Below are positions 1-64,000 of a DNA stretch of 64,000 nucleotides, piece by piece. The stretch is from an uncultured Candidatus Rokubacteria bacterium (GTDB lineage: Bacteria; Methylomirabilota; Methylomirabilia; Rokubacteriales; DASRDR01), in the NCBI GenBank assembly GCA_963708025.1, contig CAVPSB010000023.1:1-64000 (forward strand). Direction: 5' to 3'. Position numbers and translations under genes: made by a program. The notes below the pieces were generated by a model, which was given only the letters and a program-made list of their open reading frames with translations, was not told where the DNA came from and ran no database searches. How positions within the stretch are numbered: the stretch's first letter is position 1; the number at the start of each line of letters is the position of its first letter.

Positions 1-104
1 GGATGCTCGCGAGCCGTGGGTGTTCTCGGGGTCGCCCCAGGCTGCCGGCATGGAGGGGTGAGGAAACGGCGCGCTCGACCGAGCGCCCGTGGAGGAGGTG
101 CCCC

Positions 105-1673
105 ATGCGGCAGACACGGCTCCAATGGCTCGCCATCGCAGCCCTGGCCGGGCTGGTCCTGGCCAGCGCGGCCTTCGCCCAGGCCCCGCGGCGCGGCGGG
201 GTGCTCCGCGTCGGCATTCTGGGCGAGCCGCCGGCCCTCGATGCCCACTGGTCGACGACGGCCCTGGTCGAGACGCTGACCAACCACATCTACGAGGGCC
301 TGTACACCCTCGACCAGGACAACCGCCCGATCCCGATGCTGGCCGAGGGGATGCCGGCCGTCTCTCAGGACGGGCTGGTCTACACGTTCAAGCTCCGGCA
401 AGGCGTGCGGTTTCACAACGGAAAGGAGTTGGGCGCCGAGGACGTGGTCGCCTCGCTCAAGCGCTGGGGCCAGCAGGCGAACCAGGGCAAGGTCCTCTTC
501 AAGCAGGTGGCGGAGCTTCGGGCCGTCGACCGTTACACCGTCGAGCTTCGCCTGACGGAACGCTCGCCGATCACGGTGCTCGCGCTGGCTGTCCCGAACA
601 CCTTCGCCGCGATCTACCCGAAGGAGATCGCCGAGAAGTTCCCGCCGGCCCAGAAGGTCACCGAGTACGTGGGGACCGGCCCCTTCCGGGTCGTCGAGTG
701 GAAGCCCGACCAGTACATCCGGATGGTCCGGTTCGATGACTATCGGCCCCGCGGCGAGAAGCCGAGCGGCTACGGCGGCGCGAAGGCGGCCCATGTCGAC
801 GAGATACGCTGGATCCCGGTGCCGGACGTCGCCACGCGGGCCGCCCAGGTGGAGACCGGCGAGCTGGACTTCGCCGACGACCTCTCGCTGGACCAGTACG
901 ACCGGCTCGTCCAAAGCCCGAACGCGCGCCCGCTGGTCGCCAGGCCGTATTTCTGGCTCATCGCCGTCTTCAACAAGAAGGAAGGGGTGATGTCGAACCA
1001 GAAGCTGCGGCAGGCATGGCAGGCCGCGATCGACATCGAGCCGATCATGAAGGTCGTGGCGGCGGGGAAGCCCGAATTCTACCGTCTGGACTCGAGCCTC
1101 GTGTTCCAGGAAGTCCCCGAGTGGCACACGAAGCTCGCCGAGCTCCCCTACAACGAGCGTAACGTCGAGAAGGCGAAGCGACTGATTAAGGAGGCCGGCT
1201 ACAAGGGGGAGCCCATCCGTTTCCTGGCGACCAAGGAGTACAAGATGATGTACGACTTCGCGGTCGTCATGAAGCAGCAGATGGAGGACATCGGGTTCAC
1301 GATCGACCTCCAGGTGGTGGACTGGGCCACGCTGTTGACACGACGATTCAACCCCAAGGAGTACGAGGTCTTCACCACCAGCATTGGCCTCGGGCAGGGG
1401 CTGGATCCGATGTTCCAGGTGATCCTCTCGTGCACCTGGGCCGGGTGGACCTGCGACGAGGAGATCCAGAAGGTCAACCAAGAGCTGGCCCGGGAGACGG
1501 ACCCGAAACGGCGGCGCGCCCTGTGGGAGCGGCAGACGCGGCTCTGGTACGACAAGGTGCCGTCGATCCGCCTCGGTGACCTCCACGGGCTCCGGGCGAC
1601 CCGGAAGAGCGTGAAGGGGTTCAACGAGCGCACCGAGCGCCCGCGCTTCTACAACGTCTGGCTCGAGCCCTGA
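105..1673 (+). CDS. ABC transporter substrate-binding protein, family 5 (peptide/nickel type)
   Basis: GGAGG SD before ATG105; signal peptide; LDAH...IYEGL, YTFKLRQGVRFHNG and VGTGPF motifs. Confidence 0.9.
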   Translation: MRQTRLQWLAIAALAGLVLASAAFAQAPRRGGVLRVGILGEPPALDAHWSTTALVETLTNHIYEGLYTLDQDNRPIPMLAEGMPAVSQDGLVYTFKLRQGVRFHNGKELGAEDVVASLKRWGQQANQGKVLFKQVAELRAVDRYTVELRLTERSPITVLALAVPNTFAAIYPKEIAEKFPPAQKVTEYVGTGPFRVVEWKPDQYIRMVRFDDYRPRGEKPSGYGGAKAAHVDEIRWIPVPDVATRAAQVETGELDFADDLSLDQYDRLVQSPNARPLVARPYFWLIAVFNKKEGVMSNQKLRQAWQAAIDIEPIMKVVAAGKPEFYRLDSSLVFQEVPEWHTKLAELPYNERNVEKAKRLIKEAGYKGEPIRFLATKEYKMMYDFAVVMKQQMEDIGFTIDLQVVDWATLLTRRFNPKEYEVFTTSIGLGQGLDPMFQVILSCTWAGWTCDEEIQKVNQELARETDPKRRRALWERQTRLWYDKVPSIRLGDLHGLRATRKSVKGFNERTERPRFYNVWLEP

Positions 1674-1928
1674 GGGGAGAGTGGCCATGACCGGCCTCGG
1701 ACGCCTCGGCGCAGAAGGGCGCTGGTGTGATCCGGCTGGGGAGTCCGGGGAGCCGCCGACCCCAAACTCCCACTGAACGACGGTGAGCGCGAATGAGACC
1801 ACTCGCGCCGGACCTTGCCGGCTGCCGCCGGTCGATCAGGCTGGCTCCCGCCGCCGCGCCAGAAACGGAACGTCGAGGGCTGAGCCCAGGTCTCCCGGCG
1901 AGAGCGACCCATACCACGGAGCGCCGCG

Positions 1929-2252
1929 ATGCGTCTGACGCCGACCGAGCTGGATCGTTTGACCATCTTCACCGCCGCCGAGCTGGCCCGCCGCTGGCGG
2001 GCCAGGGGATGGCGCCTGAATCACCCGGAGGCGCTCGCGCTGATCTGCGATGAGATGCACGCGGCCGCTCGCGGCGGCGCCTCCTACGAGGAGGTAGTGG
2101 CCGTTGGCCGCAGCGTCCTGACGGAGGACGACGTGCTCGATGGCGTCGCGGACCTGATCGGGACCGTCAAGCTGGAGTGCCTGTTCGGCGATGGCGCCCG
2201 CGTGCTGTACGTGGAGCGTCCCATCGGACCCCGAGCCGGAGCGCGGCCGTGA
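1929..2252 (+). CDS. ureA: Urease gamma subunit-like protein
   Basis: MRLTPTELDRL...LNHPEALALI motif. Confidence 0.9.
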   Translation: MRLTPTELDRLTIFTAAELARRWRARGWRLNHPEALALICDEMHAAARGGASYEEVVAVGRSVLTEDDVLDGVADLIGTVKLECLFGDGARVLYVERPIGPRAGARP

Positions 2253-2647
2253 GACCGGGCGAGATCCTGTTCGCCGACGGGCCGATCCACCTCAACGTCG
2301 GCCGGGCCATCGTCGAGCTCGACGTGACCAGCACGTCCGACCACACGATCTTCGTCAGCTCCCACTTCCCCTTCTTCGAGGTCAACCACCGCCTCATCTT
2401 CGACCGCGCTCTCGCCTGGGGCATGCATCTCGACGTCCCCGCCGGCGATTCCGTGCGGTGGCGGCCCGGGGAGACGAGGCGCGTCCGGCTGGTCGCTTTT
2501 GGCGGGCGCCGCGTGGTCCGCGGCTTCAATGGACTGACCGACGGGCCCGCCACGCCCGAGCGGTTGGCCGGCGGGCTCGCGCGCATGCGCCTGGCCGGCT
2601 ACGGGCACCAGCCCACCGGGCCCGAAGAGGCCGATCGTGGGCGGTGA
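2249..2647 (+). CDS. ureB: Urease beta subunit-like protein
   Basis: GTG start overlaps ureA stop; RPGEI, VSSHFPFFEVN, LDVPAGDSVRWRPG, GFNGL motifs. Confidence 0.9.
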   Translation: MRPGEILFADGPIHLNVGRAIVELDVTSTSDHTIFVSSHFPFFEVNHRLIFDRALAWGMHLDVPAGDSVRWRPGETRRVRLVAFGGRRVVRGFNGLTDGPATPERLAGGLARMRLAGYGHQPTGPEEADRGR

Positions 2648-4307
2648 GCTGAGCCGCCCGGAGTACGCCGCCCGCTACGGCCCGACCGCGGGGGACCGCG
2701 TCCGGCTCGCCGACACCGACCTCCTGGCGCGGATCGAGCGTGACGAAACGAGCTACGGCGACGAGATCCTGCGGGGCTGGGGCAAGACGCTGCGGACCGG
2801 CGTCATGCTGAATGACGAGCTGCCGGCGGCGAGCGAGCTGGACCTCCTCATCACCAACGTGATCGTCCTGGACCCCGTACTCGGCGTGTTCAAGGCCAAC
2901 CTCGGGGTGAAGGACGGACTGATCGTCGGAGCGGGACGCGCCGGCAATGCGGACGTCGTGGACAACCCCGATCTGCTCCTGGGGCCAAACACGATGGCCC
3001 TCTACGGCCAGGGGTACCTCGCGACCCCCGGCGGAATCGATACGCACGTCCATCTGGTCCAGCCGCGGCTCCTGCCGGTCGCGCTGGCGGCCGGCATGAC
3101 GACCCTGATCACCGGTGGCCTCAACGAGAACCCGGCCTTCAACCTGGAGCGCATGTTCCTCGCGTTCGAGGGATGCCCGCTGAACCTCGGCCTCCTCGGG
3201 CGCGCGGCCAGCTACACTGCGGCCCCGCTTGCCCGCCAGATCGAGTCGGGCGCCTGCGGCCTCAAGGTCCACGAGGACTGGGCCGGCTACCCGAGCATCG
3301 TCGACCAGGCGCTGACCGTTGCCGACGCGTACGACGTCCAGATCGCGATGCACACCGACGGCATCAACGAGTCGTGCGAGCTGAACGAGACGGTGGCCGC
3401 CATCGGGGGCCGGGCCATCCACGCCTATCACGTCGAGGGCATCGGCGGCGGCCACGCCCCCGACATCCTGGCCATCGCCGGTGTCGAGAATGTGATCGGC
3501 TCGTCGACCACGCCGACGATCCCGTACGGCCGGAACGTGGTGGCGGAGCATCACGCCATGATGTGGTCGCACCACGGCATGAACCCGCGCGTGCCGAGCG
3601 ACCACGCGATGATCGCCGACCGCATCCGCGACTCCACCATGCGGGCGGAGAGTCTTCTCCACGAGCTCGGCGCGATCAGCATCATCAACTCCGACTCGCA
3701 GGGAATGGGCCGCATCGGCGAAGTGATCCGCCGGACCTGGCAGCTCGCCCACCAGATGAAGCGGCTCCAGGGCGAGTCGGCGCCCGACGACAACCCCCGA
3801 ATCCTGAAATACCTGGCCAAGTACACGATCAACCCCGCGCGGGCGCACGGGGTGGACCGGTGGGTGGGCTCGCTCGAGCCCGGGAAGGTGGCCGACATCG
3901 TGCTCTGGCGACCGGAGTTCTTCGGCGTCAAGCCCGAGCTGGTGATCAAGGGGGGCTATCCCGCCTGGGGAGCGGTCGGCGAGGGCAACGCCTCCGGCCC
4001 GCAGAGCGAGCCCGTGCTCTACGCCCCGCACTGGGGCGGCAGCGGCCTCGCCGCGGCGAGCCTGAGTGTCAACTTCGTGTCGGCTGCCGCGGCGGCGAGC
4101 GGCTTTCGTCGCCGTCTTCGGACACGACGGCGCGCGATCCCGGTGCACGGGACGCGGCGGGTCGGCAAGCGCGACATGCTCTACAACCAGGCGAACCCGC
4201 GGATCGAGATCGATCCGGGTACGGCGGAGATCCGGATCGACGGCCAGCCGTTGCCGCCTCTGCCGACGGACGACCTGCCGATGAACCGCCGCTACTTTCT
4301 GCTGTAG
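2637..4307 (+). CDS. ureC: Urease alpha subunit-like amidohydrolase (divergent active site)
   Basis: GPTAGDRVRLADT, GGIDTHVH, GLKVHEDW, MHTD, HAYHVEG, SDSQGMGR, KYTINPA motifs. Confidence 0.9.
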   Translation: MGGELSRPEYAARYGPTAGDRVRLADTDLLARIERDETSYGDEILRGWGKTLRTGVMLNDELPAASELDLLITNVIVLDPVLGVFKANLGVKDGLIVGAGRAGNADVVDNPDLLLGPNTMALYGQGYLATPGGIDTHVHLVQPRLLPVALAAGMTTLITGGLNENPAFNLERMFLAFEGCPLNLGLLGRAASYTAAPLARQIESGACGLKVHEDWAGYPSIVDQALTVADAYDVQIAMHTDGINESCELNETVAAIGGRAIHAYHVEGIGGGHAPDILAIAGVENVIGSSTTPTIPYGRNVVAEHHAMMWSHHGMNPRVPSDHAMIADRIRDSTMRAESLLHELGAISIINSDSQGMGRIGEVIRRTWQLAHQMKRLQGESAPDDNPRILKYLAKYTINPARAHGVDRWVGSLEPGKVADIVLWRPEFFGVKPELVIKGGYPAWGAVGEGNASGPQSEPVLYAPHWGGSGLAAASLSVNFVSAAAAASGFRRRLRTRRRAIPVHGTRRVGKRDMLYNQANPRIEIDPGTAEIRIDGQPLPPLPTDDLPMNRRYFLL

Positions 4308-4802
4308 GGAAGCCCGCCGCGCGAGCGGACCGCGCGGTCAACGGGCCCCGCCGGTGCCCGCTTCCGTGGCCAACTGACCCATCCCTCCGCCAAAGCGCGT
4401 CCGGGTCGCCTGAGGCGACTATTCGCGCCTTGGTGAGGGGCCCGACCGCAGGGAGAGCGGTGGGCGGGTTTCCGAGGGCAGGGCCGCGGACGCGGTTCCC
4501 GAAGACACCATCTGGAGCACCTACGTTCCGTTAACGAGCGATCGAGCAGCTCAACCGCCGACCATTCCCCGCGGACCTGTTGACCCGTCCCCGCGATGAG
4601 CTGAGCCGGGCGGCCGACAGCACGCGAATCGTCCGCCCAGCCGGCGCCAGGCCGGAGGTCCGAACACCGCCTTGACCTCGGGCGGCGGGGCTAGGCAGAG
4701 TGTTCGGTATGAATTCGGTGAAGGGGAGCCGGGGCGGAGGGGCGTCGGCGGCCCTTTCGCCTCTCGCCTCGCTTCCACGACCGCGTCACCCGTAGCCGGA
4801 GG

Positions 4803-6386
4803 ATGGCCATGCTCGATCTGCTGGTCCGCGGCGGTCTCGTCATCGACGGCACCGGCAACCCCGGCTTCTACGGCGCGGTGGCGGTGGAGGGCGAGCGGGT
4901 CCGAATCCTGCGGGGGAGCCTGGCCGGGATCGAGGCTGCCCGGGTCGTCGACGCTACCGGGCGCGTCGTCTGCCCCGGCTTCATCGACATGCACGCGCAC
5001 TCGGGGCTCGTCATCCTGGCCGAGCCCCGGCACGAGCCGAAGGTCCGGCAGGGCGTGACCACCGAGGTGATCGGCATCGACGGGTGCTCGTACGCGCCCT
5101 TCGAGTCCCCCGACGACCTCCACCGCTTCATCGAGGTCAACTCGGGTCTGGACGGCTGTCCGCCGCTGCCGGGTCGCTGGTCCACCGTCGAGCAGTACCT
5201 GGACTGCTTCACCAGCCGGGTCGCGGTCAACATCGTCTACCTGGTGGGCAACTCGCCGATCCGCATCGCGGGCCTGGGCTGGGACGATCGGCCCGCGACG
5301 GCGGCCCAGCTCGCCAACATGACCGCCGTGCTGCGCACGGCGATGGAGGAGGGCGCCTGGGGCATGTCCACCGGCCTCGACTACCCGCCGGGGAGCTACG
5401 CCGACACGGCGGAGCTGACCGCGCTCTGCCGGCAGGGGGCCGACCTGGGCGGCATCTACCACACGCACGTCCGCTACAGCTTGGGGGACCGCTTCCTGGA
5501 TCCCTTCCGGGAGGCGATCGAGATCGGGCGGCAGAGCGGCATCGCCACCCACATCACGCACTTCTATCACCGCACGACTGCACCGGCCGGCGCGCGCCGG
5601 ATGCTGGAGCTGGTCGAGGACGCGCGCGAGGGCGGCCTGGACGTGACGTTCGACAGCTACCCCTACGTCTTCAGCAGCACCCGGCTCAACATCCTGATCC
5701 CGCAGTGGGCGTTCGACGGCGGCCCCGAGCGGCTCCGGGCCACGCTGGCCTCCCCCGACGGCCGGGCGCGGATGCGGAAGGAGATCGAGCCGCGGGCCGC
5801 CTCCTGGCACGAGATGTGGGTCACCTACTTCAAGCGCCCGGAGCATCACCGGTACGAGGGACGGTCGATCGCCCAGGTCGCCGAGATGATGGGGAAGGAT
5901 CCCGTGGACGCCGTCTGCGACCTCCTGCTCGCCGAGGACCAGCAGGTGTCGTATGTCTCGGCCGGCGCCAACGCCGGGACCCTCCCGAAGTTCGTCAGCC
6001 ATCCGCTGTCGATGGTCGGGAGCGACGCGCTCCTGATCGGCGACTACCCGAGCCCCCGGAGCTACGGGACCTTCCCGATCATCCTGGCCGAGTTCGTCCG
6101 GGAGGACCGGTTCCTGTCGCTCCCCGACGCGATCCGGAAGATGACGTCGTTTCCCGCCCAGCGGATCGGCCTGCCCGACCGCGGGCTTCTGCGTGACGGC
6201 TTCAAGGCCGACATCGTGATCTTCGATCCCAGGACGGTGAAGGCGCCCGCCACCCGCACGCAGCCCAAGCAGTTTCCCATCGGGATCGACTGGGTGATCG
6301 TCAACGGCAAGGTGGTGGTCGAGGGGGGCCGGCACACCGGCGTCCTGGCCGGGCGCGCCCTGCGGCGCGGCCGGCCCTCGACCTGA
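4803..6386 (+). CDS. N-acyl-D-amino-acid deacylase (D-aminoacylase family amidohydrolase)
   Basis: PGFIDMHAHS, QGVTTEVIG, GMSTGLDYPPG, SPRSYGTFP motifs. Confidence 0.88.
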   Translation: MAMLDLLVRGGLVIDGTGNPGFYGAVAVEGERVRILRGSLAGIEAARVVDATGRVVCPGFIDMHAHSGLVILAEPRHEPKVRQGVTTEVIGIDGCSYAPFESPDDLHRFIEVNSGLDGCPPLPGRWSTVEQYLDCFTSRVAVNIVYLVGNSPIRIAGLGWDDRPATAAQLANMTAVLRTAMEEGAWGMSTGLDYPPGSYADTAELTALCRQGADLGGIYHTHVRYSLGDRFLDPFREAIEIGRQSGIATHITHFYHRTTAPAGARRMLELVEDAREGGLDVTFDSYPYVFSSTRLNILIPQWAFDGGPERLRATLASPDGRARMRKEIEPRAASWHEMWVTYFKRPEHHRYEGRSIAQVAEMMGKDPVDAVCDLLLAEDQQVSYVSAGANAGTLPKFVSHPLSMVGSDALLIGDYPSPRSYGTFPIILAEFVREDRFLSLPDAIRKMTSFPAQRIGLPDRGLLRDGFKADIVIFDPRTVKAPATRTQPKQFPIGIDWVIVNGKVVVEGGRHTGVLAGRALRRGRPST

Positions 6387-6392
6387 GGTCAG

Positions 6393-7799
6393 ATGCCGGA
6401 TCGGGTTCCTCCGACTCCCCCCTCCCCCCCGGTGGGTGGGGGAGGGGGGTTGGGGGGATGGGCGGGAGGCCCCGACAAGACCGAGCCGGCCGCCGTCCCC
6501 CGCGTCGTCATCGTCGGTGGCGGCTTCGGCGGCCTCCAGGCTGCGTTCGCGCTGACCCGGGCCCCGGTCCGCGTCACGCTGCTCGACCGCCGCAACCACC
6601 ACCTCTTCCAGCCGCTCCTCTATCAGGTGGCGACGGCCGCGCTCTCACCCGGGAACATCGCCCAGCCCATCCGCCACATCCTCCGCCGGAGCCCGAACGT
6701 CGCCGTGCTGCTGGCCGAGGCGACCGCCGTCGACCTGGCGGGGCGCCGCGTCCTCCTGGCGGATGGGGAGATCGCATACGACTTCCTGATCCTGGCGACC
6801 GGGGCCAGCCACGCCTACTTCGGCCACGACGAGTGGGCTGCCCTGGCCCCGGGCCTGAAGAGCATCGAGGATGCCCTGGAGATCCGGCGCCGGGTGCTCC
6901 TGGCCTTCGAGGCGGCGGAGCGGGAAGGGGACGCGGCCCGGCGGCGAGCGCTCCTGACCTTCGTCATCGTCGGCGGCGGGCCGACCGGGGTGGAGCTGGC
7001 CGGGGCCCTCGCGGAGATCGCCCGCGACGTGCTCGTCCACGACTTCCGGGCGATCGACCCGAGCCAGGCGCGGATCGTGCTGGTCGAGGCGGGCCCGCGC
7101 GTCCTCGGCGCCTTCCCGGAGCCGCTCAGCCGGGTGGCGGCACGGGGGCTGGCGGCCCGTGGCGTGGACGTGCGGCCGGACGCCGCCGTGACGCGGATCG
7201 CCCCGGGGCTGGTCGAAGCCGGCGCGCTCTCGTTCGCGGCCGAGACGGTCCTGTGGGCGGCCGGCGTCCAGGCCTCGCCGATCGCGGCCTCGCTCGGGGT
7301 GCCGCTGGACCGGGCGGGCCGCGTCCTCGTGGAGCCGGACCTGACGGTCCCGGGCCACGCGGAGGTGTCCGTCATCGGGGACCTGGCCGCGTTCCTCCAT
7401 GACCCATCGACCGGCGGCCGGCCGCTGCCCGGCCTGGCGCCGGTCGCGATCCAGATGGGCCGGCACGCCGCCGAGAACATCCGGCGAGTGGCGCGGAGGG
7501 AGGCCCCGCGACCCTTCCGCTACCGGGACCGGGGAATGATGGCGACGATCGGCCGGAACGCGGCGGTGGCCCAGGTCGGCCGGGTCCGGCTCACCGGTTT
7601 TCTCGCCTGGCTGGCGTGGGTCCTCGTGCACATCGTCACTCTCATCGGCTTTCGCAACCGCCTTCTCGTGCTGATCGAGTGGGCCTGGGCCTACGTCACC
7701 TTCAATCGAGGGGTGCGGCTCATCACCGGCCCCCCCGCGCCCGCCGCCCCGGCTCGGACCGCGGTCGCGCCGCCCGAGCGCGAGTCCCGCCCCTCCTGA
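6393..7799 (+). CDS. ndh: Type II NADH dehydrogenase; N-terminus overlaps a repeat, exact start uncertain
   Basis: VVIVGGGFGG, HHLFQPLLYQVATA, VGGGPTGVELAG, MATIGR motifs. Confidence 0.9.
   Translation: MPDRVPPTPPSPPVGGGGGLGGWAGGPDKTEPAAVPRVVIVGGGFGGLQAAFALTRAPVRVTLLDRRNHHLFQPLLYQVATAALSPGNIAQPIRHILRRSPNVAVLLAEATAVDLAGRRVLLADGEIAYDFLILATGASHAYFGHDEWAALAPGLKSIEDALEIRRRVLLAFEAAEREGDAARRRALLTFVIVGGGPTGVELAGALAEIARDVLVHDFRAIDPSQARIVLVEAGPRVLGAFPEPLSRVAARGLAARGVDVRPDAAVTRIAPGLVEAGALSFAAETVLWAAGVQASPIAASLGVPLDRAGRVLVEPDLTVPGHAEVSVIGDLAAFLHDPSTGGRPLPGLAPVAIQMGRHAAENIRRVARREAPRPFRYRDRGMMATIGRNAAVAQVGRVRLTGFLAWLAWVLVHIVTLIGFRNRLLVLIEWAWAYVTFNRGVRLITGPPAPAAPARTAVAPPERESRPS
6400..6475 (+). repeat. Family A C-rich/G-rich palindromic repeat (short form)
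   Basis: CCCCCTCCCCC...GGGGGAGGGGG stem ending GGGCGGGAGG; recurs at several loci; boundaries approximate. Confidence 0.8.
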
Positions 7800-7908
7800 C
7801 CGAGGACCTCCCGATCGGTGGCGCGCGCGCCGCGCGGGCGAATTTACCCCGACCGCCACGGCTGTTATACTGCTGGTCACTCTCTGTCCAGGCGGGAGGC
7901 GACTATCC

Positions 7909-9381
7909 ATGGCGGCCTTGTCCAATTCCGAACGCCAGCGGCTCCGGGTGGCCTTCCAGGCCATCGTCGGGGCCGATGCCGTGGTGACCGATCCGAGCGA
8001 GCTCCTGGTCTACGAGTCGGACGGCCTGACCATCTTCCGGGCGGCGGCCGACGTGATCGTCTTCCCCCGCTCCACCGACGAGGTGGCGGCCTGCGTCAAG
8101 CTGGCGAACGCGGAGGGGCTCCCCTTCGTGGCGCGGGGCGCCGGCACCGGCCTGGCCGGCGGGTGCCTCCCGACCGAGGGCGGCCTGGTGATCGCCCTGA
8201 CCCGGATGACCCGGATCCTCGAGGTTGACTACGACAACCAGATCGCGGTCGTCGAGCCCGGCCTGGTGAACCTCCACCTCTCGCAGGCCCTCGCCGCTCG
8301 CGGCTACTACTACGCCCCGGACCCCTCGAGCCAGATCGCCTGCACCATCGGCGGCAACGTCGCCAACAACTCGGGCGGGCCCCACACGCTGAAGTACGGC
8401 GTGACGACGAACCACGTGCTGGGGGTGGAGGTCGTCCTGCCGGACGGCGAGGTCGTCTGGCTCGGTGGTCGGGTCCGCGACGGGCAGGGCTACGACCTGG
8501 TCGGGGTCTTCGTCGGATCGGAAGGGACCTTCGGCATCGCCACCAAGATCGCCGTCCGGATCCTCCGGCGGCCCCAGGCGGTCAAGACCCTGCTGGCAGT
8601 GTTCGATGTCCTCGATCAGGCCTCGCAGACCGTCGCCGCCATCACCGCCCGCGGGCTCACCCCGGCCGCGGTGGAGATGATCGACCACCTCACCATCCAG
8701 GCCGTCGAGGACGCCTACGGCGCCGGCTACCCGCGGGACGCGGCGGCGGTGCTCCTCATCGAGCTGGACGGGCTCGCGGTCGGCCTCGAGGAGGAGGCCG
8801 AGCACGTCGTGGCGGCGTGTCGCGAGAACGGGGCCCGGGACGTGCGGATCGCCCGGGACGAGGCCGAGCGCCAGCTCCTCTGGAAGGGGCGCAAGTCGGC
8901 GTTCGGGGCCTACGGCCGGATCACGCCGGCCTACTTCGTGATGGACGGGGTGATCCCGCGCACCCGGCTGCCCCAGGTCCTCCGGCGCATTGACCAGATC
9001 GTGACGGCGCACGGGCTTCGGGTCGGCAACGTCTTCCACGCGGGTGACGGGAACCTCCACCCGAACATCCTCTACGACCCCCGCAATCCGGGCGAGGTCG
9101 AGCGCGTGCTGGCGGCCGGCGCCGAGATCATGAAGGTCTGCGTCGACGTCGGCGGCTCGATCTCCGGCGAGCACGGGATCGGGATCGAGAAGCAGAACTT
9201 CATGCCGTGGATCTTCTCGGCGGCCGACCTCGAGGTCATGGCCGGGGTGAAGGCGGCCTTCAACCCCGGCGGGCGCTGCAACCCCGGCAAGATCTTCCCC
9301 ACCGCCAAGTCCTGCGTCCCCGGCGAGATCGCCTATCGCCCGCATCCGATCGAGGAGCGCGGTCTGGCCCAGCGCCTCTGA
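7909..9381 (+). CDS. glcD: Glycolate oxidase FAD subunit
   Basis: ARGAGTGLAGG, PDPSSQIACTIGGN, FHAGDGNLHP, SGEHGIG motifs. Confidence 0.92.
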   Translation: MAALSNSERQRLRVAFQAIVGADAVVTDPSELLVYESDGLTIFRAAADVIVFPRSTDEVAACVKLANAEGLPFVARGAGTGLAGGCLPTEGGLVIALTRMTRILEVDYDNQIAVVEPGLVNLHLSQALAARGYYYAPDPSSQIACTIGGNVANNSGGPHTLKYGVTTNHVLGVEVVLPDGEVVWLGGRVRDGQGYDLVGVFVGSEGTFGIATKIAVRILRRPQAVKTLLAVFDVLDQASQTVAAITARGLTPAAVEMIDHLTIQAVEDAYGAGYPRDAAAVLLIELDGLAVGLEEEAEHVVAACRENGARDVRIARDEAERQLLWKGRKSAFGAYGRITPAYFVMDGVIPRTRLPQVLRRIDQIVTAHGLRVGNVFHAGDGNLHPNILYDPRNPGEVERVLAAGAEIMKVCVDVGGSISGEHGIGIEKQNFMPWIFSAADLEVMAGVKAAFNPGGRCNPGKIFPTAKSCVPGEIAYRPHPIEERGLAQRL

Positions 9382-9402
9382 CGCTGGGCCGGGGGATCTG
9401 CC

Positions 9403-10765
9403 GTGCCGGTGAGCCCCGCGTTCCTCCGAACCCTCGCGGACGTCGTCGGCGCCGCTCACTGCCTCGTCGGCGCCGATCGGGGTCCCTTCGTCGTCGAGGG
9501 CCGAACGCCCTGCGCCGCGGTGTTTCCCGGCACCGCCGACGAGGCGGCCCGCGTGGTGAGGGCGGCGGCCGCCGCGGACGTCCCGGTGATCCCGTGGGGC
9601 GGGGGGACCCAGATGGGCCTCGGCGCGCCGCCGCGAGACGGGGCGGTCGTCGTCGGGACCGGGCGCCTCGGCCGGATCGTCGAGCACGAGCCGGGCGACC
9701 TGACCGCGACCGTCGAGGCCGGGGTCACGATGGACATGCTCCAGGCGGCGCTGGGTGCGAAGGGCCAGTGGGTGTCGCTGGACCCGCCCCTGCCCGGTCG
9801 GGCGACGCTGGGCGGGGTGCTGGCGGCCAACGGCTCCGGGCCCCGCCGCTACCTCTACGGCACGGCCCGTGACGTCGTGATCGGTCTCCGGGTGGTGGCT
9901 CCCGATGGCGAGATCGTCCGGTCCGGCGGGAAGGTCGTGAAGAATGTCGCCGGCTACGACCTGGTGAAGCTGTACATCGGATCCCTCGGGACCCTGGGGC
10001 TCATCGTCGAGGCGACGCTCAAGCTCCGGCCGCTCCCCGAAGCCGACCGGGCGTGCTGGGGCGCGTTCGCGGACCTGGCGAGCGCGGGCGCGGCGGTGCG
10101 GGCGGTCATGGCCTCCGACCTCGTCCCGCACGCCATCGAGTTGCTCGACGCCGAGGCGGCCGGCGCCTGCGGCGCGGTCGCGGAAGGCGCCGGCGCCACC
10201 GTGCTCCTCGGGTTCGACGGCCTGCGGAGCACCGTCGCCTGGCAGCTCGGCGAGGCCGAGCGGCTCCTCCGGGGCGCGGGCGCCCGGGCGGTCGTCAGCC
10301 TGGACGACCAGGCCTCGATCGCGACGCTGGCGGGGGTACGGGACGTTCGGGTGGGGCGGGTCGGGGCGGGCGGGGGCGCCGGAGCCGCTGGCGGTGGCGC
10401 GGGCGGCGCTCCTGCCGACCCACGTCGCGCCCTTCATGGCCGAGGCGGCGGCCGGGGTCCGTGCGACGGGACTGCGGCTGATGGCGGCTGCCCACGCGGG
10501 GAACGGGATCGTGACCGTCCTCCTGACGGCGAGCGAAGGAGAGGCGCGCGGCGTCGGGGGCACCGTGAAGGCTCTGGCCGGGCTGCGCGATCAGGCCCGC
10601 GCCGCCGGGGGCGAGTTGGTGATCGAGTGGGCGCCGCTGGCCGTCAAAGAGGAAATCAGCGTGTGGGACAGTCCAGGGGCGTCGGTCCGGCTCATGGAGC
10701 GGATCAAGGTCCGGCTCGACCCGAAGGGGATCATGAACCCGGGGCGGCTGGTCGGCGGCATCTGA
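9403..10765 (+). CDS. glcE: Glycolate oxidase subunit GlcE; frameshift in G-rich tract ~10350-10378
   Basis: GGKVVKNVAGYDL in the first frame; LDPKGIMNPGR C-terminus in ORF 10394-10765. Confidence 0.85.
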
Positions 10766-10769
10766 GAAT

Positions 10770-10898
10770 AGGGTGTGAACGAATCGGTGCTCCGGCTCTC
10801 CCCTCCCCCCCGGCCAAAGGCCGAAGGCCGTCCATCGGTGGGGGAGGGGGGCCAAAGGCCGAAGGCCGGCAAAGGATCGGGTAGGCGGGAGGTTCCGA
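10770..10898 (+). repeat. Family A repeat (long form with GGCCAAAGGCCGAAGGCCG modules)
   Basis: Starts AGGGTGTGA, ends GGCGGGAGG; similar to 50195-50338. Confidence 0.8.
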
Positions 10899-10902
10899 AC
10901 TG

Positions 10903-12246
10903 ATGGGCGTGTCGCTGGCGACCGCGCCGCCGGGCGTTCCGGCGCGCCGCGAGGGGTTCGCGGAGCTCGAGTACGAGAAGCTGCTCGCGTGCGTTCACTG
11001 CGGGTTCTGCCTCCCGACGTGTCCCACCTACGCCGAGAACGGCCTCGAGATGGACTCGCCGCGCGGGCGCATCTACCTCATCAAGGCCCTCGCCGACGAT
11101 CGGATCGCGCTCACGGACCCGGTGGTCGAGCACCTGTCGCTGTGTCTGGACTGCCGGGCGTGCGAGACCGCCTGTCCGGCCGGCGTCCAGTACGGCCACC
11201 TCATCGAGGCGGCGCGGGCCGAGATCGAGCGCCAGCGGCCGGGCTCGGTGTTCCGCCGGCTCGTGCGATACGTCGCGTTCACCCGGCTCCTGCCGAACCC
11301 GGCGGCGCTCCGCCTGCTGGCGGCGGCGCTGCGCGCCTATCAGCGGAGCGGGCTCCAGGCGCTGGTCCGCGGGAGCGGCCTCCTCCGGCTACTCCCGGCC
11401 ACCATCGCCGCCTCGGAGTCCCTGCTGCCCTCGCTTCCCCCAGCCAGCGACCGCGGACCCCTGCCGCCGACCGTCCCGGCCCGCGGTGAGCGGATCGCGC
11501 GGGTGGGCTTCTTGCACGGCTGCGTGCAGGACGTCGTCTTCCGGGCCCACAACCTGGCGACGCTCCGGCTCCTCACGCGGAACGGGTACGAGGTCGCCAT
11601 CCCGCCGACCCAGCGCTGCTGCGGCGCCCTCCACGCCCACGCTGGGGATCCCGAGCGCGCCCGGTCGCTGGCCCGGGACAACATCGCGGCGTTCGAGGCG
11701 GCGGGCGTGGAGACGGTCGTGGTGAACGCCGCCGGCTGCGGGGCGCACCTCCGGAACTACGGCCACCTGCTGCGGGACGATCCCGCGTGGCATGAGCGGG
11801 CGGCGGCGTTCGCCCGCGCGGTGGCCGACGTGACCGCAGTGCTGGCGCGGCACCCGCTGGCCGGGCCCCTGGGGCCGCTGCCGATGCGGGTCGCGTACCA
11901 CGATCCTTGTCATCTGGCTCACGGGCAGAAGGTGCGGAGTGAGCCGCGGGCGCTGCTCCGGGCGATCCCGGGCCTCGAGCTGACCGAGCTCCGGGAGTCC
12001 GAGATGTGCTGTGGCTCGGCCGGGATCTACAACCTGACCGAGCCCGAGATGGCGCGGCGGCTCCTCGTGCGCAAGGTCGGCCACCTCCAGGCGACCGGGG
12101 CCGAGGCGGTGGTGACCGCCAACCCGGGCTGCATTTTACAAATCGCCGCCGGTCTTCGCGAGCGGGGCGTCCCCATGCGGGTGCTCCACATCGTGGAGGT
12201 GCTCGACGCCGCCTACGCGGCGGCGGAGGGTCCACGGAGCGGCTGA
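10903..12246 (+). CDS. glcF: Glycolate oxidase iron-sulfur subunit
   Basis: CVHCGFCLPTCP and CLDCRACETACP ferredoxin motifs; two CCG domains. Confidence 0.92.
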   Translation: MGVSLATAPPGVPARREGFAELEYEKLLACVHCGFCLPTCPTYAENGLEMDSPRGRIYLIKALADDRIALTDPVVEHLSLCLDCRACETACPAGVQYGHLIEAARAEIERQRPGSVFRRLVRYVAFTRLLPNPAALRLLAAALRAYQRSGLQALVRGSGLLRLLPATIAASESLLPSLPPASDRGPLPPTVPARGERIARVGFLHGCVQDVVFRAHNLATLRLLTRNGYEVAIPPTQRCCGALHAHAGDPERARSLARDNIAAFEAAGVETVVVNAAGCGAHLRNYGHLLRDDPAWHERAAAFARAVADVTAVLARHPLAGPLGPLPMRVAYHDPCHLAHGQKVRSEPRALLRAIPGLELTELRESEMCCGSAGIYNLTEPEMARRLLVRKVGHLQATGAEAVVTANPGCILQIAAGLRERGVPMRVLHIVEVLDAAYAAAEGPRSG

Positions 12247-12761
12247 TGGAGGCCCGGTCGACGGTCGCCGAGCACAAGGCCCAGGCGCCGCGAGCCGTCC
12301 GCTGCGTCGTCTGCACGATCTCCGACTCGAAGACGCCGGAGACGGACACCAGCGGCCGGCTCCTCCAGGAGCTCCTGCGCCAGGCGGGCCACGAGGTCGT
12401 GGGGTACCACGTGGTGCGGGACGAGCCGAGCCAGGTCCACGGCGTGATCCACGCCGCCTGCACGAACCCGCCGATCCAGGCGGTCATCTTCACCGGCGGC
12501 ACCGGCATCACGTCGCGCGATCAGACCTTCGAGGCGATCGACGCGCTTCTCGAGAAGCGCCTGCCCGGGTTCGGGGAGCTGTTCCGGATGCTGTCCTACC
12601 AGGAGATCGGGCCGGCCGCGATGCTCTCCCGGGCCCAGGCCGGCGTGCGGGCCGGGCGGCTCGTGTTCTCGCTGCCGGGCTCCCCGGCGGCGTGCCGGCT
12701 GGCGCTCGAGCGGCTGATCCTGCCGGAGCTGCCGCACATGGTGCGCGAAGTCAACCGCTGA
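12246..12761 (+). CDS. moaB: Molybdenum cofactor biosynthesis protein B (MoaB/Mog)
   Basis: TISDS, DTSG, TGGTGITSRD, GFGELFR, SLPGSP motifs. Confidence 0.9.
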   Translation: MEARSTVAEHKAQAPRAVRCVVCTISDSKTPETDTSGRLLQELLRQAGHEVVGYHVVRDEPSQVHGVIHAACTNPPIQAVIFTGGTGITSRDQTFEAIDALLEKRLPGFGELFRMLSYQEIGPAAMLSRAQAGVRAGRLVFSLPGSPAACRLALERLILPELPHMVREVNR

Positions 12762-12762
12762 A

Positions 12763-12931
12763 AGCGTGTGAAGGAATGGGTGCTCCGACCCCCCCTTCCC
12801 CCGGTGGGTGGGGGAGGGGGCGGGAGGAGCGATGGAGGGTGTGACGAAGGCAACCGCCAACCGCGTGTGCTTCCGGCTCCCCCCTCCCCCCGGTGGGTGG
12901 GGGAGGGGGGCTGGGGGGGTGGGCGGGAGGT
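12763..12931 (+). repeat. Two tandem family A repeats
   Basis: AG(C/G)GTGTGA...CCCCC(T)CCCCCGGTGGGTGGGGGAGGGGG...GCGGGAGG occurs twice. Confidence 0.8.
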
Positions 12932-12935
12932 GTAA

Positions 12936-14054
12936 ATGGAGGGCGTGATGAGTCGGAGATGGCGAGTCGGCTTGGTGATCACGATCGTCGGGCTGGCGGT
13001 CGGCGGGGGCGCGGCGGCGCAAGGCACGGGGGCGGCCCCCGCCCAGCTCTGGCAGGACGCGACGGCGGACGCGGTGATCGCGCCGGAGATCCTCCGGCTG
13101 AACGCCGCCTTGACACGGCTGGCCGAGGGGCTGAAAGGGGGCCTGGTGCAGATCCGGGTCCGGCGGACCCCGGGGGACGCCGAGGGCGACGACGGCGGCC
13201 GGCGGGCGATGGGCTCCGGCTTCCTGATCCACCCCGACGGCTACATCGTGACCAACGCGCACGTCGTCGAGGGCGCCAGCGAGGTGCAGGTCCGCCTGGC
13301 GGCCGGCCGGCGGCTCAAGGGGACGGTCATCGGCCGCGACAGCGGGGTGGATCTCGCCCTGGTCAAGGTGGAGGCCAAGGAGAAGCTGGCGGTGCTGCCG
13401 CTCGGCGACTCCGATCAGCTCCGGGTGGGCGAGTTCGTGATGGCGCTCGGCCACCCCTTCGGCCTCGAGCAGACCGTGTCCTTCGGGATCGTGAGCCGGA
13501 AGGGGGCGCCGCTCCAGGCGGCGACGCGGGGCTTCGACTTCGTCCAGACGGACGCCGCGGTGAACCCGGGGAACTCCGGGGGGCCGCTCGTGAACATGGC
13601 CGGCCAGGTGGTCGGCGTGAACACGATGGCCGCCCGCAACGGATCGATCGGGTTCGCCATTCCCTCGAACCTCGTCAAGGCGCTGCTTCCCGAGCTGGCG
13701 ACCAAGGGCAAGGTCGAGTGGGGGTGGCTCGGCGTGCAGATCGACGAGATCACCGAGGACAACGTCGCGATCTACGGGCTGGCCGAGCCGCGCGGCGTGG
13801 CCATCCAGAGCGTCATGCCGGATCAGCCGGCGGCGAAGGCGGGGCTCCGGGCCAAGGACATCGTCCTCTCGATCGACGGGGCCGCGATCAGCACGCCCCG
13901 CGACCTCCAGCGCGTGATCGGCAAGACCCCGGCCGGGAAGACGGTCAAGATGCTCCTGATCCGTGAGGGCCAGGAGCAGGAGCTGGTGGTGACGGTCGGT
14001 CGCTATCCGGATCCCGACGAGGAGAAGGCGAAGCCACCCGTCCCCGCCCGGTAG
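12936..14054 (+). CDS. htrA: HtrA/DegP-family serine protease with one PDZ domain
   Basis: GSGF, TNAHVV, DLAL, QTDAAVNPGNSGGPL motifs; signal peptide. Confidence 0.9.
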   Translation: MEGVMSRRWRVGLVITIVGLAVGGGAAAQGTGAAPAQLWQDATADAVIAPEILRLNAALTRLAEGLKGGLVQIRVRRTPGDAEGDDGGRRAMGSGFLIHPDGYIVTNAHVVEGASEVQVRLAAGRRLKGTVIGRDSGVDLALVKVEAKEKLAVLPLGDSDQLRVGEFVMALGHPFGLEQTVSFGIVSRKGAPLQAATRGFDFVQTDAAVNPGNSGGPLVNMAGQVVGVNTMAARNGSIGFAIPSNLVKALLPELATKGKVEWGWLGVQIDEITEDNVAIYGLAEPRGVAIQSVMPDQPAAKAGLRAKDIVLSIDGAAISTPRDLQRVIGKTPAGKTVKMLLIREGQEQELVVTVGRYPDPDEEKAKPPVPAR

Positions 14055-14085
14055 GCGCGGGCTCGCGCCCGCTCCGGCGCCGTCG

Positions 14086-15309
14086 CTACCGGGCCGGGAC
14101 GGCCGGCGCCGGGGCGTGGGTCGCGGCGCCCCCGTTGCCGGCGGGGGGCGCGCAGGCCTCCGACGTCTCCGCGTGCGGCGAGAGATCGCGGATCGTCGGG
14201 TGCTCGCCGCAGAGCGGGCATTTCGGGTCCCGGCGCAGCCGCACCTCGCGGAAGCGCATCCCCAGCGCGTCGTAGGTGAGGAGCCGTCCGATGAGCGGGT
14301 CCCCTTTGCCCAGGAGCAGCTTGACGGCCTCCGTCGCCTGCACCACCCCGATGAGTCCTGGGAGCACGCCCAGGACGCCGGCCTCGTTTCAGGAGGGAAC
14401 GAGACCGGCCGGCGGCGGCACCGGGTAGAGGCAGCGATAGCACGGCCCGCGGCCCGGGGCGAGGACGGTGACCATCCCCTCGAACTGGAAGATCGAGCCG
14501 TGCACGTTCGGCTTGCCGGCCAGGTAGCAGGCGTCGTTGACGAGGTAGCGCGTCGCGAAGTTGTCGGAGCCGTTGACGACCACGTCGTAGTCCTTGATGA
14601 TCCGCTCGATGTTGTTGACGGTCAGCCGCTCGGCGTAGGGCACCACGGTCACGTCGGGGTTCAGCGCCTGGATGGTGTCGCGGGCCGACTCGACCTTGGG
14701 CCGCCCGACGTCCGAGGTCCGATGCAGGATCTGCCGCTGTAGGTTCGAGAGATCCACCACGTCGCCGTCGATGATCCCCAGCGTGCCAACCCCGACCGCC
14801 GCCAGGTACACCCCGGTCGGCGAGCCGAGGCCGCCCGCGCCGATCAGCAGGACCCTGGAGCGGAGCAGCCGCTTCTGCCCGGCCTCGCCGACCTGGGCCA
14901 GCATGAAGTGGCGGCTGTAGCGCTCCATCTGCGCGGGGGTCAACGCCTCTTCCTTCACGAGGGGCAGCCGCAGCTCCTTCCAGCGGCGGATGCCCCCGGC
15001 CATCGAGGCCACGTTGCGGTAGCCCAGATCGTGGAGCGCCTTGCCGGCCAGGAGCGAGCGGAGGCCCGAGAGGCAGTAGAGGACGAGCGGGGTTTCCGGA
15101 TCCGGATAGGCGTCCTGGACCTTGAACTCGAGGAAGCCGCGGCTGATGGGCACCGCGCCGTCGACGAAGCCCTCACGGTACTCGTCCGGGTCGCGGACGT
15201 CGATGAGCACCATCGGCTGGCTGCCGGCGAGGCGGTCGTGGACGTCCTCGACCGACACCTCGGGAACGGCCTGCTTGGCGTCGCTGACGAGATCGCGATA
15301 GGTCTTCAT
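14086..15309 (-). CDS. moeB: Rhodanese-MoeB/ThiF adenylyltransferase fusion with in-frame UGA (14389-14391); probable selenoprotein, 407 aa
   Basis: N-terminal rhodanese (YCLSGLRS); RYSRH, GAGGLGS, SNLQRQ, CYRC; reading continues [17 protein letters not shown] in the same frame to the DPKCPLC C-terminus. Confidence 0.88.
14355..14376 (-). promoter_or_regulatory. Candidate bacterial SECIS hairpin
   Basis: mRNA reads UGA-AACGAGGCCGGC-GUCCUGGG-CGUGCU-CCCAGGAC: perfect 8-bp stem starting 12 nt after the UGA. Confidence 0.65.
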
Positions 15310-15470
15310 CGGGTGCGGCCCTCCGGCGGCGGTGTTTCGACGTTCGGGGTCAGATTACCACGTATCTCGATCGGGTCAATCGCTTACCGGCTTCCTGGCG
15401 GCTCGGGGCCGCGGCCGTCACTCCCGATGCTATACTGGGCCGGCCTCGTTCGGCTTGCTGTGATCAGCAG

Positions 15471-16571
15471 ATGCAGATCGGGATCGATGCGCGACTGTGG
15501 GGGGAGCCCCGGAGCGGCATCGGCCGGTACACGCGGTCGCTCGTCGAGACCCTGGTGCGTCTCGCCCCCGAGGAGCGCTGGGTCCTGTATCTCGACCGGC
15601 CGGCCCTCGAGTTACCGCCGAGCGCCGAGGCCCGGTGCCTGCCCTGGCCCCAGCGGCTTCTCTGGACCCTGTGGGCCGCGCCGCGCGACCTCACCCGCCG
15701 GCCCGTCGATCTCTTCCACGGCGTCACCGGCTTCGAGTTGCCGTGGGGGACTGGGGCACGGCTCGTCACCACCGTGCACGACCTCATTCCCTTCCGCTTT
15801 CCGCGGCTCGTGCCCTGGCGCCATCGCGTGGCGGTGCGGGCGCTCCTCGGGAGCGCCCTCCGGCGGGCCGCGCGGGTGATCGCGGTCTCCGAGGCGACGC
15901 GGGCGGAGATCCTCCAGCGCTTCCGCGTGCCGGCGGACAAGGTCCGGGTCGTGCCCGAGGCCGCCGCCCCCCGATTCGCGCCGCCCTCGGCGGCCGAGGC
16001 TGAGCGCGTCGGCGCCCGCTACGGGCTCGCGGCGCCCTACGTCCTGTTCGTCGGCCTCCTCGAGCCCAAGAAGAACCTGCCCGCGCTCCTCCGCGCGGTC
16101 GCGCGGCTCCGCGCGGCGGGGGCGTGGGGCTCGACCCGCCTGGTGCTGGCCGGCGCGCCCGGCTGGGGGACGGCCGGGCTCGGCGCCGAGGCTGCGCGCC
16201 TGGGCCTGGACTCGTGCGTCTCGTTCCTCGGCCCCGTCCCCGAGGCCGATCTGCCGGCGTTGTACGCCGGGGCGGCCGCCTTCGTCTTCCCGTCGCTCTG
16301 GGAGGGGTTTGGCCTCCCCGTGCTGGAGGCGATGGCGGCGGGCGCGCCCGTCGTGGCCTCGCGCCGGGGCGCGCTGCCGGAAATCGCCGGCGATGCCGCA
16401 CTCCTCGTCGAGCCCGCCGCCGAGCCGCTCGCCGAGGCCCTCGGCCGTGTGCTCGCCGACGGAGCGCTCCGCGAGCGGCTGCGGGAGGCCGGCCTCGCCC
16501 GCGCACGGCTCTATTCCTGGGACCGCACCGGAGCGGAGACACTGGCGGTGTACCGCGCGGCGCTCGGATGA
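15471..16571 (+). CDS. Glycosyltransferase family 4
   Basis: TVHDLIP, EPKKN, FPSLWEGFGLPVLEAMA motifs. Confidence 0.9.
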   Translation: MQIGIDARLWGEPRSGIGRYTRSLVETLVRLAPEERWVLYLDRPALELPPSAEARCLPWPQRLLWTLWAAPRDLTRRPVDLFHGVTGFELPWGTGARLVTTVHDLIPFRFPRLVPWRHRVAVRALLGSALRRAARVIAVSEATRAEILQRFRVPADKVRVVPEAAAPRFAPPSAAEAERVGARYGLAAPYVLFVGLLEPKKNLPALLRAVARLRAAGAWGSTRLVLAGAPGWGTAGLGAEAARLGLDSCVSFLGPVPEADLPALYAGAAAFVFPSLWEGFGLPVLEAMAAGAPVVASRRGALPEIAGDAALLVEPAAEPLAEALGRVLADGALRERLREAGLARARLYSWDRTGAETLAVYRAALG

Positions 16572-18010
16572 CGGGGATGTCGGGGACCGCGGAGCGGGTC
16601 GCGCGGAACGCGGTCCTCAAGACCGCGGTGCAGGCGACCCGACTCCTGTCGCTGGCGTTCCTCATCGTCGCCGCCCGTGTCCTCGGCCCCGAGGGCTTCG
16701 GCCGGTTCACCTTCGCGTACACGCTGGCGACGCTCCTCGGGGCCACCCTCGATCTCGGGATGCACGCGATCCTCGTCCGCGCCGTCGCGCGGGCGCGGGC
16801 GGACACCGCCGAGTACTGGGCGGCTGCCGTCACCCTGAAGTGCGCTCTGCTCGTGCCCGCCGGCCTGGTCTTCGCCGCCGTCCCCCTGCTGACCGGGCGA
16901 CCGCTCGACACGACGCTGGCGGCCGGCCTGCTCGGCGCGGCCATCGTGCTCCAGTCGTTCATCGAGCTGGCGGTGACGGTCTTCACGGGCTTCGAGCGGC
17001 TGGAGTTCGAGCTGGGCGTGCGGGCCGTGGAGAAGCTGGTGCTCTTCGGTGTGGGGATCGGCGGCCTGATTCTCGGCGGGCGCCTGCTGCTGGTCGCCGG
17101 CGCCTTCGTGCTGGCCGCCCTCGTCTCGCTGACGCTCGCTGTGACGCTGGTGCACCGCCGCTTCGCGCGGCTGGCGTGGCGGTGGGACCCGACCGGGGCG
17201 CGCGCGCTCGGCCGGGCGCTGGGACCGGTCGCGGTCGCGTTCCTGCTGGCCTTCGCGACGACCCGGCTGGTCCCGCTAGCGGTGGCTCTCCTCGCCGGCG
17301 ACGAGGCGGCCGGGCACTTCGGGGCGGCGGTCCGCGTCCTCGACGTCGTGATGGTCGTGCCGGTCGTGTTCATCGCTGCCGTGTATCCCACGCTGGCGCG
17401 CGCGGCCGTCGGCGGCCCCCAGTTCCGCCGGCTGCTCGTCCCGTCGGTCGAGCTGCTCCTGATGCTGGGCCTGGGGGTCGCCCTCGCCTTCGCTCACGGC
17501 GCGGCGTGGGTGACGGCCGCCGTCTACGGACCCCCCTACGCGGCGACCGCCGGTCTCCTGGCCGTGCTCGGGGCCGCGGCCTGCCTGGGGTTCCTCAGCC
17601 AGTTTCTCGGCGTGGTGCTGCTCGCCCTCGACCGGGCCGGCCGGCTCCTGGCCGTCTGGGCGGTGAGCCTCGGGGCGAGCCTCGTGCTCACGCCGGGGGC
17701 CGTCCTGGCCCTCGGGGCTCACGGTGGCGCGGTCGTGCTGGTTCTCCTCGAGGCCATCGCGGTCACGGGGCTGCTGGTGGCGCTCCTGCCGTTCGTCCGG
17801 CTGCCGTTCGGCGACGGAGCCCTCAAGGCGGGCGCCGCCGCCCTCGCCGGCGGGCTGGCGGCGGGGCTGGCGCCGGCCGGGAGCGGCTGGCGGGTCGCGG
17901 TGGCCCTCGGCGTGTACGCCGGCGGGCTCCTCGTGCTGCGGCCGGTCCCGGTCGCGCTCTGGCGCCGGCTCCTCCGGGGGGCGCTGGCGCCGGCGGCGGA
18001 GCCCCGATAG
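16568..18010 (+). CDS. Polysaccharide flippase (Wzx-like)
   Basis: Multi-TM protein; ARVLGPEGFG and DLG motifs; lies in the GT cluster. Confidence 0.85.
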   Translation: MTGMSGTAERVARNAVLKTAVQATRLLSLAFLIVAARVLGPEGFGRFTFAYTLATLLGATLDLGMHAILVRAVARARADTAEYWAAAVTLKCALLVPAGLVFAAVPLLTGRPLDTTLAAGLLGAAIVLQSFIELAVTVFTGFERLEFELGVRAVEKLVLFGVGIGGLILGGRLLLVAGAFVLAALVSLTLAVTLVHRRFARLAWRWDPTGARALGRALGPVAVAFLLAFATTRLVPLAVALLAGDEAAGHFGAAVRVLDVVMVVPVVFIAAVYPTLARAAVGGPQFRRLLVPSVELLLMLGLGVALAFAHGAAWVTAAVYGPPYAATAGLLAVLGAAACLGFLSQFLGVVLLALDRAGRLLAVWAVSLGASLVLTPGAVLALGAHGGAVVLVLLEAIAVTGLLVALLPFVRLPFGDGALKAGAAALAGGLAAGLAPAGSGWRVAVALGVYAGGLLVLRPVPVALWRRLLRGALAPAAEPR

Positions 18011-18014
18011 CGCC

Positions 18015-19220
18015 ATGCACGTGGCGATCGACGCGCGCTACGTCTCGCGACTCCAGTCGGGGGTGGGCCACTACACCCAGCGCCTGGTCGGGGGCCTGGC
18101 CGCCATCGACGCGCGGAACCGCTACACCTGCCTGGTGGTCCGGGGTGGCCCGGACCTCCCGGGGCCCGACTGGGGCGAAGCGCGCTGGCGGCGCTGGCCG
18201 ACCCGCGTGTCGTTCGAGAACCACCTGGCGGGGGACCTCTGGCTGCTGGGCTACCTGCCGTTCCGGCTCCGCCGGCTGGCGGTGGACGTCTACCACGGCC
18301 CCGCGGTGTTCCTCCCGCTCGTCAAGCTCGGCTACCGGACCGTGGTCACGATCCACGACCTGGTGTCGTTCCTCTTTCCGGAGACGGTGCCGCGCAAGTA
18401 CGCCCTCTACATGCGCCTCATGACGCGGCTCGCCGTCCGCTCGGCCGACCGCATCATCGCCGTGTCGGGCGCGACCCGGGACGACCTGACCCGCGTCCTC
18501 CGGGTGCCGGAGGAGAAGGTCGTCGTGATTCACGAAGCGGTCGCGCCGGAGTTCGCCGCCGGCGGCGACCCCGCCGCCGTGACCGGCGTGATCGAGCGCT
18601 ACGACATCCGCCCGCCGTACTGCCTGTTCGTCGGGAACCTCGAGCCGCGCAAGAACCTCTCGCGGCTGATCGAGGCGTTCGGTCTCTTGCGCGCGCGCGG
18701 CGCCGCGGTGTCGGGCAGCGGTCGGCCACTGCAGCTCGTGCTGGTGGGCACCCGGGGATGGCTCTACAGCGGCATCTTCGGGACGGTCGCGACCCAGGGC
18801 CCGACGCCGGACATCGTCTTCACGGGATACGTGCCGGCCGGCGACCTGCCGGCCCTGTACGCGGGAGCGGAGTGCTTCGTTTTCCCTTCGCTGTACGAGG
18901 GCTTCGGGCTGCCCGTGCTCGAGGCCATGGCGGCGGGGACGCCGGTTGTCGCCTCGCGGGTCGGCGCGATTCCGGAGGTGGCGGGGGACGCGGCGCTGCT
19001 CGTGGACGCGCGGCGACCGGTCGAGCTGGCCGAGGCCATCGAGACCGTGCTCACCGACACGACCCTCAGGGCCCGGCTGGTCACCCGGGGCCGAGCCCGA
19101 GCCCGGATGTTCACCTGGGAGGCGGTGGCCCGGCAGACGCTGGCGGTCTACGAGAGCGCGCACGCCGGGACCGGCGGCGGCGATCACCCGGCGCCCGCCG
19201 GCGTATCCGGCCGGCCATGA
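18015..19220 (+). CDS. Glycosyltransferase family 4
   Basis: TIHDL, EPRKN, PSLYEGFGLPVLEAMA motifs. Confidence 0.9.
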   Translation: MHVAIDARYVSRLQSGVGHYTQRLVGGLAAIDARNRYTCLVVRGGPDLPGPDWGEARWRRWPTRVSFENHLAGDLWLLGYLPFRLRRLAVDVYHGPAVFLPLVKLGYRTVVTIHDLVSFLFPETVPRKYALYMRLMTRLAVRSADRIIAVSGATRDDLTRVLRVPEEKVVVIHEAVAPEFAAGGDPAAVTGVIERYDIRPPYCLFVGNLEPRKNLSRLIEAFGLLRARGAAVSGSGRPLQLVLVGTRGWLYSGIFGTVATQGPTPDIVFTGYVPAGDLPALYAGAECFVFPSLYEGFGLPVLEAMAAGTPVVASRVGAIPEVAGDAALLVDARRPVELAEAIETVLTDTTLRARLVTRGRARARMFTWEAVARQTLAVYESAHAGTGGGDHPAPAGVSGRP

Positions 19221-20341
19221 GGGTCGGCTTCGATGCCCGGAAGCTCGCCGACTTCGGGATCGGCACGTACATCCAGGGGCTCCTGGGCGAGTTCACCAGG
19301 CTGGGAGTGCCCGAGGAGCTGGTCGTCTATCGATCGCCCGACGTCGAGGTGCCCGCCGTCCTAGATGCCGCTGCCGGCATCGACTGGCGTCTGGAAGCGG
19401 CGCGGCCCTACTCGGTGGCCGAGCTGTGGCGGCTGGCCGCCCAGGCCCGCCGCGACCGGGTGCAGCTCTTCCACGCGCCCCACTACGTGTGTCCGCCCTG
19501 GCTCTCCTGTCCCGCCGTCGTCACGATCCACGACCTGATCCACCTGCGGTTTCCCGGCCGGCGCGGGTGGCCGCTGGTCCCGCTCTACGCCCGCGTGATG
19601 CTGCGGCTGGCCGTGCGGCGGGCGGCCCGCGTGATCGCCGTCTCGGACTCCACCCGGCGGGATCTCGAGGACTGGCTGGGCGCGCGGCCGGAGCGGATCC
19701 GCGTGATCCCGAACGGAGTGGCTGCCCTCTTCCGTCCGGCCGCTGACGGCGCCGACATCGGGGCCGGGCTGGCCAAGCTCGGGGTCGCCCCGCCGTACTG
19801 GCTCTTCGTCGGGAACCCCCTGCCGCACAAGAACGTCGGGCGGCTGCTGGAGGCCTTCGCCGGCCTGCCCGCCGCCGCCGGTCCGCTCGTGCTGGCGGGA
19901 GTCCGCCCGGCGGGACAGCCGGCCCTCGACCGCGCCATCGAGAGGCGCGGCCTTCGCGGGCGCGTCAGCCTCCTGGCGCCGGTTCCCGAGTCGGCGCTGG
20001 CGCTCCTCTACCAGGGCGCGACGGCGCTGGTGATCCCCTCCCTCTGGGAGGGGTTCGGGCTCCCCGCGCTCGAGGCCATGGCGTGCGGGACCCCGGTCGT
20101 GGCGTCGAATCGCGGGGGGCTCCCCGAAGTGGTCGGCGACGCGGGGGTGCTCGTCGACCCCACGAACGTTGACGCGTTGCGCGCGGCTTTGTATAATCTC
20201 GCCGTCGATTTACCTCTACGCGCGGCGCTGCGGGCCGCCGGCCTGGCCCGGGCCCGCGCATTTTCGTGGCGGCACGCCGCCGAGGCCACCGTCGGAGTCT
20301 ACCGCGAGGCCTTGGCCGTCGGGCCCGGGGAGCCAAGGTGA
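19217..20341 (+). CDS. Glycosyltransferase family 4
   Basis: GIGTY, TIHDLIH, PHKN, EGFGLPALEAMACG motifs. Confidence 0.9.
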   Translation: MRVGFDARKLADFGIGTYIQGLLGEFTRLGVPEELVVYRSPDVEVPAVLDAAAGIDWRLEAARPYSVAELWRLAAQARRDRVQLFHAPHYVCPPWLSCPAVVTIHDLIHLRFPGRRGWPLVPLYARVMLRLAVRRAARVIAVSDSTRRDLEDWLGARPERIRVIPNGVAALFRPAADGADIGAGLAKLGVAPPYWLFVGNPLPHKNVGRLLEAFAGLPAAAGPLVLAGVRPAGQPALDRAIERRGLRGRVSLLAPVPESALALLYQGATALVIPSLWEGFGLPALEAMACGTPVVASNRGGLPEVVGDAGVLVDPTNVDALRAALYNLAVDLPLRAALRAAGLARARAFSWRHAAEATVGVYREALAVGPGEPR

Positions 20342-20344
20342 CGG

Positions 20345-21451
20345 ATGCGGGTCGCGCTGGTCCATGACTGGCTGACCGGCATGCGGGGGGGCGAGCGGGT
20401 TCTCGAGGCGCTCGTGGCCCTCTACCCGACGGCAACCATCCACACCGTGGTCCACATCCCCGGCAGCGTGTCCCGCGCGATCGAATCGCGTCCGATCCGG
20501 ACCTCCTTCATCCAGCGGCTCCCCGGCGCACCGCGGCGCTTCCGCCAGTACCTCCCGCTGTTTCCGCTGGCCGTGAGCCGGCTCCGGCTGGCCGACTACG
20601 ACCTCGTGCTCTCCACGAGCCACTGCGTCGCGGTCGGCGCCCGGACGCGGCCGGGCACCTGTCACGTGACGTACTCCTTCACCCCCATGCGGTACGCCTG
20701 GGACTATCAGGAGGAGTACGTCCGTCGGCTGCCGGTGGGTACGCGCTGGGTGGGCCGTCGCGTCACGGGCGCGCTGCGCCGGTGGGACCGCGCGGCCGGC
20801 GGGCGCGTCGGTCACCTCGCCTGCATCTCGCACCACGTCGCGGCCCGCATCCGCCAGGCGTACGGGCGCGAGGCCCGGGTCATCTACCCGCCGGTCCGCA
20901 CCGGATGGTTCCAGCCGGACGGCGAGCCCGGGGCGGCGTTTCTGTGCGTGGCGGCGCTGGCGCCGTACAAGCGTCTCGACGTGGCGGTCGAGGCCTTCAC
21001 GCGCCTCGGCTGGCCGCTGGAGGTGATCGGCGCGGGGCCCGAAGCGGCCCGGCTCCGCCGGCGGGCCGGGCCGACGGTGCGCTTCCTGGGCTGGCAGGAC
21101 GACGTGGCGCTCCGCACCGCCATGGCGCGCTGCCGCGCGTTCGTCTTCCCGGCGGAGGAGGAGTTCGGCATCGCGCCGCTCGAGGCGATGGCCGCCGGCC
21201 GTCCGGTCATCGCCTACGGGCGCGGGGCGCTGGCCGAGACGGTCGTGGACGGCGTGACCGGGCTCCTCTTCCACGAGCAGACCCCGGAGGCGCTGATCGA
21301 CGCGCTCCGCCGCTTCGAGGTCACGGGGTGGAGCGGCGAGAAGATCCGGGCGCACGCCCTCCGCTTCGGCGAGGCGCGGTTCCAGTCCGAGATGCGGGCG
21401 TTCGTGGAGGAGTGCCTGGCGATTCACCGGGGGAGCGCGCGCGCGTGCTGA
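20345..21451 (+). CDS. Glycosyltransferase family 4
   Basis: VHDWLTGMRGGERVL, EEFGIAPLEAMA motifs. Confidence 0.9.
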   Translation: MRVALVHDWLTGMRGGERVLEALVALYPTATIHTVVHIPGSVSRAIESRPIRTSFIQRLPGAPRRFRQYLPLFPLAVSRLRLADYDLVLSTSHCVAVGARTRPGTCHVTYSFTPMRYAWDYQEEYVRRLPVGTRWVGRRVTGALRRWDRAAGGRVGHLACISHHVAARIRQAYGREARVIYPPVRTGWFQPDGEPGAAFLCVAALAPYKRLDVAVEAFTRLGWPLEVIGAGPEAARLRRRAGPTVRFLGWQDDVALRTAMARCRAFVFPAEEEFGIAPLEAMAAGRPVIAYGRGALAETVVDGVTGLLFHEQTPEALIDALRRFEVTGWSGEKIRAHALRFGEARFQSEMRAFVEECLAIHRGSARAC

Positions 21452-22846
21452 AGGAGCGACGGCTCTGGCTGGTGCTCGCCCTCGTCGGAGGCGACGCCGT
21501 CGCCGCCGCCCTCGCGCTCCTGGCCGCCTACGCGATCCGGTTCTGGACGGACCTGATCCCCGTCGCCGCTCGGGGTCCCTCCCTTCGAGCCCTACCTCTT
21601 CCTCCTGGCACCGCTCCTGCCGCTCCACGCCCTCGCCCTCCGGGTGGCAGGGCTCTACGAGTACCGGCACGAGCGGACCAAGGCCGACGAGGCGTTCCTG
21701 GTGGTCCAGGGCGCGAGCCTGGCCACGCTCCTCCTCGTCGCCTCGACGTTCTTCGTCCGGAACTTCTCCTACTCGCGCTGGGTGATCGTGCTCTTCTGGG
21801 TCCTCGACGTCGTCTCCGTGTACTGGGTGCGCCTGGGGATCCGCGAGGTGGTGCGCGGGCTCCGCCGCCACGGCCGCTTCGTCCGCCGGGCCCTCGTGGT
21901 CGGGGCCGGACCGCTCGGTCAGGAGGTGGTCCGCCGGCTGCGGGGCCACCCGGAGTTCGGGGTGCGGGTGGTCGGGTACCTGGACGACCGGGTGCCGGCC
22001 GGGGAGCGGATCGAGGGCAAGGAGGTCCTGGGGGGCTACGAGACGGTGACCCACATCCTGGCCCACCACGGGGTGGATCAGCTCTTCGTGGCGCTGCCGA
22101 TGGAGGCGACCCACGAGATGCTCAAGATCCTGAACGCGATCGAAGGGGAGCTGCTGGACGTCCGGATCGTGCCGGACGTCCTCCAGTTCGTGACCCTGCG
22201 CTCGGTGGTGGAGGAGCTGGAGGGGCTGCCGGTCATCAGCCTGGCCCAGTCCCCCATCACGGGGTGGAGCCGCCTGGCCAAGCGGGGCATGGATCTCCTC
22301 CTGGGAATGGCCGGGCTCGTCGTCCTGGCGCCCGTGCTGGGTCTGCTCGCTCTCGCCATCCGGCTGACCTCGCCGGGCCCCGTCTTCTACCGTCAGGAGC
22401 GCATGGGGCTCGACGGCCGGTCGTTCCAGATGTACAAGTTCCGCTCGATGCGGGTGGACGCCGAGGCGGAGAGCGGGCCGGTGTGGGCGGCCGGAGACGA
22501 CGCGCGGCGGACGTCGGTCGGCCGCGTGCTGCGGCGCTTCTCGCTCGACGAGCTGCCGCAGCTCTGGAACGTGATCATGGGCGAGATGAGCCTGGTCGGG
22601 CCGCGCCCGGAGCGGCCCTTCTTCGTCCACCAGTTCAAGACGCTGATCCCCCAGTACATGCTGCGTCACAAAGTCAAGTCGGGGATGACCGGCTGGGCGC
22701 AGGTCAACGGCCTTCGCGGGAACACCTCACTCGAGAAGCGGATCGAGTACGACCTCTACTACATCCAGAACTGGACCCTGGCTCTCGACGTGAAGATCCT
22801 GCTGCTGACGGTCTACCGGGCGTGGCAACATCGCCACGCCCACTGA
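21445..22846 (+). CDS. Undecaprenyl-phosphate sugar phosphotransferase (WcaJ/WbaP type); frameshift near 21570
   Basis: N-terminal TM helices begin at GTG21445; KRGMD, KFRSM, SLDELPQ, MSLVGPRPER, GMTGWAQVNG motifs. Confidence 0.85.
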
Positions 22847-22862
22847 CGTCAGGAAGGGGAGC

Positions 22863-23924
22863 ATGCGCGGACTGATCCTCTCCGGTGGCCGGGGCACGCG
22901 GCTCCGGCCGATCACCTTCACCTCGGCGAAGCAGCTCGTGCCCGTCGCCAACAAGCCGATCCTCTTCTACGGGCTGGAGGCGCTGGCTGCCTGTGGCATC
23001 CGGGAGATCGGCATCGTGGTCGGCGACACGCACCAGGAGATCCGGGACGCCGTCGGCGACGGCGGCCGCTGGGGCGTGGCGGTCACCTACATCCCGCAGT
23101 CGGCGCCTCTCGGGCTCGCCCACGCGGTGCTGACCGCCGAGGAGTACCTGCGCGGCCAGCCCTTCGTCATGTACCTGGGCGACAACCTGATTCGCGAGAG
23201 CCTCGCCCCGCTGGTGGCGCGCTTCCGCACGGAAGCCCCCCACGCCCAGATCCTGCTGGCGAAGGTGCCCAACCCGCAGGAGTTCGGGGTGGCGGAGCTC
23301 GCGGACGGGCGCGTGGTCCGGCTCGTCGAGAAGCCGGCCAAGCCGCCCTCGGACCTCGCGCTGGTCGGGATCTACATGTTCGACGACCACATCTTCGACG
23401 CGGCCCGGGCGATCGCGCCCTCGCGGCGCGGCGAGCTGGAGATCACCGACGCCATCCAGCGGCTGATCGACACGGGGCTCACGGTGCGGCCGCACGTGAT
23501 CCAGGGGTGGTGGAAGGACACCGGGAAGCTGGAGGACCTCCTGGAGGCGAACCGGATCATCCTCGACACGCTGCCTCCCCGAACGGAGGGCGTGGTCGAG
23601 GACTCGGAGGTGACGGGCCGGGTGGTGATCGAGGCCGGGGCCAAGGTCGTCGGCAGCCACATCCGGGGCCCGGCCATCGTGGGGCGCGGCGCCCTCATCG
23701 AGAACGCCTACGTCGGGCCCTTCACCTCGATCGGCGACGGCGTGACCCTGCGGGCGAGCGAGGTGGAGCACTCCATCATCCTCGAGGGCTCGTCCGTCAC
23801 TGACGTGGGCGGCCGGATCGAGAACAGCCTGATCGGGCGCAACGTCACGGTCTACCGGTCGGCCTCCAAGCCCCGCGCGTACAACCTCATGCTGGGGGAT
23901 CGCTCCCAGGTCGGGCTGCAGTAG
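22863..23924 (+). CDS. rfbA: Glucose-1-phosphate thymidylyltransferase (long form)
   Basis: LSGGRGTRLRPIT, KQLVPVANKP, GELEITDAI motifs; C-terminal LbH repeats. Confidence 0.92.
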   Translation: MRGLILSGGRGTRLRPITFTSAKQLVPVANKPILFYGLEALAACGIREIGIVVGDTHQEIRDAVGDGGRWGVAVTYIPQSAPLGLAHAVLTAEEYLRGQPFVMYLGDNLIRESLAPLVARFRTEAPHAQILLAKVPNPQEFGVAELADGRVVRLVEKPAKPPSDLALVGIYMFDDHIFDAARAIAPSRRGELEITDAIQRLIDTGLTVRPHVIQGWWKDTGKLEDLLEANRIILDTLPPRTEGVVEDSEVTGRVVIEAGAKVVGSHIRGPAIVGRGALIENAYVGPFTSIGDGVTLRASEVEHSIILEGSSVTDVGGRIENSLIGRNVTVYRSASKPRAYNLMLGDRSQVGLQ

Positions 23925-23926
23925 CC

Positions 23927-24928
23927 ATGCGGGTGCTGGTGACCGGGGGGGCCGGCTTCATCGGGTCGCACTTCGTCCGCCACCTGCTCGGCGCGCATCC
24001 GGATTACGAGGTCGTCAACCTCGACAAGCTGACCTACGCGGGCAACCCGACGAACCTGGCCGACGTAGCGGGGAATCCCCGCTACCGCTTCCTGCACGGC
24101 GACATCAGCGACGGGCGACTGGTGCGGGAGGCGATGGCGGGCTGCGACGCCGTCGTGAACTTCGCCGCCGAGTCGCACGTGGACCGCTCGATCCAGGACG
24201 CCGGTGACTTCATCCGGACGGACGTCTTCGGGACCTGGGTGCTCCTGGAGGCGGCGCGGCACCACCGGGTCGGGCGCTACCTCCAGGTCTCGACCGACGA
24301 GGTCTACGGCTCGGTCGCCGAGGGCGCCTTTCGGGAGACCGACCCGCTGCGGCCGTCGAGCCCGTACGCGGCCTCCAAGGCCGGCGGTGACCACATGGTG
24401 CAGGCGTACTGGACGACCCACCGGCTGCCCGTGCTCGTCACCCGGGCCTCGAACAACTTCGGCCCGAACCAGTTCCCCGAGAAGGTCATCCCGCTCTTCA
24501 TCACCAACGCGCTGGACGACCTGCCGCTGCCGCTCTACGGGGACGGCCGCCAGGTGCGCGACTGGCTCTACGTCGGCGACCACTGCGCCGCCCTCGACCT
24601 CGTGCTCCACAAGGGGATGGAGGGCGACGTTTACAACGTCGGGGGCGGCCACGAGCTGGAGAACGTCGCCCTCACGCGCCGCATCCTGGCGCTCTGCGGC
24701 AAGCCCGACAGCCTCATCCGCCCGGTGACCGACCGCCCCGGCCACGACCGGCGCTACGCCGTCGACACGAGCAAGCTGCACGCGCTGGGGTGGCAGCCGG
24801 CCCACCGCTTCGAGGACGCCCTGACCGCCACTGTCCGGTGGTACCAGACCAACGAAGCATGGTGGCGCCCCTTGAAGTCGGGAGAGTTCCGCCAGTACTA
24901 CGAACGGCAGTACCGTCACCCCTACTAG
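23927..24928 (+). CDS. rfbB: dTDP-glucose 4,6-dehydratase
   Basis: TGGAGFIGS, DKLTYAG, AAESHVDRSI, STDEVYG, YAASK, DRPGHDRRY motifs. Confidence 0.95.
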   Translation: MRVLVTGGAGFIGSHFVRHLLGAHPDYEVVNLDKLTYAGNPTNLADVAGNPRYRFLHGDISDGRLVREAMAGCDAVVNFAAESHVDRSIQDAGDFIRTDVFGTWVLLEAARHHRVGRYLQVSTDEVYGSVAEGAFRETDPLRPSSPYAASKAGGDHMVQAYWTTHRLPVLVTRASNNFGPNQFPEKVIPLFITNALDDLPLPLYGDGRQVRDWLYVGDHCAALDLVLHKGMEGDVYNVGGGHELENVALTRRILALCGKPDSLIRPVTDRPGHDRRYAVDTSKLHALGWQPAHRFEDALTATVRWYQTNEAWWRPLKSGEFRQYYERQYRHPY

Positions 24929-24969
24929 TCGCCGCGGGTCCGCCGCGGGTCCTGTCCGAGAGGCGTCCT

Positions 24970-25003
24970 GACGAGAATTGCGTCGCCCGGACGGAAAATC
25001 GTC
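24970..25003. promoter_or_regulatory. Two GACG-N6/7-CGTC inverted repeats; candidate enhancer (bEBP) sites
   Basis: GACGAGAATTGCGTC and GACGGAAAATCGTC, centres ~20 bp apart, ~90-120 bp upstream of a -24/-12 box. Confidence 0.5.
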
Positions 25004-25091
25004 ATCCACCCGCGAAGGCGCCCCCTCCCAGGTGAGAGCGAATGGCGTCCAAGTACGCGCGCAATCGAATCCTCGCATCTCGGCGCGGCGA

Positions 25092-25107
25092 TGGCCCGGT
25101 GCTTGCT
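25092..25107 (+). promoter_or_regulatory. Sigma54 (-24/-12) promoter
   Basis: TGGCCCGGTGCTTGCT with exact GG-N10-GC spacing. Confidence 0.7.
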
Positions 25108-25117
25108 CCTATCGGCA

Positions 25118-25250
25118 GGCGAAGGAACGAACGGGAGGGGCGCTCGGAAGAGCGACAGCGATAGAGGAACTCCCGGACCCGACCCCGGGAGCCGGCCAGG
25201 CTGCCGGAGCAGACCGATGATCTCGGCCTCCGGCGGCCTGGTCATTTTTT
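25118..25250 (+). ncRNA. Candidate sigma54-dependent small RNA (~130 nt)
   Basis: Lies between the promoter and a terminator; no credible ORF; hairpins CGCTC-GGAA-GAGCG and CTCCCGG-N8-CCGGGAG; seven GGA motifs. Confidence 0.55.
25194..25250 (+). terminator. Intrinsic terminator
   Basis: 16-bp stem GGCCAGGCTGCCGGAG/CTCCGGCGGCCTGGTC (2 G-U pairs) followed by ATTTTTT. Confidence 0.75.
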
Positions 25251-25356
25251 CGGCCCCGAAAGGGCTTCGGGGCCCGTCGGGTCAGGCCGTCGTGGTCCGG
25301 CACCGCCTGGTGGCCGGGGGGTGTCGCGGTCCCAAACGGCGTGCTATGGTGGACGC

Positions 25357-26757
25357 ATGCCGGGCGCCGAGACCTACGGCGGCAAAGGCCTCATCTGCGA
25401 CCCGATCCACCGCTACATCCCCTTCACCCGCCCGGAAGGCGGAATCCCGGGTGAGGCCACCGAGCAGGACGTGATCGACACGCCCTGGGTCCAGCGGCTC
25501 CGCCGCATCCCGCAGCTCCAGTCGGCCCGCTGGGTGTTCCCGACTGCCGAGCACAGCCGCTTCACCCACGCCCTGGGGGCCATGCACGTGGCCGGGCGGT
25601 TCGCCCAGCAGCTGGTGCCCTCGCTCCGCGTCGTCTTTCCCGACGCGCCGTCGGCCCCGCTGCTCGAGGAGCTTCTGCGGATGGCCGGGCTCCTCCACGA
25701 CATCGGCCACGGGCCCTTCGGCCACTTCTTCGACGACAACTTCCTCGCCGACTACGAGTTGACGCACGAGCTGGTCGGCCAGCGGATCATCCGGGACGAG
25801 CTGGCCGACGTCGTCCGCGGGCTCCGCCGGAGTCCCGGCGGCGCCTTCGCCGACGGCGAGGCGATCGATCCGAACTGGATCTGCTACCTGATGGGCAAGG
25901 GCTACACGCAGCCCGAGCGGGGCGACCCGCCGTGGCTGGCGTTCCTCAAGCCGATCCTGTCGGGCATCTACACCGCCGACAACCTCGATTACGTGCTCCG
26001 TGACTCGTACATGTGCGGGGTGCCGGTCGGCGCCGATCTGGACCGCCTCGTCTACTACAGCTTCTTCACGCACGAGGGGCTGACGCTCGACCGCAGCGGC
26101 ACCCAGGCGCTGATCATGTTCCTCACCGCCCGCTACTACATGTACACGAACGTCTACTACCATCGGACCACCCGCGCCATCGACCTCCACCTCAAGGAGA
26201 TCTTCCGGCCCACGATGCGGATCGTCTTCCCGTGGGACCTGCGCCGCGAGCTCCACCCGTACCTCCATCTCACCGAGTGGACGCTGCTCGAGGAGGTCGG
26301 GCGCTGGCACGACGCCAGCGACCGCGAGCGGCGGACGCTCGGCCAGGAGTGGCGGCAGATCCTCGACCGCCGCCTCAAGTGGCGGATGGTGCACGAGGAG
26401 GTCCTCGACGACTCCATGATCAAGGTGTGGGCCGTCATGCGGGCGGAGTACGTCGCCGGCCAGGTCCGCGAAGCCCTCCCCCGGGAGCTGAAGGACCTGG
26501 ACTTCCAGATCGACATGGCTTTCCAGGATCCCCGTCCGCTCAACCCGATCGCGATGGGGGACCGACAGATCTACGTCTACGACGGGGCCACTGGCCGGGT
26601 CTCGAAGGAGCCGCTGGCCGTCCTGTTCAAGTACCTGCCGGCCAAGGTCGCTCAGTGCCGGATCTTCGCGCCCGATCACCGGCACGACCGCGAGTTGACG
26701 AAGGCGTTCCGGCAGGTCTTGTACGAAGACCGGCCCGCCATCCCCACGAACGTCTAG
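25357..26757 (+). CDS. HD-domain phosphohydrolase (SAMHD1/dNTPase-like)
   Basis: DPIH, QRLRRIPQL, EHSRFTHALG, LLHDIGHGPFGH, ADNLDY motifs. Confidence 0.85.
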   Translation: MPGAETYGGKGLICDPIHRYIPFTRPEGGIPGEATEQDVIDTPWVQRLRRIPQLQSARWVFPTAEHSRFTHALGAMHVAGRFAQQLVPSLRVVFPDAPSAPLLEELLRMAGLLHDIGHGPFGHFFDDNFLADYELTHELVGQRIIRDELADVVRGLRRSPGGAFADGEAIDPNWICYLMGKGYTQPERGDPPWLAFLKPILSGIYTADNLDYVLRDSYMCGVPVGADLDRLVYYSFFTHEGLTLDRSGTQALIMFLTARYYMYTNVYYHRTTRAIDLHLKEIFRPTMRIVFPWDLRRELHPYLHLTEWTLLEEVGRWHDASDRERRTLGQEWRQILDRRLKWRMVHEEVLDDSMIKVWAVMRAEYVAGQVREALPRELKDLDFQIDMAFQDPRPLNPIAMGDRQIYVYDGATGRVSKEPLAVLFKYLPAKVAQCRIFAPDHRHDRELTKAFRQVLYEDRPAIPTNV

Positions 26758-26937
26758 GGGGCGGGGCCGATGAGCGTTGCATCGTCGATCTCGGTCGGGA
26801 CGCGCGCGGCCTGCGGCCTCGCGTCCGTCCCGACCTATGGTCGTCCTCGGTCGTCGCCGATCCTCGGCGTACTCGGAGTACGCCTGCGGTCGGCGACTCC
26901 CTGCGTCCTAGCGCTGCTCGCTCCTCGGCCCGCCCCC
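26758..26937 (+). repeat. Family B structured repeat, copy 1 (~180 bp)
   Basis: Near-identical to 28784-28963; terminal inverted repeat and nested hairpins. Confidence 0.88.
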
Positions 26938-26992
26938 GGAAACGTGACGCGTCTCCCCTCAGAGCCGAGGCGCTGGAGGCCGAGGACTCTTA

Positions 26993-27493
26993 ATGGACCT
27001 GCTGGACATCAAGGCCCGGATCGCACAGGCGCTGGTCGAGTCGATCTTCCGGCGGGCCGGCTTCACGCTGACCCCCGTCGGTCCCCGGGAGTCGTCGGCC
27101 CGGGTCGGGCGGGAGGAGCTGGTCCCGGACTTCTTCGCCGTCCGGGTGCCTCCCGAGGGCAAGCCGCCCGAGCAGCCCGCGCGCCTGGTCGAGGTGCGCT
27201 ATCGACCCCAGGTCGCTCAGTACCTGGCCATCGAGGACCAGCGGGGGTCCCAGTCCATCTTCGCCTACGCCAAGCGTCAGTGGCCCGGTCTCATGTTCGT
27301 CTTCGTCACCGACCATCCCGAGCCCGGCCGCTCGACGTTCCAGGCGTTCGACCTCGAGCCGTGGAATCCGGGGGAGTCGGTCGCCTCCGTCAACCTCTTC
27401 GCCCACGCCGGGCTCGACATTTATCGCCAGAACGTCGCCGAGCACGAGGAGCTGGCGCGCCGGATCTTCGCGTTGTTGACGGGCAGTCACTAG
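26993..27493 (+). CDS. Hypothetical protein, possible PD-(D/E)xK-like fold
   Basis: Host-like codon usage; E...VPDFF...LVEVRYR pattern. Confidence 0.65.
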   Translation: MDLLDIKARIAQALVESIFRRAGFTLTPVGPRESSARVGREELVPDFFAVRVPPEGKPPEQPARLVEVRYRPQVAQYLAIEDQRGSQSIFAYAKRQWPGLMFVFVTDHPEPGRSTFQAFDLEPWNPGESVASVNLFAHAGLDIYRQNVAEHEELARRIFALLTGSH

Positions 27494-27597
27494 TGCCGTT
27501 CCAACTCGATGCGGCTGTTGCTCGGCGCCAGGACGCAGTGCGCCGCGCCCGTGACACGGCCGTCGGCGACTCGTTGAGAAAGTTGGAACGGCACTAG
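27490..27597. mobile_element. MITE, probably IS630/Tc1-type
   Basis: Perfect 17-bp inverted repeats CTAGTGCCGTTCCAACT / AGTTGGAACGGCACTAG with CTAG at both ends. Confidence 0.7.
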
Positions 27598-27612
27598 CCG
27601 GAGACACCCGAG

Positions 27613-28782
27613 ATGGAGAAGTTCCGCGGGGTCGACTACTACGCGATCGAGCCGCTCCTGTCGGAGGAGGAGCGCATGGTGCGGGACGCCGTGCGCGACT
27701 GGGTCGAGGCCGAGTTCCTGCCGGTGGTCGCCGAGCACCACCGCGCCGGCACCTTCCCGATGGCGCTGGCGGCCCAGCTCGGCGAGCTGGGGATCTTCGG
27801 CGCCACGCTCAAGGGCTACGGCTGCGCCGGCCTCAACAACGTCGCCTACGGCCTCATCATGCAGGAGCTGGAGCGCGGCGACTCGGGGCTCCGGTCCTTC
27901 GCGTCGGTGCAGAGCGGGCTCGTCATGTACCCCATCCATCGGTACGGCACCGAGGCCCACAAGGACCGGTGGCTGCCCGCTCTCCAGAGCGGCTCGGCGA
28001 TCGGCTGCTTCGGGCTGACGGAGCCCGACCACGGATCCGACCCGGGCGCGATGAAGACGCGGGCCGTCCGGAAGGGCGACGAGTACGTGCTGAACGGCAC
28101 CAAGCTGTGGATCACGAACGGCTCGGTCGCCGACGTGGCGGTGGTCTGGGCCAAGGGCGACGACGGCGAGATCGGCGGCTACCTGGTGGAGCGCGGCCGC
28201 CCGGGCTTCTCGGCGCTCGACATCCATGGGAAGTTCTCGATGCGGGCCTCGATCACCTCCGAGCTGTCGTTCCAGGATTGCCGGATCCCGCTGGACAACA
28301 AGCTGCCGGGTGCGACCGGGATCCGGGGTCCGCTCTCGTGCCTGACCCAGGCGCGATACGGGATCGCCTGGGGGGCGGTGGGGGCCGCCATGGCCTGCTA
28401 CGACTGGGCGCTCCAGTACGCGCAGTCGCGCATCCAGTTCGGGAAGCCGATCGCCGCCTTCCAGCTCGTCCAGCGGAAGCTCGTGTGGATGGTGACCGAG
28501 ACCACAAAGGCCCAGCTCCTCTGCCTCCAGCTCGGCCGGCTGAAGGACGCCGGGTCCATGCGGCCCCAGCAGGTGTCGATGGCCAAGATGAACAACGTCT
28601 GGATGGCGCTGGAGACCGCGCGGATGGCGCGCGACATCCTGGGGGCGGCGGGCATCGTCGACGAGCACCCGGTGATCCGGCACCTCCTGAACCTGGAGAC
28701 GGTCATCACCTACGAGGGCACGCACGACATTCACACGCTGATCATCGGCCGCGACATCACCGGCCTCGACGCCTTCGCCTGA
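27613..28782 (+). CDS. gcdH: Acyl-CoA dehydrogenase, glutaryl-CoA dehydrogenase type
   Basis: ELERGDSGLRS, GCFGLTEPDHGSDP, LETVITYEGTHDIH motifs. Confidence 0.85.
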   Translation: MEKFRGVDYYAIEPLLSEEERMVRDAVRDWVEAEFLPVVAEHHRAGTFPMALAAQLGELGIFGATLKGYGCAGLNNVAYGLIMQELERGDSGLRSFASVQSGLVMYPIHRYGTEAHKDRWLPALQSGSAIGCFGLTEPDHGSDPGAMKTRAVRKGDEYVLNGTKLWITNGSVADVAVVWAKGDDGEIGGYLVERGRPGFSALDIHGKFSMRASITSELSFQDCRIPLDNKLPGATGIRGPLSCLTQARYGIAWGAVGAAMACYDWALQYAQSRIQFGKPIAAFQLVQRKLVWMVTETTKAQLLCLQLGRLKDAGSMRPQQVSMAKMNNVWMALETARMARDILGAAGIVDEHPVIRHLLNLETVITYEGTHDIHTLIIGRDITGLDAFA

Positions 28783-28783
28783 C

Positions 28784-28963
28784 GGGGCGGGGCCGATGAG
28801 CGTCGCATCGTCGATCTCGGTCGGGACGCGCGCGGCCTGCGGCCTCGCGTCCGTCCCGACCTATGGTCGTCCTCGGTCGTCGCCGATCCTCGGCGTACTC
28901 GGAGTACGCCTGCGGTCGGCGACTCCCTGCGTCCTAGCGCTGCTCGCTCCTCGGCCCCGCCCC
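28784..28963 (+). repeat. Family B structured repeat, copy 2
   Basis: Ends GGGGCGGGGCCGA ... TCGGCCCCGCCCC. Confidence 0.88.
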
Positions 28964-29079
28964 CACACCCCTGGCTCATCTGCCATGGCTTTGGCGCTTC
29001 GAGGAACCTAGGCCGAGACTAGCGCGGGTCCCGTGGAGCCGGTTGGAAGGTCGGTGCCGCTGTGCTATAACCGGCCCCG

Positions 29080-29937
29080 ATGTCGGGGGACGCGCCGTTG
29101 CAGGCGGGGGAATCGCTCCTTCTGATCGATGAGCGCCGGGGCAAGCGTCACCTCGTCACCCTCCGGCCCGGCCAGCACTTCCACACCGACCGGGGCTACA
29201 TCGGCCACGATGCGCTGATCGGCGCTCCCGACGGCAGCACGGTCAAGACCTCCCTCGGCGTCCGCTACCTGGCGCTCCGCCCGACCCTCGGCGAGTACGT
29301 GCTGGAGATGCCGCGCGGCGCCCAGGTGATCTACCCCAAGGACCTCGCCACCATCTGCTTCTTCGCCGACGTCGAGCCCGGGCAGACGGTCTGCGAGGCG
29401 GGACTGGGATCGGGGGCGCTCACCATGGCCCTGCTCCGCGCGGTGGGCCCGTCCGGGCGCGTCGTCTCCTACGAGGCGCGCGAGGAGTTCGCCCGGCGGG
29501 CGCGCCGGAACATCGAGACCCGGCTGGGCCCCGACGTGCCGCTGACCGTGCGGCTCCAGGATGTCTACGCCGGGCTGGACGAGCGGGACGTCGACCGGGT
29601 CCTCCTCGACCTGCCGGAGCCGTGGCGCCTGGTCGAGTCCGCGAGCACGGCGCTCCGGGCCGGCGGCGTCTTCTGCGCCTACGTGCCGACCATCATCCAG
29701 TCCCAGCAGGTGCACGAGGCGCTGGCCGCGCATCCGGCCTTCGCCCTCGTCGAGACCTTCGAGACGCTGCTCCGGCCGTGGCACATCGCCGGGCTGTCGG
29801 TGCGGCCGGCGCACCGCATGGTGGCGCACACGGGCTTCCTCACGCTGGCCCGCCGCGTCCAGCCGCGGGGGGCCGCGGCCGCGCGGGTCGTGCCGCTCCA
29901 GGAGACGGACGAGCCGGAGGAGCCGGAGCCGGCCTGA
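29080..29937 (+). CDS. trmI: tRNA (adenine58-N1) methyltransferase
   Basis: MPRGAQVIYPKD, EAGLGSGALT, LDLPEPW, VRPAHRMVAHTGFL motifs. Confidence 0.93.
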   Translation: MSGDAPLQAGESLLLIDERRGKRHLVTLRPGQHFHTDRGYIGHDALIGAPDGSTVKTSLGVRYLALRPTLGEYVLEMPRGAQVIYPKDLATICFFADVEPGQTVCEAGLGSGALTMALLRAVGPSGRVVSYEAREEFARRARRNIETRLGPDVPLTVRLQDVYAGLDERDVDRVLLDLPEPWRLVESASTALRAGGVFCAYVPTIIQSQQVHEALAAHPAFALVETFETLLRPWHIAGLSVRPAHRMVAHTGFLTLARRVQPRGAAAARVVPLQETDEPEEPEPA

Positions 29938-29975
29938 CCGGGGGCCGCGCTCCGCCCGGCCGATGGAGGAGGGAC

Positions 29976-31334
29976 ATGCTCGAGCGCGTCTTCAAGCTCC
30001 GGGAGCACGGCACGACGGTCGGGACCGAGGTCCTGGCCGGGGTCACCACCTTCATGGTCATGGCCTACATCATCTTCGTGAACCCCGCGATCCTCTCCTT
30101 CGCCAGCGTGCCGGCCCTCCAGGGACAGGGGCCGCCGTTCCCGGCGACCCTGGCCGCCACCTGCCTGGTGGCCGCGCTCATGACGGCGGCGATGGGCCTC
30201 TTCACCAACTATCCGCTGGCGATCGCCTCCGGGATGGGGCTGAACGCGGTGGTCGCCTTCCAGCTCGTCGCCGGGCAGAAGCTTCCGTGGCCGGCCGCCA
30301 TGGGCGTCATCTTCCTCGAGGGCGTCGCCATCACCGTCCTGGTCCTGACGGGCTTCCGCGAAGCGGTGATGAACGCCATCCCGATGTCGCAGAAGCGGGC
30401 GATCTCGGTCGGCATCGGGCTCTTCATCCTCCTGATCGGCCTCGTCAACGCCGGGATCGTCAAGCCGGGCACCGGGGTCCTGGTCGCGCTGGGGGCGCTG
30501 ACCAGCGCGAAGGTCGCGGTGGCGGTGGCCGGGCTCTTCCTCACCCTGCTGCTGCTCGCCCTCCAGGTCCGGGGCGCCTTGCTGCTGGGCATCGTCGCCA
30601 CGACCGTCCTCGCCGTCGTGGTCAACGGACTGGGGGGCGGGAAGGTCTGGACCCTCCCGGGGGTCGCCGTCATCCCGAGCGGGGTCGTCGCCTGGCCGGA
30701 CTTCTCGACGGTGGGCGCCGGCCTGAACGTCGAGGTGTTCGCCCGGATCGGCGTGCTGGCCGCCCTGCTGACGATCTTCTCGATCATGCTCTCCGACTTC
30801 TTCGACACGATGGGCACCGTGATCGGCATCGGGGCCGAGGCCGGCTGGCTCGATCGCGAGGGCCGGCTGCCACGGCTCAACCGCGTGCTGCTCGTCGACT
30901 CCCTGGGGGCCGTGGTGGGCGGCGTGGCGGGCGCCTCCTCGGCCACCACCTACATCGAGTCCGCGGCCGGGGTGGCGGTCGGTGGCCGGACCGGGCTGAC
31001 CGCGTGCGTCGTCGCGGCCGGCTTCGCGCTGGCGCTGTTCCTGGCCCCGCTGGCCGGCGTGGTCCCGCCCGAGGCCACCGCGGCCGCGCTGGTCCTGGTC
31101 GGGTACCTGATGTGCACCCTGGTCCGGGAGATCCCGTTCGGGGACCTCGACGAGGGCTTTCCCGCCCTTCTCACGATGACGCTGATGCCGTTCACCTACT
31201 CGATCACCAACGGCATCGGGGCCGGGTTCGTCAGCTACGCGTTCATCAAGCTCGTGCGGGGCAAGGGCGCCGAGGTGCACCCGATGATGTACGCCACCGC
31301 CGCGGCGTTCGTTCTCTACTTCGTCCTCCACTAG
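29976..31334 (+). CDS. NCS2/AzgA-family purine permease
   Basis: EVLAGVTTF, GMGLNA, DFFDTMGT, TTYIESAAG, MPFTYSI motifs. Confidence 0.9.
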   Translation: MLERVFKLREHGTTVGTEVLAGVTTFMVMAYIIFVNPAILSFASVPALQGQGPPFPATLAATCLVAALMTAAMGLFTNYPLAIASGMGLNAVVAFQLVAGQKLPWPAAMGVIFLEGVAITVLVLTGFREAVMNAIPMSQKRAISVGIGLFILLIGLVNAGIVKPGTGVLVALGALTSAKVAVAVAGLFLTLLLLALQVRGALLLGIVATTVLAVVVNGLGGGKVWTLPGVAVIPSGVVAWPDFSTVGAGLNVEVFARIGVLAALLTIFSIMLSDFFDTMGTVIGIGAEAGWLDREGRLPRLNRVLLVDSLGAVVGGVAGASSATTYIESAAGVAVGGRTGLTACVVAAGFALALFLAPLAGVVPPEATAAALVLVGYLMCTLVREIPFGDLDEGFPALLTMTLMPFTYSITNGIGAGFVSYAFIKLVRGKGAEVHPMMYATAAAFVLYFVLH

Positions 31335-31339
31335 GATTT

Positions 31340-31465
31340 TCGGGGGGGTCTCGGAAGACCCCCCCGATGCCGCCCCTTCCGGAGGCCGCGGCGAAGCCGC
31401 GGCTCGAAGTGGAACGCCCCGGCCGCGCGGCCGGACCCAGAGGGTTGCGAGAGGCCAACGCGCGG
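31340..31465 (+). repeat. Family C hairpin repeat, copy 1
   Basis: TCGGGGGGGTCT-CGGA-AGACCCCCCCGA plus CCGCGGC..GCCGCGG; recurs at 63301. Confidence 0.8.
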
Positions 31466-31569
31466 TGGGAAGGGGAGTCGACCCCATTTGGTTCATGACC
31501 GCTGAACGCCGGCTCCCGGGGTCCCGTCGCGTGACGAGGGCGCGGACCGTATGATACCCTGGATGGGCC

Positions 31570-33468
31570 ATGGCCATGATGACGTGGATGCGCCGCACCT
31601 CGAAATACTTCCTCATCGTGGTGGTGCTCACCTTCATCGCGAGCCTCGCCTACTTCGGGGCCACCCAGGAGAAGTCGAACCCGACCGTCGTCGCCACCAT
31701 CAACGGCGAAGACATCTCGGCTGCCGCCTACGATCGCGTGTACCGGCAGACGGTCGAGCAGTACCGGCAGGTCCTGCGGGACCGCTTCAGCGAGGACCTG
31801 CTCCGCTCGCTCCGCGTCCAGGACCAGGTGCTCGACCGGCTGGTGAGCGAGCGGCTGATGGCCCAGCGGGCGGCGGCCGAGGGCATCGGCGTCTCCGACG
31901 AGGAGCTGAGCGAGGAGATCGTCAAGATCGGGGCCTTCCAGGCGAACGGACAGTTCTCGCGCGAGCAGTACCAGCGCGTGCTGGCCCGGGCCGGCCTCAC
32001 CCCGACGGCCTTCGAGCAGGACGTCCGCGCCCAGCTCCTGCAGCGGAAGCTCCAGGGCCTCGTCACCGACGGCGTCAAGGTCTCGGAGGCGGAGGTCCGC
32101 CAGCACTGGGAGGCCCGCCAGGCCCGGGTCCGGGTGGCCTACCTCGCGGTGTCCCCGGACGCGCTCCTGTCCGGCGTGGAGGTCACCGACGCCGATCTGG
32201 AGAAGTACCACAAGGAACACCCGGCCGAGTTCACGCGCCCCGAGCGGCGGCGGGTCCTGGCGGCGGTCCTGCCGACGCTGAGCGTGCCGTTCCCCCAGAT
32301 CAGCGAGGCCGACGTGGAGACGGCCTACCAGGAGCGCCTCCGCGAGTTCGAGCAGCCGGAGCGGCGGCGCGTGGCCCACGTCCTGGTCCGGGTGCCGAGT
32401 GTCGGCGGCGGCGCGGCGGAGGAGGGGGCCAAGGCCAAGGCCGAGGCGGCGCTCGCGCGCATCAAGGGGGGCGCCGACTTCGCCCAGGTCGCGCGCGAGG
32501 TGTCGGAGGACCAGGCGACGGCGTTGCGGGGCGGTGAGCTCGGCGTCGTGACCCGGGGCGAGATGCTGGCGCCGTTCGAGGAGCTGGCCTTCGGCCTCAA
32601 GCAAGGGGAGATCGGCGGGCCGGTCCGGACGGCCTACGGCTACCACGTGGTGAAGGTCCTCGAGCTCATGCCGGCGTCGAAGAAGGAGCTCAAGGAGGTG
32701 GCGCCCACCATCCGGGCGGGCCTGGCCGCCGAGGGGCAGCTCCGGGCGCTCCGCCAGAAGGCCGACGAGGTCCAGCAGGGGCTGCTCAAGGCCGGGGACT
32801 TCGCCGCCGAGGCGCGACGGCTCGGGCTGACGGTGCGGGAGATCGGCCCCTTCGCCCGCACCGACGCGGTGGAGGGGATCGGTCGGGTGGCCGAGGCGAC
32901 GACCGCCATCTTCGACCTGCCGGCCGGCGGGGTGAGCGCCCCGGTCAAGATCCCGGACGGGTACGTGGTCTTCCGCCTGCTCGAGAAGGAGGAGCCGAAG
33001 CTCCTGCCGCTTGCCGAGGTCCGGAGTCAGGTGACCCAGGCCGTGCGGCGCGGCAAGGCCCAGGAGGCGGCCCAGGCGAAGGCCAAGCAACTCGCCGACG
33101 CCCTGCGGGCCGGCCAGGAGCCGCGGAGCCTGGCCAAGCGCGACGAGGTGACCTTCGGCGAGACCGACGCCTTCTCGCGGGCCGCGCCGCTCGCCGACAA
33201 GGACGTCGGGTCCGCGGTCTCGGCCCTGGCGCTGGACCTGCCCGAGGGCGGCGTGGGCGGCCCGGTCGCCGGGCCCAAGGGACTGTACGTCGTCAAGGTG
33301 GTCAGCCGCGAGCGACCGGATCCGGCGGGGTTCGAGGGCGCGCGCCGCGACCTCGAGCGGCAGCTTCTCGAGCAGAAGCGGGGCCAGGCCTGGCAGGCCT
33401 GGATGTCCTCTCTGCGCGCCGGCGCGAAGATCGAGATCAATCGGAAGGTCCTGCCCCAGCAGAGCTAA
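31570..33468 (+). CDS. ppiD: PpiD/SurA-type periplasmic chaperone with parvulin domain
   Basis: N-terminal TM anchor; VATINGEDI, AHVLV, GADFAQVAREVSED, GGELG, YGYHVVKV motifs. Confidence 0.85.
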   Translation: MAMMTWMRRTSKYFLIVVVLTFIASLAYFGATQEKSNPTVVATINGEDISAAAYDRVYRQTVEQYRQVLRDRFSEDLLRSLRVQDQVLDRLVSERLMAQRAAAEGIGVSDEELSEEIVKIGAFQANGQFSREQYQRVLARAGLTPTAFEQDVRAQLLQRKLQGLVTDGVKVSEAEVRQHWEARQARVRVAYLAVSPDALLSGVEVTDADLEKYHKEHPAEFTRPERRRVLAAVLPTLSVPFPQISEADVETAYQERLREFEQPERRRVAHVLVRVPSVGGGAAEEGAKAKAEAALARIKGGADFAQVAREVSEDQATALRGGELGVVTRGEMLAPFEELAFGLKQGEIGGPVRTAYGYHVVKVLELMPASKKELKEVAPTIRAGLAAEGQLRALRQKADEVQQGLLKAGDFAAEARRLGLTVREIGPFARTDAVEGIGRVAEATTAIFDLPAGGVSAPVKIPDGYVVFRLLEKEEPKLLPLAEVRSQVTQAVRRGKAQEAAQAKAKQLADALRAGQEPRSLAKRDEVTFGETDAFSRAAPLADKDVGSAVSALALDLPEGGVGGPVAGPKGLYVVKVVSRERPDPAGFEGARRDLERQLLEQKRGQAWQAWMSSLRAGAKIEINRKVLPQQS

Positions 33469-33475
33469 CCGCCGT

Positions 33476-33652
33476 GCCGATAACCGTCGCATCGTCCCTC
33501 CCGGCCGGGACGCGCTCGGCCTGCGGCCTCGCGGCCTACTGGCGTCCTCGGCCGGTGCTCATCCTCGACGTACAGAGGCGTACGTCTCCGGTGGGCACCG
33601 GCCTGCGTCGTCGGGACGGCCTCCGGCCTGTGGGGCCTGCTCGGTTCTCGGC
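33476..33652 (+). repeat. Family B structured repeat, diverged copy 3
   Basis: GCCGA-T-AACCG-TCGCATC ... TGCT-CGGTT-C-TCGGC; inner GACGTAC..GTACGTC. Confidence 0.75.
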
Positions 33653-33678
33653 CTGGCGGAGGTAGCGCGGCCTCGGCC

Positions 33679-34086
33679 GTGCGACTGAAGAAGGCCTACG
33701 CGGAGTTCGTCGCGCGGGCCCGGGTCGTCCGTGTCGCGACGGCCGACGCGCAGGGCCTGCCCCACGTGGTGCCGGTCTGTGCCGTCGTGGACGGCGACCG
33801 GCTCTGGTTCGGCAGCGGCGACGACGCCCGCAAGGTGCGAAACCTCCGCGCCAACCCCCGGGTGACCGTCGTGGCCGACGACTACAGCGAGGCCTGGGAG
33901 GGCCTCCGAGGCGTGATGGTCGCCGGCACCGCGACCATCCACGCCCGCGGGCCGCGCTTCCGCCGGGCCCGCAAGCTCCTGTACGCGAAGTACCCGCAGT
34001 ACCCGACCGACGCTGCCCTCGACGAGGGCGACTCCGCGATCGTGGAAGTCACGCCGACCCACGTCTTCGCCTGGGGCTTCGACTGA
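33679..34086 (+). CDS. Pyridoxamine 5'-phosphate oxidase-like (split beta-barrel) protein
   Basis: VATADAQGLPHVVPV, KVRNLRANPRV motifs. Confidence 0.8.
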   Translation: MRLKKAYAEFVARARVVRVATADAQGLPHVVPVCAVVDGDRLWFGSGDDARKVRNLRANPRVTVVADDYSEAWEGLRGVMVAGTATIHARGPRFRRARKLLYAKYPQYPTDAALDEGDSAIVEVTPTHVFAWGFD

Positions 34087-34155
34087 GAGCGTGTGAAGGG
34101 ATAGGGTCCTCCGGCACCCCCCTCCCCCCGGTGGGGGTGGGTGGGAGGTCCCCAA
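34087..34155 (+). repeat. Family A repeat (short form)
   Basis: AGCGTGTGA...CCCCCTCCCCCCGGTGGGGG...GGGAGG. Confidence 0.75.
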
Positions 34156-34176
34156 ATGATCCCTGAAGGGGAGCCA

Positions 34177-35292
34177 ATGGCGCGACCCGGCGGGTACACC
34201 TATCGCGCGGCCGGGGTCTCGACCAACGCGGAGCTGGGTCTCGCCGCCCTGCTGAAGTGGATCCAGCCCACGCTGGAGTTCCGGCGCGACACGGGCATCG
34301 GCCGGTCGGTCCTGGACATCGGGTACTTCGCCAACGTCATCGACCTCGGCCGGGGCCTCGGCCTGGCGCTGTCCACGGACGGCGTCGGCACCAAGGTGCT
34401 GGTGGCCGAGATGCTCGGTCGCTACGACACGATCGGGATCGACTGCGTCGCGATGAACGTCAACGACGTGATCTGCGTCGGCGCCGAGCCGATCGCCATG
34501 CTCGACTACATCGCCGTCGAGGCCGCCCGGCCCGACATGCTCGAGGCCATCGGGCGTGGGCTGCACGAGGGCGCGAAGCGGGCCGGGGTCAGCATCGTCG
34601 GCGGGGAGATCTCCCAGGTCAAGGAGATCATCCGGGGGGAGCGGGAAGGGGAAGGGCTCGACCTGGTCGGGATGTGCGTCGGGGTCGTCCCCCTCGACGA
34701 GGTGAACGTCGGCCGGGCCGTGAGGCCGGGCGACGTGCTCATCGGGCTGCGGAGCAGCGGCATCCACTGCAACGGCCTGACGCTGGCACGGAAGGCCCTG
34801 TTCCAGGCGGGAGGCCTGAAGCCGGACACGCACGTGCCGGAGCTCGGCCGGACGGTCGGCGAGGAGCTGCTGGAGCCCACCCGCATCTACGTCCCCGAAG
34901 TGCTGGACCTGCTCCGCCAGCGGCTGCCGATCCGGGCGCTCGTCAACATCACGGGTGACGGGCTCCTCAACCTGGCCCGGATCGACGCGCCGACCGGCTA
35001 CCGGATCGACGCCCTGCCCGCGCCGCCGCCGATCTTCGAGCTGATCCGCCGGGCCGGCCGGATCGACGATGCCGAGATGTACCGGGTGTTCAACATGGGC
35101 ATCGGCTTCTGCCTCGTCGTCCCGGCTGAGGCCGGCGTCGTGGCCACGGTCCACGAGACCGTCCGGCGCCACGGCGGCGAGAGCTTCGAGCTGGGCCGGG
35201 TCGTCGATGATCCCGAGCGCCGCGTCGCCCTGACCGAGAAGCGGCTCATCGGCCGAGCCGACCGCTTCCAGGAGGCGTCGAGCCCGCTCTGA
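34177..35292 (+). CDS. purM: Phosphoribosylformylglycinamidine cyclo-ligase (alternative in-frame ATG at 34156)
   Basis: YRAAGV, TDGVGTK, DCVAMNVND, SSGIHCNG, FNMGIG motifs. Confidence 0.93.
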   Translation: MARPGGYTYRAAGVSTNAELGLAALLKWIQPTLEFRRDTGIGRSVLDIGYFANVIDLGRGLGLALSTDGVGTKVLVAEMLGRYDTIGIDCVAMNVNDVICVGAEPIAMLDYIAVEAARPDMLEAIGRGLHEGAKRAGVSIVGGEISQVKEIIRGEREGEGLDLVGMCVGVVPLDEVNVGRAVRPGDVLIGLRSSGIHCNGLTLARKALFQAGGLKPDTHVPELGRTVGEELLEPTRIYVPEVLDLLRQRLPIRALVNITGDGLLNLARIDAPTGYRIDALPAPPPIFELIRRAGRIDDAEMYRVFNMGIGFCLVVPAEAGVVATVHETVRRHGGESFELGRVVDDPERRVALTEKRLIGRADRFQEASSPL

Positions 35293-35349
35293 TCTGACGA
35301 ATCGCCCAGGCCTCCTGGGTCGGACCAGGCATGCCGGCCAGCATCGTGG

Positions 35350-36216
35350 TCAAGCCGCCGCTTCAAATCCTGACTTGAACTGAGCCAACAATTCGGTCGC
35401 TTCGGCAATCGGATCCGTGCCAGTCAGTCCTCGTGCCACATCTCTGACGAGGCGACGCGTCCACGCCGATTCGTTGACCAGGACGAGAATCTGTCTACGG
35501 GTTGTGGGTGCAGCAATCCGCCCGGCATCCATACCCAGGAGCCGCGCGCCGCCAAGCTCGACGTCGAAGTCCATGACCGCGAGGTCAATCTCCGCCCCAT
35601 ACAATCGATCCTCGTTGCCGGCATCGTGGTACGTGCGTAGCAGCGTCGCGAGATCGATCGCATCGCGTGGATCGTTGACTCCTCGATCTGCCCACGCGAC
35701 AAGCTTCATTAGCGCGAGCCCAGGCAACGAGGCCACACGAACGACAATGCCTGGAGCCACTTCCACGAGGACTGCGGCCGTGAGGGCCTCGCCGTATCCT
35801 GCCACGTTCATGAGTACCGATCCATCTGGCGGCCAGGCGATGGTGGTCTGGGGTTGCTCAACGCCTCCGAATGGAATCAGATCCAGCGGATATCCCCTTC
35901 GCCCTGAGGAAGGTTGGAGTCGGTGAGCCCGCGTCTTGTCTGGTTCGAACGCGCCCGATGCTACGAGGCACGCCTTGATCGCCTCGAATTGTGACCACCC
36001 ACTCACGACCACTCCGAAATCCATGTCATGGGTCGCGCGGTCGGTGACAAGCCCGAAGACACCATTGAGAATGATCTGCCGCGCCATCGCGCCAACCACG
36101 AAGTAGTCGAACTCGAGGTCTCGCGCAATGGTACTTAGCCACTGGAGGGCTTCCACAGTCAACTCGTCGAGGTGGCGCTCACGCGCGACGGAGAACAAGC
36201 TCGACCTGTTCTTCAC
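35350..36216 (-). CDS. AbiEii/AbiGii-family nucleotidyltransferase toxin
   Basis: VVGAMAR, RATHDMDF, DLIPFG, MKLVAWADR, RDAIDL motifs; overlaps the upstream antitoxin. Confidence 0.8.
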   Translation of the reverse strand: MKNRSSLFSVARERHLDELTVEALQWLSTIARDLEFDYFVVGAMARQIILNGVFGLVTDRATHDMDFGVVVSGWSQFEAIKACLVASGAFEPDKTRAHRLQPSSGRRGYPLDLIPFGGVEQPQTTIAWPPDGSVLMNVAGYGEALTAAVLVEVAPGIVVRVASLPGLALMKLVAWADRGVNDPRDAIDLATLLRTYHDAGNEDRLYGAEIDLAVMDFDVELGGARLLGMDAGRIAAPTTRRQILVLVNESAWTRRLVRDVARGLTGTDPIAEATELLAQFKSGFEAAA

Positions 36217-37258
36217 GGATCAGCTTCGCAATCTCCAGATTGCGTGGATCTAGCGTAGCCATGAGGTCTGCGTAGATGAGGAGCGGCGGCACAAGGTCTG
36301 GCCGCTGTGGATCTCCAGGGAAGTTCCAAAATCTGTCGAGGACTTCAACCTCGCCTTCGGGATCGGCGCGGAGCCGGTGGTCCTTCACGAGCTTGGTGAT
36401 TCGTTCGCGCGCCACTGCAGGATCGATGTAGATCGTGCAGGCGGCCGGCTTGAGATGCCCAGTGAGCTTGGTCCCGCCGACCTCGCCGCCCCAGAGCGCC
36501 CCATCGGTCAGGCGGGCATTCTTCCACCAGTCCGGCTCAAGGGCTCGGAATCGGCGCTGATTGAGTTTCGGGCGTAGCTTGATCGGGTAGTTGGTGACCC
36601 ATTCATCGAGCAGCCGTCCCGGCTCCAGCAAACGGCGGTTTCGAGTTCGCTTGCCTCCTATGATGTAGCCCCTGCGTTGGAGGTCGAAGAGAACCCAGCC
36701 TACGGCGCCGAGCGCAACGCCTGCGGCGCCGACGATCTCGCGGTAAGGCGCGTTGAGGAGCTCGGGCTTGCAGAGTAGTGCGAAGATGACTCGCAGCGCC
36801 GTTGCGTTGGCCGTGCCTCGAGTCTGCAAGTAGGTCGCCACCGGGCCATGCGGGCGCTCTCCGCGGATGTAGATGTACAGCCCGGGAACGCGGAGATAGG
36901 CATTCCCGACTGTGTCGAGGAACTGAAGGTCGATGTCCCGACAGCGGGCTGCGAGGTCGGGCGTGATATAGGGTGCGACGAGCACTCCTCGCCTGCCCAG
37001 GGGTTTGAGTCGATGCTTGACAGCGGCGAGGGCCACCGCTCGGTCGATGGCTTTGATCTCGACGAGGAAGCGTACTCGCTTTCCAAGCCCTTCGATGTCC
37101 ATCGCCGCGTCCGGCCGCACGTCATCCCGGACCTTGGGTTTCATGGCGCCGAGGCCAGCCTTGAGCCCAGTGATGCGCCTGAATGCGGCAAGCGCATTCT
37201 CCAGGAGCCTGTCTTGCCACTCTCGTGGACGCGCGGCTCGGTGCTTGGTACGCTTCAT
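36179..37258 (-). CDS. Type IV TA AbiEi-family antitoxin / transcriptional regulator
   Basis: FLDTVGNAYL, HTH-like YREIVGAAGVALGAV, WGGEVG, VPPLLIYADL...DPRNLE motifs. Confidence 0.8.
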   Translation of the reverse strand: MKRTKHRAARPREWQDRLLENALAAFRRITGLKAGLGAMKPKVRDDVRPDAAMDIEGLGKRVRFLVEIKAIDRAVALAAVKHRLKPLGRRGVLVAPYITPDLAARCRDIDLQFLDTVGNAYLRVPGLYIYIRGERPHGPVATYLQTRGTANATALRVIFALLCKPELLNAPYREIVGAAGVALGAVGWVLFDLQRRGYIIGGKRTRNRRLLEPGRLLDEWVTNYPIKLRPKLNQRRFRALEPDWWKNARLTDGALWGGEVGGTKLTGHLKPAACTIYIDPAVARERITKLVKDHRLRADPEGEVEVLDRFWNFPGDPQRPDLVPPLLIYADLMATLDPRNLEIAKLIREEQVELVLRRA

Positions 37259-37259
37259 C

Positions 37260-37365
37260 TGTTCATCTCGGCTCAGTTGTTCACGTAACGTGAACAGGAC
37301 CGATGTTCACTGTTCACGATGCCCTCATCGTACACGTAACGTGAACAGCAGGGAAGCGCTGAACA
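37260..37365. promoter_or_regulatory. Operator-like palindromes upstream of the antitoxin
   Basis: TGTTCACGT-A-ACGTGAACA (37278-37296), near-copy at 37329-37347, and extra TGTTCA/TGAACA half-sites. Confidence 0.7.
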
Positions 37366-37916
37366 AGGATCGGCCGCGACCGATCGAATCTCTGGCGGCT
37401 GCGGGTGTCTACGAGCGTAGACACGGAAGGGATGCCCCCAAGGCCAAAATGCCGCGCGGGCAGGGCTCCTCAACGCGTGGGGTAGGGCCGGCACTCGTAG
37501 GGTTGCCATCACTTGGGGCGGAAGTCTGGAAAGAGGCCAGGCGGCCACCCCGACACTCTCGCGGCATACCCTGTCGGACATGCTTCACGGGGTTTCGGTT
37601 GGCAGGGTCGTCGTGTGGTTTTGGCTTCTGGGCGCCAAAGTTTTCGCTGTAAACTCGACTAAACACGCGACGAGTAGACGCGGCTGACCCTGTGAGCCAC
37701 AAGGGGGTTTCGGGAGCCTTTCGGTAGTCAAACCGGACAGGGGATGCTGGACGTAAGCGCACAGTAAATAAAGCTCTTCCAGCCGTAGGGCAATCGCGTC
37801 TGGCGCGTCTTTGCTTGCTCCGCCCCGTCCGCGCCCACCTCTTCCCCCGGCGCATTCCCGACGGGCTGGTCCCGGCGCCGGTGATCCTGGCGGGTTGGCC
37901 ATGCCCTCAACCGCGC

Positions 37917-38501
37917 CTACTGCTGGTAGCCGAAGAGGCGCCAGACGCCGCTCTCGCGGCGGGCGATCTCCAGCTCCCGCTCCCACCAGAAGAGCGAGAT
38001 CCACTGGCCGATGAAGGGCAGCCGACCTGACATCTCCCCGGTCGAGTAGACCCAGGCCTGGTCGCCGACCAGGCGGACCTCGTCGACCCGGACCTGCGCC
38101 CGCATGGCGTCGTAGATCCCGAACATGGCGGCGAGCTGGTTGCGGAGGGCCGCCTTGGTCAGCGGCCCGGTGCGGTACTGCTCGGAGATGTGGGCGAGCA
38201 CGCCGTGCAGGTCCCGGGCCTCGAAGCGCTGGATCGCGGTGCCGAGCGTGGCCCGCAGCTCGGCGACGACCTGGGGGGGCGCCGCGACTCCGGGGGCCGC
38301 AGGGGTCGAGGGCGCCGGGGCGGGCGGCGCCGGGCTCGGGGCCGGCGCGGCGGAGGGGCGACCTGGCGTCGCGGGGGGACGCCCCGGCGCGGCAGCCGGC
38401 GGGACCGGAGGCGGGGGCGGGGGCGCGACCTGGGCCAGGGCGAGGCCAGTGACCAGCACGAGCGCGGCCGCGGCGCCGAGCCCGACCTGCCGCCCCGTCA
38501 C
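37917..38501 (-). CDS. Secreted Pro/Ala-rich protein with NTF2/SnoaL-like domain
   Basis: GTG start overlaps the upstream TGA; signal peptide; Pro-rich linker; C-terminal ...RRESGVWRL. Confidence 0.6.
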   Translation of the reverse strand: MTGRQVGLGAAAALVLVTGLALAQVAPPPPPPVPPAAAPGRPPATPGRPSAAPAPSPAPPAPAPSTPAAPGVAAPPQVVAELRATLGTAIQRFEARDLHGVLAHISEQYRTGPLTKAALRNQLAAMFGIYDAMRAQVRVDEVRLVGDQAWVYSTGEMSGRLPFIGQWISLFWWERELEIARRESGVWRLFGYQQ

Positions 38502-39092
38502 CGTCGCCGCCCGTTGAGGGCTTCCTCGAGCCGCCGGCCGAGGACGGCCCGCAGCCGCCAGGTCGGGCGCCAGGCGAGGGCGCGGCGCGGCAGGCCGCGG
38601 AAGTCGTCGAAGAGCGAAGTACACCACCGGCGTGATCACGAGCGTGACCAGCAGGCAGAGCGCCTGGCCGCCGACCACCGCCACCGCGAGGGCGGCCCGG
38701 GAGGCGGAGCCGTCGCCCCGGCCCATCGCGACCGGCAGCATGCCGGCGATGATCGCGAGCGTCGACTTCGCCACGACTTCCTCCCAGGCGAGCAGGCTTC
38801 CCACCGTCTCCACGCTGCGCTGGACCGCCCGAGCCTCCACCGCGGCCGTCGTGATCCGGACGGCGGGTCGATCGGGCGTCCGGCCCGGTGGGCTGCTGCC
38901 GTTCTCCCGGCGCTCGGACTTCGCCTGGCTCGACTGACTGCAGGCGCCGAGGCCGAGGGCGAGCAGGAGCAGCACGGCGAGCGTGTGAACGAATCGCGTC
39001 CTCCGACTCCCCCCTCCCCCCAGTGGGCGGGGGAGGGGGGTTGGGGGGGTGGGCGGGAGGTCCCGAACGGTGATCGCGGCGCGGCCTCCCAT
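38498..39092 (-). pseudogene. Collapsed RND efflux locus: adaptor (MFP) N-terminus fused to permease C-terminus
   Basis: Lipoprotein LGAC...VQRSVETVGSL joined at ~38760 to TLAIIAGMLPVAMGRGDG...VVGGQALCLLVTLVITPVVY. Confidence 0.75.
38980..39068 (+). repeat. Family A repeat lying in frame inside the MFP N-terminus (gene on minus strand)
   Basis: Same AGCGTGTGA...GGGCGGGAGG architecture as the other copies. Confidence 0.8.
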
Positions 39093-39553
39093 CACCCCTC
39101 CGGGGTCGTGGCGGACACCAGGGCGTCGAGGCCGGCGATCAGCTTCCGGCGCTCGTCAACCGAGAGGCGGTCCAGGACGCCGGCCAGCCCGGCGATCTGC
39201 GCGCCTTCCAGCTCGCGTACGAGGGCGTCGCCCTCCCGCGTGAGCCGGAGCCGCGTGGCCCGGCGGTCCCGCGGGTCCTCCTCGCGGAGGAGGAAGCGCT
39301 TCTCGGCGACTCGATCGACCACCTGGCTGATCGCCGGCGGGGTCACCGCGTACGCCCGCGCCACCGCGCTCATCGGACAGCCCGGGTGCCGGTGGACGTA
39401 GAAGAGGACCTGCGCCTGCGCGTAGGTCAGCTCGAGCTCGAGGGCGCGCTTCCAGAGGATCGGGCGGAACGCCGAGGAGACCATCGCCTGCAGCAGCTCG
39501 AGGAGCCGCCGGGCATCGTCCTGCAAGGTGGGATGGCCAACCGCGCGGCCCAT
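39092..39553 (-). CDS. MarR-family transcriptional regulator
   Basis: [27 protein letters not shown]...LTREG motifs. Confidence 0.88.
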
Positions 39554-39567
39554 GGGAGACCCACAAA

Positions 39568-39594
39568 GGTTAACAGTCTTAACCATCCTGTCAA
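39568..39594 (-). promoter_or_regulatory. marR promoter with overlapping palindromic operator
   Basis: GGTTAA-CAGTC-TTAACC within a minus-strand TTGACA-N16-TAACCT promoter. Confidence 0.65.
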
Positions 39595-39667
39595 GCAAGC
39601 CGCCGGATTCGCCGCCGGTCGGGGTCGGGTCGCTATAGTAGAATCGACCCCGAGAGGGACCGGATCG

Positions 39668-40141
39668 ATGACCCGAACGCCGATGACCAAGCAAGGCTTC
39701 GAGCGGCTGCAGCAGGAGCTGGAGCAGCTCAAGCGCGAGGAGCGTCCGCGCATCATCAAGGCGATCGCCGAGGCCCGGGCTCACGGTGATCTGTCGGAGA
39801 ACGCGGAATACCATGCCGCCAAGGAGCGCCAGGGCTTCATCGAGGGCCGGATCCGTGATCTCGAGACCAAGGTCGGCGCGGCCGAGGTCATCGAGCCCCC
39901 CCGGGACGGGGATCGCATCACCTTCGGCTCGACCGTCCTGCTGAAGGGCCCCGACGGCAAGGAGATCCGCTACCAGATCGTCGGCTCCGACGAGTCCGAG
40001 CCCGCAACGGGCCGGATCTCGGTCCTGTCGCCGCTGGCGCGCACGCTGATCGGGAAGGAAGCGGGCGACGAGGTGAAGGTCCAGGCTCCCGGCGGCGCGA
40101 AGACGTACGAGGTCCTCGCGGTCAACTTCGTCTGGACCTGA
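39668..40141 (+). CDS. greA: Transcription elongation factor GreA
   Basis: [32 protein letters not shown] motifs. Confidence 0.95.
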
Positions 40142-40317
40142 GCCGGCCGGCTGTTCCCTCCCGAGTCACTTCCGTCAGCTCTCGAACGGCCGGTGCGTTT
40201 CGCCGGCGCAACATCGCGGCGCTAAAGCCCTGAAAACCTGTCCATCGGGCCACCTGGCCCCAGTCCTGCTGCCTCAGGGCCGAGGGCTCGGAGTCCTCCC
40301 GGCCTCCAGATCCGACG

Positions 40318-40788
40318 ATGACCCTGCGAAACCCGCTTCGAACGGGCTCGACCCTGGTGGTGGCGGCGCTCGTCGCCGGCTGCGCGCTCGAGCCCCTTCC
40401 GCCGGTCGACTCGGTCCGGGCGTGGCACGACGAGACCACTCGCTTGCGGGCTCGACCGGCGCCGGTCACCACGGCGCCGGCCCCGCGCGTCGAGCTCGCG
40501 TCCTGGTACGGGGAATGGCACCACGGGCTGCCGACGGCGAGCGGTGAGCCCTACGACATGGAGGCCCTTACCGCGGCCCATCGCTCGCTTCCCCTCGGAA
40601 CGTGCGTCGAGGTGATCCACCTCGGAAACGGCCGGCGGGTCCTCGTGCGGGTCAACGATCGCGGCCCCTACGTGCCGGGACGGACCATCGACCTCTCGCA
40701 CCGCGCGGCCGAGGAGCTGGGGATGGTGGACGAGGGGCTGGCCCACGTTCGGATCCGTCGGGCGAAGGCCGAGGGCTGCGAGACCTGA
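40318..40788 (+). CDS. rlpA: RlpA-family lytic transglycosylase lipoprotein
   Basis: VAGC lipobox; ASWYG, TASGE, TAAHRSLP, VNDRGP, IDLS motifs. Confidence 0.9.
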   Translation: MTLRNPLRTGSTLVVAALVAGCALEPLPPVDSVRAWHDETTRLRARPAPVTTAPAPRVELASWYGEWHHGLPTASGEPYDMEALTAAHRSLPLGTCVEVIHLGNGRRVLVRVNDRGPYVPGRTIDLSHRAAEELGMVDEGLAHVRIRRAKAEGCET

Positions 40789-40808
40789 AAAAGGGGCGCG
40801 GCGCCGCG

Positions 40809-41936
40809 CTACGTGCGCAGGGCGTCGCGCAGCTCGCGGGCGAGGGTCTCCACGGTTCCGCGCGTGCCGCCGGCGAGCTTCTGGCGCCACTCCGACTCGG
40901 TCTCGAAGCGGCGGTCGCCGAGGCGCTCGGCCCACGGCCGGAGCGCGTCCCGGATCGCGCGCAGATCGTACGGGTCGCCGCGTAGCTCGCGGGCTCGCGC
41001 CATCACGTCCGGGGCCACCCGGACGAAGGCCCGGAGGGCGGTGCCCGTCTTGATCGAGTACTTCCGCCCAGCCCAGGCGTTCGGAAACGTCTGGGCGATC
41101 GCCTTGACGTAGTTCAGGAAGAAGCGGCGGCCCGAGTCCCGGAGCTCCTTGGCGCGGCCGCGGCCGCCCATCTTCTCCACGGTCTCGATCAGGTCCACGA
41201 TCTCCTCGGCCAGCGGCGCCTGGGCGACCTTCCCCCGGCCGATGCCGAGCATCTTGATCTCGCCCTGGAGCGGGGAGGTCTCGTCCACGTTGAGGGCCCG
41301 GATGATGTCGTGGGCGAGGGCCTGGTTCTCGTCGGGATAGAGCTTCCGGCCGGCGAGGCTGACCAGGTGCGACGGGTTCAGCCGCGTGTGCTTGGCGTTG
41401 ATCGTCACGAACAGCTCGACGATCTGTTGCGCATCGAGGCTGTCGAAGACGACGGCCGGGACGTCGAGACCGGCCAGGGTGCCCTCGGCGGCGAGGGCAT
41501 GGAGGGCCAGGAGCCGGTGCTGCCCGTCGAGGACCCGCAGGACGCCGGGCTCCTCGGGAATCTCCAGGGTCCCCAGGTTGCCGTGCTGGCCGACCGGCTT
41601 GAAGGTCAGGCGCTTGTCGGCGGTCATGATCACGGCGCCGGCGATGGCGGGCAGCTTTCCCGCCTCACGACAGTCCGTGAAGTAGGCGACCAGCTCCTCG
41701 ATCTTCCGCCGGATCACCGGACGCTGGTAGGCCTCGGAGCTCTCGCCGATCCGACTCTCCAGGACGTCCCAGTTCACGCGCGTGCGCGCCGGACGCTTGG
41801 TGGGGCCCGGCTCGGGGACGCCCCCGTAGCCCAGCACCTCGAACTTGACCAGGCGATCGATCTCGCGGGCAGGGAACGACGCCTGGTAGAACTCGACGCC
41901 ATACTGCTTGATCCGGTGGGCGGCGACGGTGATCAC
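40809..41936 (-). CDS. DGQHR-domain (DndB-like) protein
   Basis: YQR, VLDGQHRL and LFVTIN motifs; TTGACA-N17-TAGAGT promoter upstream. Confidence 0.85.
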   Translation of the reverse strand: MITVAAHRIKQYGVEFYQASFPAREIDRLVKFEVLGYGGVPEPGPTKRPARTRVNWDVLESRIGESSEAYQRPVIRRKIEELVAYFTDCREAGKLPAIAGAVIMTADKRLTFKPVGQHGNLGTLEIPEEPGVLRVLDGQHRLLALHALAAEGTLAGLDVPAVVFDSLDAQQIVELFVTINAKHTRLNPSHLVSLAGRKLYPDENQALAHDIIRALNVDETSPLQGEIKMLGIGRGKVAQAPLAEEIVDLIETVEKMGGRGRAKELRDSGRRFFLNYVKAIAQTFPNAWAGRKYSIKTGTALRAFVRVAPDVMARARELRGDPYDLRAIRDALRPWAERLGDRRFETESEWRQKLAGGTRGTVETLARELRDALRT

Positions 41937-42074
41937 GGCACGTCTCGTGCCTCACTCTAGCCGACGGGTCCGGGGGTGTCAACGATCTCGGAGGGTAACC
42001 CTGACTTATGAGTGACCGCGCGGCGCGACGGTGCGGCGCCCGCGCCTTGACAGGCCAGGGGCCGGGACCCGAAC

Positions 42075-42386
42075 ATGGCGGCCATGGCGCGGGTCCGGAT
42101 CACCTGCTGGCGGGACATTCCCGTGCTGGTCACCGCGCGCGACGAGGTCGGGGAGGTCACCGTCGCGCTCGGCCCGCGCTTCCAGGAGCTGGTGGACGCG
42201 GTGGCCATGCAGACCGGCCTCTCCGACTCCGAGGAGTACCTGGGCGCCTGGGAGACCCGTTCCGAGGAAGAGCGAGCGGGGCCGGCGGGGGAGGCAGCGC
42301 GGGCCGTCGCGGCCGAGCTGGAGGAGGGCTTCGCCGAGATCCGGGCGCGGCATCTCCGCCCGGGTGGCCCCTTCGACGCCCACTGA
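42075..42386 (+). CDS. Small conserved protein ('virulence factor' domain-like)
   Basis: WRDIP..V, RFQELVDAVAM, YLGAW motifs. Confidence 0.7.
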   Translation: MAAMARVRITCWRDIPVLVTARDEVGEVTVALGPRFQELVDAVAMQTGLSDSEEYLGAWETRSEEERAGPAGEAARAVAAELEEGFAEIRARHLRPGGPFDAH

Positions 42387-42457
42387 CGGGCGGGGCCGAT
42401 GAGACCACCCTGGGTCGAGCCCGGGCGGTCCCTGGGCTACGGGGTTCCTGCTCGCCC

Positions 42458-43915
42458 CTACTTCTTCTCCAGCAGGATCGACTGCGGGAGCGTCCCCGGC
42501 CGGTCAACCCACGCCGTCGCCTCGAACACCCCGCGCCCCAGGCCCGACACGTCGATCACGACGCCGAAGAGGCCGGCGGTGCCCTTGTTGCCCGGGAGGC
42601 GGGGCACGATCCACGTCAAGCGGCGCCCGTCCTTCGCGCAGCGGCCGAGGCCCTCGGCGCCGAGCCAGCAGTGGCTGAGCGGCGCCCGCTCGGGGATTTC
42701 AAGGCCTACCTCGATGGGGCCGACGACGGAGGGCCCGTGGTTGCGGACGGCGAAGCGATAGGTCGCGGTCTGGCCGTCGAGCGTCCCCTCGGCCAGCACG
42801 TCGAACGCCGGCACGGCGACGGTGACGTGGTCGGCGTCGCGGGCCTGCCAGCGCTTGAGGTAGCTCATCGTCGCGATCCCGAACCAGTGGGGGTCGGAGA
42901 GATAGAGCCCGCCGGAATGCCGGCCCTGGTCGAGCACGAGGGTGCGGACGTACGGGTGGTCGCGCACCGCGTCCCGGTAGGTCAGATTGAACGATCCTCC
43001 GTCATGCCGCCCCGCCTTGACGTTGGCGCGCCAGAAGAAGTCGTCGAGCGTGTGGAACATGAGGAGCGGCGCCTTGACCTTTGGGATGTCGGCGTCGGCC
43101 AGCGCCCGCGCCTGCAGAGTCGTGATGTCCACCCCGTACCATCGGGCGGCGCGCTCGAAGTACTCGTACTCCGACGGGGCGCCCAGGAAGCTCGCGATGT
43201 ACCGGTCCCAGTCCGTGGGCGCCTGACCCGGCTCGGGCCGCGTGGGGGGCGAGGCGAGGCCGAGGGGCGCGGTGACCCCAATGCCCGCCGCGATCCGCTC
43301 CCCGCCGTCCCGGGCCATCGCCTTGACCAGGCTGCGACCGCCGTTGCTGAAGCCGATCACCGCGACGGACGTCGCCTGGCTCGTCTCCCGCGGGTAGCGC
43401 ACCGCGCCGAGGATGTCGTCCGCCTCCTTCCATCCGAGCGAGATCGGGGCCGCGGAGAGCGTGCGACTCTCGCCCTGGCCCCGGACGTCGATCGCCAGCA
43501 CGTGCCAGCCGTTCCGGACGAGGAGCTCCGCCACTTCCACCATGAACTTCAGGTTCCGGATCTGGGTCAGTCCGGGAACCAGGACCACGCCGGGTCGCGG
43601 CTTGCCGTCCCGGAACACCGCCAGCGAGCCGGCCAGGGGCGTCCCGTCGAGCGCCTGGAAGCGGGTCGTGCCGAACATGGAGGGATAGGCCTTCACCTGA
43701 GTGTGGGCCGCCGTCACGCCGAGGTGGTTCGGATCCTGGGGCAGCCGCCGGATGAACTCGACGATGTCGCCGGTCGCGGCGGCCGCGATGGGGAGCCACT
43801 CCCGGGGCCTCTCCTCCGGGACGCTGCCGGCGTGGCCGGGCGCGGTCAGGATGAGGGCCAGGGCGACGATCAGGACGGTCAGGACGACGAAGTGGCGCCG
43901 GCTGACAGCGGGCAT
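42458..43915 (-). CDS. Secreted alpha/beta hydrolase with C-terminal Ig-like domain
   Basis: AGGAGG SD; Tat-like SRRHF signal; DVRGQGES and GFSNGG nucleophile elbow. Confidence 0.75.
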   Translation of the reverse strand: MPAVSRRHFVVLTVLIVALALILTAPGHAGSVPEERPREWLPIAAAATGDIVEFIRRLPQDPNHLGVTAAHTQVKAYPSMFGTTRFQALDGTPLAGSLAVFRDGKPRPGVVLVPGLTQIRNLKFMVEVAELLVRNGWHVLAIDVRGQGESRTLSAAPISLGWKEADDILGAVRYPRETSQATSVAVIGFSNGGRSLVKAMARDGGERIAAGIGVTAPLGLASPPTRPEPGQAPTDWDRYIASFLGAPSEYEYFERAARWYGVDITTLQARALADADIPKVKAPLLMFHTLDDFFWRANVKAGRHDGGSFNLTYRDAVRDHPYVRTLVLDQGRHSGGLYLSDPHWFGIATMSYLKRWQARDADHVTVAVPAFDVLAEGTLDGQTATYRFAVRNHGPSVVGPIEVGLEIPERAPLSHCWLGAEGLGRCAKDGRRLTWIVPRLPGNKGTAGLFGVVIDVSGLGRGVFEATAWVDRPGTLPQSILLEKK

Positions 43916-44115
43916 GGTGCGCCTCCTGGTGAACGTCGGGAGAGCGGAGGGTTGTCCAGCGGAGCGGGCTGGGGGCATGAGCCTCCCGGGCTGGACGGCG
44001 ACTTCCGGTCACTCTAGTCGAGGGGCGGAGGCCTGTCAATGACGCGGACGTGACGGCCGGCAGCCCGTGGGCGCTGCGCGCTCTTCGGCTCCGCCCGCCG
44101 GAGTCCCCGGGCGGT

Positions 44116-45251
44116 CTAGAACTTGACCTCCAGCAGGGTGTTGAGCTCGTGGCCGCCGAAGTCCTCGGTTCCGGGGGGCGTCGAGCCCGTAGCCGTAGCC
44201 GAGGATCAGCGTGATGCGGTCGGTGAACTCGATGGTCAGGTCCACTCCCAGTCCACGCAGGCCCTGGCGCGGCAGGGCGTGGCCCTCCAGGTAGTCGACC
44301 TGCGCGTAGTCCCAGGAGAGCTGGAGGCGGACCCGCTCGCTGCCCGGCCAGAGCGGGAAGCGGTAGGCGAGGTTCAGGAGCCAGAAGCGCTCGGCGAAGA
44401 TCTCGTCCACGTAGTAGCCGTGGAGGAGCAGGGGGAACTCCCGGCGAAAGGGCAGTGCGCTTCCCAGGCGGAAGGCCGAGAGACGGTCCGGGTGGCGGGC
44501 TCGTCCCGCCGGTGAGGAACGCGCGCACCGTCTGCGTCCGGGTGATCGAGTAGACCCCGCCCAGCCGCCCCCACAGCTGCTGCGTGTGGGGCTCGGTCGC
44601 CACCGGCGCGTCCCGGAACCCGTACGGCTCCGCGTCCTGCCGGTAGCCGATCTCGTACCAGAGCGACAGCCTCCAGCGGCCAGGTCCGGCAGGAGCTCGG
44701 GCGGCTCGCCGCCCACCCGGACGCCGACCCGCCCGGTGTAGATCGGCGTGTCGGCCGGCAGCCGGAACCGGGAGGCGGTGCTGCTCGACCTGTCGTAGAC
44801 GACGTACTGGGGCCGGAACCGGAGCTGGCCCTCGATCGGGAGCAGGTCGGCGATCTCGATCCGGCGGTAGTAGCTCAGGGCCAGCTCCCCGCCGTGCCCG
44901 TAGAACGACTCGCGGTCCTTGTGGTCGCCCCCGCGGAACTCCTCGACGTTGTACGGGAAGAAGCCTCCGCCGAGACCGAGGCCGAGCGCGTGACCGTCGG
45001 CTGGCCAGCGATCGCGGACCAGCTCGCCGCTGAGGTAGGTCGGGGCGAAGACGATCCGGAGGTAGAGGTCCTCGCTCGAGGACGTGCGGTCGGTTCCAGA
45101 GCAGGAAGGCGTAGCCGGAGGAGTTTCCGTCGCCGCGCAGGGGACCCTCGACGCCGAGCTCGAGGTAGGTGCGCGGCTCGGGATCGATCTGGGCGCCGGC
45201 CTCGCCGGCGGAGCCGACGAGGCGCGCCACGAGGGCGGTGAGGAGGAGCAT
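44116..45251 (-). pseudogene. Probable outer-membrane beta-barrel protein broken by several frameshifts
   Basis: Signal peptide; amphipathic beta-strand segments across frames (LGYGYGLDAPR); C-terminal ...EVKF. Confidence 0.55.
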
Positions 45252-45307
45252 CCGGCCGCGCCTCCGGCAGCCGACCCTGGGTGGCGGCTGCCGGAGGTCG
45301 GCCGTCG

Positions 45308-47113
<1,806 letters not shown>

Positions 47114-47196
47114 GATATCTCAGTGTATCAGATGCCGCCCGGAAGGCCGCGCTGGCGGGATGGTAGAATGGGCCGCGTCACCAGGGGAGGACTCGG

Positions 47197-47721
47197 ATGA
47201 GACTCGTGCGCTGGCTTCTGCTCGTGGCGTTCGTGACCGCGCTGCCGGCCCCGCCGGCGGGCGCCCAGGGGAAGGCGATGCATCCGACCGCGGTGATCGT
47301 GATGGAGAAGGGCGGGGAGATCCGGATCGAGCTGTACCCTGAGGACGCGCCCAAGACGGTAGAGAGCTTCATCACGCTCTCGAAGAAGGGCTTCTACGAC
47401 GGCCTGACGTTCCACCGGGTGGAGCCGGGCTTCGTCGCCCAGGGCGGTGACCCGAAGGGTGACGGGACGGGCGGCCCCGGGTACACGCTAAAGGCCGAGT
47501 TCAACCAGCGGAAGCACGTGCGGGGGACGGTGGCCATGGCCCGCTCCGCCAGCCCGGATTCGGCGGGGAGCCAGTTCTACATCTGCTTCGCTCCGGCGTC
47601 ACACCTCGACGGCAAGTACACGGTGTTCGGGCAGGTCGTGAAGGGAATGGAGGTCGTCGATCAGATCAAGCGCGGTGACCGGATGAAGTCGATCCGCATC
47701 GAGGAGCCCCCCAAGCAGTAA
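47197..47721 (+). CDS. ppiA: Cyclophilin-type peptidyl-prolyl isomerase (exported)
   Basis: FYDGLTFHRV, QGGDP, SAGSQFYI, LDGKYTVFGQV motifs. Confidence 0.9.
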   Translation: MRLVRWLLLVAFVTALPAPPAGAQGKAMHPTAVIVMEKGGEIRIELYPEDAPKTVESFITLSKKGFYDGLTFHRVEPGFVAQGGDPKGDGTGGPGYTLKAEFNQRKHVRGTVAMARSASPDSAGSQFYICFAPASHLDGKYTVFGQVVKGMEVVDQIKRGDRMKSIRIEEPPKQ

Positions 47722-47746
47722 CCCGGCCGCCGTCCGCTCCCTGGGC

Positions 47747-48241
47747 GTGTCCACCATCCCGGAGTACCGGGCGCTCCCACGGGAGCCGCGGCTGGTCCGG
47801 CTGGCCCGAACCCTGGAAGCCCTGCCCGCGGCCCTCTCGGGCCGGAGCGTCGCCAGCGTCGGGCGGCGCCCGGCGCCCGGGGCCTGGGCCGCGATCGAGA
47901 TCCTCTGTCACCTGCGAGATGTCGAAGAGTCCTTCATGGATCGCCTCCAGCAGATCCTGCTCATGGACGAGCCGGGGTTTCCCCGGACCAGCCCGGATCG
48001 CTGGGCCGAGGAGCGCCAGTATCGGCGCCAGGACGCGGCGGCGGCCCTGGTCGCGTTCGAGCGGCGGCGCGGCGAGAGCCTGGCGCTGTTCGCGCGGCTG
48101 ACGCCGCTCGAGTGGGAGCGGGCGGGAGTCCAGCTCGACTCCCGCGGCCGCCGGACCCTGGATGACTTCCTCGCCGTCATGGCCTGGCACGACGAGAATC
48201 ACCTGGATCAGCTCCGCCGGGCCCTCGACGGCCGGCCCTGA
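47747..48241 (+). CDS. DinB-family protein
   Basis: WAAIEILCHLRDVE and WHDENHLDQL His motifs. Confidence 0.82.
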   Translation: MSTIPEYRALPREPRLVRLARTLEALPAALSGRSVASVGRRPAPGAWAAIEILCHLRDVEESFMDRLQQILLMDEPGFPRTSPDRWAEERQYRRQDAAAALVAFERRRGESLALFARLTPLEWERAGVQLDSRGRRTLDDFLAVMAWHDENHLDQLRRALDGRP

Positions 48242-48287
48242 CCGCCACCGACCCCCGGGAACAGTCTGCCGGACCGGATCCGGTGCT

Positions 48288-48331
48288 TTGATGATCTTCC
48301 CGAATCATGGTAGGTTCTTCCCGAATCTTCC
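48288..48331 (+). promoter_or_regulatory. Promoter overlapped by direct-repeat operator
   Basis: TTGATG-N17-TAGGTT; TCTTCCCGAATC at 48295 and 48316 (21-bp period). Confidence 0.65.
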
Positions 48332-49273
48332 ATGGAACGCCGCCTGCTGACGGTCCAGGAGGCCGCACGCTACCTCCGGCTGAACCCCCGGTCAGTCTAT
48401 CTCCTCGCCCAGCGGGGGGCCATCCCGGCGACGCGGGTCACCGGCAAGTGGCTCTTTCCCGAGCACTTGCTGGACGAGTGGCTCGAGGCCCACGCGCGTC
48501 CGGGGGACCGCCCGGCGGCGCCGGCCCGGGCCGCCCGAGCCGCGGCATCACCGCCGGCGACTCTCTTCGCGGCGGGCAGCGACGATCCGGCGCTCGAGCT
48601 GCTCCTGGACGCCTTCAACGCGGGTATCCGGGGGGCGGAGGGGCCGCTCCTGTTCACCGCGACCGTCGGCAGCACGGCGGGCCTCCGCGCCCTCGGCGAG
48701 GGGCGCGCGGACCTGGCGTGGGCCCACCTCGTCGACGCCGACTCCGGGGAGTACAACCTGCCGCACCTGCCGCGGTACCTCGGCGGGCGTCCGGCGGCGC
48801 TGGTCAACCTCTTCCATCGCGACCTCGGTCTCCTCGTGTGGACCGGCAACCCGCGGAGGCTCGGCGGCGTGGCCGAGATCGCCCGGCCCGGGCTCCGGTT
48901 CGTCAACCGCCAGGCGGGCTCCGGGACCCGCCACTTCGTGGACACCGCGCTGGGCCGAGCCGGCGTGAGCCCGGCGGCCGTCGGCGGGTACGGGGACGAG
49001 GTCTCGACCCACTGGGCGGTCGGGCTGCGGGTCCTGCGCGGCGAGGCGGACGTGGGGGTCGCCACCCGCTCCGTCGCCCACGCGCTCAGCCTGGGCTTCG
49101 TCCTGCTGACCCGGGAGCGGTTCGACATGGTCATCCCCAAGGATCTCTTCTTCCGACCGGTCGTGCAGGCCCTGGTGGAGGCCGTCCGCTCCGATCGGTT
49201 TCGCCGCCGCCTCGCCGGGCTCGGCGGCTACGATGCGCGCGAGGCCGGCCGGGTCCTCGCGGAGGTCTCGTGA
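48332..49273 (+). CDS. Excisionase-like HTH plus PBP (oxyanion-binding) transcriptional regulator
   Basis: LLTVQEAARYL..IPATRVTGKWLF; GSDDP, GSTAGL, FVNRQAGSGTR motifs. Confidence 0.85.
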   Translation: MERRLLTVQEAARYLRLNPRSVYLLAQRGAIPATRVTGKWLFPEHLLDEWLEAHARPGDRPAAPARAARAAASPPATLFAAGSDDPALELLLDAFNAGIRGAEGPLLFTATVGSTAGLRALGEGRADLAWAHLVDADSGEYNLPHLPRYLGGRPAALVNLFHRDLGLLVWTGNPRRLGGVAEIARPGLRFVNRQAGSGTRHFVDTALGRAGVSPAAVGGYGDEVSTHWAVGLRVLRGEADVGVATRSVAHALSLGFVLLTRERFDMVIPKDLFFRPVVQALVEAVRSDRFRRRLAGLGGYDAREAGRVLAEVS

Positions 49274-49298
49274 GGGCGTGTGACCCCAGGAGGCCACC

Positions 49299-50201
49299 AT
49301 GAAGCGACCCGGTGTGAGGCCACAGCCTGACCGCCGTGCGAACGGCCGGCCGGCACGATGGCTGGGCGGACTGCTCGCGATCCTGCTGGTGGCGGGGGCG
49401 GTCGCGCCGGCCGCCGGCCAGTCCAAGGTCGTGATCGTGTCGACGACCACGAGCACGCAGGACTCCGGCTTGCTCGACGTCCTGGTGCCGATGTTCGAGA
49501 AGCAGACCGGCTATTCCGTCAAGACGGTGGCGGTCGGCACCGGCCAGGCGCTCGCCCTGGCCGCCCGGGGGGAAGCCGACGTCACCCTCGCTCACGCGCC
49601 GGGCCTCGAGAAGAAGTACGTCCAGGACGGGAAGATGCTCAACCGCCGGCTCGTCATGTACAACGACTTCGTGATCGTCGGGCCGCCCGGGGATCCGGCG
49701 GGGATCAAGGGCACGAAGGCCGCGGTCGAGGCGCTCCGGCGCATCGGCGACACCCGGGCACGCTTCGTCTCGCGCGGGGACAACTCCGGCACGCACAACC
49801 TGGAGCAGGCCCTGTGGAAGCAAGCCGGCCTGGCGTCGAAGGGCGACTGGTACATCGAGTCCGGCCAGGGCATGGGCGCCACCCTGACCATCGCGAACGA
49901 CCGGCAAGCCTACACGCTCACCGACCGGGCGACGCTCCTGGCTTTCGCCAAGCGGGTCAGCTTGCCGATCATGGTGGAAGGGGACCGGCCGTTGCTGAAC
50001 GTCTACTCCGTGATGGAGGTGAACCCGGCCAACGGCCCGCGGGTGAACACGGCCGCGGGGAAGGCCTTCGCCGACTTCATGGTCGCCCCGGAGACCCAGG
50101 CCGTCATCCGGACCTTCGGCGTCGAGAAGTACGGCCAGCCGCTCTTCGTCCCGATCGCCGGGAAGAGTGAGGACGAGATCGGCGGTGAGCCGGGAGTGTG
50201 A
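49299..50201 (+). CDS. tupA: Tungstate ABC transporter substrate-binding protein
   Basis: STTTSTQDSGLL, GTGQAL, FVSRGDNSGTH, SGQGMG, TLTDRAT motifs. Confidence 0.92.
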   Translation: MKRPGVRPQPDRRANGRPARWLGGLLAILLVAGAVAPAAGQSKVVIVSTTTSTQDSGLLDVLVPMFEKQTGYSVKTVAVGTGQALALAARGEADVTLAHAPGLEKKYVQDGKMLNRRLVMYNDFVIVGPPGDPAGIKGTKAAVEALRRIGDTRARFVSRGDNSGTHNLEQALWKQAGLASKGDWYIESGQGMGATLTIANDRQAYTLTDRATLLAFAKRVSLPIMVEGDRPLLNVYSVMEVNPANGPRVNTAAGKAFADFMVAPETQAVIRTFGVEKYGQPLFVPIAGKSEDEIGGEPGV

Positions 50202-50338
50202 CGGCATCGTGCCCCTCCGGGGTTGGGGGCTTCCGGCTCCCCCCTCCCCCGGCCACAGGCCGAAGGCCGTCCATCGGTGGGGGAGGGGGGCCAGAGGCCG
50301 AAGGCCGTTGACGAATCGGGTGGGCGGGAGGTCCCGAA
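50195..50338 (+). repeat. Family A repeat (long form)
   Basis: GTGTGA left end includes the tupA stop; GGGAGG right end is 8 nt before the tupB ATG. Confidence 0.8.
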
Positions 50339-50339
50339 G

Positions 50340-51036
50340 ATGGACCTGATCGGCGAAGGCCTCGTCCGGGCGCTCCGCCTGGTCCTGGGCGGCGACCCCG
50401 AGGTGCTCGGGGTGACCTGGCTCTCGCTCCGGCTCTCGGGCGCCGCCACGCTCCTCTCGCTCGTCGTCGGCCTGCCGCTCGGCACCGCTCCTGGCCCTCG
50501 TGCGCTTCCCGGGCCGCGGGCTCGTGGTCTCGCTCGTCAACACCGGCATGGGGCTGCCCCCGGTGGTGGTCGGACTGTTCATCTCGGTCCTCCTCTGGCG
50601 GAGCGGGCCCCTCGGGTTCCTCGAGCTGCTCTACACGCCCACGGCGATCGTCCTCGCCCAGTTCGTCATCGCGGTGCCCATCGTCACCGGGCTCACCCTG
50701 GCGGCGGTCCAGCAGATCCCCGAGCGCTTTCGGTTGCAGATGCTGGCGCTGGGGGCCTCGCGGGTCCAGCTGGTCTGGGTCCTGATCCGGGAGGCGCGGC
50801 TGCCCATGCTGGCCGCCCTCATGGCGGGCTTCGGCGCGGTCATCTCCGAGGTCGGCGCCTCCCTGATGGTCGGCGGCAACATCCGGGGCCAGACCCGTGT
50901 CCTGACCACGGCCACCGTTCTCGAGACCGGCAAGGGGAACTTCGACGTCGCCATCGCGCTCTCGGTTATCCTGTTGGGGGTGACCTTCCTGGTGAACTGG
51001 GCGCTCACGTGGATCCAGCAGCGGCGCGGCGCCTGA
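50340..51036 (+). CDS. tupB: Tungstate ABC transporter permease; one extra base near 50489
   Basis: GLPPVVVGL, ISEVGA..MVGGNIRGQTRVLTTA motifs. Confidence 0.88.
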
Positions 51037-51048
51037 CGGAGGTGTGAC

Positions 51049-51816
51049 GTGCTCCGAGTCCTTCTCGGTCTGATCGTGACGCTCGCCCTGGCTGGCCCGG
51101 CGGCAGCCCAGGAGGTCACGCTGTCGGTGGCCATCAGCATGAAGGAGGCCGTCGAGGAGCTGGGCCGCCGGTTCGGGGCGAGCCGCCCCGGCGTCACCCT
51201 GCGCTACAACCTCGGGTCGTCCGGAGAGCTGCAGAAGCAGATCGAGGCCGGGGCGCCGATCGATCTCTTCGTCTCGGCGGCCCAGCGGCAGATGGACGAG
51301 CTGGAGCAGAAGGGCCTCATCGTGCCGGGGAGCCGGCGGGTCTTCGCCAGGAACGTTCTCACCGTCGTGAAGCCGGCGGACTCGCGGCTGGACCTGGCCA
51401 AGCCCGGGGATCTCCTGGACGCGCGCGTCACGCGGATCGCGATCGGGAACCCGAAGACCGTGCCGGCCGGGCAGTACGCGGAGGAGAGCCTCAAGGCGCT
51501 GGGACTGTGGGACCGCCTGCAGCTCAAGCTCGTCTTCGCCGAGAACGTCCGCCAGACGCTCGACTACGTGGCCCGCGGCGAGGTGGACGCGGGCTTCGTC
51601 TACACGACGGATGCCGCCGTGCGCGGCAGTCAGGTCCGGGAGGCCTTCCGCCCCGCGGAGGAGACCTACCGGCCGGTCATCTATCCGGTCGCGGTCGTCG
51701 CCGGCGCCAGGCAGCCGGTCCTCGCCCGGGCCTTCATCGAGCTGCTGCTGAGCCAGGAGGGGCAGGCCGTGCTGGCGCGGCTCGGCTTCCAGCCGCCGCC
51801 GCCCGGCGCCCGCTGA
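51049..51816 (+). CDS. modA: Molybdate ABC transporter substrate-binding protein
   Basis: AISM, GSSGELQKQIEAGAP.DLFVSA, VPAGQYA, ENVRQ, GFVYTTDA motifs. Confidence 0.92.
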   Translation: MLRVLLGLIVTLALAGPAAAQEVTLSVAISMKEAVEELGRRFGASRPGVTLRYNLGSSGELQKQIEAGAPIDLFVSAAQRQMDELEQKGLIVPGSRRVFARNVLTVVKPADSRLDLAKPGDLLDARVTRIAIGNPKTVPAGQYAEESLKALGLWDRLQLKLVFAENVRQTLDYVARGEVDAGFVYTTDAAVRGSQVREAFRPAEETYRPVIYPVAVVAGARQPVLARAFIELLLSQEGQAVLARLGFQPPPPGAR

Positions 51817-51924
51817 GCGGCGCCGCCCGAGGGCCGGGCGGATCCGCCGCGCGCCGATCCGCCTTCGCGTTCCTGATAAACTGATCGCTCACCATGTGGC
51901 AGCCGCCGAGGCGCGACTAGCTCC

Positions 51925-52590
51925 ATGCTGCCCGAGGCCACCGTGGCGGCGCTCTGGCTCTCGGTGCGGGTGTCGCTGCTCGCCACCGCGCTGAACGCAG
52001 CCATCGGGATCCCGCTCGCCTACGTCCTGGCCAAGCGCCGCTTCTGGGGCCGCAGCGCGCTCGACGTCCTGGTCACCCTGCCCCTCGTGCTGCCACCGAC
52101 CGTCACCGGCTACTACCTGATCGTGCTCCTGGGGCGCCGGGGCTGGCTGGGCCGCCCGCTCTACGAGCTGACGGGCTGGACGGTCGCCTTCACCTGGCAA
52201 GCCGCGGTGGTGGCGGCCACCATCATGGCACTGCCGCTGATGGTCCGTGCCAGTCGAGCGGCGATCGAGGCCGTGAACCCGGATCTCGAGCGCGCGGCGT
52301 TCGTGCTGGGTCGCTCCGAGTGGCGGACCGCCGTGGAGGTGACGCTCCCGCTCGCACGGCGCGGGATCGTCGCCGGGCTGGTGCTGGCCTTTGCCCGCGC
52401 CCTGGGCGAGTTCGGCGCGACGCTGATGCTGGCTGGCAACATTCCAGGCCGGACGCAGACGGTGCCGCTGGCCATCTACACGGCGGTCTCCACCGGTGAG
52501 ACGCAAGAGGCGCAGGTGCTGGTGCTGCTCTTGACCCTCCTGTCGTGCGCCGTGGTCCTCACCGCGGCCCGTCTGGGAGGTCGGGTGTGA
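51925..52590 (+). CDS. modB: Molybdate ABC transporter permease
   Basis: LPLVLPPTVTGY, FARALGEFGAT..AGNIPGRTQT motifs. Confidence 0.93.
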   Translation: MLPEATVAALWLSVRVSLLATALNAAIGIPLAYVLAKRRFWGRSALDVLVTLPLVLPPTVTGYYLIVLLGRRGWLGRPLYELTGWTVAFTWQAAVVAATIMALPLMVRASRAAIEAVNPDLERAAFVLGRSEWRTAVEVTLPLARRGIVAGLVLAFARALGEFGATLMLAGNIPGRTQTVPLAIYTAVSTGETQEAQVLVLLLTLLSCAVVLTAARLGGRV

Positions 52591-53708
52591 TCGAGCTGAA
52601 CGTCCGGAAGCGCTATGCGGGGTTCCTTCTCGACGCCGCCTGGACCGCCGGCGACGAGGTCGTGGCGCTGTTCGGGCCGTCGGGCGCCGGGAAGAGCCTG
52701 ACGCTGAACTGCCTGGCCGGGCTCGTCCGTCCCGACGCCGGGCGGGTCGTCGTCAACGGGCGCGTCTTCGACGACGTGGAGCGCGGGGTGCGGCTTCCGC
52801 CGCAGGCCCGTCACCTCGGCTACGTGTTCCAGGGCTACGCCCTGTTCCCGCACCTCACCGTGGCCGAGAACGTCGGCTTCGGGCTCGCGGACCAACCGCG
52901 GACCGCGCGCCGACGGACTACCGCGGACGTGCTCGATCGGCTGGGTCTGGCCGACGTCGCCGGCCGCCATCCGCGCGAGCTGTCGGGCGGCCAGCAGCAG
53001 CGGGTCGCTCTCGGCCGGGCGCTGGCGCCGGATCCCGAGCTGCTGCTGCTCGACGAGCCCCTGTCGGCCCTGGACGCTCCGCTCCGGCGCCAGCTCCGCG
53101 AGGAGCTGGGCCGGGTGATCCGCGAGTGGGGCAAGGCGGTGGTCCTGGTCACCCACGACCTCGCCGAGGCCTACCAGCTCGGCGAGCGCCTGGTGCTCTA
53201 CGACGGAGGCCGCGTCGTGCAGGCGGCGCCGAAGGGCGAGCTCTTGCTCCATCCCGCGTCGGAGACGGTGGCCCGGCTGATCGGGATGCGAAACATCGTC
53301 CGGGGCACCGTGGTGAAGGCGAGTGCCGATCGCATCGAGATCGCCTGGCGGGGCCACACCGTCGAGGCGGTGAACTCGCTGACTCGCCCCTACCTGGCCC
53401 CGCCTGGGACCCCGGTGGCGTTCTTCGTGCGCCCGGAGTACGTGCGGCTGATCCGGAAGGACCGCACGGGACCGGACCCGGGCCACCACATGAACCTCCT
53501 CGCGGGGACCGTCGTCGGCGAGCTCGATCAGGGCACCGCGTGGACGCTGCTCTTCCGCGTGGACGCGCCGGGCGAGGCGAGCCAGGGCACCTACGACCTC
53601 GAGGTCGAGATCCCCAAGCTGGTCTACGAGATGCTGGACGTGGGCCGCGACCGCCGCTGGAGCGTCTCGATGCACCGGGGCGCGCTTCAGGTGCTGCCGA
53701 CGGAATGA
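52587..53708 (+). CDS. modC: Molybdate ABC transporter ATPase
   Basis: GPSGAGKS, LSGGQQQR, LLLDEP motifs; follows modB. Confidence 0.85.
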   Translation: MIELNVRKRYAGFLLDAAWTAGDEVVALFGPSGAGKSLTLNCLAGLVRPDAGRVVVNGRVFDDVERGVRLPPQARHLGYVFQGYALFPHLTVAENVGFGLADQPRTARRRTTADVLDRLGLADVAGRHPRELSGGQQQRVALGRALAPDPELLLLDEPLSALDAPLRRQLREELGRVIREWGKAVVLVTHDLAEAYQLGERLVLYDGGRVVQAAPKGELLLHPASETVARLIGMRNIVRGTVVKASADRIEIAWRGHTVEAVNSLTRPYLAPPGTPVAFFVRPEYVRLIRKDRTGPDPGHHMNLLAGTVVGELDQGTAWTLLFRVDAPGEASQGTYDLEVEIPKLVYEMLDVGRDRRWSVSMHRGALQVLPTE

Positions 53709-54807
53709 CCCCGGCGGTTCCGGTGCTGGCCGCCGAGGAGGTCGAGGTCGCCTACCGCGGGCGCGCGGCGCTGGCGGTGCCGGCCCTGGCGGTGAGCGAG
53801 GGCGAGGTGCTGGCCGTCATCGGGCCGAACGGTGCCGGCAAGTCGACCCTCCTGCGGGTGCTCGGCCTGCTCGAGTCGCCGGCGCGCGGGACCGTCGCGT
53901 TCCGCGGCGTCGTCCCGCGCACGGACGCCGAGCGCCTGGCGTTGCGCCGCCGCATGGCCTCCGTGTTCCAGGAGGCCCTCCTGTGCGACACCAGCGTCGC
54001 CGCCAACGTGCGCCTGCCGCTGGCGTTCCGTGGCGTGGGCCGGGCCGAGGCCGAGCGGCGGGCGCGGCCGTGGATGGAGCGGGTCGGGATCGCGCACCTG
54101 GCCGACCGTCCGGCGCGCACGCTCTCGGGGGCGAGGCCCAGCGGGCGAGCCTGGCCCGGGCGTTCGTGACCGCGCCCGAGGTGCTCCTCCTCGACGAGCC
54201 ATTCGCCGCGCTCGACCCGCCGACCCGCGAGGCCTTGCTCGACGACCTGGCGTCGCTCCTGGGCGAGGCCCGGACGACCGCGATCTTCGTCACCCACGAT
54301 CGCGCCGAGGCCCTCCGGCTCGGTCACCGGGTCGCGGTGCTGATCGACGGGCGCCTGGCCCAGGTGGGGCCGCCCCCGGAGGTCTTCGGCGCGCCGGTGG
54401 ACGCGGAGGTGGCGCGGCTGGTCGGCGTGGAGAACCTGCTGCCCGGCCGGGTGGTGGCGGTCCGCGACGGCTTCGTCCACGTGAGCGTGGGGAGCGAGAC
54501 GCTGGCGGTCGCCGGCACGGCGCGCGAGGGGGACGAGGCGCTGGTCGGCCTGCGGCCCGAGGACCTGCTCCTCGAGCCGGCCGGGCCCGGGCGCCTGACC
54601 AGCGCCCAGAATCGCCTGGCGGGCGTCGTTCGCCAGGTGGCGCCGGTGGGCGCGCTCTACCGCGTCGTCGTCGACTGCGGCGTCCGGCTGAGCGTCGTGG
54701 TGACCCGCCCGGCCGTGGAGGCACTTGGCCTGGCGCCCGGGGTCGCGGTCGCGGTGAGCTTCAAGGCGACGGCCGCGCACCTGGTCCGGATCGGCCCGGG
54801 AACGTGA
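53705..54807 (+). CDS. tupC: ABC ATPase with TOBE domain, probable TupC; frameshift in G-run ~54126-54130
   Basis: GPNGAGKST; LSGG(E)AQR split across frames; LLLDEP; C-terminal FKATAAH. Confidence 0.75.
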
Positions 54808-54850
54808 GCGTGCCGGGGCCGTCCGCGGCCTGCTGCGGGCGCCGTCGCGC

Positions 54851-54879
54851 TTGACAGCCGCGACTCCCATTTGGTACAA
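54851..54879 (+). promoter_or_regulatory. Sigma70-type promoter
   Basis: TTGACA followed after ~17-18 nt by TG-G-TACAAG. Confidence 0.6.
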
Positions 54880-54961
54880 GGAGAGCATAGCGCGAGAGGC
54901 CGGATCCCGGAGCGAGTGGGAGGGCCGAGTGCGTCGAGGGCGTGACGAGGTCTGGAAGCGA

Positions 54962-54998
54962 GGCCAGCGGCCGGTGGGGCGCTGGCCGTTTTTGTTTT
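54962..54998 (+). terminator. Intrinsic terminator-like hairpin in the leader of the DUF465 gene
   Basis: GGCCAGCG...CGCTGGCC followed by GTTTTTGTTTT. Confidence 0.7.
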
Positions 54999-55020
54999 CC
55001 CACGGCGAAGGAGGCGGATC

Positions 55021-55257
55021 ATGCCCGACCGTGAAGTCCTCATCCAGCGACTGACGGAGGCCAGTGACGAGTTCCGCCGGCTCCGCGGCGAGCACCAGGA
55101 GCACGAGCGGGAGATCTCCGACCTCCAGGCCCGGTCGTTCCTCACGACCGAGCAGCAGTGGCGGGTGAGCGAGCTGAAGAAGTTGAAGCTAATGGCCAAG
55201 GACCGGATGGAGACGCTCATCCGGGAGAGTCAGCGCTCCGCCCAGACGCCGGCCTAG
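55021..55257 (+). CDS. DUF465/YdcH-family coiled-coil protein
   Basis: AAGGAGG SD; EFRRL..EH...LKKLKL..KD pattern. Confidence 0.8.
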
Positions 55258-55272
55258 CGGCGCCCTCCCACC

Positions 55273-55911
55273 ATGTCCCGCAGCACCGAGGGGGGCGGGG
55301 CAGATCGGCCCACCCCCCTTGGGGCTCGAATGCGCTCGCGCCTCCCGCCGCGCCCTTCCGGTTCTCGCCGATCCGCCCCGGTCTCGTCCCCGCGCTCGAC
55401 CGACGACCCCGGACCGTACGGGCTCACGCACCTGGACCGCGAAGGCCGGGCGAAGATGGTGGACGTCACCGCCAAGCCCGAGACGGCCCGCGAAGCCCGG
55501 GCCCGGGTGACCCTCCGGATGCAGCCGGCCACGCTCGCCGCCATCCGGGCCGGGGGGATCGCCAAGGGTGACGTGCTCGGGGTGGCCCGGGTGGCCGGGA
55601 TCATGGCGGCCAAGCGAACCGCCGATCTGATCCCGCTCTGTCACCCGCTCCGCCTCACCGGCGTCGACGTCCGGTTCGTCCTCGACCGGGCGCGCTCGGC
55701 CGTGCACGTGGAGACCGCGGCCCGGACGGTGGACAAGACCGGCGTGGAGATGGAAGCCCTGACCGCCGCCGCCGGTGCGGCCCTGGCGATCTACGACATG
55801 GTGAAGGCGATCGACCGGGGCCTCGTCGTCACCGACCTCTGCCTGGTGGAGAAGCGCGGGGGTCGCAGCGGGCACTGGGTCCGGCCGCGCGCGGGCCGGC
55901 GATCGCCATGA
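55273..55911 (+). CDS. moaC: Cyclic pyranopterin monophosphate synthase (true start may be further downstream)
   Basis: LTHLD...[38 protein letters not shown] motifs. Confidence 0.93.
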
Positions 55912-57038
55912 AGACCGCGCTGGTCCACTCCGACGCCTATCAGCGCTTCGACTACGGGCCGAGCCACCCGCTCCGGATGGAGCGCCTCGGGCTCACCTAC
56001 GCCCTGATGGAGGCCTACGGGCTGACCGGCCTGCCCGAGACGAAGGTGATCGCCCCGCGACCGGCGCCGGAGGCGGTGCTGCGCGGCTTCCACACGGAGG
56101 AGTACCTCGAGGTGCTGCGCGCCGCCTCGGCCGGCCAGGCGGTGCCGAGTCCCCATCGCTACGGGCTGGGCCCGGGCGACAACCCGATCTGGCCCGGGAT
56201 GTTCGAGGCCTCGGCGCTCGCCTGCGGGGGATCGGTCGCGGCCGCCGACCTGGTCGCGGCCGGCGAGGTCGAGCGGGCCTTCGCCTTCGCCGGCGGCCTG
56301 CACCACGCGATGCCGGACCGCGCCTCCGGCTTCTGCTACCTCAACGACGCGGTCCTGGCGATCCGGGCGCTCAGGTCCCGCGGGCTCCGGGTCTGCTACG
56401 TCGACATCGACGCGCACCACGGCGACGGCGTCCAGCACGCGTTCTACGCGGAGGCCGAGGTCCTCACCATCTCGACCCACGAGCGCGGGGACCGGCTGTT
56501 CCCGGGCACCGGGTTCGTGGACGAGATGGGGGAGGGCGCCGGGAGAGGATACTCGGTCAACCTGCCTCTCCACCCGTACACGGACGATGCCGTGTACCTC
56601 GAGGCCTTCGACGCGGTCGTCCCGCCGATCGTCCGCGCCTTCCGGCCGGACGTGGTGGTGGCCCAGCTCGGGATCGACAGCCACCGGACCGATCCGCTGA
56701 CACACCTGGTGCTCAGCGTGGAGGGCTTCGCCGACGCCGTCCGGCGGATCCTGGGTCTGGCGCCACGCCTGGTGGCCCTCGGCGGCGGCGGCTACGATCT
56801 CTCGAACGTCGCCCGGGCCTGGACGGCCGCCTGGGCGCTGATGAACGAGGTGACCCTCCCGGACGAGCTGCCCGCGTCCTTCGTCGCGAGCGCCGCGCGC
56901 CATCTTCACGGCCGGACCGCCCTCCGGGACGGGGCGGCGGCGCTTCCCGATGACGTGATCCGCGCGGCGCGCGAGTACGCCCGGCGTCAGGTCGCGGAGA
57001 TCGAGCGCCGCATCTTCCCGATTCTCGGCGTCCGTTGA
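55908..57038 (+). CDS. acuC: Histone-deacetylase-family protein (AcuC type)
   Basis: GGLHHA, SGFCYLND, DIDAHHGDGV, FPGTG, GGGGY motifs. Confidence 0.88.
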   Translation: MKTALVHSDAYQRFDYGPSHPLRMERLGLTYALMEAYGLTGLPETKVIAPRPAPEAVLRGFHTEEYLEVLRAASAGQAVPSPHRYGLGPGDNPIWPGMFEASALACGGSVAAADLVAAGEVERAFAFAGGLHHAMPDRASGFCYLNDAVLAIRALRSRGLRVCYVDIDAHHGDGVQHAFYAEAEVLTISTHERGDRLFPGTGFVDEMGEGAGRGYSVNLPLHPYTDDAVYLEAFDAVVPPIVRAFRPDVVVAQLGIDSHRTDPLTHLVLSVEGFADAVRRILGLAPRLVALGGGGYDLSNVARAWTAAWALMNEVTLPDELPASFVASAARHLHGRTALRDGAAALPDDVIRAAREYARRQVAEIERRIFPILGVR

Positions 57039-57071
57039 GCCCCGCGGGGTCGTGTGTTAGCCTGCTCGAAT

Positions 57072-57773
57072 ATGGAGCGCGCGAGGTCCGCGAGTGCCGG
57101 CGACGCGGCGAAGTCGGAGGGCTGGCTGATCACGATCGAGGGCGTGGAAGGGGCGGGCAAGTCCACGCAGATCGCCCGGCTGGCCGCGTGGCTCGAGTCG
57201 GTCGGCACCCGGGTCGTGTCGACGTCCGAGCCGGACGGCTCTCCGCTGGGCCCTTGGGTCCGCCGGGTCCTGGCCGACCGGTCCCCGGTCGACCCGTTGA
57301 CCGAGTGCTTCCTGTTCGCGACCGCCCGGGCCGAGCACGTCCGCCGGGTGATCCGCCCGGCGCTCGGGCGCGGCGCCGTCGTCCTGTGTGACCGGTACGC
57401 CGACTCCACCGTCGCCTACCAGGGCTACGGGCGGGGCGTCCCCCTCGAGGTCGTCGCCGAGTTGAACCGCCTGGCGACCGACGGGCTCACGCCGGATCTC
57501 ACGCTCGTCCTCGACCTCGACCCGGACGAGGGGTTGCGGCGAGTGCGCCGCCGGCTGGCGCCGGCCGGAGCCGGGGAGGTGGCCGGGGCGGCCGATCCCT
57601 TCGAGCGGCTCGGGCTGGAGTTCCACGAGCGCGTCCGAAAGGGATATCGGGCGATCCAGGAGCGGGCGCCGGACCGCGCGGTGCTGATCGACGCCGGGCG
57701 ATCCGAAGAGTCGGTGGCGGCGGCCATCCGCGCGGTGGTGGGGGCGCGGCTGGGACTGGACGCGCCAGGATGA
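57072..57773 (+). CDS. tmk: Thymidylate kinase
   Basis: EGVEGAGKSTQ, CDRYADST.AYQG, PDLT..LD motifs. Confidence 0.93.
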   Translation: MERARSASAGDAAKSEGWLITIEGVEGAGKSTQIARLAAWLESVGTRVVSTSEPDGSPLGPWVRRVLADRSPVDPLTECFLFATARAEHVRRVIRPALGRGAVVLCDRYADSTVAYQGYGRGVPLEVVAELNRLATDGLTPDLTLVLDLDPDEGLRRVRRRLAPAGAGEVAGAADPFERLGLEFHERVRKGYRAIQERAPDRAVLIDAGRSEESVAAAIRAVVGARLGLDAPG

Positions 57774-57927
57774 GACATCCTCTGTCAACCCTCTCGCTCC
57801 GCCGACCTCGTGCCGCGTCGGGACTGCGGGGCGCCCCCCCTCGCCCCGGCCAAAGGCCGGAGGCTGTCGACTGGTGGGGAGGGGTCGCCAAAGGCCGAAG
57901 GCCGTCGAAGGGTGGCGGTGGACCCGG
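57771..57927 (+). repeat. Family A-related repeat (variant ends)
   Basis: ATGAGACA...CCAAAGGCCG(G/A)AGGC modules...GGTGGACCC; similar to 58961-59115. Confidence 0.78.
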
Positions 57928-58950
57928 ATGAGCCAGCCCGCCGGAGCCGCGGCAGCCCGGCCGCTCTGGTCGGCGATCCGAGGGCAGGACGCGGCCGTCG
58001 CGCTGCTCCGGCGCGCGCTCGCCACCGACCGGGTGGCCCACGCCTACGCGTTCGTGGGTCCGCCCGGGGTGGGGCGGCGCCTCACGGCGCTCACGTTCGC
58101 GCGGGCCTGCCTCTGCCCCCGGCAGGGCTGTGGCGCCTGCGCGGTCTGTCGGCGCGTCGCCGCCGGCCAGCATCCCGATTGCCAGCTCATCGTGCCGACG
58201 CCGCCGAAGGACAACCCGAAAGGTCCGCTGGCGATCCGCATGGAGCAGGTGCGTGACCTCGAGCACTGGGCGGCCCTCTCGCCGCTGGAGGCGCCCCGCA
58301 AGCTGTTCATCGTGGACGACGCCGACCGTCTCACCCGGGAGGCGCCCCAGGCGCTCCTCAAGACCCTCGAGGAGCCGCCGCCCCGGACCCTCCTGATCCT
58401 GATCGTCGCCAACGTGCGGGGGCTGCCGCCGACCGTCCTCTCGCGGTGCCAGCTCGTTCGGTTCCGGCCGCTCCCCGAGCCCGACGCGATGGCGCTGCTG
58501 GTCGAGCGGGGGGCGGACGCGGCGGCGGCCCGCCGCCTGGCGCGCCTCTGCCGCGGCCAGGTCGGGCTGGCGCTGGCGGCCGACCTGGAGGCCGTCCAGG
58601 CACACCGGGCCGCGGCGCTCGAGTTGCTCGCCACGGCGCCTCCGCGCCTGGCCGGGCGCCTCGACGAGGCGCGGCTCGATCGCGATCGCGACGCCGTCGC
58701 GGCCCTCCTCGAGACGTACTGGCTCTGGTACCGGGACGCTCTCTGCCTGGCGGCCGGCGGCGACGCGACGCCGCTCGTGAACGAGGACCGCCGGGAGGAC
58801 CTGACGGCCCTCGCCGGCCGGCTATCCCTGCCCGCGCTGTCCGAGGCCCTCCGGGTCGTCAAGGAGGCCTGGCTCGCGCTGGAGACCAACGTCAATCCCC
58901 GGCTGGCGCTCGAGTGCGCGCTGCTGGCGCTGGCGCCGCGGGCCGCCTGA
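57928..58950 (+). CDS. holB: DNA polymerase III delta' subunit
   Basis: HAYAFVGPPGVG, CGACAVC, HPD, ALLKTLEEPP, TVLSRC motifs. Confidence 0.92.
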   Translation: MSQPAGAAAARPLWSAIRGQDAAVALLRRALATDRVAHAYAFVGPPGVGRRLTALTFARACLCPRQGCGACAVCRRVAAGQHPDCQLIVPTPPKDNPKGPLAIRMEQVRDLEHWAALSPLEAPRKLFIVDDADRLTREAPQALLKTLEEPPPRTLLILIVANVRGLPPTVLSRCQLVRFRPLPEPDAMALLVERGADAAAARRLARLCRGQVGLALAADLEAVQAHRAAALELLATAPPRLAGRLDEARLDRDRDAVAALLETYWLWYRDALCLAAGGDATPLVNEDRREDLTALAGRLSLPALSEALRVVKEAWLALETNVNPRLALECALLALAPRAA

Positions 58951-58960
58951 GGTGGCCGGA

Positions 58961-59217
58961 ATGAGACACCCCGTGTCCCTCGCGTTCCGCCGACTTCGGA
59001 CCGCGTCGGGACCGCGGGGCGCCCCCCCTCCCCCCGGCCAAAGGCCGGAGGCCGTCGACAGGTCGGGAGGGGTCGCCAAAGGCCGAAGGCCGTCGATGGG
59101 TGGGGGTGGACCCAAATGAGCAACGTGATGGAGCCACCCCTCTCGTTCCGCCGACTCGGACCGCGTCGGGACCGCGGGCCCCTCCCGGCGGGTGGGAGGG
59201 GTCGGGGGTGGACGCAA
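58961..59217 (+). repeat. Family A-related repeat plus partial tandem duplicate including a duplicated gene start
   Basis: GTGGAC(C/G)CAAATGAGCAACGT..TGGAGCCACC occurs twice, 102 bp apart. Confidence 0.78.
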
Positions 59218-60117
59218 ATGAGCAACGTACTGGAGCCACCGATCGATTCCGCCGATGGCGCGGATCCGCGGCCGCCTGCGCGCCTGATCGGCGTCCGGCT
59301 CCGCGAAGGCGCCCGGGCCGACGACTACCTCACCGAGGAGCCCGGCCTCCACGTCGGGGATCATGTCCTCGTCGAGGTGCCGAACGGCCAGGCGGTGGGC
59401 GAGATCCGCCGCCCGGCCCGGGACGTTTCCGAGTTCCGGCGCGACCGGACCTACCCGCGGGTGCTGCGCCTGGCCACCGCCGACGAGCTGGCGGAGGTGC
59501 GCCGCCGGCGCGACCGCGAAAAGACCGCCGTGGGCACGTGTCAGGTCCGCGCCAAGAGCCACGGGCTGCCGATGAAGATCGTAGACGTCGAGATGACGCC
59601 CGATGGCCGCCGGCTCACCGTGCTGTTCGCGGCCGAGGGCCGGGTGGACTTCCGGGAGCTGGTGAAGGAGCTGGCCCGCGAGTTCCGCGCCCGGATCGAG
59701 ATGCGGCAGATCGGGGCCCGGGACGTCACCAAGATCCAGGAGGGCATCGGCCCGTGCGGGAGGGAGCTCTGCTGCTCGAGCCACCTCCGGAAGTTCGAGC
59801 CGATCTCGGTGCGGATGGCGAAGGCCCAGGACATGCCGCTGACCGACAGCCGGCTGCTCGGCAACTGCGGCCGGCTCAAGTGCTGCCTCCTCTACGAGTT
59901 CTCGATGTACGAGGAGCTGCGGGCCCGGCTGCCGCGGGTGGGGTCGGCCTGCGAGGCCGACTGCGGCGGGGGCGGCTGCATGCAGGGACGGGTGAAGGGG
60001 ATCAAGGTCCTGAAGGAGAGCGTGCTGGTGGGCTTCGCGGACGGGACGGAGGCCGAGGTGCCGCTGGCCCAGCTCACCTGGGAAGGGCGGCCCCACGTCA
60101 AGCCGCTGACCGAGTAG
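59218..60117 (+). CDS. ricT: PSP1/RicT (YaaT) family protein (in-frame upstream ATG at 59116)
   Basis: RVDFRELVK, RIEMRQIG.RD, GPCGRELCC, CGRLKCCL motifs. Confidence 0.9.
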   Translation: MSNVLEPPIDSADGADPRPPARLIGVRLREGARADDYLTEEPGLHVGDHVLVEVPNGQAVGEIRRPARDVSEFRRDRTYPRVLRLATADELAEVRRRRDREKTAVGTCQVRAKSHGLPMKIVDVEMTPDGRRLTVLFAAEGRVDFRELVKELAREFRARIEMRQIGARDVTKIQEGIGPCGRELCCSSHLRKFEPISVRMAKAQDMPLTDSRLLGNCGRLKCCLLYEFSMYEELRARLPRVGSACEADCGGGGCMQGRVKGIKVLKESVLVGFADGTEAEVPLAQLTWEGRPHVKPLTE

Positions 60118-60121
60118 GACC

Positions 60122-62053
60122 GTGTCGCCTTCGACGCCGCGTCGCGTCTTCTATCTCACCACCCCCATCTACTACGTCAACGCGACACCCCACCTCGGCC
60201 ACGCTTACACGACGATCGTCGCCGACGCCATGGCCCGGTATCATCGCCTGTCCGGCGACGACGTCTGGCTCCTGACGGGGACCGACGAGCACGGGGACAA
60301 GATCGCCCAGGCCGCCGCCAAGGCGGGGGTCTCGCCCCAGTCCTACACGGACCGGATCTCGGCCGCCTTCCGCGAGACGTGGCAGCGCCTCGGCATCACC
60401 AACGACGACTTCATCCGCACGACCGAGCCGCGCCACCAGAAGGTCGTGCAGTCGGTGCTCCAGCGGCTCTGGGACGCCGGTGAGATCTACTTCGGCAAGT
60501 ACGGCGGCCACTATTGCTTCGGCTGCGAGCGCTTCTACACCGAGAAGGAGATCGTCGACGGGAAGTGCCCCGACCACCAGACGCCGCTGACCTGGATCGA
60601 GGAGGAGAACTACTTCTTCCGGATGTCCAAGTACCAGGAGTGGCTGGTCGGCTACATCCAGGAGCACCCGGACGCAATCCGGCCCGAGCGGTACCGGAAC
60701 GAGATCCTGGGCTTCCTGCGGGAGCCGCTCCAGGACCTGTCGATCAGCCGGCCCCGGACCCGGCTCGAGTGGGGGATCCCGCTGCCGTTCGACGACCGGT
60801 TCGTCACCTACGTCTGGTTCGACGCCCTGCTCAACTACGTCTCGGCCCTCGGCGACATCGGGAGCGCGCGATACGAGAAGTACTGGCCCCACGCCCAGCA
60901 CCTGATCGGCAAGGACATCCTCAAGCCCCACGGGGTCTACTGGCCGTGCATGCTGAAGGCCGCCGGCATCTCCGTCTTCCGGCACCTCAACGTCCACGGG
61001 TACTGGAACATCGGCGGCGGCAAGATGTCGAAGTCGGTGGGCAACGTGGTCGAGGCCCTCGCGCTGACCGACAAGTACGGCCACGACGCCTTCCGCTACT
61101 TCCTGATGCGCGAGATGACGTTCGGACTGGACGCGAACTTCTCCGAGGAGGCGCTCGTCGACCGGCTCAACGCCGACCTGGCCAACGACCTCGGGAACCT
61201 CGTGAGCCGGGCGACCGCCCTGATCGTCGGCTTCGGCCAGGGAAGGATCCCCCAGCCGCGCTCGGCCGCGGCCGGCCAGGGTCCGGTGGTCGCCGCGTGG
61301 GCGACCGCGCGACAGCAGCTCCAGGGCGCGATGGAGGATTTCGCGTTCCAGCGGGCGCTCGGCGCCGTGTGGGAGTTCATCGCCGAGGTGAATCGCTTCG
61401 TCGACACGAGCCAGCCGTGGCAGCTCGCCAAGAGGAGCGCCACCGACGCCAAAGCCGGCGAGCAGCTCGAGGCGGTGCTGTACGCGCTGGGCGAGAGCCT
61501 GCGCCTTCTGGGCATCGTGCTGGACCCGTTCCTCCCCGAGGCCGCCGGGAAGATCCGGGGCGCGCTCGGTCAGACGGGTGAGCCGCGGCTCGCCGATGCG
61601 GAGTGGGGTCGACTGGCGTCCGGGACCACCGTCCGGAAGCTCTCGGGGCTCTTCCCTCGGGTCGAGGCCGGCCGGGCCTCCGGAGAGCCGCCGGTGGCCG
61701 CGCCTTCCGCGGGCGCCGTCGGGGATGCGCCGCGGGTGAGCATCGAGGAGTTCCGGCGCCTCGACCTCCGGGTCGCCGAGGTGCTGGCCGCCGAGCCGGT
61801 CCCGAAGTCCAAGAAGCTCCTGAAGCTCACCGTGAAGCTGGGCGACGAGACGCGGACGATCGTGGCGGGCATCGCCGAGCACTACCGGCCGGAGACCCTC
61901 CGGGGCCGGAAGGTCGTCGTCGTCGCCAACCTCGCGCCGGCGACGCTGATGGGCGTGGAGTCGAGCGGCATGGTCCTGGCGGGCTCCGAAGGGGAGACGC
62001 TCGCCCTGCTCACGCTGGATCGCGACTTGCCGACCGGCGCCAAAGTCCGCTAG
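60122..62053 (+). CDS. metG: Methionyl-tRNA synthetase
   Basis: TTPIYYVN..PHLGH, YVWFDAL, KMSKS motifs; C-terminal tRNA-binding domain. Confidence 0.97.
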   Translation: MSPSTPRRVFYLTTPIYYVNATPHLGHAYTTIVADAMARYHRLSGDDVWLLTGTDEHGDKIAQAAAKAGVSPQSYTDRISAAFRETWQRLGITNDDFIRTTEPRHQKVVQSVLQRLWDAGEIYFGKYGGHYCFGCERFYTEKEIVDGKCPDHQTPLTWIEEENYFFRMSKYQEWLVGYIQEHPDAIRPERYRNEILGFLREPLQDLSISRPRTRLEWGIPLPFDDRFVTYVWFDALLNYVSALGDIGSARYEKYWPHAQHLIGKDILKPHGVYWPCMLKAAGISVFRHLNVHGYWNIGGGKMSKSVGNVVEALALTDKYGHDAFRYFLMREMTFGLDANFSEEALVDRLNADLANDLGNLVSRATALIVGFGQGRIPQPRSAAAGQGPVVAAWATARQQLQGAMEDFAFQRALGAVWEFIAEVNRFVDTSQPWQLAKRSATDAKAGEQLEAVLYALGESLRLLGIVLDPFLPEAAGKIRGALGQTGEPRLADAEWGRLASGTTVRKLSGLFPRVEAGRASGEPPVAAPSAGAVGDAPRVSIEEFRRLDLRVAEVLAAEPVPKSKKLLKLTVKLGDETRTIVAGIAEHYRPETLRGRKVVVVANLAPATLMGVESSGMVLAGSEGETLALLTLDRDLPTGAKVR

Positions 62054-62059
62054 CGCCGT

Positions 62060-62211
62060 GCCGATACCCGTCGCATCCCGTCGTCCTCGATCCGGCCTTC
62101 GGCCTTTGGGGTCGTCGGCGGGCCTCGACGTATGCGGCATGCGCCCCGGCCCGCCTCCTCCCTGCGTCGGTCGGACGGCCTTCCGCCTGTGGGGGCTGCT
62201 CGGGTCTCGGC
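62060..62211 (+). repeat. Family B structured repeat, diverged copy 4
   Basis: GCCGA-T-ACCCG-TCGCATC ... TGCT-CGGGT-C-TCGGC. Confidence 0.72.
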
Positions 62212-62244
62212 CCGGCGCAGCTCGGTAAGTCTCGACCGGTCTTG

Positions 62245-63294
62245 ATGCGGGATCCTACCGCCCCGGCGTCCGATCCCTTCGTCCGCCGGCGCGAGTGGGC
62301 CGCGCTCGACGGGCCGGCGTGGCGGGCGTTCCTCACGCGCTGGGCGATCTCGGTCTGCTCGCTGGTCGGCGGCCTGGCCGCGCTGTTCGTCTTCCGCCGG
62401 GCTGTCCCTCACGTCGCCTGGATCGTCGGCTACGTGGTCGTGCTCTGGCTCCTCTTCACCGTGCGGACTCAGATGCGCGCCCGGCTCGAGTCCCGTCGGA
62501 GCCGCCTGGTGGCGGCGGCCGGCGACTACACGATCCAGACCCTCTACCACGGGCTCTTGCTCTTCGTGCTGCCCGGCTACCTGGCGAGCACGACCTTCGA
62601 CGGCCTCACCGTCGCGTTCTTCGTCCTGCTGGCCGCCGCCGCCCTCTTGACCACGGTCGATCCCTGGTACCGGGCGCTCGTCCACCCGTATCCCTGGTGC
62701 GGCCGCGCCCTCTTCGCCTTCTCCATCTTCGCCGGCCTCAACGTCGCGCTCCCGCTCGTCGGCATCTCGCCGGCCTGGGCCCTCCCCACCAGCGCCGCCG
62801 CCGCCGGGCTCGGGCTGGGGCCGGCCTTCGTCGAGCGGGCCGGCTCGTGGCTCGGCGCCATGGGCTACGCAGCCGGGTCCGCCCTCGCCGGCGCCGCGCT
62901 CGGCTGGCTCTGCCTGCCGGCCATCCCGCCGGCTCCGCTCCAGCTCGTCGCGCCGACCATGGCGCGGGCCGTCGCCAACCTGGACCCGGTGGAGCCGGTC
63001 GGGGGCCGGGTCTCCGTGGACACCCTCGCCACCTGGGGCGGCCTCGCGGCCTACACGCCGGTCGCCGCGCCGGCGGGCCTCCGGCAGCCCATCCTGCACC
63101 AGTGGCGTCACGACGGCCGGGTCGTCACGACGGTTCGGCTGCCGACGCCGGTGCTGGGCGGCCGCGCGGCGGGCTTCCGCACCCACTCGCGCAAGACCGA
63201 CTTCCCGCCGGATCCGCGCGGACGCTGGTCCGTCGACGTCGTCACGGCGTCGGGCCAGTTGATCGGCCGGGTGCGCTTCACCGTGGGGCCGTGA
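62245..63294 (+). CDS. Membrane protein with DUF2914-like C-terminal domain
   Basis: Multiple TM helices; HQW..DG, GGRAAGFRTHSRK, GRWSVDVVT.SGQLIGRVRF motifs. Confidence 0.72.
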   Translation: MRDPTAPASDPFVRRREWAALDGPAWRAFLTRWAISVCSLVGGLAALFVFRRAVPHVAWIVGYVVVLWLLFTVRTQMRARLESRRSRLVAAAGDYTIQTLYHGLLLFVLPGYLASTTFDGLTVAFFVLLAAAALLTTVDPWYRALVHPYPWCGRALFAFSIFAGLNVALPLVGISPAWALPTSAAAAGLGLGPAFVERAGSWLGAMGYAAGSALAGAALGWLCLPAIPPAPLQLVAPTMARAVANLDPVEPVGGRVSVDTLATWGGLAAYTPVAAPAGLRQPILHQWRHDGRVVTTVRLPTPVLGGRAAGFRTHSRKTDFPPDPRGRWSVDVVTASGQLIGRVRFTVGP

Positions 63295-63300
63295 GTCTGT

Positions 63301-63425
63301 TCGGGGGGGTCTCGGAAGACCCCCCCGATGCCCCCCCTTCGGAGGCCGCGGCAAGCCGCGGCTCGAAGTGGAACGCCATGGCCGCGAGGCTTGGAGGCAG
63401 CGCGTTGCGAGAAGCCAATGGGTGG
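63301..63425 (+). repeat. Family C hairpin repeat, copy 2
   Basis: First ~85 bp near-identical to the 31340 copy. Confidence 0.8.
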
Positions 63426-63517
63426 CGCGATGGGAGCCGCCCGGATGTGGTCGCCGACCTGAGAGCACATGGGCGGGAGGTCACGAACTGAAGAAGATGG
63501 AGCTTGCCGGCGGGAGT

Positions 63518-64000
63518 GTGCTGCTCGTCGATACGCACGCGCACCTCCACGATGCTGCGTTCGCGGAGGACCGGGCGGCCGTGCTCGCCCGGGCCCGGGC
63601 GGCCGGCGTCGCGCGGCTCTTGACCGTCGGCACCGACCCGGACGCGGCGCGCGCCGCCGTGGCCCTGGCCGCGGCCGAGCCGGACGTCTACGCGGCGGTC
63701 GGCATCCACCCCCACGACGCGGCGAAGGCGGACGCCGACGCCCTCGCGGTCATCGCGGCGCTGGCCCGTGCGCCCCGGGTGGTCGCCATCGGCGAGATCG
63801 GCCTCGACTACTACCGCAACCTCTCGCCGCCCGACGCCCAGCGGGACGCGCTGCGCGTGCAGCTCGCGCTGGCCCGCGAGGTCGGCAAGCCCGTGCTCCT
63901 CCACTGTCGGGAAGCGCACGCCGACCTGCTCGCCGTGCTGGCGGCGGAGGGGATCGGGCGGGCCGGCGGGATCATGCACTGCTTCTCGGGGGAGCTGGCG
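63518..64000 (+). CDS. tatD: TatD-family DNase (runs off the window end)
   Basis: DTHAHL, GIHPH, AIGEIGLDY, LLHCREA, IMHCFSG motifs. Confidence 0.92.
   Translation, partial: MLLVDTHAHLHDAAFAEDRAAVLARARAAGVARLLTVGTDPDAARAAVALAAAEPDVYAAVGIHPHDAAKADADALAVIAALARAPRVVAIGEIGLDYYRNLSPPDAQRDALRVQLALAREVGKPVLLHCREAHADLLAVLAAEGIGRAGGIMHCFSGELA

Follow-up and report, generated by a model that had tools for sequence, protein, structure and literature searches.

A conserved urease-related subfamily with an altered substrate pocket and a substituted UreD-docking surface

The 64,000-nucleotide stretch of DNA analysed here (the window) carries a urease-like gene trio whose catalytic subunit keeps the residues of urease chemistry but, judged by its sequence, fails to look like a canonical urease in three respects: the walls of the pocket, the surface that docks UreD, and the accessory genes. 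The variant is no collection of private changes but represents a conserved subfamily, spread over several phyla and separate from canonical urease. Its source genome (G000, a soil-type bacterium) encodes a canonical urease as well as this second, variant relative. Urease is the textbook example of a nickel enzyme with almost a single substrate and a dependence on a metallochaperone tunnel. With slightly more confidence than doubt, we read the variant as a three-subunit dimetal amidohydrolase of the urease family that would mature without UreDFG and hydrolyze an N-substituted urea (R-NH-CO-NH2). With the canonical nickel ureases (UreABC of K. aerogenes, 1FWJ/2KAU, S. pasteurii, 4UBP, and H. pylori, 1E9Z; EC 3.5.1.5) it shares gene order, fold, metal ligands and the catalytic His, Arg and Asp. 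It differs from them by a 10-residue deletion in the Ala167 loop, the changes Ala363 to Gly, Cys319 to Val or His and His321 to Gly, and two new pocket tryptophans, and it lacks the UreD-docking residues, linked ureDEFG and urt genes.

The three genes overlap at their stop and start codons, and all three frames are intact (Table 1). No sigma-70-like promoter was found near the genes, and eight loci gave no match to Rfam. UreC reaches 643.4 bits against the equivalog model TIGR01792, below its cut-off of 680, and passes only the broader subfamily model PRK13207. Foldseek recovers the urease fold (TM ~0.70, 44-46% identity to canonical ureases). The AlphaFold2 model, made from a 20-row alignment only, has a mean pLDDT of 58, falling below 50 in loop 162-165.

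Table 1. Coordinates of the ureABC-like genes and their immediate neighbours in the window.
Feature	Coordinates	Strand	Evidence
Family-5 solute-binding protein, upstream	105..1673	+	PF00496 (SBP_bac_5)
ureA-like gamma subunit, 107 aa	1929..2252	+	PF00547, E 1.7e-31; TIGR00193 above cut-off
ureB-like beta subunit, ~132 aa	2249..2647	+	PF00699, E 2.2e-33; TIGR00192 above cut-off
ureC-like catalytic subunit, 556 aa	2637..4307	+	PF00449 and PF01979
D-aminoacylase-like amidohydrolase, downstream	4803..6386	+	1m7j, E 1.6e-65

The ligand motifs of UreC lie at residues 135 (DTHVH), 210 (KVHEDW), 238 (MHTDG), 262 (HAYHVEG) and 352 (SDSQGMGR). They had been called intact in a preliminary description of this DNA, and alignment to solved ureases confirms all six dimetal ligands (H137, H139, K210, H239, H265 and D353); the other catalytic residues H212, H313 and R329 are also kept. 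In ureases Ala167, Ala363 and the flap shape the urea site, and nickel ureases normally need UreDEFG. The loop around Ala170 (K. aerogenes Ala167), put earlier at some ten residues shorter, is shorter by exactly ten, because the numbering offset to S. pasteurii UreC is 0 at H137/H139 and has reached 10 by K210 (K220 in S. pasteurii); the deletion falls after G161. The replacement of Ala363 by Gly holds as first described, G356 corresponding to S. pasteurii Ala366. For the flap, the earlier account was right that Cys319 is lost (H312, S. pasteurii Cys322) but is refined in its detail: the His320 equivalent is retained as H313, His321 is Gly, and the His found in place of the cysteine is local to the window, the family consensus being Val.

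The best 120 database matches to the window UreC are all 81-93% identical to it. Among 79 genome loci, 21 are 79-87% identical, and these come from Rokubacteria/Methylomirabilota, Burkholderiales, Planctomycetota, Chloroflexota, Gammaproteobacteria, Nitrospiraceae and Acidoferrum; metagenomes supplied 79 further loci. An alignment of 195 sequences (the window UreC, the 120 database matches and 74 locus proteins, split and short-match loci being left out) was divided into 141 members of the variant family, 50 canonical sequences, of which ~20 are from Nitrospira and hence not independent, and four divergent ones that were set aside. The equivalents of the six ligands (His134, His136, Lys217, His246, His272 and Asp360) and of His219, Asp221, Gly277, His320, Arg336 and Met364 are present in all 141. 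Just as invariant are Gly356, Trp310 and Trp48, where all 50 canonical sequences have Ala, Met/Ile/Leu and Gly, respectively. The Cys319 position is occupied by Val (139/141) or His (2/141), as against Cys in 47 of the 50 canonical sequences. In a FastTree phylogeny of 64 UreC sequences the variant family has support of 1.0 and falls, together with further short-loop UreCs, in a group separate from canonical ureases (0.988). The branch support and the TIGR01792 score below cut-off bear out the earlier proposal of a separate subfamily. Those members whose annotation was looked up bear no more specific name than 'urease subunit alpha' or 'hypothetical protein', and a search of the ESM Atlas gave only unnamed urease-alpha clusters. 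No close variant was found on plasmids (164 records, all below 60% identity), and searches of the open-access literature yielded no study of the subfamily and no characterized member.

Urease-fold proteins without ligands are known in the database, and one variant-family locus (L028) is split, so the variant could be a urease copy that is in decay or has lost catalysis. This is the least probable of the readings weighed here: the frames are intact, the ligands are invariant, and dN/dS is ~0.10-0.17 in eight pairs, which indicates purifying selection on the variant ureC. Separately, P0138, P0153, P0157, P0158, P0160, P0179 and others form a clade of their own: these urease-alpha homologues are of full length, but most of their metal ligands are gone (pseudo-ureases).

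The accessory genes are missing from the surroundings of the variant. Searches by tblastn with the genome's own UreD, E, F and G gave no match in the 64-kb window, in agreement with the preliminary description, against 46, 4, 42 and 47 in control loci; likewise, no accessory gene was found beside the variant across 101 loci (928 kb), where the controls gave 46 for UreD, 42 for UreF and 47 for UreG. The genome does encode ureE, F, G and D, on contig C13, but beside the separate, canonical ureABC. This ureABC-EFGD cluster (C13 ~100700-105700, L087) is the only UreD-bearing operon among 15 examined genomes of this family. Contamination was rejected as its source, the 707-kb contig having a tetranucleotide correlation of 0.999 with the genome. 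UreD and UreF are missing from 14 of the 21 variant-family genomes, and the remaining seven all carry a canonical ureC. A survey of 170 genomes of the phylum (≥85% complete), which overlaps with the set of 21 and like it includes related, non-independent genomes, found the variant in 13. A full canonical urease accompanies it in six of these; the other seven, 88-99% complete, belong to one sister genus (g4) and have no canonical UreC, UreD or over-cut-off UreG. UreD was found in none of the nine g4 genomes. One type of variant operon (10 loci) includes a CobW GTPase, possibly an alternative metal chaperone; no close homologue of this CobW was found in G000.

The docking surface for UreD has changed as well. 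In the cryo-EM study of the H. pylori UreD/urease complex, the substitutions UreB Y543A, UreA E177A and UreB D336A are each described as abolishing activation, and UreB Val332 as docking into UreD (PMC10121161). The window has Ala530, Ala327 and His323 of UreC at Y543, D336 and V332, and Arg72 of UreB at E177 (UreB residues 3-118 align without gaps to 1e9y_A 108-223). Across the family, the Y543 position is Val, Ala or Ile in 141/141 (Tyr in 50/50 canonical sequences), the D336 position is Ala in 135/141 (Asp or Glu in 48/50), and the V332 position is Arg or His in 141/141 (Val in 45/50). Glu is found at the E177 position in none of the 82 variant loci that could be aligned (100 examined) versus all 54 aligned canonical loci (56 examined). 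R338 and R340, in the UreD-docking and tunnel region, are retained. The substitution of docking and tunnel residues, together with the seven sister-genus genomes that have neither UreD nor UreG, makes independence from UreDFG well supported; since the surface for nickel-loading helpers is lost, the variant probably matures on its own. The self-activation once suggested for this enzyme is thus well supported, by the docking residues and by the genomes devoid of UreD, F and G. The same evidence makes it very improbable that the variant is a plain nickel urease paralogue for which the C13 ureEFGD provide maturation in trans: G000 does encode all four helpers, on a contig that matches the genome in composition, but the window natively has Ala in place of Y543 and D336 and Arg in place of E177, positions at which Ala blocks activation in H. 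pylori as described there (PMC10121161), and UreD and UreG are missing in all seven variant-bearing g4 genomes.

A helper-free enzyme might still act on urea. Such an isoenzyme, perhaps with Fe, Zn or Mn or with self-loaded Ni, would have an open pocket that serves self-maturation and would clear intracellular urea arising from ureide pathways; we consider this possible, though distinctly less probable than hydrolysis of a substituted urea. The side-chain residues needed for the urea mechanism are all kept, the variant is the sole UreC in 14 of the 21 family genomes, and its varied neighbours would fit a general downstream enzyme. There are also precedents. The B. subtilis control genome, like those with the variant alone, has ureC but neither UreD nor UreF. 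B. subtilis urease has low helper-free activity, and its pocket is canonical. The UreA2B2 urease of H. mustelae (3QGA), which is a second urease beside another as in G000, presumably matures independently of accessory proteins. It is an iron enzyme that accompanies the nickel urease of that species (PMC3919588). In alignment, UreA2 has no equivalent of Glu177, and Gln stands at Asp336; both residues are also lost in the variant. However, 3QGA hydrolyzes urea and keeps the full loop, the Cys-His-His flap and Ala363, so that helper loss alone requires no such remodelling. The pocket changes are fixed in 141/141 variant sequences, and the genomes that contain only the variant have no UrtA, points that likewise speak against urea.

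The position of these changes may point to a different substrate. In urease, the backbone carbonyls of Ala170 and Ala366 are reported to hold the Ni2-bound NH2 of urea, and the C-beta methyl of Ala366 to pack on the Ni2 water (PMC7433671). Because both residues contact the Ni2-bound NH2, the two pocket changes affect a single side of the substrate, and the variant retains the groups that act on the carbonyl and on the leaving NH2. Such a pattern would fit R-NH-CO-NH2. As Ala167 and Ala363 act via their backbone carbonyls, Gly keeps the hydrogen bond, and the shorter loop might still supply one. At the pocket entrance, Trp48 of the variant stands where H. pylori has Gly47', described as lining the entrance from the neighbouring subunit (PMC7801526). 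With two family-invariant tryptophans at the entrance the cavity is reshaped, not necessarily larger; W48 and W310 would add bulk and may refill the pocket. The larger amide, ureide or carbamate substrate proposed in the preliminary description is a candidate.

For an N-substituted urea the following reaction can be proposed. CO2 would carbamylate Lys210, and the metal (Ni, or Zn, Fe or Mn as in related self-maturing amidohydrolases) would load with no need of a tunnel, since the opened site would assist. Metal 1 would bind the carbonyl of the substrate, and the R-bearing nitrogen would occupy the room freed near metal 2. Attack by the bridging hydroxide would release NH3, and the carbamate would decay to R-NH2 and CO2. 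Urea itself would be left to the canonical urease on C13. That the second NH2 is no longer gripped would also suit a hydrolase of carboxamides, half-amides or cyclic imides that takes no ureido substrate and has a role nearer to hydantoinases and amidases, and amidases and a PgdA/PuuE-like hydrolase do occur among the neighbours. Yet the equivalents of His320, Gly277, Arg336 and Met364, which attend the leaving amino group in the small urea cavity, are invariant, and the same operons already contain amidases, which makes this reading unlikely.

Gene neighbourhoods vary. The preliminary description had pointed to a family-5 solute-binding protein and a D-aminoacylase; both do flank ureABC, but they say little on the substrate, because orthologues of neither were found beside any other variant locus examined. 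The solute-binding protein is at most 35% identical to those beside other variant loci. The Mo-hydroxylases, solute-binding proteins and amidohydrolases that recur beside various loci share only 25-43% identity and are not orthologous, so we gave them no weight as pointers to the substrate. Further downstream, glcD/glcE/glcF-like glycolate oxidase genes lie at 7909-12246 of the window, where glcE appears split (frames 9403-10884 and 10394-10765), perhaps by a frameshift. Grouping at 92% identity sorts the 101 variant loci into 25 groups, whose neighbourhoods differ. In the closest large group to the window, the genes follow those for a threonine-synthase-like PLP enzyme and for a Mo-hydroxylase subunit. 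No agmatine deiminase was found among ~270 neighbour proteins scanned at representative loci.

One neighbour recurs. A dihydropyrimidinase orthologue (TIGR02033; 76-78% identical across two gene orders) adjoins 14 variant loci from three UreC lineages; it is accompanied by N-carbamoylases, which differ between the gene orders, and one of the two orders adds an ABC transporter, a PgdA/PuuE-like hydrolase and CobW. These neighbours, along with the pocket changes on the Ni2 side, are why we favour an N-substituted urea, at a little better than even, over plain urea, which we would grant something under a third. The substrate may be a ring-opened ureide or an alkylurea from pyrimidine, hydantoin or purine breakdown. 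The link to the dihydropyrimidinase pathway is not obligatory. This dihydropyrimidinase is absent from G000 and occurs in eight of the 170 phylum genomes, only two of which have the variant (2 of the 13 variant genomes). In the six without the variant, the operon is intact but has no ureABC in two, and the contig ends first in four. The intact ureABC-less operons adjoin Mo-hydroxylase and nitrilase-family genes and include one that, from its motifs, we take to be AtzD/barbiturase-like. The barbiturase route ends in free urea, and this gene therefore suits a helper-free urea enzyme. A rokubacterial cyclic-ureide operon (L202:661-17000, and L204) combines nitrilase-family, AtzD/barbiturase-like, Mo-hydroxylase, ABC transporter, CE4 hydrolase, CobW, dihydropyrimidinase and carbamoylase genes; its CE4 hydrolase is very close to H. 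pylori PgdA, a hint that PgdA-like proteins act on cyclic ureides. Urea transport follows the canonical urease, not the variant: UrtA scores above cut-off in five of 15 genomes, all with a canonical ureC, and in none of nine in genus g4, while that of G000 lies just under it (475 versus 493 bits).

Other UreCs have similarly shortened loops. These lineages (L029, L083, P0124-P0139 and the NRPS-linked proteins of Streptomyces and Embleya) also keep the ligands, but they are 45-55% identical, have other loops, flaps and neighbours, and are named only 'urease subunit alpha'. L083 adjoins an amidase and an agmatinase, and L029 adjoins a DUF1989 gene. At L197-L199 (plasmids of Streptomyces anulatus, Embleya and Streptomyces, ~1-11500), short-loop ureAB and ureC without accessory genes lie inside a conserved NRPS operon, with NRPS genes, a C domain, a phosphotransferase, a 528-aa protein without a Pfam match and a 2OG-Fe oxygenase; this UreC is possibly a tailoring ureido hydrolase. 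Lentibacillus jeotgali (L081:8001-9704) has a long-loop UreC with an altered flap in a genome without UreD or UreF. On plasmid pSR3 of Aminobacter sp. SR38 (L200:7001-8716), a urease with a slightly shortened loop has Gly in place of Ala363 and is accompanied by ureG/D/F, an ABC transporter and folD upstream; it is a candidate methylene-urea or methylurea hydrolase. Because it keeps ureG/D/F, Gly363 alone is not diagnostic. Methylenediurease (EC 3.5.3.21) is listed among nickel enzymes (PMC2691836). The enzyme hydrolyzes substituted ureas and is a precedent for the role proposed for the variant.

What is new here is the loss of the UreD interface at residue level combined with counts of accessory genes at genome level. 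A natural family retains the catalytic core yet has fixed substitutions at positions where such changes prevent maturation in H. pylori, which raises the questions of how a urease site is loaded with metal without UreDFG and whether the urease scaffold has changed substrate. A helper-free urease would be easy to express; a hydrolase of substituted ureas would close a gap in the breakdown of nitrogen heterocycles and alkylureas and correct ureC-based counts of ureolysis in soils. There is an even chance, in our judgement, that the urease scaffold has radiated widely and unnoticed into hydrolases that mature by themselves, possibly without nickel, and that act on N-substituted ureas and ureides rather than urea; all annotated ureC, they would include the variant family as one branch. 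If so, ureC annotation would inflate estimates of urea use from soil and groundwater metagenomes.
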